Below, piece after piece: positions 1-64,000 of a DNA stretch of 64,000 bases. The notes beneath the pieces were generated by a model, which worked only from the letters and a program-made list of their open reading frames with translations, was not told the origin of the DNA and did not search any database. The stretch is taken from positions 321,036,001 through 321,100,000 of the forward strand of contig OZ024743.1 of assembly GCA_964016885.1 (NCBI GenBank). The letters run 5' to 3'. Origin of the DNA: Eledone cirrhosa (lineage: Eukaryota). A program made the position numbers and the translations under genes. Every line of letters begins with the position of its first letter. Position 1 is the first letter of the stretch.

Positions 1-208
1 AGCAATGCCTGTGCCGTAAAGCTTTTATAGTGAGCAAAGGCACTGCACAAAGCCAGTCTCACTCTCTTAACCAAGATGATATTTACCAAAAAGAAGAACA
101 AGTCAACAGCATTGGATACCATCAGGGTTGCAGGTGTTATATCAGAGTTTTCTTTCTCCTAGAATTCTGCCTTGACAAAGGCTAAGGGGTCATCTCTCCC
201 GGTGACTC

Positions 209-1286
209 TTAATGACCCTTATGTTGTTTATTACATAACAGTGCTTTATTTCTTCCCTTTTGTGGGCAGAAATTGCTTTTATTTCTAACCAGTGATTCGT
301 CTTCAGTGTTGGTGTCGTTGTGGAAGAATTCCGTTAGTCGCAGCTTTCGGCAGTATTCCATGATGTCATCCTTCATTTCGGGGAAGTTTGGTTTACGTGG
401 TGTAGGTGTAAATTTCAGGCCCTTACTTAAAATGTTGATTTGTGTGTTGGTTAGAGGTGTCTTTGAGAGGTTGATTATTTTTGGTTTCTCCTGAGGGGGG
501 GCCATCGAGTATCCTGGTATTTCAGGCTTTTCCCTAAAAAAGGAATGTAATTTTGTGTGTGATTATATTTTGTTGGTCTGTTGCGTGTGGGTCTGTAGCT
601 TGTTGTTTCATGAGGGTGAATGTGATGGTGGGGGTGGTATGTGTTGTGGTTGTTGATGAGCAAGGGTTCTGTTGTTGGTTCATGTGGTCTGGGTGCGTTA
701 TTTCTGTGGTACAGAGTGTTGAGGTTGGGGGGTTGTCTTTTGTTGGATTGAGGGTGATGTCTGGTGTGGTTGTGGGTAAGTTCTGTTGTGATTTAAGTGC
801 ACTAAATCCCTTTCTATCAATCTCCCCTCTCCTACCTACCACATGAAGATATATGTATGTATATTGCTTCCACCCCCTCACTGACCAGCAGCTGGCCATC
901 TGGCCATTGCTAAATTTGACCTATATAAAATAACCCACACCCCCAAATAACTTCTCATTCACTACCAGAAAGGCACCCAGCAGTCAACGAGCTGCTACCA
1001 AGATGAAAACTACTGTGAAATCCCACAATGAATTTTATACTTGAATTTTCAAATCTCAAATTTTAACTCTTATTATTATAAATTTTTCTTAATATTAATC
1101 AACATTTGAAAAGATGGCTTTTGCAGACCCATCGAACCCGGTCATTTTTTATACCCTTTATTATTTCCTTACCTTATAAAATTATATGTTTTTTCACAAA
1201 AAAGTATTCTGTCTATTATATATTCCATGTGCCATTACCAACCTCAATTTTCTCTATAACCTTCGTTTTGTGTAGTAAATTACACT

Positions 1287-1290
<4 letters not shown>
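209..1290 (-). mobile_element. PLE fragment (Neptune-like N-terminal ORF piece) with inverted pseudo-LTR at about 810-1290
   Basis: ORF 209-505(-) reads IINLSKTPLT..LSKGLKFTPTP..YCRKLRL, typical of the region before PLE RT. The + strand segment carries an HHR-like motif and ends in (TA)n at 1291. Confidence 0.7.
1101..1150 (+). ncRNA. Degenerate type-I hammerhead (U3-A8 core)
   Basis: aacat TTGAAAA gatgg..ccatc GAAc ccgg TC atttt. Stem II gatgg/ccatc, palindromic ccgg stem III, GAAA mutated to GAAC, weak stem I. Confidence 0.55.
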
Positions 1291-1380
<90 letters not shown>

Positions 1381-1383
<3 letters not shown>

Positions 1384-3150
1384 TAGACCACTGGAAGGTA
1401 ATATCCGTAGTGCATGTAGTGCATGGGACGAGTTTGGTAGAAGTAGTAACACAACAGTTAGTTCACCATACCGAGAACAATTGTTTCACCTTATGCGGAT
1501 CTTCAGATCGTAATGGTCATGGTTATTCGGGACAGGAAGAACAACCGTATGAACGCGCATGCGCAGAAACGGTCACTTCCCCCAAGCGATACAAAACCAC
1601 GGATGAAAAGTGTAAGGGAGATAACTGCGAAAGTCCGGAAAAGATGTTGATTAGAATATTAGAATGTTGCTGTTATTCAATGTGGAGCTCAGTAGTTATT
1701 CAAGAGGTGTTTCCAGACATGTGGACAACGTGAGAAGATTTCATTTCTTTAATTTAGGCAATCGCTATTGCGTAATCTCTTTAGAATATTTATCCCTTCT
1801 TCAATACACAGTCCACAAGACGGATATCCCCTTGTGTATGGCTTGGACTTAGTGATGGCTTTCCATTGAATGGAGTAGTCTGTACCTGAGTCCTTCAGGA
1901 ACCATACGTGGCTCGCGAGTTTCGTGGTTGATCGTTTATCCGGGTACCTAAAGATCTACTGATGGTTCAGTCAGCGCTCCTTAAATCGGCCCTCCGCCAT
2001 ACCCACCTAGGATTTGACCTCCTGTGGTTGATTTGACCACAGCTTCATAAACTACAGCGGGTGTGTTGCATTGCTATTGAAGGGTACAAGCTTCAGGCTT
2101 TCAGCAAGAGCATCCCGGTGGGGTGCCGCTCTTAGGACTGTCGGTGATTTTGGCCTTCATATTCTTAGCGCACGAGTACCCTAGTGTTACTCTGTGTCTG
2201 TTAAAGATAAAGCGGTATTTGTGACCTATTGGAAAGTGTCTATCTAAGAGGGCTAAACATCTTTTTCCTACATTAGTTTTAACGTTGAGTGAGAAGGGAG
2301 GAGAGAACCAGATAGTTTGTCTATTGTTACACTTTCTTTTCTTTTTGCTGTTGTTGTTAGTGTGTGTGTGTGTGGGGGGGGGGGGGGTAAGTAACAGGTT
2401 GCGAGAAGCCGCTGTTAGCTAACGCCGTGTTGTAGTAGGGTGCCACTCTGTCAAAGATAGCCTTATTAGAGGAGAGGTTTGAGATTCTAGTACTGATATT
2501 ATTTACGAAGTTTCTAAAAACAGTGGGAGGGTGGCATGAGTCCTTGTGAATGTAATTAAGTTTTTCGTTTAGTTTATGGAAGGGTCTGTAGGTGTGTGTG
2601 CGAAGGTCTAAATTAATGTCTAAGAAATCTACGTTAGAGAGGTTGGTAGCTACTGTTATCCTAAGTCCTAACTCATTGAAGGTGGAAGCTAAGTCTTTTT
2701 TAAACCGGTCGAGGTCTTGACCACTTTTATGACTCGATAAGGTCAGTCCATCGTCGCGGTATATTCTCGTGTGGAAGTCCTGCAATCTAACACGTAATAT
2801 GTCTAAAATAAAAAGGCCAAGCAAGTCGCATACGCCAGCACTGTCAAACGATCCCATGGATACGTCGAATAGTTCTGAAGTGGTTGGCTTCTTTGCCCAG
2901 GCTACTCCGTTGTTGAAGAGGAGGGTTTTCCGGCAGTGAGCGATGATCTCCCTGTCTAAAACATGGACGTTAGTGTAATGGCAGCAAAGTCCAACGCTTT
3001 GTTTAATAGGGTCTCTGAGATCGACGGGTAAAAGTCTACAATATCGAATTGCGTGAACTTGGCTTTTTTGGAGTTGAAGGAGTTAAACCACTTAATGACG
3101 GAGTCGCTGTTCTCCCAGTGGGACAGGTTAGACTTGGTCCTAATGTTTTA
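1381..3150 (-). mobile_element. 5'-truncated, frameshifted PLE (YRDD RT + CxC linker + GIY-YIG; Hydra-like) with 3' pLTR
   Basis: ORF 2357-2857 MGSFDSA..IYRDDGL..VDFLDINLDL. Closely similar to the copy at 10495-11728. HHR near the 3' end, which abuts (GA)n(TA)n. Confidence 0.85.
1471..1510 (-). ncRNA. Minimal type-I hammerhead
   Basis: Reverse strand: cgat CTGAAGA tcc gcataa ggt GAAA caattg TT ctcg; palindromic stem III. Confidence 0.65.
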
Positions 3151-3635
3151 ACTATATTTCTAAATATGGCCTTTTTAAATATTTTCTGCTAAATACTTAC
3201 AGAATGTTAGGCGTTAGTTATAATATATTTCGGTGTGAACAGCAATAACAACAAAAGAAATACGATAATATACTGTGCAATGGAGCGAATAATTGTCTAA
3301 CTACATACAATTCAACAGTAAGCTAGGCGAAGGCTTTGTAAATCTCTGGCAATATATCTTGTTTTCCAGAAGTATTTAACACTGTGACATTTCTTTTCTT
3401 ATATATAGGTGCAATGAGTAATGAAAATTAAAAGGAAAAAATAACCTGTTTTTAACTTTGAGTCAGATAAAAAGTGACCGATAAATTTCAACGTTTCAAG
3501 CAATGCTTAAAGAAACAAGAAATATATTCTTAATTCTGTCCTAAATTCTCTCTCTTTTCCTTTCTCTCTCCCTCTGCCTATCTCTCTCCCTTTATGTACG
3601 TATACATATGGGAGGGATGTGCGAGCGTATATCTA

Positions 3636-3698
<63 letters not shown>

Positions 3699-3885
3699 AA
3701 TAAGAGAGACGGTTTTATTCGTACATTTTCATTCTATTAACTAATTCCATTATACGTATTTCAAAGATGTAAACTTGACGTATTATAAAAAAAAACAACT
3801 TAGAAAGCTTTATGAATATTAGGAAAATATGGTTCAGTGACTAATGACGCAAAATTTACCAAGCACGCCGTGTTTGGTATTGTAT

Positions 3886-4048
3886 AAGGTGGTAGATTGG
3901 CAGAGAGTCGTTAGAATCTCGGATAGAATGCTCTGCACTATTCCTTTCGGCTCTCTGCTCACTCAGTTCAAATCCCGCTGAGGACAAAATTACCTTTCAT
4001 CCTTTCCAAGTCTATAAAATACTACCTGTCTAGTACTGGAGTCGATTC
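3886..4048 (+). mobile_element. Degenerate tRNA-related SINE (octopus-type)
   Basis: ggtggtagattggcagagagtcgttag..gttcaaatcccgc..cctttcatcctt..gtactggagtcgat. B-box-like gttcaaatccc; similar to 5092-5278(-) and 20470-20551. Confidence 0.6.
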
Positions 4049-5091
4049 TTCCTCCATATCCCTTTCTCAATTCCATTCTGATTCTCTCTATCCTTCTCTG
4101 GAAGAGACCTGCTGTATTCAGACCTGGAGAGGGATGGGCTGTGTCAGGTTTTAAAATGCCCAAGAAACTCCGTATGACAATGTCAATATGGTGCCCATAC
4201 GACACCTTCACGAGATACGGTATCATGAATGCATATATATAAAACACCTGACATCTCACCAACCAATTTGTCCGAAATAATCACTACAACTACAACACCT
4301 TATGATGCACACAAACAAATCCTGCTACCAAAACATTAAGGATAACAGATGAAAGAACCCTACATACATACCTCACCACGTTAGCTACAACACTGTCACC
4401 AAGCATTAACTTTTGATCCCTCCTACACCAAGCTATCACTAGTATTTTACACCCCCTCCCTCCGATTACAAAACCTTAACATTGTGACACATTTATCATC
4501 AAAAATCAAATCAAAACCACTTTCACAAACCTCAAAACACACAATGGTACCAGTTATACAAGGGATTAAACATTCAACAACACACTAGACACTACTAGAA
4601 GTACATTCAACAAAATAATCATAGACTATCTCTTAAGACACAATAGAAAATACAATCCCTACATAAACAACAAAAATTAGATAATCTGAAAAGATATTGG
4701 AATGAGAGACAAATAGAAGGATTCAACAGCATACGCAAGAGACATTAAACCCAGTACTAAATAATTAGACAAAGATATAACAAAAAAGTAGGAATCGTAA
4801 AAATACAAAAAAACGGCAAACATTTGTAGCCAACATACACTCCCTTCCTCTCCCACAAAAGAGGACTAAAACACCATGTACAATATATAGCAACAAAAAC
4901 AAAATCAACAAAGGCCACATCATACCCCATAACATAACCCTCAAATAATATTCCCAGATTTTAGTACCAAGCCGACGTCCTTTTAAGGTTTATCTCGAGT
5001 GCCAACCATCAAAGAAAACACTCTGAAAAATACACACTCCGATGATATTTATCCTTTGCTTCTACAATTTACCTAAAAAGTAATAATCCTT

Positions 5092-5278
5092 TCTAATATT
5101 TGTACAATGTCAGCAATCTGGGGAAACGTAACATCGATTATATCGACTCCAGTTCTTTAATGGTATTTTATTTTATGGACCCCGGGAGGCTAAAAAGCAA
5201 TGTTGACTTCGGTTAGATTTCAAGTTCTGCTAAGCATTTGTCCAATGTTCTAGCGCCTCAGCCACTCCACTGCCCTTA
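5092..5278 (-). mobile_element. Degenerate SINE, same family, reverse orientation
   Basis: atcgactccag..ttttatggacccc..ttgacttcgg..gctaagcatttgtcc is the reverse complement of the SINE body. Confidence 0.55.
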
Positions 5279-5559
5279 CCTAAAAAGATATAAAGAAATC
5301 GAAATATCCCAAAGCCTTATGACCTGCTAAATCAATAAGCATACATTTGAAAAGCTTAGGGTCTGAATTAATCATTGTACCCACCAGTATCTACAACTAC
5401 TACTAAATTATGACCTTCTAAAACCACAAACATACATACGAAAAGCCTGGGGTGTAAATGTATTACTGTACCCACAAGTATCTATAACTATTCATACCAA
5501 AATCATCAAATATCTAGAAAGCAATTCTAAAGGGCAGCAACAGCCCTAGTGAATGAACA

Positions 5560-6710
5560 GATCCAGCATGATCCTTTGCACACTCTCAAACATATTAGAA
5601 AGACCCATCTTTGGTATCACTAAACTCACATTCACAACTCACCATTCAAATTCAAATCACAAGACTCTACTTATGAAATAAAACAGTTGTTTGCTGTTAT
5701 GCTCATATCATGTGGAATTGACGAAGCTCATCTACTCTGGTAGGAGTACAAAATAATATCTCGGAAGACTATCTATACTTAGGTCGAAGACATGATGACA
5801 ATATGTATACGGAATGATCTCTCAGGATTTACAATCAAGCTTTGTGGGACCTGTCCCATTAAGTTGAGGCAATGAATAGCACATTAGCTAACTGTGGGAT
5901 GCCATAGCCATATGAAGAAATGGAAGTAACCTAAGAAATGTTTGAGGAAACAAATTATGATATTCAAACCCTTCGTAAGTTTGTGGATGAAAATAGACTT
6001 TTTGAAAAATACTCCAAAGACAAGATTCAGATATCCTTTGGGCATATCATTAAAACAGAACAAGAACTGACTTCCAGAATCTTTCCAAACATTCAGATCA
6101 GATAATGTAATCCCAAATGGTTCTGAGAACGAGCAATCTTAGCATTAAAAATGTTACAGTGAAAGAAATCAACATGATACCGCGAGAGAAAAGATGTTAC
6201 AAATAAGTAGACAGTCACTTCCCAGGACCAAGTGGTAAACTATGCAATTGAATTTTTTAACAGCATTGACTGACTCGAATTTCTCCACAATATCTGATAC
6301 TCAAATTTGAAGCATCGGTTATGTTACTTCGTATTCTATATCATCCAAAACTTTGCAAAGTCAAAGATTCATCATCAAAAATATAATGCCCCATGTCCTA
6401 GAAGTCACAATCCTGTCAGGAAAATTTGCTGGTGTTAATTGTTTTATTCCCAGAATACCTCTGAAGAAAAGAGGTTTGACATTTGAATTTCAAAGGCTAC
6501 AATTTACTATCAGACTCAGTTTTGTCATGATCATTAATAAATCTCAATGGTAATCATTGAAAGTCGTTGGGTTAAATCTGACAAATCCTGTCATTTCACA
6601 TGGTTAGCTTTATGTTGATAAACAAGAGTTGGAAACCCTCATTGTATCTTCATTGTAGCACAACAGGGCAAAAACCAAGAATGTTGTTTATGCATATGCT
6701 TTGGAATGAA
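5560..6710 (+). pseudogene. Helitron-type Pif1-like helicase remnant
   Basis: Disrupted frames give ERAILA, VMLLR, FIPRIPL, FQRLQFTIRLSFVMIINKSQ, SLKVVGLNL, SHG.LYV and NVVY, which are C-terminal Pif1/Helitron helicase motifs. A possible 3' hairpin (acccgagcattgccgggt) lies at about 7740. Confidence 0.8.
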
Positions 6711-7085
6711 CAAGTGTATATACTAGACAATATCGTAATTCCTACTCAATGACAATACACATAGATCTTAATTACTTTGTCATATAGTTTCTAAGCAATT
6801 CTGAAGTCCCAACTTTACTGCATAGTGTTACTTTTGGAGAATACGGAGGTATCCCTAGGTATATCTGCTATATAAAGTAGTGTGAGTGAGATATTTGAGT
6901 GGTAGCTAGACATGTTATAAATAGCAGTCAAATAATTCCCTTCAAATCCAACCTTACGATTTCATGTATGTGTACGTATGAAGCAAAAGGAAAGGTTCTA
7001 TGTGATAAAATGATCTACTAGAAATATTAACAAAATCACTCTCAAATCAGTCAACTGTCATACACACACGCACACGCACACATGT

Positions 7086-7162
7086 GTATGTATGTATGTA
7101 TGTATGTATGTATGTATGTATGTATGTATGTATGTATGTATGTATGTATGTATGTATGTATG
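7086..7162. repeat. (TATG)n microsatellite
   Basis: Direct reading. Confidence 0.95.
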
Positions 7163-8523
7163 TCAGGGGAGCCACTATGATTGTTTGTATACCTGATAGA
7201 AATAGAAAATGAATCTTCCTTAAATACGATTCTACTGTCTTTGAAGCAAAAGTGGATGAAAGCTACAGTGTAAAAATCTAGGTACACTTTCCTGAATTAC
7301 AGACATGAATAGGTAGATGTTTCATAAAAGTTTATTCATGAGCCAGTGCTAACTGTATTTATCGTTTTATTTTATTTATGATTTTCAAAATAACCTTCAG
7401 GTATTTTCTTTTGAATTTCTCATGTTCTGATTGTGCAAAGAAGTTGAAGATAAACAAAACATTGTAAATTTATTTCTAGGCCATACCTATTTCACTGACA
7501 ACATACCTAATGATCCATCTGTGGGCGAAGCATAATATATGCTGACTGTAAATGGTAGTAGTATTCAAAACAACACCGCTGAACAAAACTAATAAAACAT
7601 TTATCCAGATGATCTGCGTTGAACAAGCCACAATATAAATTCAGCTTTAATTCGTACTTCCATGAAAATAGTGTAGTCCTATCTTATTGGTAAAATATTT
7701 TGCAATATGTGCCAAAATATATTGTTACTTTCATAAAATACCCGAGCATTGCCGGGTAACTCGACAAGTACCTACATATAAGTATATATTCGCCGAGAAG
7801 AGGTCATGAAATTCTAGAAACTTACAAAAATCATCAATTGTAATATACTAAAAATAGGTGTCGAGAAAAATGTCTATAATACATACATAAATATATATAT
7901 ATGTTCATATGTGTCTGTGTGTTTGTGAAATGGTGAAAGAAGGAGAAAAAATACAAAGAAGTGCTTAACAATACACAGTCTACATATTATAGACATGGAT
8001 CATTTCAGAAACGATATAGTTTGATTGGTTGAATTATACACAAAATCAATTGCCTACCTCAAACAAAACTTGTATTTCCAGAGACAGCGATAAGGTAAGA
8101 CATACATTGATGCTTCTCTAATATTGTATTGTTGCACTCTGAATATTTGTATTGTGTTTATTAATATATGTAATATATCCTATATATATATGATATATTA
8201 CATATATATATATATGTATATTTATGTGTATATATATATGTATAAATATATGTGTATATTTATGAGTGTATGTATGTACATATTTGTATGAGTGGCCGTA
8301 CGTATGTAAGCGTATGTTTGTGTGTACGGGCGTTTATATGTATATGCGTATATGTGTATGTATGTGTATGTGTGTGTATGTGTATATATATATAGAATAT
8401 TTACGTATCGAGAGAGAGAAAAGGAGGGATAGGTGATACATGTAGTTATTTGCCAATAGCGAATGCAAAGGGTGCTTAATACTAGTCCCGGCAATGTTAA
8501 ATATTAGAAGTGCTAATATCTAG

Positions 8524-10490
8524 TGGGCGAGAGAATTATCAGAGCGTAAGCACGTGGAGAAGTAAGATACAGGAGAACAGACCGTTAAAACATGTTTATT
8601 TAAAATAGCCCCTACGTACGTTTCGCCCGAATGGGCTTCTCAAGGACATAATAACTAAAAAGCGTTCCTTACATAACCCGAATGGGTTTTTAGAGATAAG
8701 TTCACGTCAGAGTTCATTCTTCGTAAAAAATAACATATATTGATTTTGCAGTAGTTCAAGGGAGATAAATCTGGCCGGTGTTAGGGAAGTCTTCTCGACC
8801 AAATTTGTTATCCGATACAAGCATGTGGTTACTACCTTACCATTGCCGATAGGCACAGGGTCAGGTATGCAACGTTTGTTTCGTGACGTTCGTTTGCTGC
8901 GCCTTCCCGCCTGGGTCGATTCATGCCGCGTCTGGGATGCATGGTTAGTTTCCGGATGTTTTTAGCAGCACCTGCCCGCCGGCGTGTTAAACTTGGTACA
9001 GGGAGACCCGGTTTACGGTTTCACTCCTCGTTCTTATTCCATCTGAAGTAGGATATTTTTAAGCGGTGTGTACAGTTTATCATCGTTTCAGCTCTGCTGT
9101 TGATGAGCTCGTGGGGTGCCGTTATGATGTGGTAGAGCTCCATGAAGCAAAGCTCGCACTTCCTCTTGAAATTGTACGGTGCGCCCTGTCGACAATTTCC
9201 CGGTACGTGGAGAAGCTTATGTTTAAGTCTGTTAATGCTGTGATGTAGTTCGCGAGCGAAGTAGAGTGTCTTAATTTCTTATTAGCGAAAGAGTGGAGAT
9301 GTGTTCGAAATCTAATTTTGAACGGGCCAGAGGTAGCCCCTATATAATGTTTAACGCTATTATGGCTAGTTACGGTGACCCTATATATAACCCTATCAGT
9401 CAAGCAGTTTCCCCTAAGGGGACAGCATCCCCTGTCTCGGCAGTTGCAATTTCCGTCGCGGTCCCTTCTAGTTCCCACGGTAAGGCTATTATTATTGCTA
9501 TCTACGTTGTTACCTATGCTCCCACATCTGTCATTAGCCCCATTATAACCCACTGCGTGCGGGGTGGTACCATTATTAATCCGCACGCAGCAGCGTCTTC
9601 CGTTGCCGCCAGGTGACCCGTGTGGGTCACCTGCACATTCCCCAGTCATGTCGCGGTTATGTTGGTTGTGTCTGTAGAGGCTGTTGCCAGCACTAGTGGA
9701 TGTTGCTAGGGAGTTGTTAAGGCCGATATAGTTGTTGTCAGGTGTAGGTGCGTCTGTGCTAAGGTGCTGTGTCTTGGTGATCTTACTGTGATTTATTGTT
9801 TCTATGATGTCTGCTAGGCTAGGAGTAGTAGAGAAGGATATTTTTATATTGTTCCTATTAAGGATTTTCCTATACCTATGGTTGGGTGGGAAGTTCTTCT
9901 CTAAAGCTTCGATGAATATCCGGGGTATGTTGGAGGCCACACTCGGTGAGTAGGGGGGATGGAACCATAGGGCGTTACGGTGGCGAGTACGTGTGTTAGT
10001 ACGTTTGCTACTGGTAGTGCTATCAGGGTGACCGTTCTTATGCATGTTAATGCGCTGTAGCCCGTTACGTGTCCCTTTCGCTTTATGCTCGGGTGCACTC
10101 TTCTTCCTTCTGCTATGTTTATGTATAGGAAGATGTTGGTTGGAAGGCGTTGGTAGTAGGCCGTCGCCTTTGTTGATGTTTAAGTCTTTTAATGTTGATG
10201 AGCTCGGGAAATTGTCGGCAGGGCTGCACCGTACAACTTCAAGAGGAAGTGAGAGCTTTGCCTGATGGAGCTCTACCACATCATAACGGCACTCCACGAG
10301 CTCATCAACAGCAGAGCTGAAACGACGATAAGCTGTGCACACCGGTTAAAAATATCCTACTTCAGATGGAATAAGAACGAAGAGTGAAACCGTAAACCGT
10401 GTCTCCCTGCACCAAGCTTTAACATCCCGGTGGGCAGGCGCTGCTAAAAACATCCGGAAACTAACCATGCATCCCAGAAACGGCTTTGTA
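8524..10490 (-). mobile_element. 5'-truncated PLE (linker + GIY-YIG) with inverted copy of its own 3' part
   Basis: LWFHPPYS, CNCRDRGCCPLRGNC, VIYRVTV..HYIGATSGPFKIRF. 10195-10490 is the reverse complement of about 8935-9230. Confidence 0.85.
8605..8650 (-). ncRNA. Type-I hammerhead, U3-A8 variant
   Basis: Reverse strand: gtcc TTGAGAA gccc attc gggc GAAA cgtacg TA gggg. Confidence 0.75.
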
Positions 10491-10494
10491 ATTA

Positions 10495-11728
10495 TGTAAG
10501 AGGTGTTTCCAGACGTGTGGACAACGTGTGAAGAATTCACTACTTGAATTTAGGCAATCGCTATTGCATAATCGATTTAGAATATTTATTCGTTCATCAA
10601 TACATAGTCCACACGAGGGATTGCCCCTTGCGTATGGCTTGGAATTAGTGATGGCTTTCCATTGAATGTAGTCTGTACCTGAGTCCTTGAGGGACCATAC
10701 GTGGCGCCGAGTTTCGTGGATGATCTTTTATCCGAGTAGCTAAAGGTCTACTGATGGTTCAGGAAGCGCTCTTTAAATCGGCCCTCCGCCATACCCACAT
10801 AGGATTTGACCTCCTGTGGTTGATTTGGTCGGTTGGAAGTGACCACAGCTTCATAAACTACAGCGGGTGTGTTGCATTGCTGTTGAATGGGACAAGCTTC
10901 GTGTTTACGGCAAGAGCACCCTGGTGGGGTGTTGCTCTTAGGGATGTTGGTGATGTGGGCCTTCATATTCTTAGCGCAGGAGTATCCTAGTGTTACTTTG
11001 TGTCGGTTAAAGATGGAGCGGTATTTATGACCTATAGGAAAGTGTATATCTAAGAGGGCTAGAAACTTTTTGCCTACATTGGTTTTAACGTTGAGTGAGA
11101 AGGGAGGAGAGAACCAGATAATTTGTCTATTGTTACGCTTTATTTTCTTATTGCTGTTGATGATAGTGGGAGAGTAAGTGATAGGTTGCGAGAAGCCGCT
11201 GTTAGCTAACGCCGTGTTATAGTAGGGTGCCGCTCTGTCAAAGATAGCCTTATTAGAGGAGAGGTTTGAGATTCTAGTACTGATATTATTTACGAAGTTT
11301 CTAAAAACAGTGGGAGGGTGGCATGAGTCCTTGTGAATGTAATTGAGTTTTTTGTGAAGCTTATGGAAGGGTCTGTAGGTGTGTGTGCGAAGGTCTAAGT
11401 TAATGTCTAAGAAATCTACGCTAGAGAGGTTGGTAGCTACTGTTATCCTAAGTCCTAACTCATTAAAGGTAGAAGCTAAGTCTTTTTTAAATCGGTTCAG
11501 GTCGTGACCACTTTTATGACTCGATAAGGTCAGTCCATCGTCGCGGTATATTCCCGTGTAGAAGTCCGGGAATCTAACACGTAATATGTCTAAAATAAAA
11601 AGGCCAAGCAAGTCGCATACGTCAGCACTGTCAAACGATCCCATGGATACGTCGAATAGTTCTGAAGTGGTTGACTTCTTTGCCCAGGCTACTCTGTTGT
11701 TGAAGAGGAGGGTTTCCGGAAGTGAGCG
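10495..11728 (-). mobile_element. PLE fragment (RT C-terminal half + GIY-YIG), same family as 1381-3150
   Basis: 298-aa ORF 10748-11644: YRDD, WFSPPFS, CSCRKHEACP, VVYEA..YVGMAEGRFKERF. Lacks a 3' pLTR. Confidence 0.9.
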
Positions 11729-11729
11729 A

Positions 11730-11733
11730 TGAA

Positions 11734-11764
<31 letters not shown>

Positions 11765-11991
11765 GGAGAGAGCGGGAGATTGTAGGGGTAGGGGAATGAG
11801 AGTGAGTGGTTTGAAGAATACAGATAGCTTAATCTAAATGTTGTGATAGGGTCCAACAAGTGGTTTTATTATACTGCTTACTCTCAAAGTGACAACTTAG
11901 GCATTGTGTTGATATTGTCAAGATGGGAATTATTTATTGCCACAGAGAGCAGGTTAATAGATGTGGAGAAGGAGGGAGATAGACAGAGGGC

Positions 11992-12042
<51 letters not shown>

Positions 12043-15000
12043 TAAAGAGAGGGGGAGGCAGAAAAAGTTAAGAGAAGGGGAAGGAAAGACGATATACACC
12101 TAATTGATAGTTGTAGTTTGGTGATCGCACTTAAGTATCCATTTATTACGATAAGCAAGGTACTAGTTAGTAGTGTGTGTGGGGGGATATAGTTAGGAAG
12201 TAAGTAATGAGGGAGATTATTTAGCGAAAAAGTGGTGTAGTAGTGGGTTCAAATTATGTTAAGTTACTTTTATTGTGAGAAAATTTATCCTTCAGTTTGT
12301 GGTTGCAGTATAACGATCGTTCGATTCTGAGTAAATTGATTTTAGATTTTAAGATATAAAAAAGTTCAAGGTTACATAATCTACAGTACTTTAATCCACT
12401 CCGATATGCACTAGCGCTGGATAATTTATTCCATTTTAGGGTGAACTGCCGGTTGCATTCACGGAGTTGCAGGGTGTTATTAGCGAGTGTAGTTACATAA
12501 CGGTGTTCAGGATGTTTAATCGAAAATCGATGACGATACCAGCGTGATTTACAGGAGGTAGTGGTTAACCCGACGTAATACCATTTCTGGTCGTTATTCG
12601 ACAGTGCATTGATAAACAATGTTGGACTCCAGGCATTTATTCTTCAATGGTATCTCTCGGGTGAGTGGCAATTACAGTTTTTGTTATGCGTAACAACTGT
12701 ACCATGGATAGGTTGGGATAACAGTACAGGTGGGATAACAGTACATACTTGTCTCCCATTTGGTGGTTGGGAAGTTGATATTACGTTATGCCTATCTGCG
12801 TCTAATATATATTGTTTTGTAGTGTTGTTTAATAATCGCTTTAAGTTAAGTTTTTTATGTGTGCTTCTAGGTTCGGTGCAGTGGAGTATGATAGCTTAAC
12901 AGTCTTAGAATTTAGAATTTTACTGTATTTATGAGAATTAGGGAAATGCTTGTTAATTAACTTAAATAATACAAAAGATAGTTTTGTACTAATCGAAGCA
13001 TTAAAAATGGGATTATACCAGACATACTTCCTACAACGTAATTTATTTGAGTTTGGTGATAATTTTCCATTATTAGTATGTCTGATGGTACTGCGTGTGT
13101 GTGTTTGTATGCCTGTGCCCCGGTTACATATCCTTCGATTTCGTGTGTTGCTATGTGTGCTCTGGTGATTCTTATCAATGTATTCTATTTTATCCCGGTG
13201 GTCAGCATTCCCCAGTACGTTATTATAGTATTCTGCATGTTCGCTGAAAATCTGAGAGTTAGACGATAGGCGAGAGATTCTAAGAGAAATACTACGAGGA
13301 ACCGATTTAATCATGGAAAGTGGGTTATTCGAGTTGTAATTAATATAGGTAAGGTTCTCGTTTATCTTGTGGAGGGGTCGTATCAATTCTATGTTCAAAT
13401 TAAGAGTTACGTCTAGAAAATTGACTTCTTTAAGGTTGTATTCGTACGTTATTTTCAGACCCAGTTCGCTAAAAGATTTCCTAATGTTTTTGCGTAGCCT
13501 TTCAATATTCTGGTTATTTAAGTTATTAACTAATAGAAGCGCGTCGTCTCTATATATTCCCCCCTGTAGATTATTATATGTTCCATGTAGTATGTGAGCT
13601 ATGTAAATTCCCACAAGATCCGTGACCTCCGCTGAATCATTGGAGCCCATGGTAATGTCGAAGTTTATGGGTCTGTCCCTACGTTCCCAGTAGCAGTTAT
13701 CAAACTTGATAATAGTTTTCCTAGCCTCTAGAATAATATTAATTTCGACCTCCGTTAGGTCGGAATTGACTTTGGCAAACGATAGGGCCTTACGTAAAGT
13801 ACTGGGTGAGATCGAAGAGTAGTATTCATCTATATAGAATTGTATAAACTTAGACTTACTCTTGTTATTAACGTTCTTAAACCAGCGAATTGCTTCGCTA
13901 GTGTTGCCCCATAATTTAATTTCTATTTTCTTTTTCAATTGAGTTATTACCCTGTCAAGTATATGCTTGCTAATGTTTCCTATGTCTGATTTAGAAGGGC
14001 ATATAAGTCTAATCTTAGGGTTAGAGTCAAAATTTACCTTATGGTCCTTCAGGTTAAAGGTGGGGTGGCGGGTATAATCGGCTCGGTTCTATCGTCTATC
14101 TTGAGATTTTTCACTATTTTATATGCTTCGTTTTTAATGTTCGTTAGTGCAGTTTCACTTGTTTTTCTATATTTCTTATTTAGTTTCTGGCGTATGAAGC
14201 TGTTGTATGTATCGATATGCATGTTATACAGATTAGAGGTCTTATATGCTTTCGCAACAATTCCTTTGGTATTTTTCAGTCTTCCGAGTAGTGCTTACAT
14301 GTCATTCTGCAGCGCACTCCTTCTATGTTTAGTAAACTTGATCTTCATGATCATATTCATCAAGTCTTGTTCGAAAGCATCGAGATGGGGGTTTGTAGGT
14401 GGGTTTTTACATGATCCAAAGCCATATGATTCATTGATTGATCCAAACAAGTGACTTGCACGTCCTTTATCGAAATGGAAAGCTTTCCCTCTTACGCGCC
14501 GAATAAAGTCGTTAGTACGTTGTATCATACCAAGAATGTATTCCCTTTTGTTACGTATAGGTATGTTTTTAAGGGACATACCTATATGATGCTTTTCCAT
14601 ATACTGCCGTATGTCGGTGTGGTTGCTCAACTGTGCAGGAGGCGATTATTAGGTTGTGCAAGAAATGATTAGGATTATCCTGAATGCAGTAATGGTTAAT
14701 TACTACACTAGATAGAGTCGACGTACGGTGAGGGTTACTCAACGAGTTACAAAAGAACAGTTAAAGAAACTCGGTTTCCGATTCTTCTATATTCCGGCGT
14801 GTAGATAAAGAATGATTAATAAAACAGGTAGACATCATAAAAAGGTAATTTATTCCGAGTGTTTACAAGTGTTTCTTTAGTAGTTACACAAATCCAGCCA
14901 TTCGTTCTGAAGAATTGGTGGTACGAACAGCATTTTTTAAATTGAGTATCTGCAAATAAATAACTACCAATTTGCATATAGTATGACTAGGCTGTGTAAA

Positions 15001-15905
15001 TAATTTCACTCATTACTTACTTCCTAACTATATCCCCCCACACTACTAACCAGTACTTTGCTTATCGTAATAAATGGATACTTAAGTGCGATCAGCAAAC
15101 TACAACTATCAACTCGGTGTATATCGCCTTTCTTTCCCCTTCTCTTAACCTTTTTCTGTCCCCTCATTCTCTCTCTCTTTCTCTCTCTCCCTTTCTCTCT
15201 CTCTCTCTCGCCCTCTGTCTATCTCCCTCCTTCTCCACATCTATCAACCTGCTCTCTGTGGCAATAAATATTTCCAAACTTGACAATATCAACACAATGC
15301 CTAAGTTGTCACTTTGAGAGTAAGCAGCATAATAAAACCACTTGTTGGATTCCTATCACAACATTTAGATTAAGCTATCTGTATTCTTCAAACCACTCTC
15401 TCTCATTTCTCCTACCCCTACATCTCTCTCTCTCTCACTCTATCTCTCTCTCTCTCTCTCACCCTCTCTCTCACGCTCTCTCTCCCTCTCCCTTTCTTTC
15501 TCTCTTCCTTTTCTACTCTATCTTCCCCAATTACTCCCTTTAAGAAATACAAAGAAACCATAATCCAGCCATTCGTTATGAGAATTGGTGGTAAGAACAG
15601 CATTTGAAAATTGAGTATCTGCAAATTAATAACTACCAATTTGCATATAACATGACTAGGCTGTGTAACTACTAAAGAAATATTTGTAAACACTCGGAAT
15701 AAATTACCTTTTTATGAAGTCTACCTGTTTTATTAATCATTCTTTATCTACACGCCGGAATATAGAAGAACCGGAAACCGAGTATCTTTAACTGTTCTCT
15801 TGTAACTGGTTGAGTAACCCCTCACCGTACGCCGACTCTATCTAGTGTAGTAATTAACCATTACTGCATTCAGGATAATCCTAAGCATTTCTTGCATAAC
15901 CTAAT
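11730..15905 (-). mobile_element. Near full-length frameshifted PLE (Hydra-like), ORF remnants 12254-14630, with inverted UTR copy at 15005-15905
   Basis: SLKNIPI N-terminus, [38 protein letters not shown]. 15005-15480 is the reverse complement of 11730-12220; 14645-14890 is the reverse complement of 15660-15905. Confidence 0.88.
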
Positions 15906-15917
15906 ATATATATATAT

Positions 15918-17165
15918 TTAAAATGAAACGAAATTTCCTTTCTCACTCTTAGTACTTTTGTTACTTAAATATAAGTATGTATACGTACATACATATATGT
16001 ATACAGACGTACAGTAGTATGTGTATATATACATACATGCACACATATATATATGTACGTATAGATTTACAGAGCATTTATTATAATGCTCGGTTTGTTT
16101 GTAAACAAACATCCCGAATTAAGCCGTACAGTGTTTAGCAACCATCGTTGACCTTTTGCTCAACATTGACAAAGGAACGATGTACTAGTTTCAAGCTTAT
16201 TAGCTATCGTCAGCACCGTATACCTTCCTGCCAGATGATTGAACGTCTGAAAGTATATACTTTCCTTATGCATATTAACGGCTGAGCAGCCTAATTTGCA
16301 TATCGAGTGAGTTAATCGGCCGGACGCACCGAAAGCGATAAATGGAAAAAATGGAACGAAATTTTATTTTTCACTCTTAGTAGGGCTGTTACTTAAATAT
16401 AAGTATGTATACGTACATACATATATGTATACAGACGTACAGTAGTATGTATATATACACATACATGCACACATATATATCTGTACGTATGGAGTTACAG
16501 AGCATTTATTATAATGCTCGGTTTGTTGGTAAACAAACATCCCGAACTAAGCCGTACAGTGTTTAGCAACCATCGTTGCCCTTTTATTCAACACTGACAA
16601 AGGAACGATGTACTAGTTTCAAGCTTATTAGCTATCGTCAGCCCCGTGTAGCTTCCTGCCAGATGATTGAACGTCCGAAAGTATATACTTTCCTTATGCA
16701 TATTAACGGCTGAACAGCCTAATTTGCATATCGAGTGAGTTAATCAGCCGGGCGCACCGAAAACGAAAAATGGAAAAAATGAAACGAAATTTCATTCCTC
16801 ACTCTTAGTACAGCTGTTACTTAAATATAAGTATGTATACGTACATACATATATGTATACGTACAGTAGTATGTATATATATACATACATGCACACAATC
16901 ATCTGGCAGGAAGATATACTGTGCTGAGGATAGCTAATAAGCTTGAAACTAGTTCATCGTTCCTTTGACAGTGTTGAACAAAATGGTAACGATGGTTGCT
17001 AAACACTGTACGGCTTAATTTGGGATGTTTGTTTACAAACAAACCGAGCATTATAATAAATGCTCGGTAAATCCATACGTATATATATATGTGTGTGCAT
17101 GTATGTATATATATACATACTACTGTACGTCTGTATACATATATGTATGTACGTATACATACTTA
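15918..17165. repeat. HHR-containing array of about 428-bp units (about 2.3 copies) plus inverted arm, flanked by (TA)n
   Basis: Repeat starts at about 15920, 16350 and 16780; orientation flips at about 16897. HHRs at 16177-16219(-), 16604-16647(-) and 16921-16960(+). Related to 43766-45287. Confidence 0.85.
16177..16219 (-). ncRNA. Minimal type-I hammerhead
   Basis: acggtg CTGACGA tagct aata agctt GAAA ctag TA catcgt. Confidence 0.85.
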
Positions 17166-17216
17166 TGTATATATACAAATATATATATATATATATACAT
17201 ATATATAGAGAGAGAG

Positions 17217-17485
17217 AGGTAGAACACTGGAAGGTAATATCTGTAGTGGTAGAGCACTCAGTCCATGGAATGAGTTTGGTAGAAGTAGTAACACAACAGT
17301 TACTTCACCATACCGAAAACAATTGTTTCACCTTAGCGGATCTTCAGTCCGAGCCGAAGATCCGCTAAGGTGAAACAATTGTTCTCGGTATGTTGAACTA
17401 ATTGTTGAGTTACAACTTCTACCAAACTCATTCCATGGACTGAGTGCTCTACCACTACGGATATTACCTTACAGTGTTCTACCTA

Positions 17486-17486
<1 letters not shown>
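17217..17486. mobile_element. Fold-back of two pLTR ends joined at their hammerheads
   Basis: Imperfect palindrome centred at about 17350; arms match 1381-1510. HHRs at 17314-17351(-) and 17349-17388(+, core CCGAAGA). Confidence 0.85.
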
Positions 17487-17549
<63 letters not shown>

Positions 17550-17550
17550 A

Positions 17551-17586
<36 letters not shown>

Positions 17587-17607
17587 ATGCGTGTGTGTGT
17601 GTATATA

Positions 17608-17665
<58 letters not shown>

Positions 17666-17676
17666 ATATATATAAG

Positions 17677-17715
<39 letters not shown>

Positions 17716-17734
17716 GCGTGTGTGTGTGTATATA

Positions 17735-17819
<85 letters not shown>

Positions 17820-17899
17820 ATATATATAATGTGTCTGTGTATATATATATATAATTACAGGCGAAGAGTTAGGCTGTGTTGTTATTCAAAACGAAGTGT

Positions 17900-18693
17900 T
17901 AGAAGGTAAACGGAACTTAAACAAGAGAAGAAAAGTATCTCTTTATCAACTGTTTACTACAAATCATAGATGTTTCTGCGCTTAAAACAGCACATCGATC
18001 TGTAGCGCGCCCATGGCCTTTTCTCCATAAAAAGGTCATGAGGGAAAGAAGTGATGGTGAAGAGAGAGGAAGAAGAAAAAAAGGAAAAGAAGAAAAACGA
18101 AGTAAACATACCGACATAATTTGGGACACAGGACAATGGCACATATATGTAAAGTAACCGAAGAGAAAGTGGAATAAGTTATAGCACGCCGACTCTCTCT
18201 CTATCCATTTGGTTGTTTTTGGCCTGGCCACACGTGTCGTAAAACCCTTTAGGATTAACTCCCTTTCCCTTCTCCCTCTCTCTGTCTCTCTTGGTCCCCC
18301 CTCCCTCTCACTTCCGGTTTCTCCGACTTCCTCTCTCTCTACCCTCAAGTTACTGAGATCGCCACGGAAAAATCTTGCTCCGCTGTTATCACCGCCAACG
18401 GGCTTATAACCATTGGCGTTCTATAACGTATTCCACTTTCTCTTCGGTTACATTACATACATGTCCCATTGTCCTGTGTTCCAACTTATATCGGTATGTT
18501 TACTTCGTTTTTTCCTCTTTTCCTATTTTTTTCTTCTTCCTGTCTCTTCACTCATGGCCTTTTGATAGATAAAAGGCCATGGGTGCGCTACAGATAGATG
18601 TTCTGTTTTAAGCGATGAAACATCTATGATCTGTGGTAAACAGCTGATGAAGGGATACTTTTCTTCTCTTGTTTACGTTCCGTTTACCTTCTA

Positions 18694-18698
<5 letters not shown>
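17900..18698. mobile_element. Fold-back non-coding element with inverted arms of about 280 bp, between (TA)n tracts
   Basis: gttagaaggtaaacggaac..ccatggcc is the reverse complement of ggccatggg..gttccgtttaccttctaac. A related single arm lies at about 27627-27930. Confidence 0.7.
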
Positions 18699-18783
<85 letters not shown>

Positions 18784-20264
18784 TTAAAAATATTAATAAA
18801 TGAAAAATATTCTCATAACCAAAATATATATTCTATTATACATATTTCAAAGGTAAAATGGTGTTTCAGTACGTTTTCATCAAATAAAATATATGAGAGA
18901 TTGGATATGTGACATACCGCTAAGATTTTGATTATTCAATCCCTGTAGTGGTAATAATTTATTTCACCAACCCTCAACTTTTATATACCACAAATAATAT
19001 GACAAACTTAGAGAAGAAGAGGACGTAAAGCAAGGTAGAAATATAGAAGGGGAGTTGAAAGGGAAGATGGAAAGAAAAAAAAAGAAGGGAAATAAAGAAA
19101 AGAAGAAAATGGAAGATGCAGATAGAGAAGAGAAGCTAAATAAAGAAAAGAAGAAAAGGAAAGGATAAAATAAAGGGGGGAACAAAAAAAAACCGTTGTA
19201 TTCAAATGCTAGAAAAAATTTTAAAATCTTTCCTATTATTTATCAGTGAATACCGCTTGTATTGGATTACTATTTAGTTAATTATAAGTTTATATTATAT
19301 CCAGATTATTAGGCATAGATTAATTTCTATAGCAATCAAATATTTAAGTTTATTACAAATTTATATGCTTAAATTAATTTAATTTAGCTCATTCTAGATT
19401 ATGACAATGTTTTATTATAAGGTAAGATATTCTACATTAAAACAATTTATCTTTAATGCCTAATTAAATAACTATTAAATATGTATTAAAATATATTAAA
19501 ATGCATATATCCCCATCAATATATATAGTATATTTATTTCATTTATCATCTAAATTAATTCAAATTTCACTTCATGTGAAATTTCGTTATTTTTTTAAAT
19601 TTTCATTTATTTTTAAAAATCTAACTGTGGTTATATTTACTCTCCATAAAATTTATTTCACTTAATGAATGGTTATATTTACTTCAATACTTAATTATTC
19701 AAATATATATAGTTTAATTTTAATGATAGTCTATGTATTATTGAACTATTCATTATTATTTATTAATCTATATTTTATATATATTTTTTCTCAAGCTAAT
19801 AAGATTTGCGGACAATGTAAAAGGAAGATAAACCTTTTACAAAGTAAAACATTTTATAACTTAGAAGGAATCTCTTCCCTCGCGTCCAGCGATATTTTAA
19901 GAACTTCAACATATCTAATGTACATATCTTAATTGGTGTCTAATTAAATAGTGAGCTATCCTAATCAATTCTTAGGATAAAAAATCTCTCAATGAGGTTA
20001 TGCTATTACATATACATATCTATAAATTATTACTTCAATTAGGCAAAATTTACATATATTCAAGGTGTTATTTGTCCTTATTTTTTTGGAACTGGTACAT
20101 TGCCTGAAAAGTCTTACCAATTTTATGATGACAACTACTAAATATTTTTCATTTATTAATATTTTGAATAATATTAAATACTCCAGAAAAATAACTGCCG
20201 AGTGCTTCTAATCTATTGTAAAATTGAATTCGTTGAATAATCAACGAACCATATCCACTTTTGG

Positions 20265-20296
<32 letters not shown>

Positions 20297-20301
<5 letters not shown>

Positions 20302-20582
20302 CTGAGTGTTTCGAATATTAATAATAATATTCGATTCGTTTGCAATTATGCAGTTCTGTTTACATGCCAACAAAAGAGCAAGAATCACGGTGTCATTCTA
20401 CTGACATGGCTTTAAAGAGGCTGTTTGCATAATTGCAAACGAATTGAATATCATTATTGTTAATATTTGCCTTTCATCCTTACGGGGTCGATAAAATAAA
20501 GTACCAGTAATGCACTGGGTAATTTCTGGCCTTGTGCCTAAAGTAGAAACAATTATTGTTAATATTTGAAAAGCTCAGATTA
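20297..20582. mobile_element. MITE-like inverted-repeat element interrupted by a SINE fragment
   Basis: aatctgag..aatatt..attcgtttgcaattatgca pairs with tgcataattgcaaacgaat..aatattt..ctcagatt. Confidence 0.55.
20470..20551 (+). mobile_element. 5'-truncated SINE with 17-bp target-site duplication
   Basis: cctttcatccttacggggtcgataaaataaagtaccag..ggccttgtgcc, flanked by attattgttaatatttg at 20453-20469 and 20552-20568. Confidence 0.8.
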
Positions 20583-20595
20583 CATTTATTGTATT

Positions 20596-21341
20596 CAGCG
20601 ATGTAGAGCGATAAACTATTTGTTTGTTACATATATAATATAATAATACAAGGACGATTTGTTTGTTACATATATAATATAATAATACAAGGACGATTTG
20701 TTTGTTACATATATAATATAATAATACAAGGACGATTTGTTTGTTACATATATAATATAATAATACAAGGACGATTTGTTTGTTACATATATAATATAAT
20801 AATACAAGGACGATTTGTTTGTTACATATATAATATAATAATACAAGGACGATTTGTTTGTTACATATATAATATAATAATACAAGGACGATTTGTTTGT
20901 TACATATATAATATAATAATACAAGGACGATTTGTTTGTTACATATATAATATAATAATACAAGGACGATTTGTTTGTTACATATATAATATAATAATAC
21001 AAGGACGATTTGTTTGTTACATATATAATATAAGAATACAAGGACAATTTGTTAAGCCTTCATTACGTTTATTGTTTGGTGACGCGCGTTTCGCTATTGA
21101 TCAGATCAATTTTCGAGCTAAACCGACTCTGGAATAAAAAAAAAACTCGTCGGACCTCTGCTGGTCATTACAACAGTAGATTCCCGACGAGTTTTTCATT
21201 CCAGAGTCGGGCCAGATCAATACAGATCGAACTTTGAGCTGATCAACGGCGAAACGCGCGTCACCAAACAATAAACGCAATGAAGGCTTAACAAATCGTC
21301 ATTGTATTAATATTACACTCTGTCTAGCTCTACACCTCGCT
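20596..21341. mobile_element. Fold-back element (arms about 21025-21155 and 21185-21315) whose left arm includes the minisatellite
   Basis: tttgttaagccttcatt..gacgcgcgtttcg pairs with cgaaacgcgcgtc..aatgaaggcttaacaaa. GAAA cgcgcg TC resembles the 3' half of an HHR. Confidence 0.65.
20618..21046. repeat. 39-bp minisatellite, 11 copies
   Basis: atttgtttgttacatatataatataataatacaaggacg repeated with period 39. Confidence 0.97.
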
Positions 21342-21600
21342 ATTGACATGACATTAAACATCGAGTGCTCATCTGGGTGACCCTACAGTAACTTCAAGTT
21401 ACACTGTGTATGTGTGTGTGTGTTTATATAAATACACACACACGTATATATATATATATATATATAGGTTTGTTCGTTCACCACTGGATAGAACTGGTCA
21501 TTCTGTAGAGTCAACTTTGATGTAAAATTAGGAAAAGCACTCGACATCTTCGTTTATGTTGAATCCTGTTGGTGGTGCGAGAACGGAGTTAATTATTAAT

Positions 21601-23174
21601 TGAGTAAAATGACAGGAGGCTGGACTAGTGAAATTCCGTAAAGATTTATTATAAACACTATGCACATTTCAATGACCGAGTTCTGCAAGAACCCGGTGAC
21701 ATCATCAGGTGTTACGAAATTTATCTGATAAAGGAATATAATAATGGGAGACACAATCCAAGGGGCTGAAAAGTAAGAGAGAAATGTTTAAGACCTGAAG
21801 AGCCAGCACTTGTCAGCCTGGGTGACCGCCTTCAAATGAGGAATCTACTTAATTTCGTCTTGTCGGTCTGGTCAGGGGGCCTTATGCTTATAGTGCATAT
21901 CACTACTACCATGCTATGGACACATGCTAGTGGTGAGATCAGGTTATATAGAAGAAACATTTTTTCGTTGGCGTTAATCAAAAGTACTAAAAAATACTAA
22001 AAAGTATAGTGGACGGATATACAGTCAGAACCAGAACCCAAAAGGTTTTAATGTAGAGTTAGAAATTACAATTAAAGATTAGAAATGTAAAATTTAGGTT
22101 TAAAATTGAAAGATATAATTTAAAATAAGATTAAAGATTAAAAAAGTAAAATTTTGGTTTAAAATTGAAAGATTTAGTTAAAGAATTTGTAGAAGGAAGC
22201 ATTTATGTAAAAGTTAACTATAATAAAGTTTTAGGGTATAATTTAAAGTTAAGATCAAAGATTAAAATTGTAAAATTTAAGCGTACTGCTTGTTGGTCAA
22301 TAACCAGTGACGCGTCACAGCCAGCCGATCATCCAGTGTATACCAAGCGATTATTAGTTATTCACAGCAGTGGTGTGAAGTTTAAAAGTAGCAAAATTTG
22401 ATTAAATAGGCCAAGGAGCTATACTCAATCCCAGTTAGCCCGGGTTCCATGTGCAGTCCAGATTTGAACTTATACGGGGACTAAATCATATGTTGAGTGA
22501 GTCCTGAGTGGGTAGGGGAGTAATTAAAGATAAACAGATATAAAGGGTATAGAAATTAATATTCTAGTGTCGCGTAATAATTTTAGGTAACAGATGAGTA
22601 AAAGGATAAGTATATAAGCAAAATAAAATGCAGTCATATCCAAACTGGTAATCGTGGGAGTAAAAATGGAAGTAAAAAAGAAAATATCGAAGAAATCAAA
22701 ATACAGAAGAAATAAAATTAAATACAAATCAAGGTGTAGCAAATAAAGAATTGTTATAAATATACAAGATAGAAGAGTAGGAGTGGTATCAGGTGATACG
22801 TAGTGTAGGTTCGAGTGTTAACTATTAATGTGGAACCTAAAAGCTATGAAATATAGGATATATAATTCATTCAATACAATACAGGGTATAATAGAATATG
22901 TTGATTGTTCGAAGAATCTGTGAGGAATGACGGAGTTTGAGTGTTCCTGATAGGGAACTAGCAAGGTACAGTGACATCATCAGGTGTTACCAAATTTATC
23001 TAATAAAGGAATATAATAATGGTAGACACAATCCAAGGGGCTGAAAAGTAGAGAGAAATGTTTAAGACCTGAAGGCGGCCAGAGCTAGTAGTTACCAGCC
23101 TGTGTGACCTCCCTCCAGTCTATAATAAACCTTTAAGGAATTTCACCAGTCCAGCCACCTGTCATTTTACTCAG
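21601..23174 (-). mobile_element. PLE-type 3' UTR remnant with direct pLTR repeat and short inverted end
   Basis: 21696-21835 is repeated at about 22972-23115; 23121-23173 is the reverse complement of 21601-21652; HHR present. Confidence 0.6.
21654..21713 (-). ncRNA. Type-I hammerhead
   Basis: aacac CTGATGA tgtc accgggttc ttgca gaactcggt catt GAAA tgtgca TA gtgtt. Confidence 0.8.
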
Positions 23175-23179
23175 AACAT

Positions 23180-24493
23180 ATATACACGCACTCACTCTAT
23201 CCACACACCCTACTACCACTACTAACCCTCACCCACACATCCACTCTGACCACCCCACAACATCACTAACCTCCCCCCGAACCCACGCACACGAACACAC
23301 ACAATCACACACACACACACCCACACCTATGTACACCACCCACTCCACACACCCAACCACCACTAACCCCTATACACCCGCTTTCAACCCTTTCCCCACC
23401 ACAGGTAATACCCTCTTTACCACACACACACTCATCCAAACACGCACACACCTGTACACTACACTCCCTCCTCCGTCCCCAACACCTTTTCTCTCCCTCT
23501 CCCTCTCCCCGCTCCACCAACACCCCTTCACACACACACACATCCCACTAACACCTCTACTAATATCCACCCCATCCCCCACATCACCACCTTCCCCCTC
23601 CACGCTTCACACCTACCCATCCTCTTCCCTGTCGACCGCACCTCCGCACACACAGACACACACACAGTCCTCACCACACTGACCGTTTCTCCACCTGTCA
23701 TCCTCCTCTACTGCTATCTCTTCACCCTGCCTGACCCTCTGACCACTTCCTGTTGCGCGCGCACCCCACTTCCCTCCACTTCCGACACCACCAACATTGG
23801 ATTCTACACTACCGGTCATCGTTCCAGCCATCCACTCCATAACATGAAAAATATCCAGCACCTCTTCGCATACTCCACGGAACTACCTTAGGAACTTACC
23901 CACGAACGTTTATTTCGCACCACGCCACTTACATCCACACCACGTATAAACACAAACACACACGTGCGTACCCCCACATATACACACTCAGCCTCCGGAA
24001 TCCACACGCCCCATCCCCCACCCCATTACCCCTCTCCTTCCACACGCACGCACACACCAACTTACAAACCACCCAACGCACACACCTTTTGCTGAACATG
24101 AAACCTCGTTCTTCCCCCAACTATTACATTCACATACACACGCACACACACGTACACCTACACACATACACAAACACCACCTTCAGCCGTCCCCGCTTCG
24201 AGCCCCCACCTCCCTATCCCAACTCCACCCGCCACAACCCTTACACGCCTCACACCCTTCCACCACTTGTTTATTTTTATGTTTATTTTTATTTTTATTC
24301 GTTCTCCTTCCCCCTTTTTCTAAATGTCTTTCCACCCCTCCTCTACACACCCTCGGAACTCTCTTCCTAACCTATTTTCTCCTGAAGAAGGGCTTATGCT
24401 CGAAACGTCTCCCCCCTCCCCCTCACTCTCAAGAGCGTGAACCTAATAAACCTTTATTTGTCTGACTCTCTGTTTTTGTTCCCGTTCAAATTT

Positions 24494-24498
<5 letters not shown>
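23180..24498 (+). mobile_element. C/A-rich 3' UTR of a PLE ending in (TA)n, with degenerate HHR
   Basis: CTGAAGA agggcttatgctc GAAA cg TC at 24382-24409 (stem I does not pair). 23455-23660 is homologous to the sequence following the GIY-YIG fragment at 37463-37650. Confidence 0.6.
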
Positions 24499-24578
<80 letters not shown>

Positions 24579-24719
24579 GTACACAGATAAATCCACCAAT
24601 TAATGGTAGGGTCCAAGCCGTATGAAGAACTCAATGTAATCCGTATGTAGAAGTTGTCGTGAAGCAAAGTTTAAAATACAAGATTTCAACGATATAATTC
24701 ATTGGAAGTAGTCAAAATA

Positions 24720-26673
24720 ATACATATAGTGAAAACAATAAAATTAAACAAAATACGGGTAATTCATAGTAAAACTCATTATTTTACAATCGTTTCTGGT
24801 GGGTAGTTCTCCGTATCTTCATTCTATTAGTGATCTATGTAAAATATATTACAAATTATCAAAGTAAAAAATCTAGTGTACAATATCTCACTCAGATTAT
24901 CTAAATTATCATCTAATGAAGAAATATTCTATAAAAATGCACCTTATTATAATGAGGCTTTAACTAGAAGTGACTACAAGGATAACATATTTTACATACC
25001 TAACACCATAAATACCTCCAACATACAACTAAATATAAACAATAAACACCATAGGAAACACCTAAAAGTTAATGCCAGCAATAAAACACCGAAAAACCTA
25101 GATCCTACCATTACTCCTAGTACCCGCATTAACAGTGAGAGAGAAGGGTTTGCGGTTGGGTGGTCTCTAAAAATCATCAATCCTAACGCTTCTGAATACT
25201 TCTATAACCTACCTAATATTATTACTACAAACCATAGAAAACACCTAACTCCATTAATCTTAAAAAAGCAGTTAATAATAACATCTTATATCTTAATTCT
25301 CACAATAAACCTAATGATATATTACCTATTTCACCGAACCTTCAACCTAACCAAACCACATCTTTACAATCCAATAAACCAGAGAAACATATCCAAACTA
25401 CTATAAATAACAAGAATAATACCAAAATACCAGGTACAATCGATAAGGCTCCATTAAAAAACTCCCAATATCATCTATAAATCAAACAAAAAACAATAAA
25501 TCAAAAACTAATAGAATTCAAAAATCTACTAAACAGTTTGTTGACACTCCTAATAACAATCACAATATTATAGTATCATCTGATAACAAAATCTACCCTC
25601 AAACTTCTATACACACCCAATATAACAATAGGAAACAAATTAGAAACCATAAAAGAAACGTAACATGGTATAATACTCCATTTAACTTGCAAACTATGGG
25701 CCAAATCCCTAAAATAATTTTGTAATTCTCGATAAACCTTTCCTACCTAACCACAAATACCATCAAATCTTAAACAGATGTACAGTAAAATGTTCTTACT
25801 CCACATCGAGCAATATACAACAAAAAATATAACATCTATAAATGTAAAAAAAGCTCCATGTATACCTCTAGCACACCACACACAAACTAACTATAATAAT
25901 ACTACAACGCATAACCAGAATATTATTACCTATCCACCAGTTACATCCACTCACTCACCTCACCAACACAATACATCAGCCTACAACCAACTACCATCTT
26001 CCTCATCCTTAATAGGAACTAAGAATTACATACCCAATCTGACCAATAACTTCCAAAACAACCATGATTCTATAAACACTATATCCCCTATAATTTCACC
26101 AACTAACAACCCTTCGAGCACCCAACCGCAAACCATTCTCTCTCATATAAAAATGTAAATACATATACTAGCACTATTATTGGGAATATAGCAAACACAT
26201 CTGAAACCCTATGTACAAACGGTTGTAATTGTAGAGTAAAAAGTAATTGCCCCTTAAATGGAAATTGCTTAACTAATAATAAAGTGTATAAATGTATAAT
26301 TACCACTAAGGACTTTAAACAATCCTATATTGGATCCACATCTAATCCGTTTAAATCGAGATTTTATGCCAACACCCACAGTTTCCGAAACCAAGATTAG
26401 CTAATACCACTTCTTTAGCGGAAGCAGTTAATAATTGTAAAAAGAAGAAAATTAATTATAACCTAACTTGGAAGATTCTCAAAAGAGCCATTTCTTATCA
26501 GGGCAATAGAAAGGAGTGTGGACTATGTTCTCAAGAAATTTTTGAAATTACTAAATCGAAAGACATTCTATTAAATAAAAGACAGGAGCTAATTATCGCA
26601 TGTAACCATAGAATTAGAAAGACATTCAAGTATTATAAATACAACTAAACAAATAAAGAAAAAATATAAAAGA

Positions 26674-26713
<40 letters not shown>

Positions 26714-27551
26714 ATTTTTTGCTATTAGAATTAATCCATAGACTCAATCATATATCTCATCCCTATAACTGTTTTAAATAATTAACTATTAATGAGCACT
26801 ATATATTACATTATATTCAACACTCTAACAAAACTTTAACAGGCGTGCATTTAAATCTATTAAGAAAACCAGATTATTAATGAGATTTCTTATTCGAAAA
26901 TAAAATTCCCTACAGGTAAAACTTCATTCTGACCACTCTAACAGAATACAATACTTACACAAATTTTATTATTTTCTTACCTATATATTTTTTAAATCTA
27001 AATTTTACTTTTCTTTGGTTCCATCTATATTCCTCTACTTGTTCTATTTTTAGAACAAATTATTCCTCTTGAACAAAGAAATAACACATATTTAGAGTTG
27101 TTCTATACTATTCTATTAGATATAATCCCTTTACCTCCAACTTTAATCTTCCTTGCCCGTCCACACTTTTCTATACAATCTGTCTAAATTCCTTTACGCT
27201 CGCAGCTTTCTTTTCTTAAAGGTCATTCGATACCTCATCCTCTGATTGCTAATTTATTCATCTACTACTACCAGCTTAATGATCTATATTGCTCTTTCCG
27301 ATTTTTACTATTGGTCAATCTCAACCTTGTTCTTAAAAGGTTACTTATTCATACATGTTTTTATATTCTTCAATAAACAAAATTCATTATTTCTGAAGAC
27401 GACGGGTAGGGAAGACGTATGTATACTTTCTTACTTTGATAATTTGTAATATATTTTACATAGATCACTAATAGAATGAACATACGGAGAACTACCCCCC
27501 AGAAACGATCGTAAAATAATGAGTTTTACTATGAATTGTTTTCACTATTTG

Positions 27552-27555
<4 letters not shown>
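24720..27555 (+). mobile_element. 5'-truncated degraded PLE with inverted pLTR
   Basis: NISLRLSKLSSNEEIF..APYYNEAL; CNCRVKSNCPLNGNCL..YIGSTSNPFKSRF at about 26220-26370. 24759-24866 is the reverse complement of 27431-27537. Confidence 0.85.
27381..27525 (+). ncRNA. Type-I hammerhead with about 100-nt stem II region
   Basis: aattcattattt CTGAAGA ..gggtag..cgtatg..catacg..ctaccc.. GAAA cgatcg TA aaataatgagtt; 12-bp stem I. Confidence 0.7.
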
Positions 27556-27629
<74 letters not shown>

Positions 27630-28019
27630 TAAGATGGTAGTATGGACGAAACAAGAGAAGAAAAGAAATCCTTCATCAGCTGTAAAACCGAGATGAAGAT
27701 GTTTCGGCGCTTAATACAGGACATCTATAAGCGATCAGCGGCGCGCCCAAGGCCTTTTCTCAATCAAAAGGCTAGGAAGAAAAGAAAAGAAAAAAGAAGA
27801 AAAGAGGAGAGAGGAAGAAAGAGAAAAAAACAGGCAAACAGAGCAGATAGTGTGAGGGGGGCAGGACAATGGAACTTGCAAGTGAGTAACCGAGGAAAAA
27901 ATAGAATAAAATAAGTTATAGCGTACCGATTAGACGTAAGTCTTGGGGTGCGATATAGATTATCTCCCTTTCCCTTCTCCCTCTCCCTTCCGGTTTCTCT
28001 GTGCTTATGGATGATATCC

Positions 28020-29400
28020 AACCAACTTGCTTGGGGCCTTCCTCTGGGTCACCTGCCGGTTGTTTTCTTCTGATTACCGAATGATGAAGCTACGCGTTAC
28101 TTCACAAGCTCCTGCAATTCTTGTACTTAAGCTTCCTCTCTTCCTTCACTCGTGAGATACTTGAACGTTTTTACCTGATTCAGTGGGACTCAATTTACAT
28201 ATAGAATGAACTGCAGAGGCTTTCTTGAGAGGACGAGCATCTTTGTTTTCCCAGCACTAATTTTCATACCAGCCATGAAAAATTCGGCATAAAACGTATC
28301 GAGGACACGTCGGTGATCACCTTCTCTCGAGTTAATTAACACCATGTCGTCGGTAAATTCCAGCGACTGATTTTACCATGATCCCACTTCCAACCTCGCT
28401 GCGCATGCCTATCCTGATTATCTAAATAGTGAACAGGAGAGGTGATAATATGCACCCCTAGCGGAGTCCGACTCTCACATTGATTGGTTTTGATACTTGG
28501 GCATTCGTATAGAGACATCAGGGCAGCAGGAGCTGATCATCGATCCCATACTCCTGCAAAACATTCCACGGCAGGTCCCGAGGAACGCGGTCATTTGCCT
28601 TATCAAGATCGACAAAACAAGAATATACCTCTCGACAATACACCCACGATTTCTCGACGACTTGTCACGTTGTGAATATCTGGTCGGCTGTGCTGCATCC
28701 AGGGCAAAAACCACACTGTTCATCAGCTAGCTTGGAGTCAACAAACTTCCTGCATCTCTTTACCAGACACTTAACATAGACTTTACGGGGGAGGCTTAAC
28801 AAGGAGATCCATCTGTAATTGCAACAATCTTTCTTGTTTCCCTTTTTGAAAATTTCGAATTATCACACCCCATTGCTTAGGTGCCTTTCCAGAGATCCAG
28901 GCCACCCAACCCACACAAGTTAGCAAGAGATTACCTTCTCTATTTAAAGAGTGGTTCAATCACGAGGTTAAAGATGCCCTCCGACCAAAGAAGGAGTCTT
29001 ACAAAGCTTGTCTTGCATTTGCGGTACAAGCAGGCACGAAGAATCGCAGCAGAAACAGTAAAAGCGTCCAAAGTTAAGATATGTGGGGACACTGGGTTAT
29101 GCTGGAATCCGATTTCAGATTGGCAAATAAAATGTTCTGGCAGACCATCCAGCGACTTTTTATTAAAAATCCCTCCTTCACACACCTATCAATAATCTCA
29201 AGGGAGGTGCATCCTCGTTTGGTGGAGAGAATACTTTGATGATCACTTAAATCCGATCACAACAGCATCTTCTGATGTAGATAAAGTGCATCTGGGAGCG
29301 GTGTTTAATCTCTCAGAGTCTGAGGTCACAAGAGCATTTAAAGAGCTCAAATGTAGCAAGGCCGCTGGGGAAGATAAAATCCGGGTTCTGTCTTGGTTGT
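28020..29400 (-). mobile_element. Degraded RTE-type LINE with 5' inversion
   Basis: Minus strand 28020-28875: KGNKKDCCNYRWISLLS, EQCGF, TADQIF, FVDLDKANDRV, GCILSPLLF. Plus strand 28880-29390: upstream part ending SEVTRAFKELKCSKAAGEDKI. Confidence 0.8.
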
Positions 29401-29636
29401 AGATATTGCCGATGGTATAGCTGCTACTGCTGCTGATGATGATGATGATGACGATGTTGGTTCCACTGTTACTGCTGCCAGTTCTCAGTTGTGGCCGACA
29501 GGAAAAGAGGATGCCTGTTATTCTGGCGGGAATAGAAGTAATAGTAGGTGACAAGAGAGTGGAAGTATCAACAACAGCAGAGGCGATAGCGGAAGAAACA
29601 AAAATAGATAGATAGCTTTAAGCTTTTCAATTAATG

Positions 29637-29705
<69 letters not shown>

Positions 29706-29761
29706 TAAAGTGGTCCTTCATCAGTGATCTTCCAACCATCATCGGTATTTCTTCGCTTTAA

Positions 29762-29830
<69 letters not shown>

Positions 29831-29835
<5 letters not shown>

Positions 29836-32800
29836 AGTGTAATTTTCTACACAAAACGAAGGTTATAGAGAAAATTGAGGTTGGTAGTGGCACATGGAAT
29901 ATATAAGAGACAGAATACTTTTTTGTGAAAAAACATAATTTTATAAGGTAAGGAAATAATAAAGGGTATAAAAAATGTGAATTTTCTGGTTTTTAGATGT
30001 TTTTTCCAGAGGTGTCCCATTTGGTTTTTGATATGGAGCAATGTCGTTTGTTCTGTGTTGGTATTCATAAGTTTTTCGATGGAGTTGTATACGTTTTGAA
30101 CGTTTAAATAAATTTGGTTGTCAGTCGGTGTGGTGGTTTGGGGTATATCCTGTTTTTTTGTCAGAATGGTGAGTTTTCCATTTATCTCTTTTAGGATTTT
30201 CAGGATTTCCTCATTGATATTGGAGTTTGAAGTGGTGTTGTCTTGTTCCAGTGCCATTTTCCGGATTTGCGTAGGTTAGTATATATGAAAAGTGTAATTT
30301 TCTACACAAAACGAAGGTTATAGAGAAAATTGAGGTTGGTAGTGGCACATGGAATATATAAGAGACAGAATACTTTTTTGTGAAAAAACATAATTTTATA
30401 AGGTAAGGAAATAATAAAGGGTATAAAAAATGTGAATTTTCTGGTTTTTAGATGTTTTTTCCAGAGGTGTCCCATTTGGTTTTTGATATGGAGCAATGTC
30501 GTTTGTTCTGTGTTGGTATTCATAAGTTTTTCGATGGAGTTGTATACGTTTTGAACGTTTAAATAAATTTGGTTGTCAGTCGGTGTGGTGGTTTGGGGTA
30601 TATCCTGTTTTTTTGTCAGAATGGTGAGTTTTCCATTTATCTCTTTTAGGATTTTCAGGATTTCCTCATTGATATTGGAGTTTGAAGTGGTGTTGTCTTG
30701 TTCCAGTGCCATTTTCCGGATTTGCGTAGGTTAGTATATATGAAAAGTGTAATTTTCTACACAAAACGAAGGTTATAGAGAAAATTGAGGTTGGTAGTGG
30801 CACATGGAATATATAAGAGACAGAATACTTTTTTGTGAAAAAACATAATTTTATAAGGTAAGGAAATAATAAAGGGTATAAAAAATGTGAATTTTCTGGT
30901 TTTTAGATGTTTTTTCCAGAGGTGTCCCATTTGGTTTTTGATATGGAGCAATGTCGTTTGTTCTGTGTTGGTATTCATAAGTTTTTCGATGGAGTTGTAT
31001 ACGTTTTGAACGTTTAAATAAATTTGGTTGTCAGTCGGTGTGGTGGTTTGGGGTATATCCTGTTTTTTTGTCAGAATGGTGAGTTTTCCATTTATCTCTT
31101 TTAGGATTTTCAGGATTTCCTCATTGATATTGGAGTTTGAAGTGGTGTTGTCTTGTTCCAGTGCCATTTTCCGGATTTGCGTAGGTTAGTATATATGAAA
31201 AGTGTAATTTTCTACACAAAACGAAGGTTATAGAGAAAATTGAGGTTGGTAGTGGCACATGGAATATATAAGAGACAGAATACTTTTTTGTGAAAAAACA
31301 TAATTTTATAAGGTAAGGAAATAATAAAGGGTATAAAAAATGTGAATTTTCTGGTTTTTAGATGTTTTTTCCAGAGGTGTCCCATTTGGTTTTTGATATG
31401 GAGCAATGTCGTTTGTTCTGTGTTGGTATTCATAAGTTTTTCGATGGAGTTGTATACGTTTTGAACGTTTAAATAAATTTGGTTGTCAGTCGGTGTGGTG
31501 GTTTGGGGTATATCCTGTTTTTTTGTCAGAATGGTGAGTTTTCCATTTATCTCTTTTAGGATTTTCAGGATTTCCTCATTGATATTGGAGTTTGAAGTGG
31601 TGTTGTCTTGTTCCAGTGCCATTTTCCGGATTTGCGTAGGTTAGTATATATGAAAAGTGTAATTTTCTACACAAAACGAAGGTTATAGAGAAAATTGAGG
31701 TTGGTAGTGGCACATGGAATATATAAGAGACAGAATACTTTTTTGTGAAAAAACATAATTTTATAAGGTAAGGAAATAATAAAGGGTATAAAAAATGTGA
31801 ATTTTCTGGTTTTTAGATGTTTTTTCCAGAGGTGTCCCATTTGGTTTTTGATATGGAGCAATGTCGTTTGTTCTGTGTTGGTATTCATAAGTTTTTCGAT
31901 GGAGTTGTATACGTTTTGAACGTTTAAATAAATTTGGTTGTCAGTCGGTGTGGTGGTTTGGGGTATATCCTGTTTTTTTGTCAGAATGGTGAGTTTTCCA
32001 TTTATCTCTTTTAGGATTTTCAGGATTTCCTCATTGATATTGGAGTTTGAAGTGGTGTTGTCTTGTTCCAGTGCCATTTTCCGGATTTGCGTAGGTTAGT
32101 ATATATGAAAAGTGTAATTTTCTACACAAAACGAAGGTTATAGAGAAAATTGAGGTTGGTAGTGGCACATGGAATATATAAGAGACAGAATACTTTTTTG
32201 TGAAAAAACATAATTTTATAAGGTAAGGAAATAATAAAGGGTATAAAAAATGTGAATTTTCTGGTTTTTAGATGTTTTTTCCAGAGGTGTCCCATTTGGT
32301 TTTTGATATGGAGCAATGTCGTTTGTTCTGTGTTGGTATTCATAAGTTTTTCGATGGAGTTGTATACGTTTTGAACGTTTAAATAAATTTGGTTGTCAGT
32401 CGGTGTGGTGGTTTGGGGTATATCCTGTTTTTTTGTCAGAATGGTGAGTTTTCCATTTATCTCTTTTAGGATTTTCAGGATTTCCTCATTGATATTGGAG
32501 TTTGAAGTGGTGTTGTCTTGTTCCAGTGCCATTTTCCGGATTTGCGTAGGTTAGTATATATGAAAAGTGTAATTTTCTACACAAAACGAAGGTTATAGAG
32601 AAAATTGAGGTTGGTAGTGGCACATGGAATATATAAGAGACAGAATACTTTTTTGTGAAAAAACATAATTTTATAAGGTAAGGAAATAATAAAGGGTATA
32701 AAAAATGTGAATTTTCTGGTTTTTAGATGTTTTTTCCAGAGGTGTCCCATTTGGTTTTTGATATGGAGCAATGTCGTTTGTTCTGTGTTGGTATTCATAA

Positions 32801-35582
32801 GTTTTTCGATGGAGTTGTATACGTTTTGAACGTTTAAATAAATTTGGTTGTCAGTCGGTGTGGTGGTTTGGGGTATATCCTGTTTTTTTGTCAGAATGGT
32901 GAGTTTTCCATTTATCTCTTTTAGGATTTTCAGGATTTCCTCATTGATATTGGAGTTTGAAGTGGTGTTGTCTTGTTCCAGTGCCATTTTCCGGATTTGC
33001 GTAGGTTAGTATATATGAAAAGTGTAATTTTCTACACAAAACGAAGGTTATAGAGAAAATTGAGGTTGGTAGTGGCACATGGAATATATAAGAGACAGAA
33101 TACTTTTTTGTGAAAAAACATAATTTTATAAGGTAAGGAAATAATAAAGGGTATAAAAAATGTGAATTTTCTGGTTTTTAGATGTTTTTTCCAGAGGTGT
33201 CCCATTTGGTTTTTGATATGGAGCAATGTCGTTTGTTCTGTGTTGGTATTCATAAGTTTTTCGATGGAGTTGTATACGTTTTGAACGTTTAAATAAATTT
33301 GGTTGTCAGTCGGTGTGGTGGTTTGGGGTATATCCTGTTTTTGGGTATATCCTGTTTTTGGGGTATATCCTGGCACTGGAACAAGACAACACCACTTCAA
33401 ACTCCAATATCAATGAGGAAATCCTGAAAATCCTAAAAGAGATAAATGGAAAACTCACCATTCTGACAAAAAAACAGGATATACCCCAAACCACCACACC
33501 GACTGACAACCAAATTTATTTAAACGTTCAAAACGTATACAACTCCATCGAAAAACTTATGAATACCAACACAGAACAAACGACATTGCTCCATATCAAA
33601 AACCAAATGGGACACCTCTGGAAAAAACATCTAAAAACCAGAAAATTCACATTTTTTATACCCTTTATTATTTCCTTACCTTATAAAATTATGTTTTTTC
33701 ACAAAAAAGTATTCTGTCTCTTATATATTCCATGTGCCACTACCAACCTCAATTTTCTCTATAACCTTCGTTTTGTGTAGAAAATTACACTTTTCATATA
33801 TACTAACCTACGCAAATCCGGAAAATGGCACTGGAACAAGACAACACCACTTCAAACTCCAATATCAATGAGGAAATCCTGAAAATCCTAAAAGAGATAA
33901 ATGGAAAACTCACCATTCTGACAAAAAAACAGGATATACCCCAAACCACCACACCGACTGACAACCAAATTTATTTAAACGTTCAAAACGTATACAACTC
34001 CATCGAAAAACTTATGAATACCAACACAGAACAAACGACATTGCTCCATATCAAAAACCAAATGGGACACCTCTGGAAAAAACATCTAAAAACCAGAAAA
34101 TTCACATTTTTTATACCCTTTATTATTTCCTTACCTTATAAAATTATGTTTTTTCACAAAAAAGTATTCTGTCTCTTATATATTCCATGTGCCACTACCA
34201 ACCTCAATTTTCTCTATAACCTTCGTTTTGTGTAGAAAATTACACTTTTCATATATACTAACCTACGCAAATCCGGAAAATGGCACTGGAACAAGACAAC
34301 ACCACTTCAAACTCCAATATCAATGAGGAAATCCTGAAAATCCTAAAAGAGATAAATGGAAAACTCACCATTCTGACAAAAAAACAGGATATACCCCAAA
34401 CCACCACACCGACTGACAACCAAATTTATTTAAACGTTCAAAACGTATACAACTCCATCGAAAAACTTATGAATACCAACACAGAACAAACGACATTGCT
34501 CCATATCAAAAACCAAATGGGACACCTCTGGAAAAAACATCTAAAAACCAGAAAATTCACATTTTTTATACCCTTTATTATTTCCTTACCTTATAAAATT
34601 ATGTTTTTTCACAAAAAAGTATTCTGTCTCTTATATATTCCATGTGCCACTACCAACCTCAATTTTCTCTATAACCTTCGTTTTGTGTAGAAAATTACAC
34701 TTTTCATATATACTAACCTACGCAAATCCGGAAAATGGCACTGGAACAAGACAACACCACTTCAAACTCCAATATCAATGAGGAAATCCTGAAAATCCTA
34801 AAAGAGATAAATGGAAAACTCACCATTCTGACAAAAAAACAGGATATACCCCAAACCACCACACCGACTGACAACCAAATTTATTTAAACGTTCAAAACG
34901 TATACAACTCCATCGAAAAACTTATGAATACCAACACAGAACAAACGACATTGCTCCATATCAAAAACCAAATGGGACACCTCTGGAAAAAACATCTAAA
35001 AACCAGAAAATTCACATTTTTTATACCCTTTATTATTTCCTTACCTTATAAAATTATGTTTTTTCACAAAAAAGTATTCTGTCTCTTATATATTCCATGT
35101 GCCACTACCAACCTCAATTTTCTCTATAACCTTCGTTTTGTGTAGAAAATTACACTTTTCATATATACTAACCTACGCAAATCCGGAAAATGGCACTGGA
35201 ACAAGACAACACCACTTCAAACTCCAATATCAATGAGGAAATCCTGAAAATCCTAAAAGAGATAAATGGAAAACTCACCATTCTGACAAAAAAACAGGAT
35301 ATACCCCAAACCACCACACCGACTGACAACCAAATTTATTTAAACGTTCAAAACGTATACAACTCCATCGAAAAACTTATGAATACCAACACAGAACAAA
35401 CGACATTGCTCCATATCAAAAACCAAATGGGACACCTCTGGAAAAAACATCTAAAAACCAGAAAATTCACATTTTTTATACCCTTTATTATTTCCTTACC
35501 TTATAAAATTATGTTTTTTCACAAAAAAGTATTCTGTCTCTTATATATTCCATGTGCCACTACCAACCTCAATTTTCTCTAT
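29831..35582. repeat. Palindromic tandem array of a 455-bp PLE-derived unit (about 7.7 copies minus, then about 4.9 copies plus)
   Basis: Identical 136-aa ORFs every 455 bp; flip at about 33324-33371; both ends run into (TA)n; about 147 bp of the unit matches the pLTR end at 1144-1290. Confidence 0.97.
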
Positions 35583-36157
35583 ATATATATATATATATAT
35601 ATATGAGGGCTTAATTCGGTTTGTCTAAGGAAATTTCATTCCTTTGTCCCAACTTTAGAATTGACCGCCAAAACGGGGGTTACCTCTTTTTAGGAAAACC
35701 ACGTGTCTATAGCGAAAATTACTACTAGAAAACACACCCGTCGAGGCTATAGAACGCAAGACTTGTTGACGAAGTAAATCCTTTGTTTTTCGTCAAAGGC
35801 AATTAACTTGCAGACCCCTGCAAGCGGAATTTGTCGATCTCGGATTTACAGAAACCTGGCGTGGATGTTGTATGTTATCTGTGATGTATATTGTATGCTA
35901 TACGTTATGCGTTATGTGTTGCATTCGATGTCCACGCGATGGTCCAGGTCAGTCAAAATCTTTTCCTGAGTTCAGTTTTTTTCGTTGCTATGGCAATGCG
36001 GCTAGACTGTCGGTCGCTATATTTGATTTGCAAAGCTGTCTAAACGTATTGTTATAACTCTGGGGTATTATTCGCCATCGAGTGCTAAGCTGCATTCCGA
36101 ATCTGCATTCGTTAGCTTTGCCGCAGCCAAAAGCTTCGTTAATGCTGTACTAAAATT

Positions 36158-36242
<85 letters not shown>

Positions 36243-36979
36243 TTATATATATTAAAATTTATTAACCTGCCATAGAACCACATTGGCATACGGTTGGCTA
36301 ATACTTGTATCCCTATATGTATTTTTTACACGTAGGAACACATACATTATTATTATTAATCTAAGGTCGAGATAACATTTTGGTCGTTTGAACTGCTGCT
36401 ATTTCTAGTGGCAGGACATTGACCTGTCTGCCCTTGCCTTCTGTCTTTACACACGACACAAGACAAAATTGGTTCCTTCCTCATTCACTCTCATCCGGGA
36501 ACAGTTTTGTATGGCGCCAGTTTGTGATTTGAACTCGGGAATTTTATATTCTTCGAGCGAGAAGAACCTTCTGACGAGAGTCCCCTTCTCAATGGAAGTC
36601 CACCTGGATTATCCATTTATTTTGGGATTTGAAACCGCGTGGCAAAGGTACATATAGTAAGTACAGCGAACTTTTTAAAATTTATTTTAAATCTTTTTAT
36701 GAATTTCGATGTTAAAATCGTATCCATACCTATTCAAGGTTCCTAATTAAACCCTTTACTTTCTTCTGAGCCTCCGGGGAGCACAACTTGGGTGTAACAT
36801 GTGTAAGAGCTCCTTATAAATATATATTAACGGTCTGCTTCTCTTTTTTCAATTTCTTCGATTATAATTGCTCTGCTTAAATTCGTACACTAAATATTAA
36901 TGCTTCATATGTTTAACCCTGTCTGCACAAGCATATAACGCTTCCTCTCTCTATTCTCTCACACGGTACCGTAACATTT

Positions 36980-37017
<38 letters not shown>

Positions 37018-37052
37018 AAATGTTACGGTATTGTAACATATATATATATATA

Positions 37053-38000
37053 CAATCTCCACACCCTCCTCGTCCGCAGCTCCCTACCCCCAACCCACGC
37101 TCCCCCCCGGTTCCCTTCCCTGTTCCAGGCCTCGTTGCAACACCTGCCCCCACATCACCAACACCACCACCTTCCAGGGTCCCAACGGCCACTCTGTCTC
37201 TGTCCGGCACGCCTTCCGCTGCACCTCCTCCAAACTAGTCTATGGACTTCGCTGCACGGAGTGTAGCGCAACCTACGGCGGACCGTTTCACCGAACACCT
37301 CCGGGATATTCGTCTCGGCGGAAGTTCCCCCATCGCCCGCCACTTTGGCTCCCCTGGACATTCCGCGCACCACCTCACAGTCTGTGGCCTACTCCAATGC
37401 CACGGAAAACCCGCCACCCGCCTCAGGGTCGAACAACGCACCATCTTCACCCTACATACTCAGTACACTACACTCCCTCCACCGTCCCCCACACCTTTCT
37501 CTCTCTCTCCCCGCTCCACCAACACCCCTTCACACACACACACACACATCCCACTAACACCTCTACTAATACACACCTCCTCCCCACTCCACCTTTCACA
37601 CCTAACCGTCCTCTCCCCTGTCCACCGCACCTCCGCACACACTGACACACTGACTTTCTCCACCTGCCATTCTGACACAGAAACAAGATGGCGTAGGACA
37701 GAACAAAAGAGAGGCAAAAAAACAAAGAAAAGCATCCCCAGTCACTGAAGAGGTCACAGAATGTGTGACGAAAGAACTTTGACAATATATATAAACAACC
37801 ATCTGGTTGTGGAACCAACCAACCAACCAACCGGAAATTTATAAATTCCTAAATTTATGAATTTATTATAATAAATTGAAGTGAAAGCAAGTGCTGCGTG
37901 TGTTTCTTATTTGCAACATGACCCTCCCAAAGTATAACAATATCGGTTTAAACACACGTTTTCAGATTAAAGAATCTTGCTAAACAAATTCAGAAACGAA
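37053..38000 (+). mobile_element. Chimeric PLE 3' fragment: Neptune-like GIY-YIG + UTR fused to the pLTR of a different family
   Basis: CTSSKLVYGLRCTEC, RFTEHLRDI..PIARHF..RLRVEQRTIFTL. 37675-38000 matches 58420-58740. Confidence 0.75.
37741..37783 (+). ncRNA. Minimal type-I hammerhead
   Basis: gtca CTGAAGA g gtcaca gaatg tgtgac GAAA gaac TT tgac. Confidence 0.75.
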
Positions 38001-38028
38001 ATATATATATATATATATATATATATAC

Positions 38029-38096
<68 letters not shown>

Positions 38097-38116
38097 GTAT
38101 ATATACGTATATATAC

Positions 38117-38162
<46 letters not shown>

Positions 38163-38172
38163 GTATATATAC

Positions 38173-38204
<32 letters not shown>

Positions 38205-38214
38205 GTATATATAC

Positions 38215-38259
<45 letters not shown>

Positions 38260-38278
38260 TACGTATATATATATATAC

Positions 38279-38381
<103 letters not shown>

Positions 38382-38413
38382 CGTATATATATATATATAC
38401 GTATATAAATATA

Positions 38414-38447
<34 letters not shown>

Positions 38448-38459
38448 CATATATATACG

Positions 38460-38528
<69 letters not shown>

Positions 38529-38548
38529 GTATATATATATATATATAC

Positions 38549-38641
<93 letters not shown>

Positions 38642-38645
38642 TATA

Positions 38646-40133
<1,488 letters not shown>

Positions 40134-40137
40134 GTAT

Positions 40138-40305
40138 ATGGACACACTAGAAGAGGAAGACCAAGGTTAACATATGTTGATGCCCTAAGGACAGACACTG
40201 GTCTGTTGGAGATGCAGGATATGGCAGCGATAATGAGGGACAGAGACCGCTGGAGAGAACTCGTCCATGGATCTCGGGAATTTTACCCGCCTTAGATAGA
40301 TAGAT
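40138..40305 (+). mobile_element. 3' end of an RTE-superfamily LINE with (TAGA)n tail inside a (TA)n tract
   Basis: [29 protein letters not shown], stop, then tagatagatagat. Confidence 0.7.
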
Positions 40306-40311
40306 ATATAC

Positions 40312-40378
<67 letters not shown>

Positions 40379-40382
<4 letters not shown>

Positions 40383-40889
40383 TAAATGGAATAGAAAATG
40401 CTGACAAATTGTTCACAGTGAAAAATAGCTTAATTAGGAATAAGTGAGAATTAGTAATAGTATTGGTTAGTATTAAGTTTTGGTTTTAAGTTTTACCGGT
40501 TGCGCATTTCTAATGCTTTTCAAAAATAATTGTGAGATAGAGCGTCCGTGATGTTTGCTCTGATCTGAGTAGTTTTGGGAATTCTACCTGTTTCTATGTT
40601 AAAAAAGTGGCTCCAGCGGTAATAAAATAAGTTTTGCACCAATTCGTGTTCAAAAATTCTTGTGGTGAAAACAATTTTGATTGGTCGGTAGAGGTCATGT
40701 GAATGTAAAAAATTGATTTTGCGCCAAATGTAGGTTTGTGTCGGCTGACTGAAAAATTAGTATTTCACAACAAATATGTGTGTGTGTGTGTGTGTGTAGT
40801 AGTAGTAAAGAGGTTCGTTGTTGTGATAATGGTCAGCAGGGACGTGTGCGCGAACCGCAGCCTGTTGACAGTTCAAATGCCTATTAAGA

Positions 40890-40936
<47 letters not shown>

Positions 40937-41044
40937 CAGAGTATTTCGTGGTAGAGGGATGGTCAGTAGGAATGTGTCTGTAAGTGTGTGGGGGATATTT
41001 TAACATGTTAAAATATATATTTTCAGCTCTTGTCTTATACAGAG

Positions 41045-41111
<67 letters not shown>

Positions 41112-42766
41112 TCTTTGTATGTTAATGTACGCGTGTGTATGTGTGTGTGTGTATATATATGTGTGTGTGTGTGTGTGTGAGAGAATGTGTGTGTGTGTGG
41201 GTGTGGGGGGATTAGTATTTATTTCTGTTTAAATGGTGTACATTATTCGATATTTTCAGTAAAATCGATTCTCTCAATAGAACATCAAAAAACCTTAATA
41301 ATAAAAGGTGTGAAATGATATAGAGTATTGGCATAATACCAAGGTGTGTGTTAGTGTGTCCAGATTGTACGTACTGCAAGGGGGATCTATTAGGCCTTGC
41401 CGTATTGGAATACCTGTGCACAAATATGTATCTGGAGTGTGTCCAGAAATTGTATACCCGTGCACAAATAGTATACCTTTGCACAAACTGTACACATGTA
41501 TCTGGAGTGTGTCCAGAAATTGTATACCTGTGCACAAATATGTATGTGCCCATCAGTGTGCAATGCATGTGTGCGTTTATGTATGTGTGTGTATCGGTAC
41601 GTTTATATCTATAGACATCAAAAGGTATGCAAATTTGTGTATATTTGTGTTGCACCATAGAACATGTGTGTTTACGTATGTCATTGTGTTTATAAGTGGG
41701 TAGAGATGTATGCTGATGTAGGTATGTATGTTGACGTGTGTATGTTGTCGGTTCGTCTTAGGGAGAAGTGTTTAGAAGGGGTCCGTATTTGTTAATAAAG
41801 TAAGATTCCTTGCTGATGTGCTGGGTGTGGGTGGCATTATTTTTAAATTTGTAGAGGGGAAAGATTCTGAAGTTGGGATGATTTTGGGCGGCACAGGTAT
41901 CAATGTGTTCACTCAGTGGTATTTTCCTGTATTCCCGTATTTTAATTTGGAATCTATGGACAGTCATACGTTGGCGGAGGCTGCTTTTGGTCTGGCCTAT
42001 GTATTGTTCTCGACAACCTGAGCAAGTTAATACATATATTAGATTTTCTGATGCGCATGTGAAATTGTGTTTTACTATAAAACGTTGTCCTTCTTTGAAA
42101 TAGAATTCCGAACCCTCTATTAGGTTGATGCAGATGCCACAGTTGGGTCTATCGCATTTTTTTACTGTGGGTTTCGTTGTTGTGGTTGGCAGTACTTTGG
42201 CATGTGTTAGGATATTTTTCATTGACTTAGATTGTCTTTTGCTCTTTATGATATCGTGTGTTCGTAGGATTTGGTTCATTCTATGGTCCTTTTTCAACAC
42301 AGGGATGTTCTGGAGGATGGTGTCAAAGGCCTCATTGTTGAGGGGGTTGTGTGTGGAGATGTATGGAAGAGCTTTTAGTTTCGGTTGATTTACTTTAGGG
42401 TGTCTAAGGTCCTGGGTACTGAGTCTTGGGGCACGTTGGATTCCATTGTCAATTAGTGATGCAGGGTAGTCCCTGCCTATGAGTGTGTCCTTTAGTTCTT
42501 GTAGCCGTAAGTTGCAGGTGTTTTTATTGGAGACTATAGTACAGATTCTCTTGGATAAGTTGTAGGGAATATTAATTTTAACGTGTCTAGGATGGCAAGA
42601 GTTGAAAGGAAGATATTGTTTGGAGTCTGTGGGCTTGTAGTATATGTCTGTTTCTATTTTTTGTTATGGATCTTAATGAGGATGTCGAGGAAGGGGAGTT
42701 GCTGATGGCTGTATTCCATCGTGAAGTTAATATTCGTGTTGAGCCCATTTATAAGGGTGTGAAATT

Positions 42767-42770
<4 letters not shown>
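40379..42770 (-). mobile_element. 5'-truncated Neptune-like PLE (RT thumb, CxxxxCxxC linker, GIY-YIG) with long 3' UTR
   Basis: ORF 41758-42300 KCDRPNCGIC..FTCASENLIYVLTCSGCREQYIGQT..LRQRMTVHR; upstream YYKPTDSKQYLPFNSCHP. Confidence 0.9.
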
Positions 42771-42840
<70 letters not shown>

Positions 42841-42865
42841 GTATATATATATACGTATATATATA

Positions 42866-42947
<82 letters not shown>

Positions 42948-42952
<5 letters not shown>

Positions 42953-43641
42953 ATTGTTATACTTGGGGAGGGTCATATTTCTGTAATATTGCCAGAATTA
43001 ATAACAGAACACACTCACTGTTTGGTTGCTTTTCGCTTCTGTGTCTTTTATATCGGTAATTTAATTTATTCAGTCCTCAATGTTGCCATGGACTGACCAA
43101 CGGTCAAAGATATAGATACAATGTAGACACAAACACATATATATAGTTTATCAAAGTTCTTTCGTTGCACATCTGCAACATCGTCAGTGGTGCTATTGTT
43201 TCCTCCCGTTGGATTGTATTTTCTACGCCATCTTTATTTAGACTGTTTATATATTTATTTATTTATTTATTTGTTTATTTATTTTTTTGTCTTCTTTGCG
43301 CATGCGTTTACGTGTGTGTATAGTGTTTTGTTTGATGTGTGTTCGTGATTGGGTGACTGTATATTGGTTAATATGATCTATCTTTATTAGTGAGTGTTTA
43401 TATGTGTGTGTTGTTATTGTGCTTGTGTATGTAGTTATTTATTTATCTATTTATTTATTTATTTATTTATTTATACTTCTCTGAGGTCAGTGTTGTTTGT
43501 TTGGGTGTTGTTGTTATTCCATTCATTTTTTCTGTTTAGCCTTGGCCTTCTAAGTACCATTTCACTGGCCTCTCTGATTTGCCTGGGTCATTTATGTTTA
43601 GATATTATTCTAATTTCTAAGTTGTCCATGTTACCGTCGTG

Positions 43642-43643
<2 letters not shown>
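42948..43643 (-). mobile_element. Short PLE 3' end related to the 54933-58740 family, with degenerate HHR at 43150-43191
   Basis: Reverse translation gives RQIREASEM..PRLNRKNEWN (compare RQITEAINI..PKLNRKYEWN at about 58200). CTGACGA..GAAAgaacTT; similar terminus tgttatacttggggaggg. Confidence 0.7.
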
Positions 43644-43700
<57 letters not shown>

Positions 43701-43704
43701 TATA

Positions 43705-43757
<53 letters not shown>

Positions 43758-43765
43758 TTATATAT

Positions 43766-43879
43766 AAGTTGAAAAAAATGAAAACGAAATTTCATTTCTC
43801 ACTCTTAGTATGGCACTTACTTAAATGTAAGTATGTATGCATACGTACATACATATATGTCTACAGACGTACAGTAGCA

Positions 43880-43926
<47 letters not shown>

Positions 43927-44197
43927 GCATACAGGTACACATACATATATGCACGCATCAGTTTAGCCGACGTTTATTATAACGCCTGCTTTGTTCGTTT
44001 GTTTGTCAACAAATCGAACAGCCTGAATTTATGCCATACGGTGTTAAGGCAACCACGTCACCTTTTTGTTCAACACTGACACAGGAACGATGTACTAGTT
44101 TCAAGCTTGTTAGCTATCATCAGCACCGTTTACCCATCTGCCAGATGCGTTTACCCATCTGCCAGATGCGTGCATATATGTATGTGTACCTGTATGC

Positions 44198-44270
<73 letters not shown>

Positions 44271-44708
44271 TGCTACTGTACGTCTGTAGACATATATGTA
44301 TGTACGTATACATACATACTTACATTTAAGTAAGTGCCATACTAAGAGTGAGAAATGAAATTTCGTTTTCATTTTTTTCAACTTATCGTTTTCGGTATGC
44401 CTGACCGATTTAACTCACTCAATATGCAAATTAGGCTGCTCAGCCGTTAATTTTCATAAGGAAAGTATATACTTTCGAACGTTCAACTATCTGGCAGATG
44501 GGTAAACGGTGCTGATGATAGCTAACAAGCTTGAAACTAGTACATCGTTCCTGTGTCAGTGTTGAACAAAAAGGTGACGTGGTTGCCTTAACACCGTATG
44601 GCATAAATTCAGGCTGTTCGATTTGTTGACAAACAAACGAACAAAGCAGGCGTTATAATAAACGTCGGCTAAACTGATGCGTGCATATATGTATGTGTAC
44701 CTGTATGC

Positions 44709-44755
<47 letters not shown>

Positions 44756-45193
44756 TGCTACTGTACGTCTGTAGACATATATGTATGTACGTATACATAC
44801 ATACTTTCATTTAAGTAAGTGCCATACTAAGAGTGAGAAATGAAATTTCGTTTTCATTTTTTTCAACTTATCGTTTTCGGTATGCCTGACCGATTTAACT
44901 CACTCAATATGCAAATTAGGCTACTCAGCCGTTAATTTTCATAAGGAAAGTATATACTTTCGAACGTTCAACTATCTGGCAGATGGGTAAACGGTGCTGA
45001 TGATAGCTAACAAGCTTGAAACTAGTACATCGTTCCTGTGTCAGTGTTGAACAAAAAGGTGACGTGGTTGCCTTAACACCGTATGGCATAAATTCAGGCT
45101 GTTCGATTTGTTGACAAACAAACGAACAAAGCAGGCGTTATAATAAACGTCGGCTAAACTGATGCGTGCATATATGTATGTGTACCTGTATGC

Positions 45194-45234
<41 letters not shown>

Positions 45235-45287
45235 TGCTACTGTACGTCTGTAGACATATATGTATGTACGTATACATACATACTTAT
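43766..45287. repeat. HHR-containing 485-bp tandem array with inverted head, flanked by (TA)n
   Basis: HHRs at 44086-44130(-), 44505-44549(+) and 44990-45034(+); flip at about 44165 after a duplicated cgtttacccatctgccagatg. Confidence 0.9.
44505..44549 (+). ncRNA. Minimal type-I hammerhead
   Basis: aacggtg CTGATGA tagct aaca agctt GAAA ctag TA catcgtt. Confidence 0.9.
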
Positions 45288-45358
45288 ATTTATATATATA
45301 TATATATATGTGTATATATATTTATATATATATATAGATATATATATGTATATATATT

Positions 45359-45389
<31 letters not shown>

Positions 45390-45445
45390 TTATATATATA
45401 TATTTATATATATGTATATATATTTATATATATATATTTATATAT

Positions 45446-45479
<34 letters not shown>

Positions 45480-45489
45480 TTATATATAC

Positions 45490-45565
<76 letters not shown>

Positions 45566-45569
<4 letters not shown>

Positions 45570-45798
45570 GTGAAATTTTTTTTACAAAATGAAAAATAAC
45601 TGAGGTGTCCTACACGAGTGAAAGTATAAAGAAAAAGAGATGAAATCGAAAATGCAACTGAAGTGTTATTTTTTTTAAAAATATATATATTTATTTGGTT
45701 CCTTTACCGGTTTCGCAGTTCTTCTGCTTTTCACAAGGTGAGTTGAGATGGAGGGTCTGTGGTTTTTAAACCCCAGACCCTCCATCTCAACTCACCTT
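45566..45798 (-). mobile_element. Short pLTR remnant with HHR-like motif, ending in a perfect hairpin
   Basis: Reverse strand: cctt GTGAAAA gcag aagaa ctgc GAAA ccgg TA aagg; 25-bp stem hairpin at 45736-45798. Confidence 0.6.
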
Positions 45799-45802
45799 AA
45801 GT

Positions 45803-45994
45803 ACTAAACAACATAAGGCAATTATTCCATTTACCAGTGGTTTCTTAAATGCAAACAATTTTGTTTTCAATCATCAGAATGAAAAAATCCTGGTCTATTT
45901 ATTGATATCGGATTTTAAAAACAAAAGTGCAATCTATATGAAAGTGAGGCTGGAGAAGGAAGAAAGAAAGGAAAAATAAAATAAAAACACACAT

Positions 45995-46044
<50 letters not shown>

Positions 46045-46054
46045 TTATATACAT

Positions 46055-46111
<57 letters not shown>

Positions 46112-47862
46112 CACACATACATACACACACACACATATACATATATATATGTGTATATATATACATACACATACATATACACATACATACATACACACAT
46201 AAATATCAACATATCCATACATACACATGCATATATACAACCACACACATATATATACACATATATATATATATAGAAATATAAATATACACATTCACAT
46301 ACATAGCCATACACACATACATATACATACATACACACAATCATACGTATATATACACGTATATGCACAATATTAGAAAAATATACACACACCACTACAT
46401 ATTCACACACGCAAATAAATATAAGAAAAAATATATATAAAATAATAAAGACAAAATTTGACAGCGATACAGGCAACAAATAAATGAAAAAACACACGTG
46501 GTAAGCAATACACACAAATGCACGTACACATACATACGTAAAAATTAAATACATACACACACTCTCACACATAAATATACATATATAAAAACATAAACAC
46601 ATACATACGCATACACAAATACACACACACACACACACATATACACACATATACACATATACACACCTTATCATAAACCTAATGAAAATCTTAGGTATAT
46701 ACACAAAGAGTCTTGCCACCCCCCTATAATAATAATCTTATTCCCAACATTAGCCGTAGGATTTCTACCTTATCTTCGTCTATAGACATGTTTAGTAAAG
46801 CCGCCCCTTATTATAATAAAGCCCTTAAGAACAGCGGTTTTACTGAACAAATTTATTATTTACCCACTCCCCCACCCTAAAACTAACCACAATAACAGGA
46901 AAAGGAAAATTATTTGGTTTACACCCCCCTTCTCTCTAACTGTCAAAACTAATGTAAGAAGGAAATTCCTTGAACTCTTAGATAAACATTTTCCTCCTAA
47001 TCATAGATATTATAAGATTTTTAATAGGAATGTAGTTAAGATCAGTTACTCTTGTTGCCCATCTATGAAGTCCAAAATCACTAATTGGAATCGTACGAGA
47101 ACAAATCCAGGATGCAGTTGCAGGAAGCCGGATGGATGCCCATTGCAGGGCAAATGTAACACCAAATCTGTTGTTTATGTGGCTAAAATAACACTTTTAA
47201 TCAACAACCAGCCACCCAGGAGTGAGCGATATGTCGGCATGACCCAGGACAGGTTTAAAACCAGGTTTTACTCACATGTCGCTTCTTTTAAGCACTCCTA
47301 TAAACGAACAACAACGGCCCTCGCAAGTAAGGTGTGGGAATTCAAGGATAAAAACATCCCGTACTCTATCGATTGGTCTATTTTAGACCATTCGAGGGAG
47401 TACCAAAGGGGCACAAAGAATTGTTCTTTGTGTACCACAGAAAAATATAGGAATTTGCTAAACTTGAAAGCCACTTCTGCTTGCCTGAACTCAAAGACCG
47501 AGATTTTCAGATGTTGTCCTCATCTGAAATCACATCTGATCTGTAACTGGATTGACATTCCTATGATTACTCAACTGCCTTGAACTCCTCCTCTGCTCTT
47601 TACTTCTACTACGGATTTTTACCTGCTGAATCCACGTTCTGTACACTTGTATTCTCTTTCTCACTTATCTCCCCTTATATTTAAACCTTTTCCTATGTCA
47701 TTTTCCCCCCCTCCTTTTCCCCCATATTTTTTTGCCTAACCCTTGACATACCAAAAAATTTTTTATTTTTAGATATTAATTTTTTTATATAATGGTTTTG
47801 TGTGTTTTTATATAATAGCCTCAGAATAGGCTTGAGCTCTGCCGTAGGGTCAGGCTTCTTCC

Positions 47863-47913
<51 letters not shown>

Positions 47914-48380
47914 TTTTCCATGTGTTTTTGTATTTCTGTGGTTGGTGTTTTTTTGTGTGTGTGTGTGTATGTATATATATATTTATGTGTGTGTGTGTGT
48001 GTGTGTGTGTGTACATATGTATACATGTATTAGGGTGTATATATGTGCATCATTATATATAGTGATTTGATGAATATTTTCATTGATCTTTTGCTCCATG
48101 AACTTGTTGAGTGCTCAAGGTCTGCTATGGGCATTTATACACTTTTCTAAAAAAAAATATATATATATTTTTATTTATTACTTGTCAAATTTTGTTATAT
48201 ATAAAATATTTATTTTATATTATATTATGTATGTTCTTTCTCATATATATATATATATATATATATATTGAGTTATATATGTATGTGTTTGTGTGCGTAT
48301 GCATACGTATGTGTATGTATATATGTGTGTGTAGGTATATATGTGTATGTTAGTAAGTATGTATTATGTGTATGTATGTG

Positions 48381-48437
<57 letters not shown>

Positions 48438-48668
48438 GTATATTTTAGAGTTAAATAAGGTTCATATGAATTATCTAAGAATGAGTTTTACACACACATA
48501 TATATATATGTGTGTGTGTTTGTATTTGGTTGTGCGTGTTTGTGATTTGCACGTATTTGTATGTGTATAATTGTATGGCTATGTATGTGTGTGTATATAT
48601 GTGTATATATATATATGTGTATATATATGTATATATATATATATATATATGTGTATGTGTATGTATGT

Positions 48669-48708
<40 letters not shown>

Positions 48709-49341
48709 ATATGTGTATATATGTGTGTGTGTGTGTATGTATTTGTGTATGCGTATGTATGTGTTTATGTTTTTATATATGTATATTTATGTGTGAGAGT
48801 GTGTGTATGTATTTAATTTTTACGTATGTGTACATGCATTTGTGTGTATTGCTTACCACGTGTGTTTTTTCATTTATTTGTTGCCTGTATCGCTTTAAAC
48901 TTTTGTCTTTATTATTTTATATATATTTTTTCTTATATTTATTTGCGTGTGTGAATATGTAGAGGTGTGTGTATATTTTTCTAATATTGTGCATGCAATT
49001 GTATGCATGTATATATGTGTGTATGTATGTGTTTGTATGTACGTGTATATATACGTATGATTGTGTGTGTGTATGTATGTATGTATGTATGTATGTATGT
49101 ATGTATGTATGTATGTATGTATGTATGTATGTGTATGTGTGTATGGCTACGTATGTGAATGTGTATGCATATATATATATATATATATATGTGTGTGTAT
49201 ATATATGTGTGTGGTTGTATATATGCATGTGTATGTATGGATATGTTGATATTTATGTGTGTATGTATGTACGTGTATATGTATGTGTATGTATATATAT
49301 ACACATATACATGTGTATATGTGTGTGTATGTATGTGTGTA

Positions 49342-49420
<79 letters not shown>

Positions 49421-49650
49421 ATGCATATAATCGTGTGTGTGTGTGTGTGTTTGCATGTGTGTTTTTATTTTATTTTTCCTTTTCTTCTTCCTTCTCCAGT
49501 CTCACTTTCATATGGATTGCATTCTTGTTTTCAAAATCCGATATCAATAAATAGACCCGGATTTTTTTCTTTCTGATGATTGAAACCAACATTTTTTGCT
49601 TTTAAGAAACCAGTGGTAAATGAAATAATTGCCTTATGTTGATTATTACA
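45803..49650 (+). mobile_element. Composite insertion: truncated PLE (about 46660-47866) plus microsatellite-rich tail, bracketed by inverted repeats of about 850 bp
   Basis: CSCRKPDGCPLQGKC..VVYVAK..YVGMTQDRFKTRF. 45803-46660 is the reverse complement of about 48700-49650. HHRs at 45825-45884(-) and 49566-49625(+). Confidence 0.8.
45825..45884 (-). ncRNA. Type-I hammerhead
   Basis: ttcatt CTGATGA ttgaa..tttaa GAAA ccactgg TA aatgga. Confidence 0.75.
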
Positions 49651-49749
49651 TAACTATATATATATATATATAACGAAGGAAATGTGGTAAGGAAGCAGGT
49701 GGACCATAACGCACCAAAGTACTCAATACTTTGGGTAGTAGAGTGGGTA

Positions 49750-49987
<238 letters not shown>

Positions 49988-50109
49988 GTATATATATATA
50001 TATATACGTATATATATATATATATATATATACGTATATATATATATATATGTATACGTATATGTATATATATATATATATATATACGTATATATATATA
50101 TATGTATAC

Positions 50110-50155
<46 letters not shown>

Positions 50156-50265
50156 ACGTATATATACATATATATATATATATATACGTATATATATATT
50201 TATATATATATACGTATATATATTTATATATATACGTATATATATTTATATATATATACGTATAA

Positions 50266-50332
<67 letters not shown>

Positions 50333-50479
50333 GTATATATATATATATATACGTATATATATATACGTATATATATATATATATACGTATATATATATAT
50401 ATATACGTATATATATATACGTATATATATATATAAATACGTATAAATATATATATATATACGTATATATATATATACG

Positions 50480-50578
<99 letters not shown>

Positions 50579-50604
50579 GTGCATATATATATATATATAT
50601 ATAC

Positions 50605-50650
<46 letters not shown>

Positions 50651-50766
50651 GTATATATATATATATATATATATACGTATATATATATATATGCGTATAT
50701 ATATATATATATACGTATATATATATATATATATATATATATACGTATATATATATATATATCCGG

Positions 50767-50797
<31 letters not shown>

Positions 50798-50809
50798 AGT
50801 ATATATATA

Positions 50810-50841
<32 letters not shown>

Positions 50842-50941
50842 CGTATATATATATATATATATCCGTAAAACACAACATTGACTTCTCTACCAAGAACATC
50901 CCAATCCCATCCCATTCCCACCGAAAAAACTTTACCTTCGG

Positions 50942-53032
50942 ATGCTCACGCAAAAAATCGATCTATTTGCGAAAAGACTTAGATGGAGAACTTTTTTCTA
51001 TGACAGATATTGCGACAACCAAGACTTCGGCACCAAGGAGAGATTCGGATTTATTACCTACAAATCTCCGCCCCTGAACCCCTTGCTCGCACCCTTCGAG
51101 AATGACCTCTTCCAACTGGTCAAGAACATTAAATTTAAACCCCGACACAACCGATTCCTACAAAAACTCCGTAGCAACTTAACAGAGTATGATAACACAA
51201 ATGACATCATGGTGCATTCGGATAAAACTGGGAACCTATACTTTGTCAACCCTGACAGATACCACACACTGATCAGGAGCAGCCTAAACTCCACCTATAA
51301 AAAGGCCAACCACTCTTGCATCGAGGACATAAATCGAGATGGACAACAAATCACCTCCAGCCTCGGGGTCGCCGACCGCACGGAACCTCTAGACCCACGG
51401 ACACCATACTTCACACTGAAGGACCATAAATCCGATTTTGACCGTAAACCCTCTATCAGGCTTATTAACCCAACGAAGTCCGATATAGGGAGAATCAGCA
51501 AAAAAATCCTAGACCGCGTGATACCAAAAGTCAAGCAACACACCCGACTTAGCCTATGGATCAACACCCAGGAAGTAATCTCCTGGTTCAGCAATATGGA
51601 GGATAAACGAGAAACTAAATTCATACAGTTCGACATAGAGAGCTACTATGCTTCAATCACCTTACCGCTACTTACTGCCGCCTTGGACTTCGCCGAAACA
51701 CTTGTGCCCATCACCGACCAGGAAAGAAAAATCATCCTCCACGCCAGGAAGACAGTCTTACTCTTTGACGACTCTAAATGGATAAAAAGAGCTCCCGACT
51801 CACCCTTCGACGTCAGCATGGGCGCCACGGATTCGGCGGAGGTCACAGATCTTATAGGATTATTCCTAATAGCCAAACTCACTGATATGTTTCCTGCATT
51901 CGGTGGTGGATTGTACCGTGATGATGGGCTCCTTACCCTTAAAGGGTACAACCCCAGTAGTACAGATCGGGTCCGGAAACAATTAATCAGATTCTTCCGC
52001 GACTGGGGATTTAAAATAACCCTACAAACGTCCCTGACCCGAGTAAACTTCCTGGACGTGACCCTCGACCTCGAAAACGACCTGTACTACCCATACAGGA
52101 AACCTAATGACAATCTGCACTACATCCACCGCCGATCAAACCATCCTAGGAACATCACAAACAACCTGGTCAAAAACATCTCCCTCCGCATATCCCGTTT
52201 GTCAGCTAATGAGCGGATATTCGATGAACATGCGCCTTATTACAACCAGGCCCTCAAGCGGAGTGGTTTCCGGGAGGAAATATCCTACTGTCCAGCTCCC
52301 ATTAGCGGAACCAGCAGGAGACACCGCCGCTCACGCAATGTAACATGGTTCAATCCTCCCCACAACGCAGAGGTGACTACTCCCATCGGGAAACTATTCT
52401 TTAGGCTCATTGAAAAACACTTCCCATTACAACACCGCTACCACAACACAATTAACAAAAATACCATCAAACTCTCTTACAGCACTACACCAAACTTCGC
52501 ACAAAACATCGTCTCCTCTAACAACAAAAAACTCAACCCCGATGGCAGAAATAACCTAAATAGCAGTGGAGAACCGACCAGGAGGTGTAACTGCCCGGAT
52601 AGATCTATTTGCCCACTCGACAATAGATGCAGAGACCGTAATGTGATCTACCAGTGCAACGTGAGGACGGATACCTCCAACAAAGCCTATATAGGACTTA
52701 CCGCATGTGACTTCAAGACCCGGCTATACCAACATAGACATACCTTCCGAAACCCGGCCCGGCGTCACGCCACTACACTTTCGGGCCACATATGGGACCT
52801 CAAGGACAACAACATCACCTATGATCTCACTTGGAGATTACTGTCCAGAGCCAATTCTTACACGGGAGGACGCCGTCCGTGCAATTTATGCTCGGAGGAA
52901 ACTTTACAAATGCTGTTTTCGACGGACCAACTCCTAAACAAGAAAGATGAACTGGTTACTGCATGTAAACATAGATTGCGTAGGACTTACCTCGCCCTCA
53001 AACCCCATAATGACCCGGGGGGGGGGGGGTAG
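50942..53032 (+). CDS. PLE reverse transcriptase + GIY-YIG endonuclease (696 aa)
   Basis: [95 protein letters not shown]. Confidence 0.95.
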
Positions 53033-54150
53033 ACTAGGGCTATAACACCCCACTTGCCGATTTTGCAATGGGTAACCCCTGCTTGCCAAGGAAGACGTAA
53101 GATCTTCTTTGTATTCTTTTATCGCTTCCTTTATTTCCTTCCCCCCTCTCTCCTTTGTCCTTCTACCCCAGCTCTTCTCCTTTGTCGGCGTCTTTTCTCG
53201 CCCACCCGAGGCTGCCCTTTGGCCCCATGTAGCCTTAGTACCCCCACCACCCCCTCCCCTAGTCTATGATAGATTTGGCGGACTCCGCCCTTTATAGCAG
53301 TTGGCTTAGACCCCGGATACTTGCCCCCTTTTTCCGACCGCTCCCACTATTCTCTGTGCCCTCTATATTTCTTAGTGGCACTTATGCCTTATTTTTTCGT
53401 TTCAGTATTTCTTGCTTCGCTTTTCTTCTGGGCGGGGTGGATTCTGAATTTATTTCTCCGTTTTCTACCTTTATTTCGTACGAACTTTCATGTAGCTTGT
53501 TTTAGATCTTTTAGAGTTAGCATTAGTATATATTATATTTTTCTCGGGACTCAGAATTATTATCTCGTACAAGTTCACTTTGCTGCACTGGGTCGTTGCT
53601 GGCCCGGGATGGATACCTTTATTGTTTATTTCGTGGTAGTCTCTTTAGTATTTTGGCCCCTTTTGTTGACCCGTCACCGTATCATTTACGTACTTATACC
53701 TCTTAAAAGGGTCCTTGCCTATACCGTCCCACCTAGTTCTTTTACTTATTTCGTTATTTCTTTATTTATTTATTTCTTTACTTCTTTCTTTCTTTCTTTA
53801 TTTTATTCTAGCCTAACAATAGCCTGAGACCTAGGTCGTAGAATTTAATTTACTTTACTTTTTTCTTTACACTTATTTAATTTTCTTCACTCTCAGTATT
53901 TTTTCTTTCCTATATATTTCTACCACCCCATTGTTCTACCTACCGTTCCGACTTCCTCCCCCTCCCCCTCCCCTGTATCTTCTTTGACCTCATGCCCAGC
54001 TGTAGCTGGCACTACCAACGCTTGATTGGGTCTACTCCACCCCCTCCCCTCTTTCTCCTACTGGCAGGTTTAGCCACCATCTCCCCTACTACTTTGCAAC
54101 CACAGAATTACTACTGATTTTTGACAATCACTTTGACCATATATGGAATT

Positions 54151-54244
54151 ACCCCTTGAGAAGATCGGCTATTTAAATACCAGGATAAATTTTCATTTAG
54201 TCCAGAATTAGCCGTCGAAACGGCTTGAGCTCAGCTGTCGGGGT
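54151..54244 (+). ncRNA. Type-I hammerhead, U3-A8 variant, long stem II
   Basis: acccc TTGAGAA gatcggcta..tagccgtc GAAA cggct tgagctc agctg TC ggggt. Confidence 0.8.
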
Positions 54245-54285
54245 CTTACTGGTTCCTATATACGTGTATATATATATATATATAC

Positions 54286-54377
<92 letters not shown>

Positions 54378-54411
54378 TTATATATATATATATACGTATA
54401 TATATATATAT

Positions 54412-54453
<42 letters not shown>

Positions 54454-54487
54454 TTATATATATATATATACGTATATGTATATATAT

Positions 54488-54535
<48 letters not shown>

Positions 54536-54569
54536 GTATATATATATATATACGTATATATATATATAT

Positions 54570-54673
<104 letters not shown>

Positions 54674-54713
54674 TTATATATATATATATACGTATATATA
54701 TATATATATATAT

Positions 54714-54773
<60 letters not shown>

Positions 54774-54805
54774 GTATATATATATACGTATATATATATA
54801 TGTAC

Positions 54806-54845
<40 letters not shown>

Positions 54846-55211
54846 GTATATATATATACGTATATATATATATGTACGTATATATATATATATATATACG
54901 TATATATATATATATATATACGTATATATATATATTGTTATACTTTGGGAGGGCCATGTTGCCAGTAAGAAACACACGCACCAGTTGCTTTCACTTCAAT
55001 TTATTATATATTTATAAATTTAAAAGTTTATAAATTTATAAATTTCTGGTTGGTTGGTTGGTTCCACAACCAGATAGTTGTTTATATATAGTCATAGTCC
55101 TTTCGTCACACACTCTGTGACCTCTTCAGTGACTGAGGATTCCTTTCTTTGTTTCTGTGCCTCTCCTTTGTTCTGTCCTACGCCATTTTGTTTCTGTGTG
55201 TGTGTTGTGTG

Positions 55212-58200
55212 AGATGTCTGTGTTATGTTTACCCCCGAAATTTGCGACATTCAAGAAGGTAAATATGATTAGTTGTCTGTCAGAAATAGAAAAATCATTT
55301 ACAAAACTACGCTGGAGACTCAAAAACAAAAACAAAAGCAACAATATACGCACACACATATACAACACACATCCCAACAACAACAGACACACAGACACAA
55401 ACAACAATAACAACAACACACACACCAACAACAACAACAATAACAACATACCCAGAAACAACAACAACAACAACAGACACGCAGACACAAACAACAATAA
55501 CAACACACACAACAACAATAACACACACGGAGACAACAACAACACACATCAACAACAGCACACATCAACAACAACAACACACACGCATTCAATGCCTCTC
55601 ACCACCACCACAATCTTAACACACACACAGACACAGAAAACAAGTAATGACAGTAGCACAGAAATCACAGAAATAAGGGAAAGTAATAGGATTAAAAGGA
55701 GAAGGGAGACTAAGGACAAAGAGAATAACCAAGACGAACACACAGACGCACTAAATAGGGTAGATAACAACAATGAGCCAGTGGAAAGAGACAGGAGTAA
55801 TTATGAGAGACATAGGAACAACCATGAGGTGGAAATAGAAATAGAAACAACACAACTAACAATAACAATAGCACAATACACATAAAGCAGCAGCCTGGAA
55901 CTCTACGTTTTATAATCCCTCCGATAAATCATTCGACCTGCGACGAGTCCACGCCACGACTTTACCATTTAACAAACGCACACAATTGTCGTCGTAGGTC
56001 GATGAACAAACAGAAGCACAATTTAGTATAGCTAGATCCGAAATTAGAAATATTATAGAACAGTATAGCAAGAAGCATAATAGAATGGAGGCCCAGCAAC
56101 TGGGAGAAAAATCTGCAAATGGCTTGCGTAAGCTCATGCAGCGCTCACGTAATGGAGAGATAGTATGCTTTCCAACAGACAAGTCTGGCAGAATGTCGGT
56201 TGACAGCCTGCCAAACTACATCCAGGCAATGCAACCCCACATCACTAACACAAGAGAGGTAACACCACAGGAGCATGAGGATAGAGAAAAAGCCCTCAAT
56301 ACCCATATGGTGATGTGGACGAATATAATGCATCTCAACAAAAGGACTGCCAACAACTTCCAGGCCTGGAACAATGACGTGCCGGCGTTGTATGGGCTTC
56401 GAAAAGACCATAAAACGGGCTGTGACCCTGTCGCGGGACCACCAACACGGCCAGTCTGTGGAGCTAACATTGCTAGTAACTACAGACTGTCCTACTTCCT
56501 CTCGCTGATCATACGCCCCATCATTGAAATGTCCCCAGATGTATGTGACAGCACGGAGGACCTCCTCAGCATAATCGGCGTGAGTAACCGATCTGGGGAC
56601 CTAACAAACGACATAATAGGCAGTATGGATGTTGTGTCCCTGTATCCATCTATCGACGTCGATTTTGCTGTGGAGAAATGCGTAGAAATGATCAGTGGGA
56701 GCAAGGTTGAGTTCCGTGGGATTGATACCAGTGAGCTGGGACTCCTACTTAAGCTTACCTATAGTAATAATTACCTAGACACATATGACCTTAGCAACCT
56801 GTGCCCTACAAAACCAGCAAGAGGCAGACCACCTACCATTACCTCAATGGCCAAGAAAACCCACACAGATAGATGGAACGGGTGGACCAGAGCCATACGG
56901 ACACCCGAAAACCACGATGAACTGAAGAAAATGATTGCACATGCGGTAGGGGCCAGCATAAAACTAACCCTTAAGGAACATATGTTCAAATTTAATGGAA
57001 AAACATATGCCCAAGAGGAAGGAGCAGCCATTGGTGTTAGCATTGCAGGCAACATAGCTAACTTATTCATGGTATTGTGGGACAGTAGAGTTAAACTTAA
57101 ACTTAAAGAACAATTAGAAGACCCCTTAACCCTGATAATGTACTCCCGCTACGTAGATGATATAAACATCGTAGTTAAGACACCCCCACTAGAGAACAGT
57201 CAGGAACTAGAGAAAAACACAATGGAAAGCATCCAGCAAATAGCAAACTCCATCCACCAGAGCATTAGAGTTACTATAGACTACCCAAGTAAGCACTCCA
57301 ACCATCGATTACCTGTACTAGACACAGAGCTCTGGTTAGATACCATTAACAACAAAAAACAAATCCTCCATTCCCATTATGCCAAACCCATGACCATTAT
57401 ACCAAACCCTGATCCACCGAAACTCGGCCATTTCGGACCATACCAAAATCAACATACTGATTGCGGATTTGGTACGGGTGATGAGAAATGTGTCCCGCAT
57501 GTGCAACCCCGAAGAACTAGAGAGACACATACAACACTTCATCCACCGTATGCAGTTCTCTGGCTACAATCAGAGAGATAAAATCAGAGTGTATAGAGGA
57601 GTCTAAACCAAATGGGAAAAAATGGTAAATAATGGCATAAACGGGACCTGCCCCTTGTATAGGAGCAAATTTTGGAATAGAATAGAAAGAACTAGGAACA
57701 AGGCTAATAGAATAAACTCATGGTATGATAGCAATAAATACCAGAGTGTAATGTTCATCGATACAACCCATAGAGGTGAATTAGCTTACAAATTGAGAAG
57801 GGCCCTAAATAAACATAAACTCAATATTAAGATAGTAGAAAGACCAGGTACCTCCGTAAAAACACTTATTAGCAAGACATACCCTTTTCAAAGACCCTCA
57901 TGTATAGATAAGAAATGTATAACCTGTAAAATAAGCCCCCATATTAACTGTAAAACTAGAAATGTAGTGTATAGCATAAGATGTACTGAAGGACAATGTA
58001 GAGACAAAAATATAGTGTACATAGGTGAGATAGCTCGTAGTGTAGGGGAACGGATAAATGAACACTGGCGAGACCTTCAAGATAATAAAGAATCATCTGT
58101 ACTCTACCAACATGCAAAAACAGACACAAGGGTAAATTAGAGAACATAGAAATAAAAATAGAATCTACACACAGAAAAGACGCAATGTTTAGACAAATTA

Positions 58201-58283
58201 CAGAGGCAATAAACATAAAAGAATTACAACCAAAATTAAATAGAAAATATGAGTGGAACAGCAACATCACAACTTACAATTAA
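55212..58283 (+). pseudogene. Frameshifted RT + GIY-YIG ORF
   Basis: TDKSGR, RKDHK, RPVCG, GSMDVVSLYPSI, QEEGAAIG, YSRYVDD, LPVLD, CIDKKCITC, NVVYSIRC..YIGE, spread over several frames. Confidence 0.9.
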
Positions 58284-58483
58284 GGACAAAATAAAAACAC
58301 ACACACACATAGAACAAACAACCAACCAGTAACATGTAAATAAACAAATAAATAAATGAACATAAACACACACAGACACCCGGATGTGGCGCATGCGCAG
58401 ACTGAGCACACAACACACACACAGAAACAAAATGGCGTAGGACAGAACAAAGGAGAGGCACAGAAACAAAGAAAGGAATCCCC

Positions 58484-58528
58484 AGTCACTGAAGAGGTCA
58501 CAGAGTGTGTGACGAAAGAACTATGACT
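58484..58528 (+). ncRNA. Minimal type-I hammerhead (inverted twin at 55090-55134)
   Basis: agtca CTGAAGA g gtcaca gagtg tgtgac GAAA gaac TA tgact. Confidence 0.85.
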
Positions 58529-58738
58529 ATATATAAACAACTATCTGGTTGTGGAACCAACCAACCAACCAGAAATTTATAAATTTATAAACTTATAAAT
58601 TTATAAATATATAATAAATTGAAGTGAAAGCAACTGGTGCGTGTGTTTCTTATTGGCAACATGGCCCTCCCAAAGTATAACAATATCGGTTTCAATACAC
58701 GATTTCAGATAAAGAATGTTGCTAAACAAATTCAGAAA

Positions 58739-58772
<34 letters not shown>

Positions 58773-58916
58773 GTTTATATATATATGTATATATATATAT
58801 ATACCGATATATATATATATATACGTATATATCTATATGTATATATATATATATACGTATATATATATATATATATATATATATACGTATATATATATAT
58901 GTATTTATATATATAC

Positions 58917-59002
<86 letters not shown>

Positions 59003-60660
59003 ATATGGCTAGGCAGACTATCATTGAATTCAACGCAGCACTCTGGACTAGAAAAGATAGAACAGACAACTTTGACATCACGATGGGCTCAAGTGACTCT
59101 GCGCAAATCACCGATTTAGTTGGAATTTACCTATTACATAACATCAGAGCCGAAATCCAACCCTTGCAAGGCGGAATATACAGGGACGACGCTCTATTTG
59201 CAGTACACAATTGCACTAATCGGTGCATTGATTTGCTAAAAAAACAATTACATATATTCTTTAAAAATAACGGTCTCTCTATCACCATCGAACCGAACCA
59301 TAATGTAATAAACTTCCTAGACGTCACCTTGGATCTCAACAATAACCTATATTACCCTTACCATAAATCAGGTGAAATACTCACATATATTAGCCCACAC
59401 TCTAACCACCCACCGGCAGTCATCAGAGCAGTAATGGAATCTATCTCGTAGAGGATCTCAATGCTATCAGCAAATGAGGAGTTATTTACAAACCATGCAC
59501 AATATTATCATAAGGCTCTTTCTGAATCTGGTTATGAACAATCAATTTATTACATACCTAAATGCCATAACACAGCAATTCACCATAATACACTTAACAC
59601 TTACACTAGAAATGCCTTAGCATATAGCCAGATTCGCTATACAGGGAAGTTTAATGGTGGCAGCGGCCTGCTCCCCACTCCAAGTAGCAAACTAAAAATC
59701 AACCCTAGAATAGGAATGAGAAATGGGATGACAAATAACAAATCCCCGGGTAATAATAACCCTAGGAAGGCTCCTACCAACTCCACTAGAACCCCTAGAA
59801 GGAATAGACCTAGAAATATCACCTGGCTTAACCCCCCCATCCTCATCTAATCTAGCCACTAATATCCCTAAACGCTTCTTCTCTATACTATCTAAACATT
59901 CCCCTCCCCCCAACCATATATATTACAAACTCTTTAATAAAAATAACATTAAAATCTCATTCTCCACAACACCTAACCTAGCTAGCCACATCGCATTCAG
60001 TAACCATCATAAACTAAGACAGTATAACTCCCACACCGCGGTACCACCACCCCTATCAAATACACCACGCCACTACACTAATAATTACTCTAGTAGCACA
60101 CCTCCCCCATCTAATTCTTCTAGCACTGACCTACCGTTTAGGTTAAACTACTCTACTCTCACTAATCGAAGTAGCAACTGCAACTGCCGTTACCCTAATG
60201 CATGCCCATTAAATGGACACTGCCTGACACCCAACATAGTCTATAGGTTCACGGTTAAAACTGCTTCGAATACCAGCTCTTATATCGGGTATACCTCTAA
60301 CCCTTTTAAGGTACGCTATAACGCGCACTCTTTTTCCTTCCGAAACTATAGCAACAGATGTTCGACATCGCTAGCTAGGCTCATTAAAAACCTTAAATTA
60401 AGCAACGTTAAACACTCACTAAAATGGGATATCGTGGCTAGGGCCCAACCGTTCAATGGACGAAGAAAATCGTGTGATCTCTGTATTACAGAAGCATATT
60501 ATATAACTCTATCACGACCTCTACCGATTAACGATAGAACAGAGGTAACTATTAGCTGTCAACATCGAAGGGCTAATTCTTCGCCAATAGAATATTTGAC
60601 CCATCTTAGTCATCTAGCCTCATTTTTACTTGTAGCTAATAAGTTAAATAGCTATGACTA
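59003..60660 (+). mobile_element. 5'-truncated degraded PLE (Hydra-like)
   Basis: [62 protein letters not shown]. Confidence 0.88.
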
Positions 60661-61435
60661 ACTTAGATAATTATAAGTTACCTCCCCTACATTGTCTCTC
60701 AATTAAAAAATTTAAAAATTAGCATTTAACTATAAACTACCCACAATTTCTAATCTATCGAGGAGTTACTTCCCCTGAAACCACCTTCTTATTAGTAAGG
60801 TAAATATGTCCTTTGGCAGCTATCTTGTTACCCATAGGCAGATCTCACACAATGCAGCCTTTACAGATGAATACTGCTTGATTATGGCTGACAACTGATG
60901 CAACCAAGACATCATAGTGAAAAACAAATATATAGAACATTATATTATGTAACATTCTCTCCTTTTTATAATTTATATTCCTTTGAAGTTCCGATGAGCC
61001 GCTCTGTTTTTTAAATATGTTAATTATTTTCAACTGAACCAGATCAATTATGATATATAGTCATCTGATTCAGAAATATGATATGGAGTAGCGAAACAAT
61101 TGTAAACAGAAATTATTATTATTAATATTATTATTATTATTATTCTCTACATTCCTTACATCAAACTAAAATATGTTGACAATCTTTTAATAATGTCTTC
61201 CTTGTAAAATTTGTGGTCTTGCTTTGCTTAACTAATGAATATTTCCAGCTCTGCGCACCTAACTTCTGCATGAACCCAGCCACCTAGCTGTTTTCTACTG
61301 CATATTGCACATTGAGCACATGCCTTTACGCTTTGGCTTCTAACTAATTCACCAATCTCTCCTCTCATATCTCCATCTCTCTCTTTAACATTAGTTACTC
61401 TTGAACTATGTATACGTATATATATATATATATAC

Positions 61436-61496
<61 letters not shown>

Positions 61497-61499
<3 letters not shown>

Positions 61500-64000
61500 T
61501 GGAATAAATGCTCTGAAATAGCGATATATATGTGAATATAGACATAGAATATTCGAAAATATTCTGTATGTTTATAATAAACATTTTGAAGACCTAATCG
61601 CTATAGAATAGAATACGTCACGTATTACAATTAGATTCTCGATAAAAGCAAGGGAAGTAATCTACGCGTTTCATTCTTGTTAGAAATCATCAGGACTACA
61701 TATCCAGTGCTTTTATCGAGAATGACACAGCTAGAGACTTATAGAATACTTAGCTGTGTACAGGAACTGGTTTGAAAGAGCGGTTGCCGGTCCGGCAGAA
61801 ATTAGAAATTGGAATAAATGCTCTGAAATAGCGGTATATATGTGAATATAGACATAGAATATTCGAAAATATTCTGTATGTTTATAATAAACATTTTGAA
61901 GACCTAATCGCTATAGAATAGAATACGTCACGTATTACAATTAGATTCTCGATAAAAGCAAGGGAAGTAATCTACGCGTTTCATTCTTGTTAGAAATCAT
62001 CAGGACTACATATCCAGTGCTTTTATCGAGAATGACACAGCTAGAGACTTATAGAATACTTAGCTGTGTACAGGAACTGGTTTGAAAGAGCGGTTGCCGG
62101 TCCGGCAGAAATTAGAAATTGGAATAAATGCTCTGAAATAGCGATATATATGTGAATATAGACATAGAATATTCGAAAATATTCTGTATGTTTATAATAA
62201 ACATTTTGAAGACCTAATCGCTATAGAATAGAATACGTCACGTATTACAATTAGATTCTCGATAAAAGCAAGGGAAGTAATCTACGCGTTTCATTCTTGT
62301 TAGAAATCATCAGGACTACATATCCAGTGCTTTTATCGAGAATGACACAGCTAGAGACTTATAGAATACTTAGCTGTGTACAGGAACTGGTTTGAAAGAG
62401 CGGTTGCCGGTCCGGCAGAAATTAGAAATTGGAATAAATGCTCTGAAATAGCGATATATATGTGAATATAGACATAGAATATTCGAAAATATTCTGTATG
62501 TTTATAATAAACATTTTGAAGACCTAATCGCTATAGAATAGAATACGTCACGTATTACAATTAGATTCTCGATAAAAGCAAGGGAAGTAATCTACGCGTT
62601 TCATTCTTGTTAGAAATCATCAGGACTACATATCCAGTGCTTTTATCGAGAATGACACAGCTAGAGACTTATAGAATACTTAGCTGTGTACAGGAACTGG
62701 TTTGAAAGAGCGGTTGCCGGTCCGGCAGAAATTAGAAATTGGAATAAATGCTCTGAAATAGCGATATATATGTGAATATAGACATAGAATATTCGAAAAT
62801 ATTCTGTATGTTTATAATAAACATTTTGAAGACCTAATCGCTATAGAATAGAATACGTCACGTATTACAATTAGATTCTCGATAAAAGCAAGGGAAGTAA
62901 TCTACGCGTTTCATTCTTGTTAGAAATCATCAGGACTACATATCCAGTGCTTTTATCGAGAATGACACAGCTAGAGACTTATAGAATACTTAGCTGTGTA
63001 CAGGAACTGGTTTGAAAGAGCGGTTGCCGGTCCGGCAGAAATTAGAAATTGGAATATTTTCGAATATTCTATGTCTATATTCACATATATATCGCTATTT
63101 CAGAGCATTTATTCCAATTTCTAATTTCTGCCGGACCGGCAACCGCTCTTTCAAACCAGTTCCTGTACACAGCTAAGTATTCTATAAGTCTCTAGCTGTG
63201 TCATTCTCGATAAAAGCACTGGATATGTAGTCCTGATGATTTCTAACAAGAATGAAACGCGTAGATTACTTCCCTTGCTTTTATCGAGAATCTAATTGTA
63301 ATACGTGACGTATTCTATTCTATAGCGATTAGGTCTTCAAAATGTTTATTATAAACATACAGAATATTTTCGAATATTCTATGTCTATATTCACATATAT
63401 ATCGCTATTTCAGAGCATTTATTCCAATTTCTAATTTCTGCCGGACCGGCAACCGCTCTTTCAAACCAGTTCCTGTACACAGCTAAGTATTCTATAAGTC
63501 TCTAGCTGTGTCATTCTCGATAAAAGCACTGGATATGTAGTCCTGATGATTTCTAACAAGAATGAAACGCGTAGATTACTTCCCTTGCTTTTATCGAGAA
63601 TCTAATTGTAATACGTGACGTATTCTATTCTATAGCGATTAGGTCTTCAAAATGTTTATTATAAACATACAGAATATTTTCGAATATTCTATGTCTATAT
63701 TCACATATATATCGCTATTTCAGAGCATTTATTCCAATTTCTAATTTCTGCCGGACCGGCAACCGCTCTTTCAAACCAGTTCCTGTACACAGCTAAGTAT
63801 TCTATAAGTCTCTAGCTGTGTCATTCTCGATAAAAGCACTGGATATGTAGTCCTGATGATTTCTAACAAGAATGAAACGCGTAGATTACTTCCCTTGCTT
63901 TTATCGAGAATCTAATTGTAATACGTGACGTATTCTATTCTATAGCGATTAGGTCTTCAAAATGTTTATTATAAACATACAGAATATTTTCGAATATTCT
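61497..64000. repeat. Palindromic tandem array of a 310-bp hammerhead-containing unit (retrozyme-like): 5 copies, then about 3 inverted copies running off the window
   Basis: ggaataaatg at 61501, 61811, 62121, 62431 and 62741; flip at about 63052; starts at a (TA)n tract. Confidence 0.97.
63227..63269 (+). ncRNA. Minimal type-I hammerhead (also 63537 and 63847 on +; 61657, 61967, 62277, 62587 and 62897 on -)
   Basis: gtagtc CTGATGA t ttct aaca agaa t GAAA cgcg TA gattac; stem I extended by ttctcgataaaagca/tgcttttatcgagaa (63204-63290). Confidence 0.9.

Follow-up and report, generated by a model that had tools for sequence, protein, structure and literature searches.

A 5.7-kb locus of Eledone cirrhosa carries a 455-bp unit whose last base is joined to its first, 13 times over, by a junction that its parent retroelement does not have. 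We find that the unit equals the start of a Penelope-like element (PLE) directly after a predicted hammerhead cut, and we consider it probable (roughly 0.6) that the array arose when an inferred RNA circle, ligated, sub-genomic and ribozyme-less, was copied by rolling-circle reverse transcription. The array bears on the role of the hammerhead in PLEs and on the origin of their tandem and inverted structure. In native PLE tandems the joint is the same as the donor sequence, so that a circular template and read-through past an uncut site look alike. The array, by contrast, presents a donor-less joint repeated across two separately primed arms, together with a family-wide excess of copies that end at the cut. 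In the literature searched, which took in few subscription papers, we found no sub-genomic PLE array without a ribozyme described.

Within the window, the 64,000-nt stretch of DNA that was analysed, positions 29825-35583 hold two head-to-head arms of one 455-bp unit, the left arm being the reverse complement of the right arm's repeat (Table 1). TRF reports both arms as 455-bp arrays with 100% matches (7.7 and 4.9 copies), and comparison with the unit found 0 mismatches over 3,518 + 2,210 nt. The total is 12.6 units, with 8 joints in the left arm and 5 in the right. The earlier note, made from the letters alone, had described a 455-bp palindromic array of about 12.6 copies that look identical: the count, the identity and the inversion hold, whereas a mirror palindrome does not, as each arm has its own length and ends and a 17-nt stutter joins the two. 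This central repeat is a templated stutter of unit sequence. The short arm is contained in the long arm. The array is flanked by two different unique sequences and is probably a single recent insertion of a PLE. The ORF start claimed for the unit is present, with its ATG at unit nt 175. Calling the array a new satellite was an overstatement: a satellite DNA family would form long or multi-locus arrays, and the genome-wide search for the joint returned 13 joints at one 5.7-kb locus, without spread.

Table 1 Features of the array and its comparators (positions in the window; nt, position in the parent element after the predicted cut)
Feature	Position	Strand	Details
Left arm, 7.7 exact unit copies	29825..33342	-	Inner end nt 275, outer end nt 152 (family long end); 8 joints
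Right arm, 4.9 exact unit copies	33371..35583	+	Inner end nt 176, outer end nt 112-113 (family short end); 5 joints
Central joint	33322..33372	.	17-nt unit segment (about nt 275-292) x2.9, then 2-nt microhomology to right arm
Non-native 455/1 joint (one of 13)	33650..33651	+	Blunt, 1-nt ambiguity, no GT-AG
One full unit	33651..34105	+	Parent element nt 1-455 after predicted hammerhead cut
Parent ORF1 start (93 codons) running over joint into pLTR sequence	33825..34235	+	136-aa chimeric frame, one in each unit; no function ascribed
(TA)n target tract, left flank	29764..29831	.	Sequence; TRF
(TA)n target tract, right flank	35580..35604	.	Sequence; TRF
Predicted minimal type I hammerhead in same-family pLTR	1106..1143	+	U3-A8 core, 5-bp helix II, palindromic helix III, GTC
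3' part of pLTR with homology to unit nt 1-152	1144..1297	+	Ends in (AT)n
Comparator 310-bp head-to-head array	61496..64000	.	Hammerhead in every unit; 5.0 + 11.1 copies, runs past window

The parent is a young PLE with a 4,857-nt period and two ORFs (421 and 758 aa); descriptions of canonical PLEs give a single ORF. In 19 of the 19 copies fetched from outside the array, the unit corresponds to nt 1-455 directly after GTC, as had been proposed both for the parent and for the coincidence of the unit start with the predicted cleavage site. One intact full-length copy (G000:C28:86.04 Mb; L001/L031) is 100% identical to the unit and shares both of its private variants, which the other 18 copies lack. 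The parent's reverse transcriptase (RT) is recognized by Pfam (RVT_1, E 4.4e-7). Pfam does not report its GIY-YIG endonuclease, for which support comes from Atlas neighbours at 0.98, where 50-58% of members carry GIY-YIG, and from an IY..YIG motif read in the protein sequence; the parent has in this way the RT-endonuclease pair of PLEs. A CX4CX2C linker at residue 625, between the RT and the C-terminal endonuclease, together with the (TA)n flanks, places the parent by sequence probably in the Neptune clade, although a CX2-5CxxC linker and a microsatellite target are common to Nematis also (PMC8557442). Known PLE insertions likewise have head-to-head arms with outer ends about 40 nt apart, a (TA)n target, and an RT, CX4CX2C linker and GIY-YIG-type endonuclease; their pLTR carries a hammerhead, where the parent has a candidate motif (PMC8557442, PMC11167929). 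Those insertions repeat the whole element or its pLTR, whereas the array repeats 455 nt of 4,857.

The cut site is predicted from a pLTR of the same family in the window, where the hammerhead core starts at 1106 and GTC occupies 1141-1143. The motif has the U3-A8 core, a variant described for PLEs (PMC4209133), helix II and a palindromic helix III; helix I is weak in the family (2 contiguous pairs only). A targeted Rfam scan of window positions 1040-1200 gave no hammerhead, even at E 10, and among the 150 matches listed of 275 for the whole window, nearly all were low-complexity matches to microRNA models below threshold. The free fold of the motif pairs the core with helix II instead, and in unconstrained folding neither the monomer nor the dimer reached the active fold. 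Hammerhead cleavage was found dispensable in the one in vitro system, and no RNA-seq ends fall at the cut in an anole element (PMC11167929). The window's own hammerhead copy is, judged against the 19 fetched parent copies, mutated, reading GAACC for GAAAC (one core substitution). Unit nt 1-152 and window positions 1144-1297 are 96.8% identical (3 substitutions, one 2-nt indel), and the local alignment begins at 1143, the C of GTC, which is common to the joint by 1-nt microhomology; homology thus does start within 1 nt of the cleavage site, as first noticed. The unit itself indeed lacks a hammerhead, with neither a CUGANGA/UUGANAA core on either strand of a unit dimer nor an Rfam hammerhead match.

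The 455/1 joint has 13 matches in the 3.0-Gb genome, all within the array, as against 1,759 exact matches for the native cut-site sequence. It is absent from the parent: 19 of 19 outside copies continue natively past nt 455, which settles the earlier question of whether the junction might be native there. All 13 joints are identical, without an added or lost base, and single joints at nt 1 elsewhere in the family are ragged (L061, L073, L154). In the parent, the sense-strand flanks of the unit are GGTC before and TTTC after, and nt 455 lacks any marking sequence feature. Three candidate origins of the joint were rejected. Microhomology at the joint is at most 1 nt and none of it is usable, which speaks against a microhomology-driven jump at 455. 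Back-splicing would need an AG/GT pair, and reading by eye found none on either strand, a 1-nt shift included. A GAAA-AU-UC look-alike of a hammerhead at the unit end would place the RNA end at 453 and so miss 455 by two bases. A precursor with one joint per arm would be without nt 153-175, so more-than-unit copying is required: in one arm at the least, the joint must have been passed two times as the array formed. Compared with window positions 33325-33780, the Logan contigs of X1-X4, which show presence only so that absence is not informative, contained neither the 455/1 nor the central joint; at both private positions they have the common alleles, and the native parent order is seen in X1.

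The outer ends of the arms, nt 152 and nt 112-113, recur in every two-arm insertion (22 of 22) of the 40 loci sampled, and they agree with the inverted arms and outer ends 30-40 nt apart (the tail) of PLEs. Reading by eye showed arms that are not nested in each other at five or more two-arm loci (L278, L283, L301, L303, L306), which argues that arms are templated separately; fold-back copying of one arm from the other was accordingly rejected as a family rule, although it may apply to the array itself, given its nested short arm. Breaks at nt 1 occur in 32 of 43 family matches (27 insertions), compared with 23 of 81 at five control sites (-43, 4/17; +51, 3/13; -55, 14/25; -4, 1/18; -40, 1/8), a difference with a Fisher p of 1.3e-6 against the pooled controls, for matches that are not fully independent. 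Control -55 is a palindromic AT stretch over which the nt-1 excess is only about two-fold, and its 14 breaks indicate that hot spots also arise without a ribozyme. A second family, which keeps the U3-A8 core with different helices and a non-Inr cut site, has a weaker excess at its own cut (19/30 versus 10/30, p 0.04). Given these preferential breaks, the template RNAs of the family likely start at nt 1. The array is one event: no second multi-copy array with this start was found among 51 outside non-native nt-1 matches or the 40 loci, the 51 (43 + 8) being matches whose base at -1 or -2 differs, a definition that leaves out joints preceded by non-G-T-C and starts a few bases off nt 1.

On the basis of these observations, we propose the following mechanism. 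A minimal hammerhead would cut the transcript after GUC and leave a 5'-OH at nt 1, as suggested by the anatomy of the motif and the family-wide pile-up of breakpoints there. The RNA would also be broken after nt 454/455 and its ends ligated into the observed joint, probably by an RtcB-type ligase; RtcB circularises hammerhead-cut retrozyme monomers in vitro (PMC7229834). The RT/GIY-YIG protein would then nick the (TA)n tract and prime at both ends of the target, using nt 152 and nt 112-113 as the family's two internal start sites; these positions are observed as ends, and their use for priming we infer by analogy (PMC11167929). Each cDNA would run round the circle, accounting for the 8 and 5 crossings counted, and the two cDNA ends would be joined after the observed 17-nt stutter. 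The earlier reading of a circular or repeatedly re-entered template is thus supported in part, by the parent element, the unique non-native joint, the family-specific arm ends and the nt-1 breaks, and it loses its satellite label.

The strongest alternative, though an unlikely one, dispenses with the circle and has the RT jump repeatedly from end to end on linear nt 1-455 RNA, within one molecule or between sister molecules. Ends of family cDNAs do occur at nt 1, and elsewhere single joints lead from there to other positions (L073, L154, L219, L224), which are internal in three cases (L154, L219, L224), so jumping is possible; a 9-nt G-rich insert at the cut in L061/62 is what untemplated addition before a jump would leave, and RT is able to cross open, juxtaposed RNA ends (PMC4897178). 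Linear jumping must nevertheless produce 13 exact joints out of 13 across two separately primed arms with no usable microhomology at 455. In the predicted fold of linear 1-455 RNA, moreover, the first 40 and last 20 nt are unpaired, and the RNA ends are therefore not clamped together, while the L061/62 insert is the same in both arms, a better fit to a covalent template or donor than to two jumps.

Somewhat less likely still is a short more-than-unit retrocopy that later expanded at the DNA level by unequal exchange or slippage, in which case the copy number says little about RT. Unequal crossover is the accepted route to arrays of this type (bioRxiv 10.64898/2026.07.22.740005), and zero divergence gives no relative dating of the units. 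DNA expansion would, however, still presuppose that the joint was passed two or more times during insertion, growth of both arms would have to fit into a time too short for one mutation, and in the 310-bp array each of the two variants found sits in one unit only.

We give equally low weight to a reading that overlaps the others in its account of how the repeat formed, in which nt 1 is a transcription start with no ribozyme cut and the array arose from this RNA end by jumping or by decapping and ligation. The insect Inr consensus is TCA+1KTY, and the cut site (TCATTT) reads like it; the weak helix I and the lack of an Rfam match point the same way. Inr-like motifs have also been noted in the pLTRs of rotifers (PMC3846280). 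Against a transcription start, the full U3-A8 core, helix II and palindromic helix III, in the PLE variant (PMC4209133), lie exactly before the site, and the second family also breaks more often at its non-Inr site, where the core is kept with different helices. Only 1 of the 32 nt-1 breaks is preceded by G, hence no sign of a cap G, and there is no TATA near -30.

It is very unlikely that an earlier donor array, absent from the assembly, supplied the template as a multimeric transcript or a DNA circle. Features present in both arms of L061/62 and L219/220 can come from donor copies, and the assembly may have gaps or represent a single haplotype, but the joint occurs at no other locus genome-wide, both private variants of the unit are present in the intact full-length copy, ends at two RT start sites would be left unexplained by a DNA circle, and the donor's own origin raises the same question. 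Least probable of all is an assembly or library artefact (a chimeric palindromic read, or a collapsed or inflated repeat): the joint is seen in the assembly only and the units are perfectly identical, yet the arms do not mirror each other, the flanking sequences are unique and unlike, the two outer ends are family-specific and the stutter at the centre is templated. The copy number of the array could still be off in the assembly.

The proposed rolling-circle reverse transcription of a ligated RNA extends an existing model. Cervera and De la Pena (2014, PMC4209133) proposed that ligated circles of hammerhead-cut PLE RNA template more-than-unit reverse transcription; their model was tentative, concerned full-length RNA and came without in vivo evidence, whereas here genomic evidence comes from a sub-genomic joint and from breaks that, across the genome, are in excess at the cut. 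Like the array, circRNA-derived pseudogenes (Dong et al. 2016, PMC4897178) are retrocopies known by a non-colinear joint absent from the parent. Their joints are back-splice sites in mammalian mRNAs (AG, exon, GT), a signature that the 455/1 joint lacks on either strand, and their mobilising enzyme is unknown; the 455/1 joint instead starts at a predicted ribozyme site and is crossed 13 times, with arm ends that point to an enzyme family. The array suggests how PLE enzymes can make tandem arrays at insertion, and for a direct test of circle against linear template it offers both a defined substrate of 455 nt and an intact donor copy that matches it. More tentatively, and with a little less than even confidence, we suggest a general route in which PLE RNAs are hammerhead-cut in vivo and ligated and a dimeric RT, starting at both ends of the target, rolls round a single circle, so that any piece with a 5'-OH end and both priming sites could become a ribozyme-less circle and, in one step, a tandem array. 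The array would be a marked record of this route, which may seed retrozymes and minisatellites.

Non-LTR retrozymes (PMC7229834; bioRxiv 10.64898/2026.07.22.740005) are the closest comparison. They are short tandem units related to PLE pLTRs, as is the head-to-tail 455-bp unit, whose nt 1-152 are the pLTR 3' part, and they are thought to spread via small circular RNAs by a rolling-circle route with PLE enzymes. Retrozyme units carry a type I hammerhead, and their circles are remade by double self-cleavage; the 455-bp unit has no such core on either strand of its dimer and no Rfam match. Unlike retrozymes, it includes an ORF1 start, occupies one locus and has a joint absent from its donor, so that the joint marks each pass. 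Retrozyme expression yields monomer RNA in both linear and circular form. The 310-bp array in the window looks like a non-LTR retrozyme; Rfam finds its hammerhead weakly (E 0.013), and it shares the two-arm layout of the 455-bp array.

The array comprises two head-to-head arms of a 455-bp unit, together 12.6 units, with eight inter-unit joints in the left arm and five in the right. (TA)n lies at both outer ends, and at the centre stand 2.9 copies of a 17-nt unit segment, after which 2 nt overlap the right arm. Comparison with the unit gave 0 mismatches (3,518 + 2,210 bases compared), confirming the earlier note's count of about 12.6 identical copies; its term palindromic applies in that the arms are inverted, but they are unequal and form no mirror palindrome. 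Unit nt 1-152 align with window 1144-1297 at 96.8% identity, beginning at the C of GTC, and a hammerhead core is absent from the unit on either strand, as had been claimed of a unit starting at the predicted hammerhead cut. An ATG lies at nt 175. We consider, with a probability of roughly 60%, that the array arose by rolling-circle reverse transcription of a ligated RNA circle made of nt 1-455 of a Penelope-like element (PLE), nt 1 being the first base after that cut.

Features of the window and of fetched genome loci (L-numbers)
Feature	Position	Strand or layout	Description
Left arm	29825-33342	reverse complement of right arm	455-bp repeat, 7.7 copies, 100% (Tandem Repeats Finder)
Right arm	33371-35583		455-bp repeat, 4.9 copies, 100% (Tandem Repeats Finder)
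pLTR hammerhead copy	1106-1143		GAAA core substituted relative to 19 parent copies
Second-family hammerhead	about 45700-45790	-	
310-bp array	61496-64000 and L047:997-6003	head-to-head	5.0 + 11.1 copies, between (TA)n tracts
428-bp tandem	15920-16897	inverted copy adjoining	2.3 copies, hammerhead-like core
485-bp tandem	44224-45292	inverted copy adjoining	2.2 copies, hammerhead-like core
39-bp repeat	20618-21053	one arm of inverted insertion	11.2 copies (99%); insertion has hammerhead-like motif
Inverted repeat	39617-39782		long, near-perfect
Parent ORFs	L031:2678-6189	-	ORF1 without Pfam match, then RT/endonuclease ORF2
Two-arm insertion	L037:2536-7577	two arms	same two internal deletions in both arms (element 3768-3811 and 3947-4640)

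The parent PLE was sought in the same genome with unit nt 160-450 as the query; 40 of 159 candidates were scored, at least 29 lay outside the array and 19 were fetched. All 19 contain the whole unit in one stretch (98.9-100% identity), preceded by a hammerhead-like motif (GGTC in 18, GATC in one) and continued by native ORF sequence, so that the unit is nt 1-455 after the cut, as predicted. Across 3.0 Gb the 455|1 joint, by contrast with this native continuation, is found in exact form at 13 places, every one inside the array; for the native cut-site sequence the number is 1,759. The proposed route from processed PLE RNA, circularised or re-entered and copied from both target ends, is largely borne out, the circle itself excepted, by the unit start, the non-native joint and the family-type ends, whereas 'new satellite' is not upheld for a joint confined to one array; neither the 51 nt-1 matches beyond the array nor the 40 loci sampled yielded a second multi-copy array starting at nt 1. 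The parent has a period of 4,857 nt and two overlapping ORFs (421 and 758 aa); its 3′ region, about 1.2 kb, contains long microsatellites. ORF2 matches RVT_1 (E 4.4e-7), with no further Pfam family in ORF2 and none in ORF1; it carries a CX4CX2C linker followed by an IY..YIG motif, and GIY-YIG is present in 50-58% of members among its Atlas neighbours. By the criteria in the available text of PMC8557442, its sequence points to Neptune or Nematis. Most fetched copies are intact, so the parent is very young. Unit positions 90 and 344 differ from 18 of the 19 copies; the one copy without any difference is the intact one at C28:86.04 Mb (L001/L031), likely the donor or its sibling. The deletions at L037 fall outside the cover of the upstream pLTR stretch and at a glance are not GT-AG.

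Arm ends were read at 40 loci along contig C1, taken from the first 100 listed of the 1,759 cut-site matches. Two head-to-head arms occur at 22, where in every case one arm stops within nt 103-113 and its partner within 150-152; the other 18 loci have a single arm, which stops at 110-113 or at 152. The arms of the array end at 152 and 112-113, which are the family's own ends, and the pair agrees with in vitro work in which two neighbouring internal RT start sites give rise to the PLE tail (PMC11167929, in excerpt). At no fewer than five loci (L278, L283, L301, L303 and L306, by eye) the arms are non-nested, and arms therefore generally seem to be templated separately, with no fold-back. None of the 40 holds a sub-genomic tandem.

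With a single joint crossing per arm, nt 153-175 would be missing from both arms combined, so more than a unit must have been copied at insertion. The joint is blunt, with an ambiguity of 1 nt and no splice signals, and is the same in 13 of 13 cases. A covalent circle is the simplest account of how two arms, primed separately, came to repeat the unit so exactly: parent RNA nt 1-455 would have been broken at 454/455, ligated and copied round and round into the array. RtcB could join a 5′-OH to an unrelated cyclic-phosphate end. In vitro, it circularises hammerhead-cut retrozyme monomers (PMC7229834, in excerpt).

Repeated template jumping is an unlikely alternative: lone nt-1 joints do exist elsewhere, but they are ragged (9-nt G-rich insert, L061/L062; 21-nt loss, L073; short duplication, L154), and the ends of a linear 1-455 RNA are not predicted by folding to be held together. 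In both arms at L061/L062 (G000:C1:98.726 Mb) the insert falls precisely on the predicted cut; it occurs neither in the element nor in any other of the 43 nt-1 matches described below. L219/L220 (G000:C1:148.456 Mb), L224 and L154 carry short duplications that connect nt 1 with roughly nt 17-21 within a single element, the joint being common to both arms at L219/L220. Later DNA-level expansion is quite unlikely, since the more-than-unit copying at insertion leaves it insufficient by itself to explain the unit.

A third reading, also quite improbable and overlapping the others, takes nt 1 as a transcription start and not a ribozyme cut. The site agrees with the insect Inr consensus, but G precedes nt 1 in just 1 of 32 breaks. 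Before nt 1 the motif runs U3-A8 core, 5-bp helix II, GAAA, palindromic helix III and GUC, with just two contiguous pairs in helix I; U3-A8 covariation is reported for PLE hammerheads, and the Drosophila virilis hammerhead has a 2-bp helix I and palindromic helix III (PMC4209133, in excerpt). Free folding of the motif did not give the active hammerhead, and Rfam returned no match to it. The window's own pLTR copy is, from its substituted core, probably inactive.

Breakpoints were counted with 29-30-nt probes as genome matches with an unexpected preceding base, split into breaks and substitutions. The nt 1 probe gave 43 matches (32 breaks, 11 substitutions), five pairs of breaks being two arms of single insertions, hence 27 events; a second match class numbers 21 (13 in the array, 8 outside, 3 breaks). 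Controls broke in 4/17 (-43), 3/13 (+51), 14/25 (-55), 1/18 (-4) and, by eye, 1/8 (-40, whose first four letters are those of nt 1). Pooled, 32/43 stands against 23/81 (Fisher p 1.3e-6; matches not all independent). The -55 control, a palindromic AT stretch, shows that hot spots arise without a ribozyme, and the excess of nt 1 over it is only about twofold. Many nt-1 cases are small palindromes with both arms stopping at, or a few bases from, nt 1; L079 is a full-length copy starting there. An abundant second U3-A8 hammerhead family (L117, L040, L137, L156, L188) shares the core and the palindromic helix III, but differs in helices I (4 bp) and II; its cut site is not Inr-like, and it has two end sites in (TA)n. 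It gave 19 breaks among the first 30 of 126 matches at the cut against 10 among the first 30 of 145 at one control (p 0.04), a weaker excess in the same direction. Cleavage was dispensable in vitro, and RNA-seq ends were absent at the cut, in the element studied in PMC11167929 (in excerpt), which tells against generalising.

A lost donor array is very unlikely. An assembly artefact is more improbable still: the array rests on the assembly, and its copy number may be wrong, but the difference in arm length, the ends typical of the family and the stutter at the centre speak against an artefact. Contigs of four sequencing runs, which show presence only, contain the common alleles and not the joint.

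In the way it works, the array resembles an insertion of a non-LTR retrozyme (PMC7229834; bioRxiv 10.64898/2026.07.22.740005; both in excerpt), but the hammerhead that defines those units is missing from this one. It shares a non-colinear joint with circRNA-derived pseudogenes, although theirs, unlike this one, is a back-splice (PMC4897178, in excerpt). A circular template for PLEs has been proposed tentatively (PMC4209133, in excerpt); our literature search, supplements aside, found no report of a ribozyme-less sub-genomic PLE array. The array turns an open question of PLE replication into a defined experiment.

The 310-bp array is retrozyme-type, with a hammerhead in each unit (weak HH9 match, E 0.013), private variants one per arm and the two-arm layout of the 455-bp array; from this layout and the per-unit hammerhead, PLE enzymes here seem to write arrays from retrozyme-type templates too. 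The 428-bp and 485-bp tandems are probably further such insertions. The 39-bp unit belongs to the pLTR tail region, includes a TA-rich piece and would stem from repeated re-priming or slippage. The inverted repeat, whose hairpin-type microRNA-model matches fall below threshold, is probably MITE-like or an inverted PLE fragment.

Follow-up and report, generated by a model that had tools for sequence, protein, structure and literature searches.

A two-armed array of 310-bp hammerhead repeats in Eledone cirrhosa, probably a non-LTR retrozyme inserted by a Penelope-like element

A stretch of 64,000 nucleotides from the genome of Eledone cirrhosa (hereafter, the window) ends in an array of near-identical, non-coding 310-bp repeats, each with the core of a type I hammerhead ribozyme, which are arranged in two arms of opposite orientation. 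By sequence criteria this repeat is a non-LTR retrozyme, of a new family, and the array is probably a single recent insertion made by the reverse transcriptase of a Penelope-like element (PLE), which would have copied a circular RNA after priming on two strands. In the same 64 kb, hammerhead repeats and PLEs bearing open reading frames (ORFs) share outward-facing arms, (TA)n surroundings and a one-sided tail, and this common footprint is direct structural evidence for the mobilisation of retrozymes by PLEs. Such mobilisation has already been proposed from co-occurrence and from the likeness of pLTRs (bioRxiv 10.64898/2026.07.22.740005). In the literature searched, the PLE insertion footprint on retrozyme arrays is new; it is full on the sister arrays described below and half present on the 310-bp array. 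We found no publication giving a two-armed layout for retrozymes, although supplements outside the literature seen, for example those of PMC7229834 and of the preprint, may show it.

Anatomy of the array and its hammerhead

Tandem Repeats Finder (TRF) reports a period of 310 at 61496-63056 (5.0 copies) and again at 63052-64000 (3.1 copies). The initial annotation had counted eight near-identical non-coding units, and base-by-base comparison bears this out (Table 1), there being a single mismatch between the units of the left arm (variant base 61834) and none in the right. The unit has 34% GC and its longest stop-free stretch in any frame is 59 aa. The RNA sense of the units runs outward in both arms, leftward in the left arm and rightward in the right. 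Where the inversion had been placed, at about 63052, the two arms share the 5 bp GAATA; the left arm ends there at unit position 157 and the right arm begins at unit position 99, exactly where a hairpin that spans unit positions 99-116 starts. The outer end of the left arm, at unit position 167, is joined directly to a TA run. Anchoring in (TA)n, as the initial annotation had it, is therefore seen at the left end only; the right end of the array lies beyond the window, together with the second flank and a possible one-sided tail. Unit positions 132-139 read ATATATAT, a candidate phase for the right end some 30-65 nt from unit position 167. Within the 64-kb window the unit is present at one locus, and its other matches there are TA-rich chance matches, plus a weak match to the hammerhead of the sister family (E 0.016).

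Table 1. Positions of the features discussed, in window coordinates.
Feature	Position	Strand	Details
(TA)n microsatellite, target at visible (left) end	61417..61495		TRF and arm-end comparison
Left arm, 310-bp unit	61496..63056	-	1561 bp = 5.04 units (base-by-base comparison)
Right arm, 310-bp unit	63052..64000	+	949 bp = at least 3.06 units; window end cuts arm
Inversion joint	63052..63056		5-bp overlap GAATA common to both arms
Hammerhead cores (C3), left arm	61693, 62003, 62313, 62623, 62933	-	pattern search
Hammerhead cores (C3), right arm	63233, 63543, 63853	+	pattern search
Reference hammerhead with extended stem I	63203..63291	+	fold, HH9 alignment, pattern
Distal stem I helix	63203-63218/63276-63291	+	16 bp
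GGA with TCC	63221-63223 with 63271-63273	+	
Bulge TAT	63224-63226	+	
Stem I	63227-63232/63264-63269	+	
Core CTGATGA	63233-63239	+	
U10.1; U11.1	63240; 63253	+	
Stem II	63241-63244/63249-63252	+	
GAAA	63254-63257	+	
Palindrome ACGCGT	63257-63262	+	predicted cut after 63263
Predicted monomer, cut site to cut site	63264..63573	+	310 nt, non-coding, rod-like predicted fold
Sister array A, 428-bp unit	15920..17170		2.3 antisense + about 0.65 sense units
455-bp two-armed array	29825..35583		7.73 + 4.86 units, 0 mismatches, in (TA)n
Sister array B, 485-bp unit	43764..45292		0.8 antisense + 2.3 sense units in (TA)n
Stop-free RT + C-terminal GIY-YIG frame, 716 aa	50882..53032	+	Hydra-clade PLE motifs
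Broken Neptune-like PLE	54935..58740	+	DKSG, CX4CxxC linker, inverted 5' pLTR

The fold predicted for the linear monomer brings both of its ends together in stem I, with stems I and II present in the minimum free energy (MFE) structure. As a circle, the unit folds at -67.8 kcal/mol, compared with -47.2 +/- 4.4 for 150 dinucleotide shuffles (z -4.7), and its antisense strand is equally stable relative to shuffles (z -5.0). The length of the unit falls within the 150-450 bp of tandem units in non-LTR retrozymes, and its low GC content, its lack of coding capacity and, by prediction only, its self-paired monomer are likewise those of this class. A tRNA-derived SINE was considered and rejected, ARAGORN finding 0 genes in the window and neither strand of the unit holding an A- or B-box pattern.

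A type I hammerhead core is carried by all eight units, on the minus strand in five and on the plus strand in three, and every one has CUGAUGA...GAAA together with stems I and II of 6 and 4 bp, the ACGCGU palindrome and a GUA triplet. The initial annotation, which had credited each unit with a complete hammerhead, was right as to the core but passed over a U·U mismatch at positions 10.1/11.1, the base of stem II. Its palindromic stem III needs a similar adjustment: ACGCGT occurs in 8/8 units, but the stem itself has just one base pair, A-U, and the CGCG forms the loop. The distal extension of stem I measures 16 bp and not 15, while the predicted cut, after the GUA that ends at 63263, stands where it had been put. 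Searched with Rfam, the window yields no match at the gathering score; the match of the unit to Hammerhead_HH9 reaches 19.2 bits (E 0.053), the gathering score being 52. When aligned to that family, the unit has a UAU bulge of stem I in the place of loop 1 and a UAACAA loop in that of loop 2, a resemblance that suggests a canonical-type hammerhead rather than one of the minimal PLE type; the initial annotation had taken it for minimal. Rfam matches to MIR8562 and Fluoride in the unit (E 2.6-5.2) were taken as chance, and no ribozyme family other than the hammerhead was found in the unit at E up to 10.

The U·U pair at 10.1/11.1 is predicted to weaken stem II. For comparison, an axolotl motif with a U·U mismatch was 22% cleaved in one hour as a monomer (PMC7229834), and 8 of 9 dimers of Xenopus retrozymes were without cleavage in vitro (bioRxiv 10.64898/2026.07.22.740005). 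Dimeric cleavage, which the initial annotation had expected, is also what the fold model would predict, the unconstrained MFE structure of two units (63200-63610) being a double hammerhead at -109.9 kcal/mol as against -103.1 kcal/mol for two single motifs; its pair probabilities are 0.95-0.98 in the crossed stem I, 0.87-0.96 in the dimer stem III and 0.52-0.75 in stem II. Further support for the hammerhead structure comes from covariation. The hammerheads of the 310-bp unit and of the 428/485 family align without gaps and differ on both sides of 8/13 pairs, a number reached by 0/500 shuffles, while slid alignments give at most 2. We treat this as supportive and attach no probability to it, because all eight changes stem from a single comparison of two families, whose sequences also supplied the structure.

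Two-armed insertions and Penelope-like elements in the window

The two-armed form is not special to the 310-bp unit; it recurs in two sister arrays, in a ribozyme-free array of 455-bp units and in elements that bear an ORF or consist of a pLTR only. Sister array A has the same hammerhead architecture as the 310-bp unit, TA at both ends and no ORF; its copies are about 93% alike and it appears to be older than the 310-bp array. Sister array B belongs to the family of A, being about 84% alike over the shared part, and has no ORF and a 21-bp duplication at its joint. The 455-bp array has a 28-nt slipped joint, and no hammerhead or other ribozyme family was found in its unit by pattern and family-profile search; the idea that a reading frame in this unit is a PLE N-terminus gained no support, with 0 matches among 1.84 billion representatives and atlas scores below 0.85.

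Sense runs outward in 6/6 of the hammerhead-polarised two-armed structures within the window, namely the 310, 428 and 485 arrays, 17347/17355, 45877/49573 and 55129/58489. One arm reaches further than the other at its 3' end in four of the six other two-armed elements whose ends were compared, by 39 nt in the 455-bp array (the sense of which was assumed from its reading frame), 51 nt in array A, about 62 nt in array B and 54 nt in the Neptune-like PLE. The structure at 17185-17510 has no one-sided tail, the end comparison of 45877/49573 is ambiguous, and this count excludes two small palindromes that lack a known sense. The inner joints of the two-armed structures are short overlaps or slipped duplications. 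Like the anatomy and the fold predictions given above, the layout common to the sister arrays and the ORF-bearing PLE is an observation; judged from the 64-kb window, it would be the ordinary layout of Penelope-like insertions in the E. cirrhosa genome.

The window itself has 35% GC, is rich in (TA)n and is packed with reverse-transcriptase/GIY-YIG fragments, of which Pfam is a poor detector (2 weak matches among 9 PLE proteins). Taken by itself this content would suggest an animal, and the Hydra-clade PLEs an aquatic invertebrate (PMC8557442). The (TA)n-targeting PLEs proposed as residents are indeed present, since both Hydra-clade and Neptune-like elements lie in (TA)n within the window. The 716-aa frame has the motifs RWR, DKT, CxCx5C, CxxC and CxH, is 54% identical to its closest relative, and represents a Hydra-type PLE that we regard as a candidate helper type. 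The Neptune-like PLE has hammerhead cores at 55129 (-) and 58489 (+) and TA at both ends. Beyond TA-rich chance matches, the 310-bp unit has no likeness to any PLE or pLTR within the window, and the possibility that it is itself an autonomous PLE or the pLTR of one was rejected on the grounds that it has no ORF and no homology to PLEs inside the window. The initial annotation had kept in view the pLTR of a neighbouring ORF-bearing element; as far as position 64000 the likeness is absent.

These observations may be set beside published work on PLEs. Targeting of (TA)n is published for Hydra and Naiad PLEs (PMC8557442), and head-to-head inverted pLTRs with an overlap at the joint and an optional one-sided tail are described for Penelope (PMC3846280) and other PLE clades (PMC8557442). 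With a purified Poseidon protein, each of the two strands is cut and extended, and copying starts at two internal RNA sites, the gap between which is the tail; the hammerhead of this element is dispensable, mutants being without effect on insertion in vitro (PMC11167929). Taken together, the footprint and the published two-strand priming give a testable account of the inverted repeats of PLEs.

The unit in other sequencing runs

Of 25 words sampled from the 310-bp unit, a share of 0.76-1.00 is present in each of 20 runs among the 24 listed. These 20 runs span 16 studies and 17 coded organism labels, which may include metagenomes or kin; setting aside three studies with a share of 1.00 as possible sources leaves 13 studies. 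There are no RNA runs among those listed with the unit. Runs X21-X23 have next to none of the sampled words. The raw Hi-C run X24, which has its study and label in common with run X11 and comes from another sample, yields 0 reads matching the unit among 1938 million letters and does not count as a test. Contigs were compared for 3 of the 20 runs (X1, X10 and X18). Each yields a single contig, as long as the unit and closed on itself head to tail, at depths of 11.9, 34.2 and 5.1 respectively, and these differ from the unit of the array at 0, 1 and 1 positions, that of X18 lacking 63270-63299. The sole difference listed is a T to A change at 63240 in two of the three, which turns the U·U mismatch into an A-U pair. 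The head-to-tail unit is thereby confirmed outside the E. cirrhosa assembly, a confirmation that concerns the tandem and not inversion or integration: the three contigs have no strand change, no loose ends and no host flanks, and the inversion is without read support there.

A flankless circle at modest depth would fit high-copy trace DNA, shallow sequencing of a true host and a circular RNA alike, and the spread over run labels may reflect trace DNA, close kin or horizontal spread, which are indistinguishable here. The boldest of these readings holds that the 310-nt circle is a horizontally spreading, viroid-like parasite of PLEs, present in many unrelated hosts whose resident PLEs write it into two-armed arrays. 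The breadth of studies and labels and the near-identity in 3/3 contig runs are its basis, and we nevertheless consider it unlikely; since retrozyme sequences are described as species-specific (PMC7229834), finding the unit truly integrated in unrelated hosts would be a great surprise. If integration in unrelated species were true, it would mean that a non-coding ribozyme circle has recently spread horizontally among animals, of which we found no published case in the literature searched. The exact hammerhead pattern has 0 matches in either the viral or the JGI metagenome contigs. A relaxed pattern gives 95 loci in JGI/viral contigs, none with a BLAST match to the 310-bp unit at E 1e-4, and only 1/97 relaxed-pattern matches satisfies the stem criteria, the rest mostly looking like chance or like motifs of the minimal PLE type. 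A viroid-like RNA replicon with ribozymes in two polarities was rejected, each unit having its hammerhead in one polarity.

Origin of the array and comparison with known systems

For the 310-bp array we infer cleavage, a circle, a helper and two-strand priming, in a cycle of four steps. A multimeric transcript would cleave itself after GUA, mainly as a double hammerhead formed through the ACGCGU palindrome, and a host ligase would close the 310-nt monomers into circles, by analogy with other animal retrozymes (PMC7229834). A (TA)n-targeting PLE protein would then nick each strand and, priming inward on either side, begin cDNA at internal start sites, either copying several rounds of the circle or jumping between templates; the two cDNA ends would finally join through the 5-bp GAATA overlap. 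The visible end of the array, at unit position 167, lies off the cleavage site and the arms cross several cut sites, hence the template spanned the cut, which could have come about on a circle, on an uncleaved multimer or through template jumping. Since the ribozyme-free 455-bp array has perfect multi-copy arms, a circle made by a ribozyme is not required for arms of this kind, and uncleaved multimeric RNA or template jumping could stand in for it. The circle is the likeliest template for the 310-bp array. Young, near-perfect and with U or A occurring naturally at one position of a ribozyme stem, the array lends itself to assays of cleavage and of priming in vitro.

The closest alternative retains a PLE-made retrozyme insertion and alters only the origin of the right arm. 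Priming would occur once, the 3' end of the cDNA would anneal through GAATA to an earlier copy, and the right arm would be copied from the left. The start of the right arm at the first base of a hairpin is in keeping with such a fold-back, as is the published interpretation of palindromes at inverted junctions of Penelope as self-priming (PMC3846280), and the nearest register (61856-62804 / 63052-64000, with a 247-nt loop) is 100% complementary. It is, however, possible in one register only, given that one longer-loop register would place the 61834 variant at 63712, where it is absent, and in the remaining ones the arm could not extend past 63743; the prediction is of the variant at 64022 and of an arm end at 64360. 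The arms of four of the six other two-armed elements compared end at different sites, and the shorter arm of the 428 and 485 arrays is not a mere truncated mirror of the longer, which leaves fold-back distinctly unlikely in our estimation. It is very improbable that the array is a satellite grown in place without a circle, by unequal crossing-over or slippage of a pLTR-derived hammerhead monomer and later inversion. This route has been discussed for retrozymes (bioRxiv 10.64898/2026.07.22.740005) and recent unequal exchange would likewise yield near-identical copies, but it does not predict outward polarity in 6/6 structures, one-sided tails or (TA)n ends at non-integer phases, and both arms are homogenised across the inversion, with 1 mismatch in 2505 bp.

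The right end of the array being out of view, the units might be the multiplied pLTR of an ORF-bearing PLE beyond 64000, given that PLEs make partial tandems and inverted 5' copies and that retrozymes are reported to be related to pLTRs (bioRxiv 10.64898/2026.07.22.740005). Against this, the unit contains no ORF start and does not resemble the window's pLTRs, those sister arrays seen from end to end have no ORF, and in 3/3 contig runs the unit forms closed, unit-length unitigs without loose ends (contigs do drop rare forms); we rate the idea as highly improbable. Least probable of all, to the point of deserving little credence, is that the tandem alone is real and its inversion an artefact of assembly or of long-read fold-back. 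Near-perfect identity, the contact of the array with the window end and the lack of strand change in three contig runs are what such an artefact might leave; on the other hand the joint is not a mirror (phases 157 / 99), three other arrays share the layout with different flanks on both sides, and one of these has copies 93% alike, unlike the product of an artefact.

The account of a PLE-made retrozyme insertion, primed on two strands, places the 310-bp repeat among several known systems. Animal non-LTR retrozymes (PMC7229834) are likewise tandems of low-GC, non-coding 150-450-bp units, every unit having a single type I hammerhead and a self-paired fold, and have PLEs in their genome too; head-to-head arms and (TA)n targeting were, in this comparison, found for the 310-bp array only. 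Cleavage and circles have been demonstrated for those retrozymes, whereas the 310-bp unit is known from its sequence and from fold prediction, and they are called species-specific, whereas the 310-bp unit is near-identical under 17 run labels. With HHR_Amex1 of axolotl and newt the ribozyme shares a one-pair stem III with a palindromic tetraloop, and with HHR_Amex2 a U·U at the base of stem II; the satellites bearing these motifs have units of 330-350 bp and cleave better as dimers (PMC7229834). The motif of the 310-bp unit, likened here by description, combines the two weak features that are separate in axolotl.

Insertions of Penelope/Poseidon, Neptune, Hydra and Naiad elements resemble the array in their head-to-head inversion, overlap at the joint, (TA)n surroundings and hammerhead (PMC3846280, PMC8557442, PMC11167929). 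The one-sided tail of these endonuclease-bearing PLEs is matched by the sister arrays and not seen on the 310-bp array, tails in the E. cirrhosa window being 39-64 nt compared with a published 30-40 bp for PLEs; unlike such elements, the 310-bp array has no ORF, has multi-copy arms and bears no likeness to the pLTRs in the window. Chlamys PLEs such as MRC1 offer a parallel in their non-coding, multicopy head-to-tail insertions made by a PLE, but they are algal, mostly without canonical hammerheads, and share their 3' ends with autonomous partners (PMC8557442). Li, Clavereau and Pollet (bioRxiv 10.64898/2026.07.22.740005) similarly conclude that retrozymes have a PLE helper, and favour local, satellite-type expansion for the tandems; their evidence is co-occurrence in vertebrates and pLTR phylogeny, whereas ours is the footprint of insertion.

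Repeat arrays with and without a ribozyme

A second family of hammerhead-bearing repeats, with units of 428/485 bp and (TA)n internal to the unit, forms two arrays in the window that are two-armed, that is, composed of inverted copies placed head-to-head (Table). The two arrays differ in age, and one arm ends at an identical site in both. The ribozyme architecture is that of the 310-bp unit, including the U·U mismatch at the base of stem II and a palindromic tetraloop, which reads CTAG in the 428/485-bp family.

The 455-bp array is a counterpart of the 310-bp array without a ribozyme, none having been found when the unit was searched. It has a one-sided tail of 39 nt, and it contains a stop-free frame of 142 aa for which no relatives were found.

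Table. Features of the window
Feature	Position	Remarks
Solo fragment of 455-bp unit	1143-1297	stops at unit position 451, as does the 455-bp array
428/485-bp hammerhead arrays	15920-17170; 43764-45292	two-armed
Short palindromic elements	17185-17510; 21035-21308; 39548-39851	
39-bp tandem array	20618-21053	11.2 copies, 99%; joined to 21035-21308 palindrome
455-bp array	29825-35583	two-armed, in (TA)n; 12.6 copies, 0 mismatches
RT/GIY-YIG frame, 716 aa, stop-free	50882-53032	Hydra-clade PLE motifs; immediately after long (TA)n
Broken Neptune-like PLE	54935-58740	inverted pLTR, 54-nt tail
Broken Hydra-like PLE	59000-61110	a short way left of 310-bp array

Penelope-like elements and short palindromes

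The closest database relative of the 716-aa frame shares 54% identity with it. The broken Hydra-like Penelope-like element (PLE) is unrelated to the 310-bp unit; at its 3' end lies a hammerhead-like core with a long insert (60991 and 61093), which failed the stem criteria applied. The Neptune-like PLE includes an Asn/Thr/His-rich stretch (approximately 55350-55580), and a related end occurs at 37675-38000.

The first short palindrome consists of two head-to-head arms resembling PLE terminal repeats (pLTRs), with hammerhead cores, flanked by (TA)n/(GA)n runs. No motif was found in the other two.

Comparison with hammerhead loci elsewhere

Among hammerhead loci outside the window, L016 carries two minimal hammerheads, head-to-head. 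The U·U type of stem II seen in the 428-bp family is common to L005 and L043, and the hammerhead of L092 (374 bp) has the layout of the 310-bp unit, with G-C at the base of stem II.
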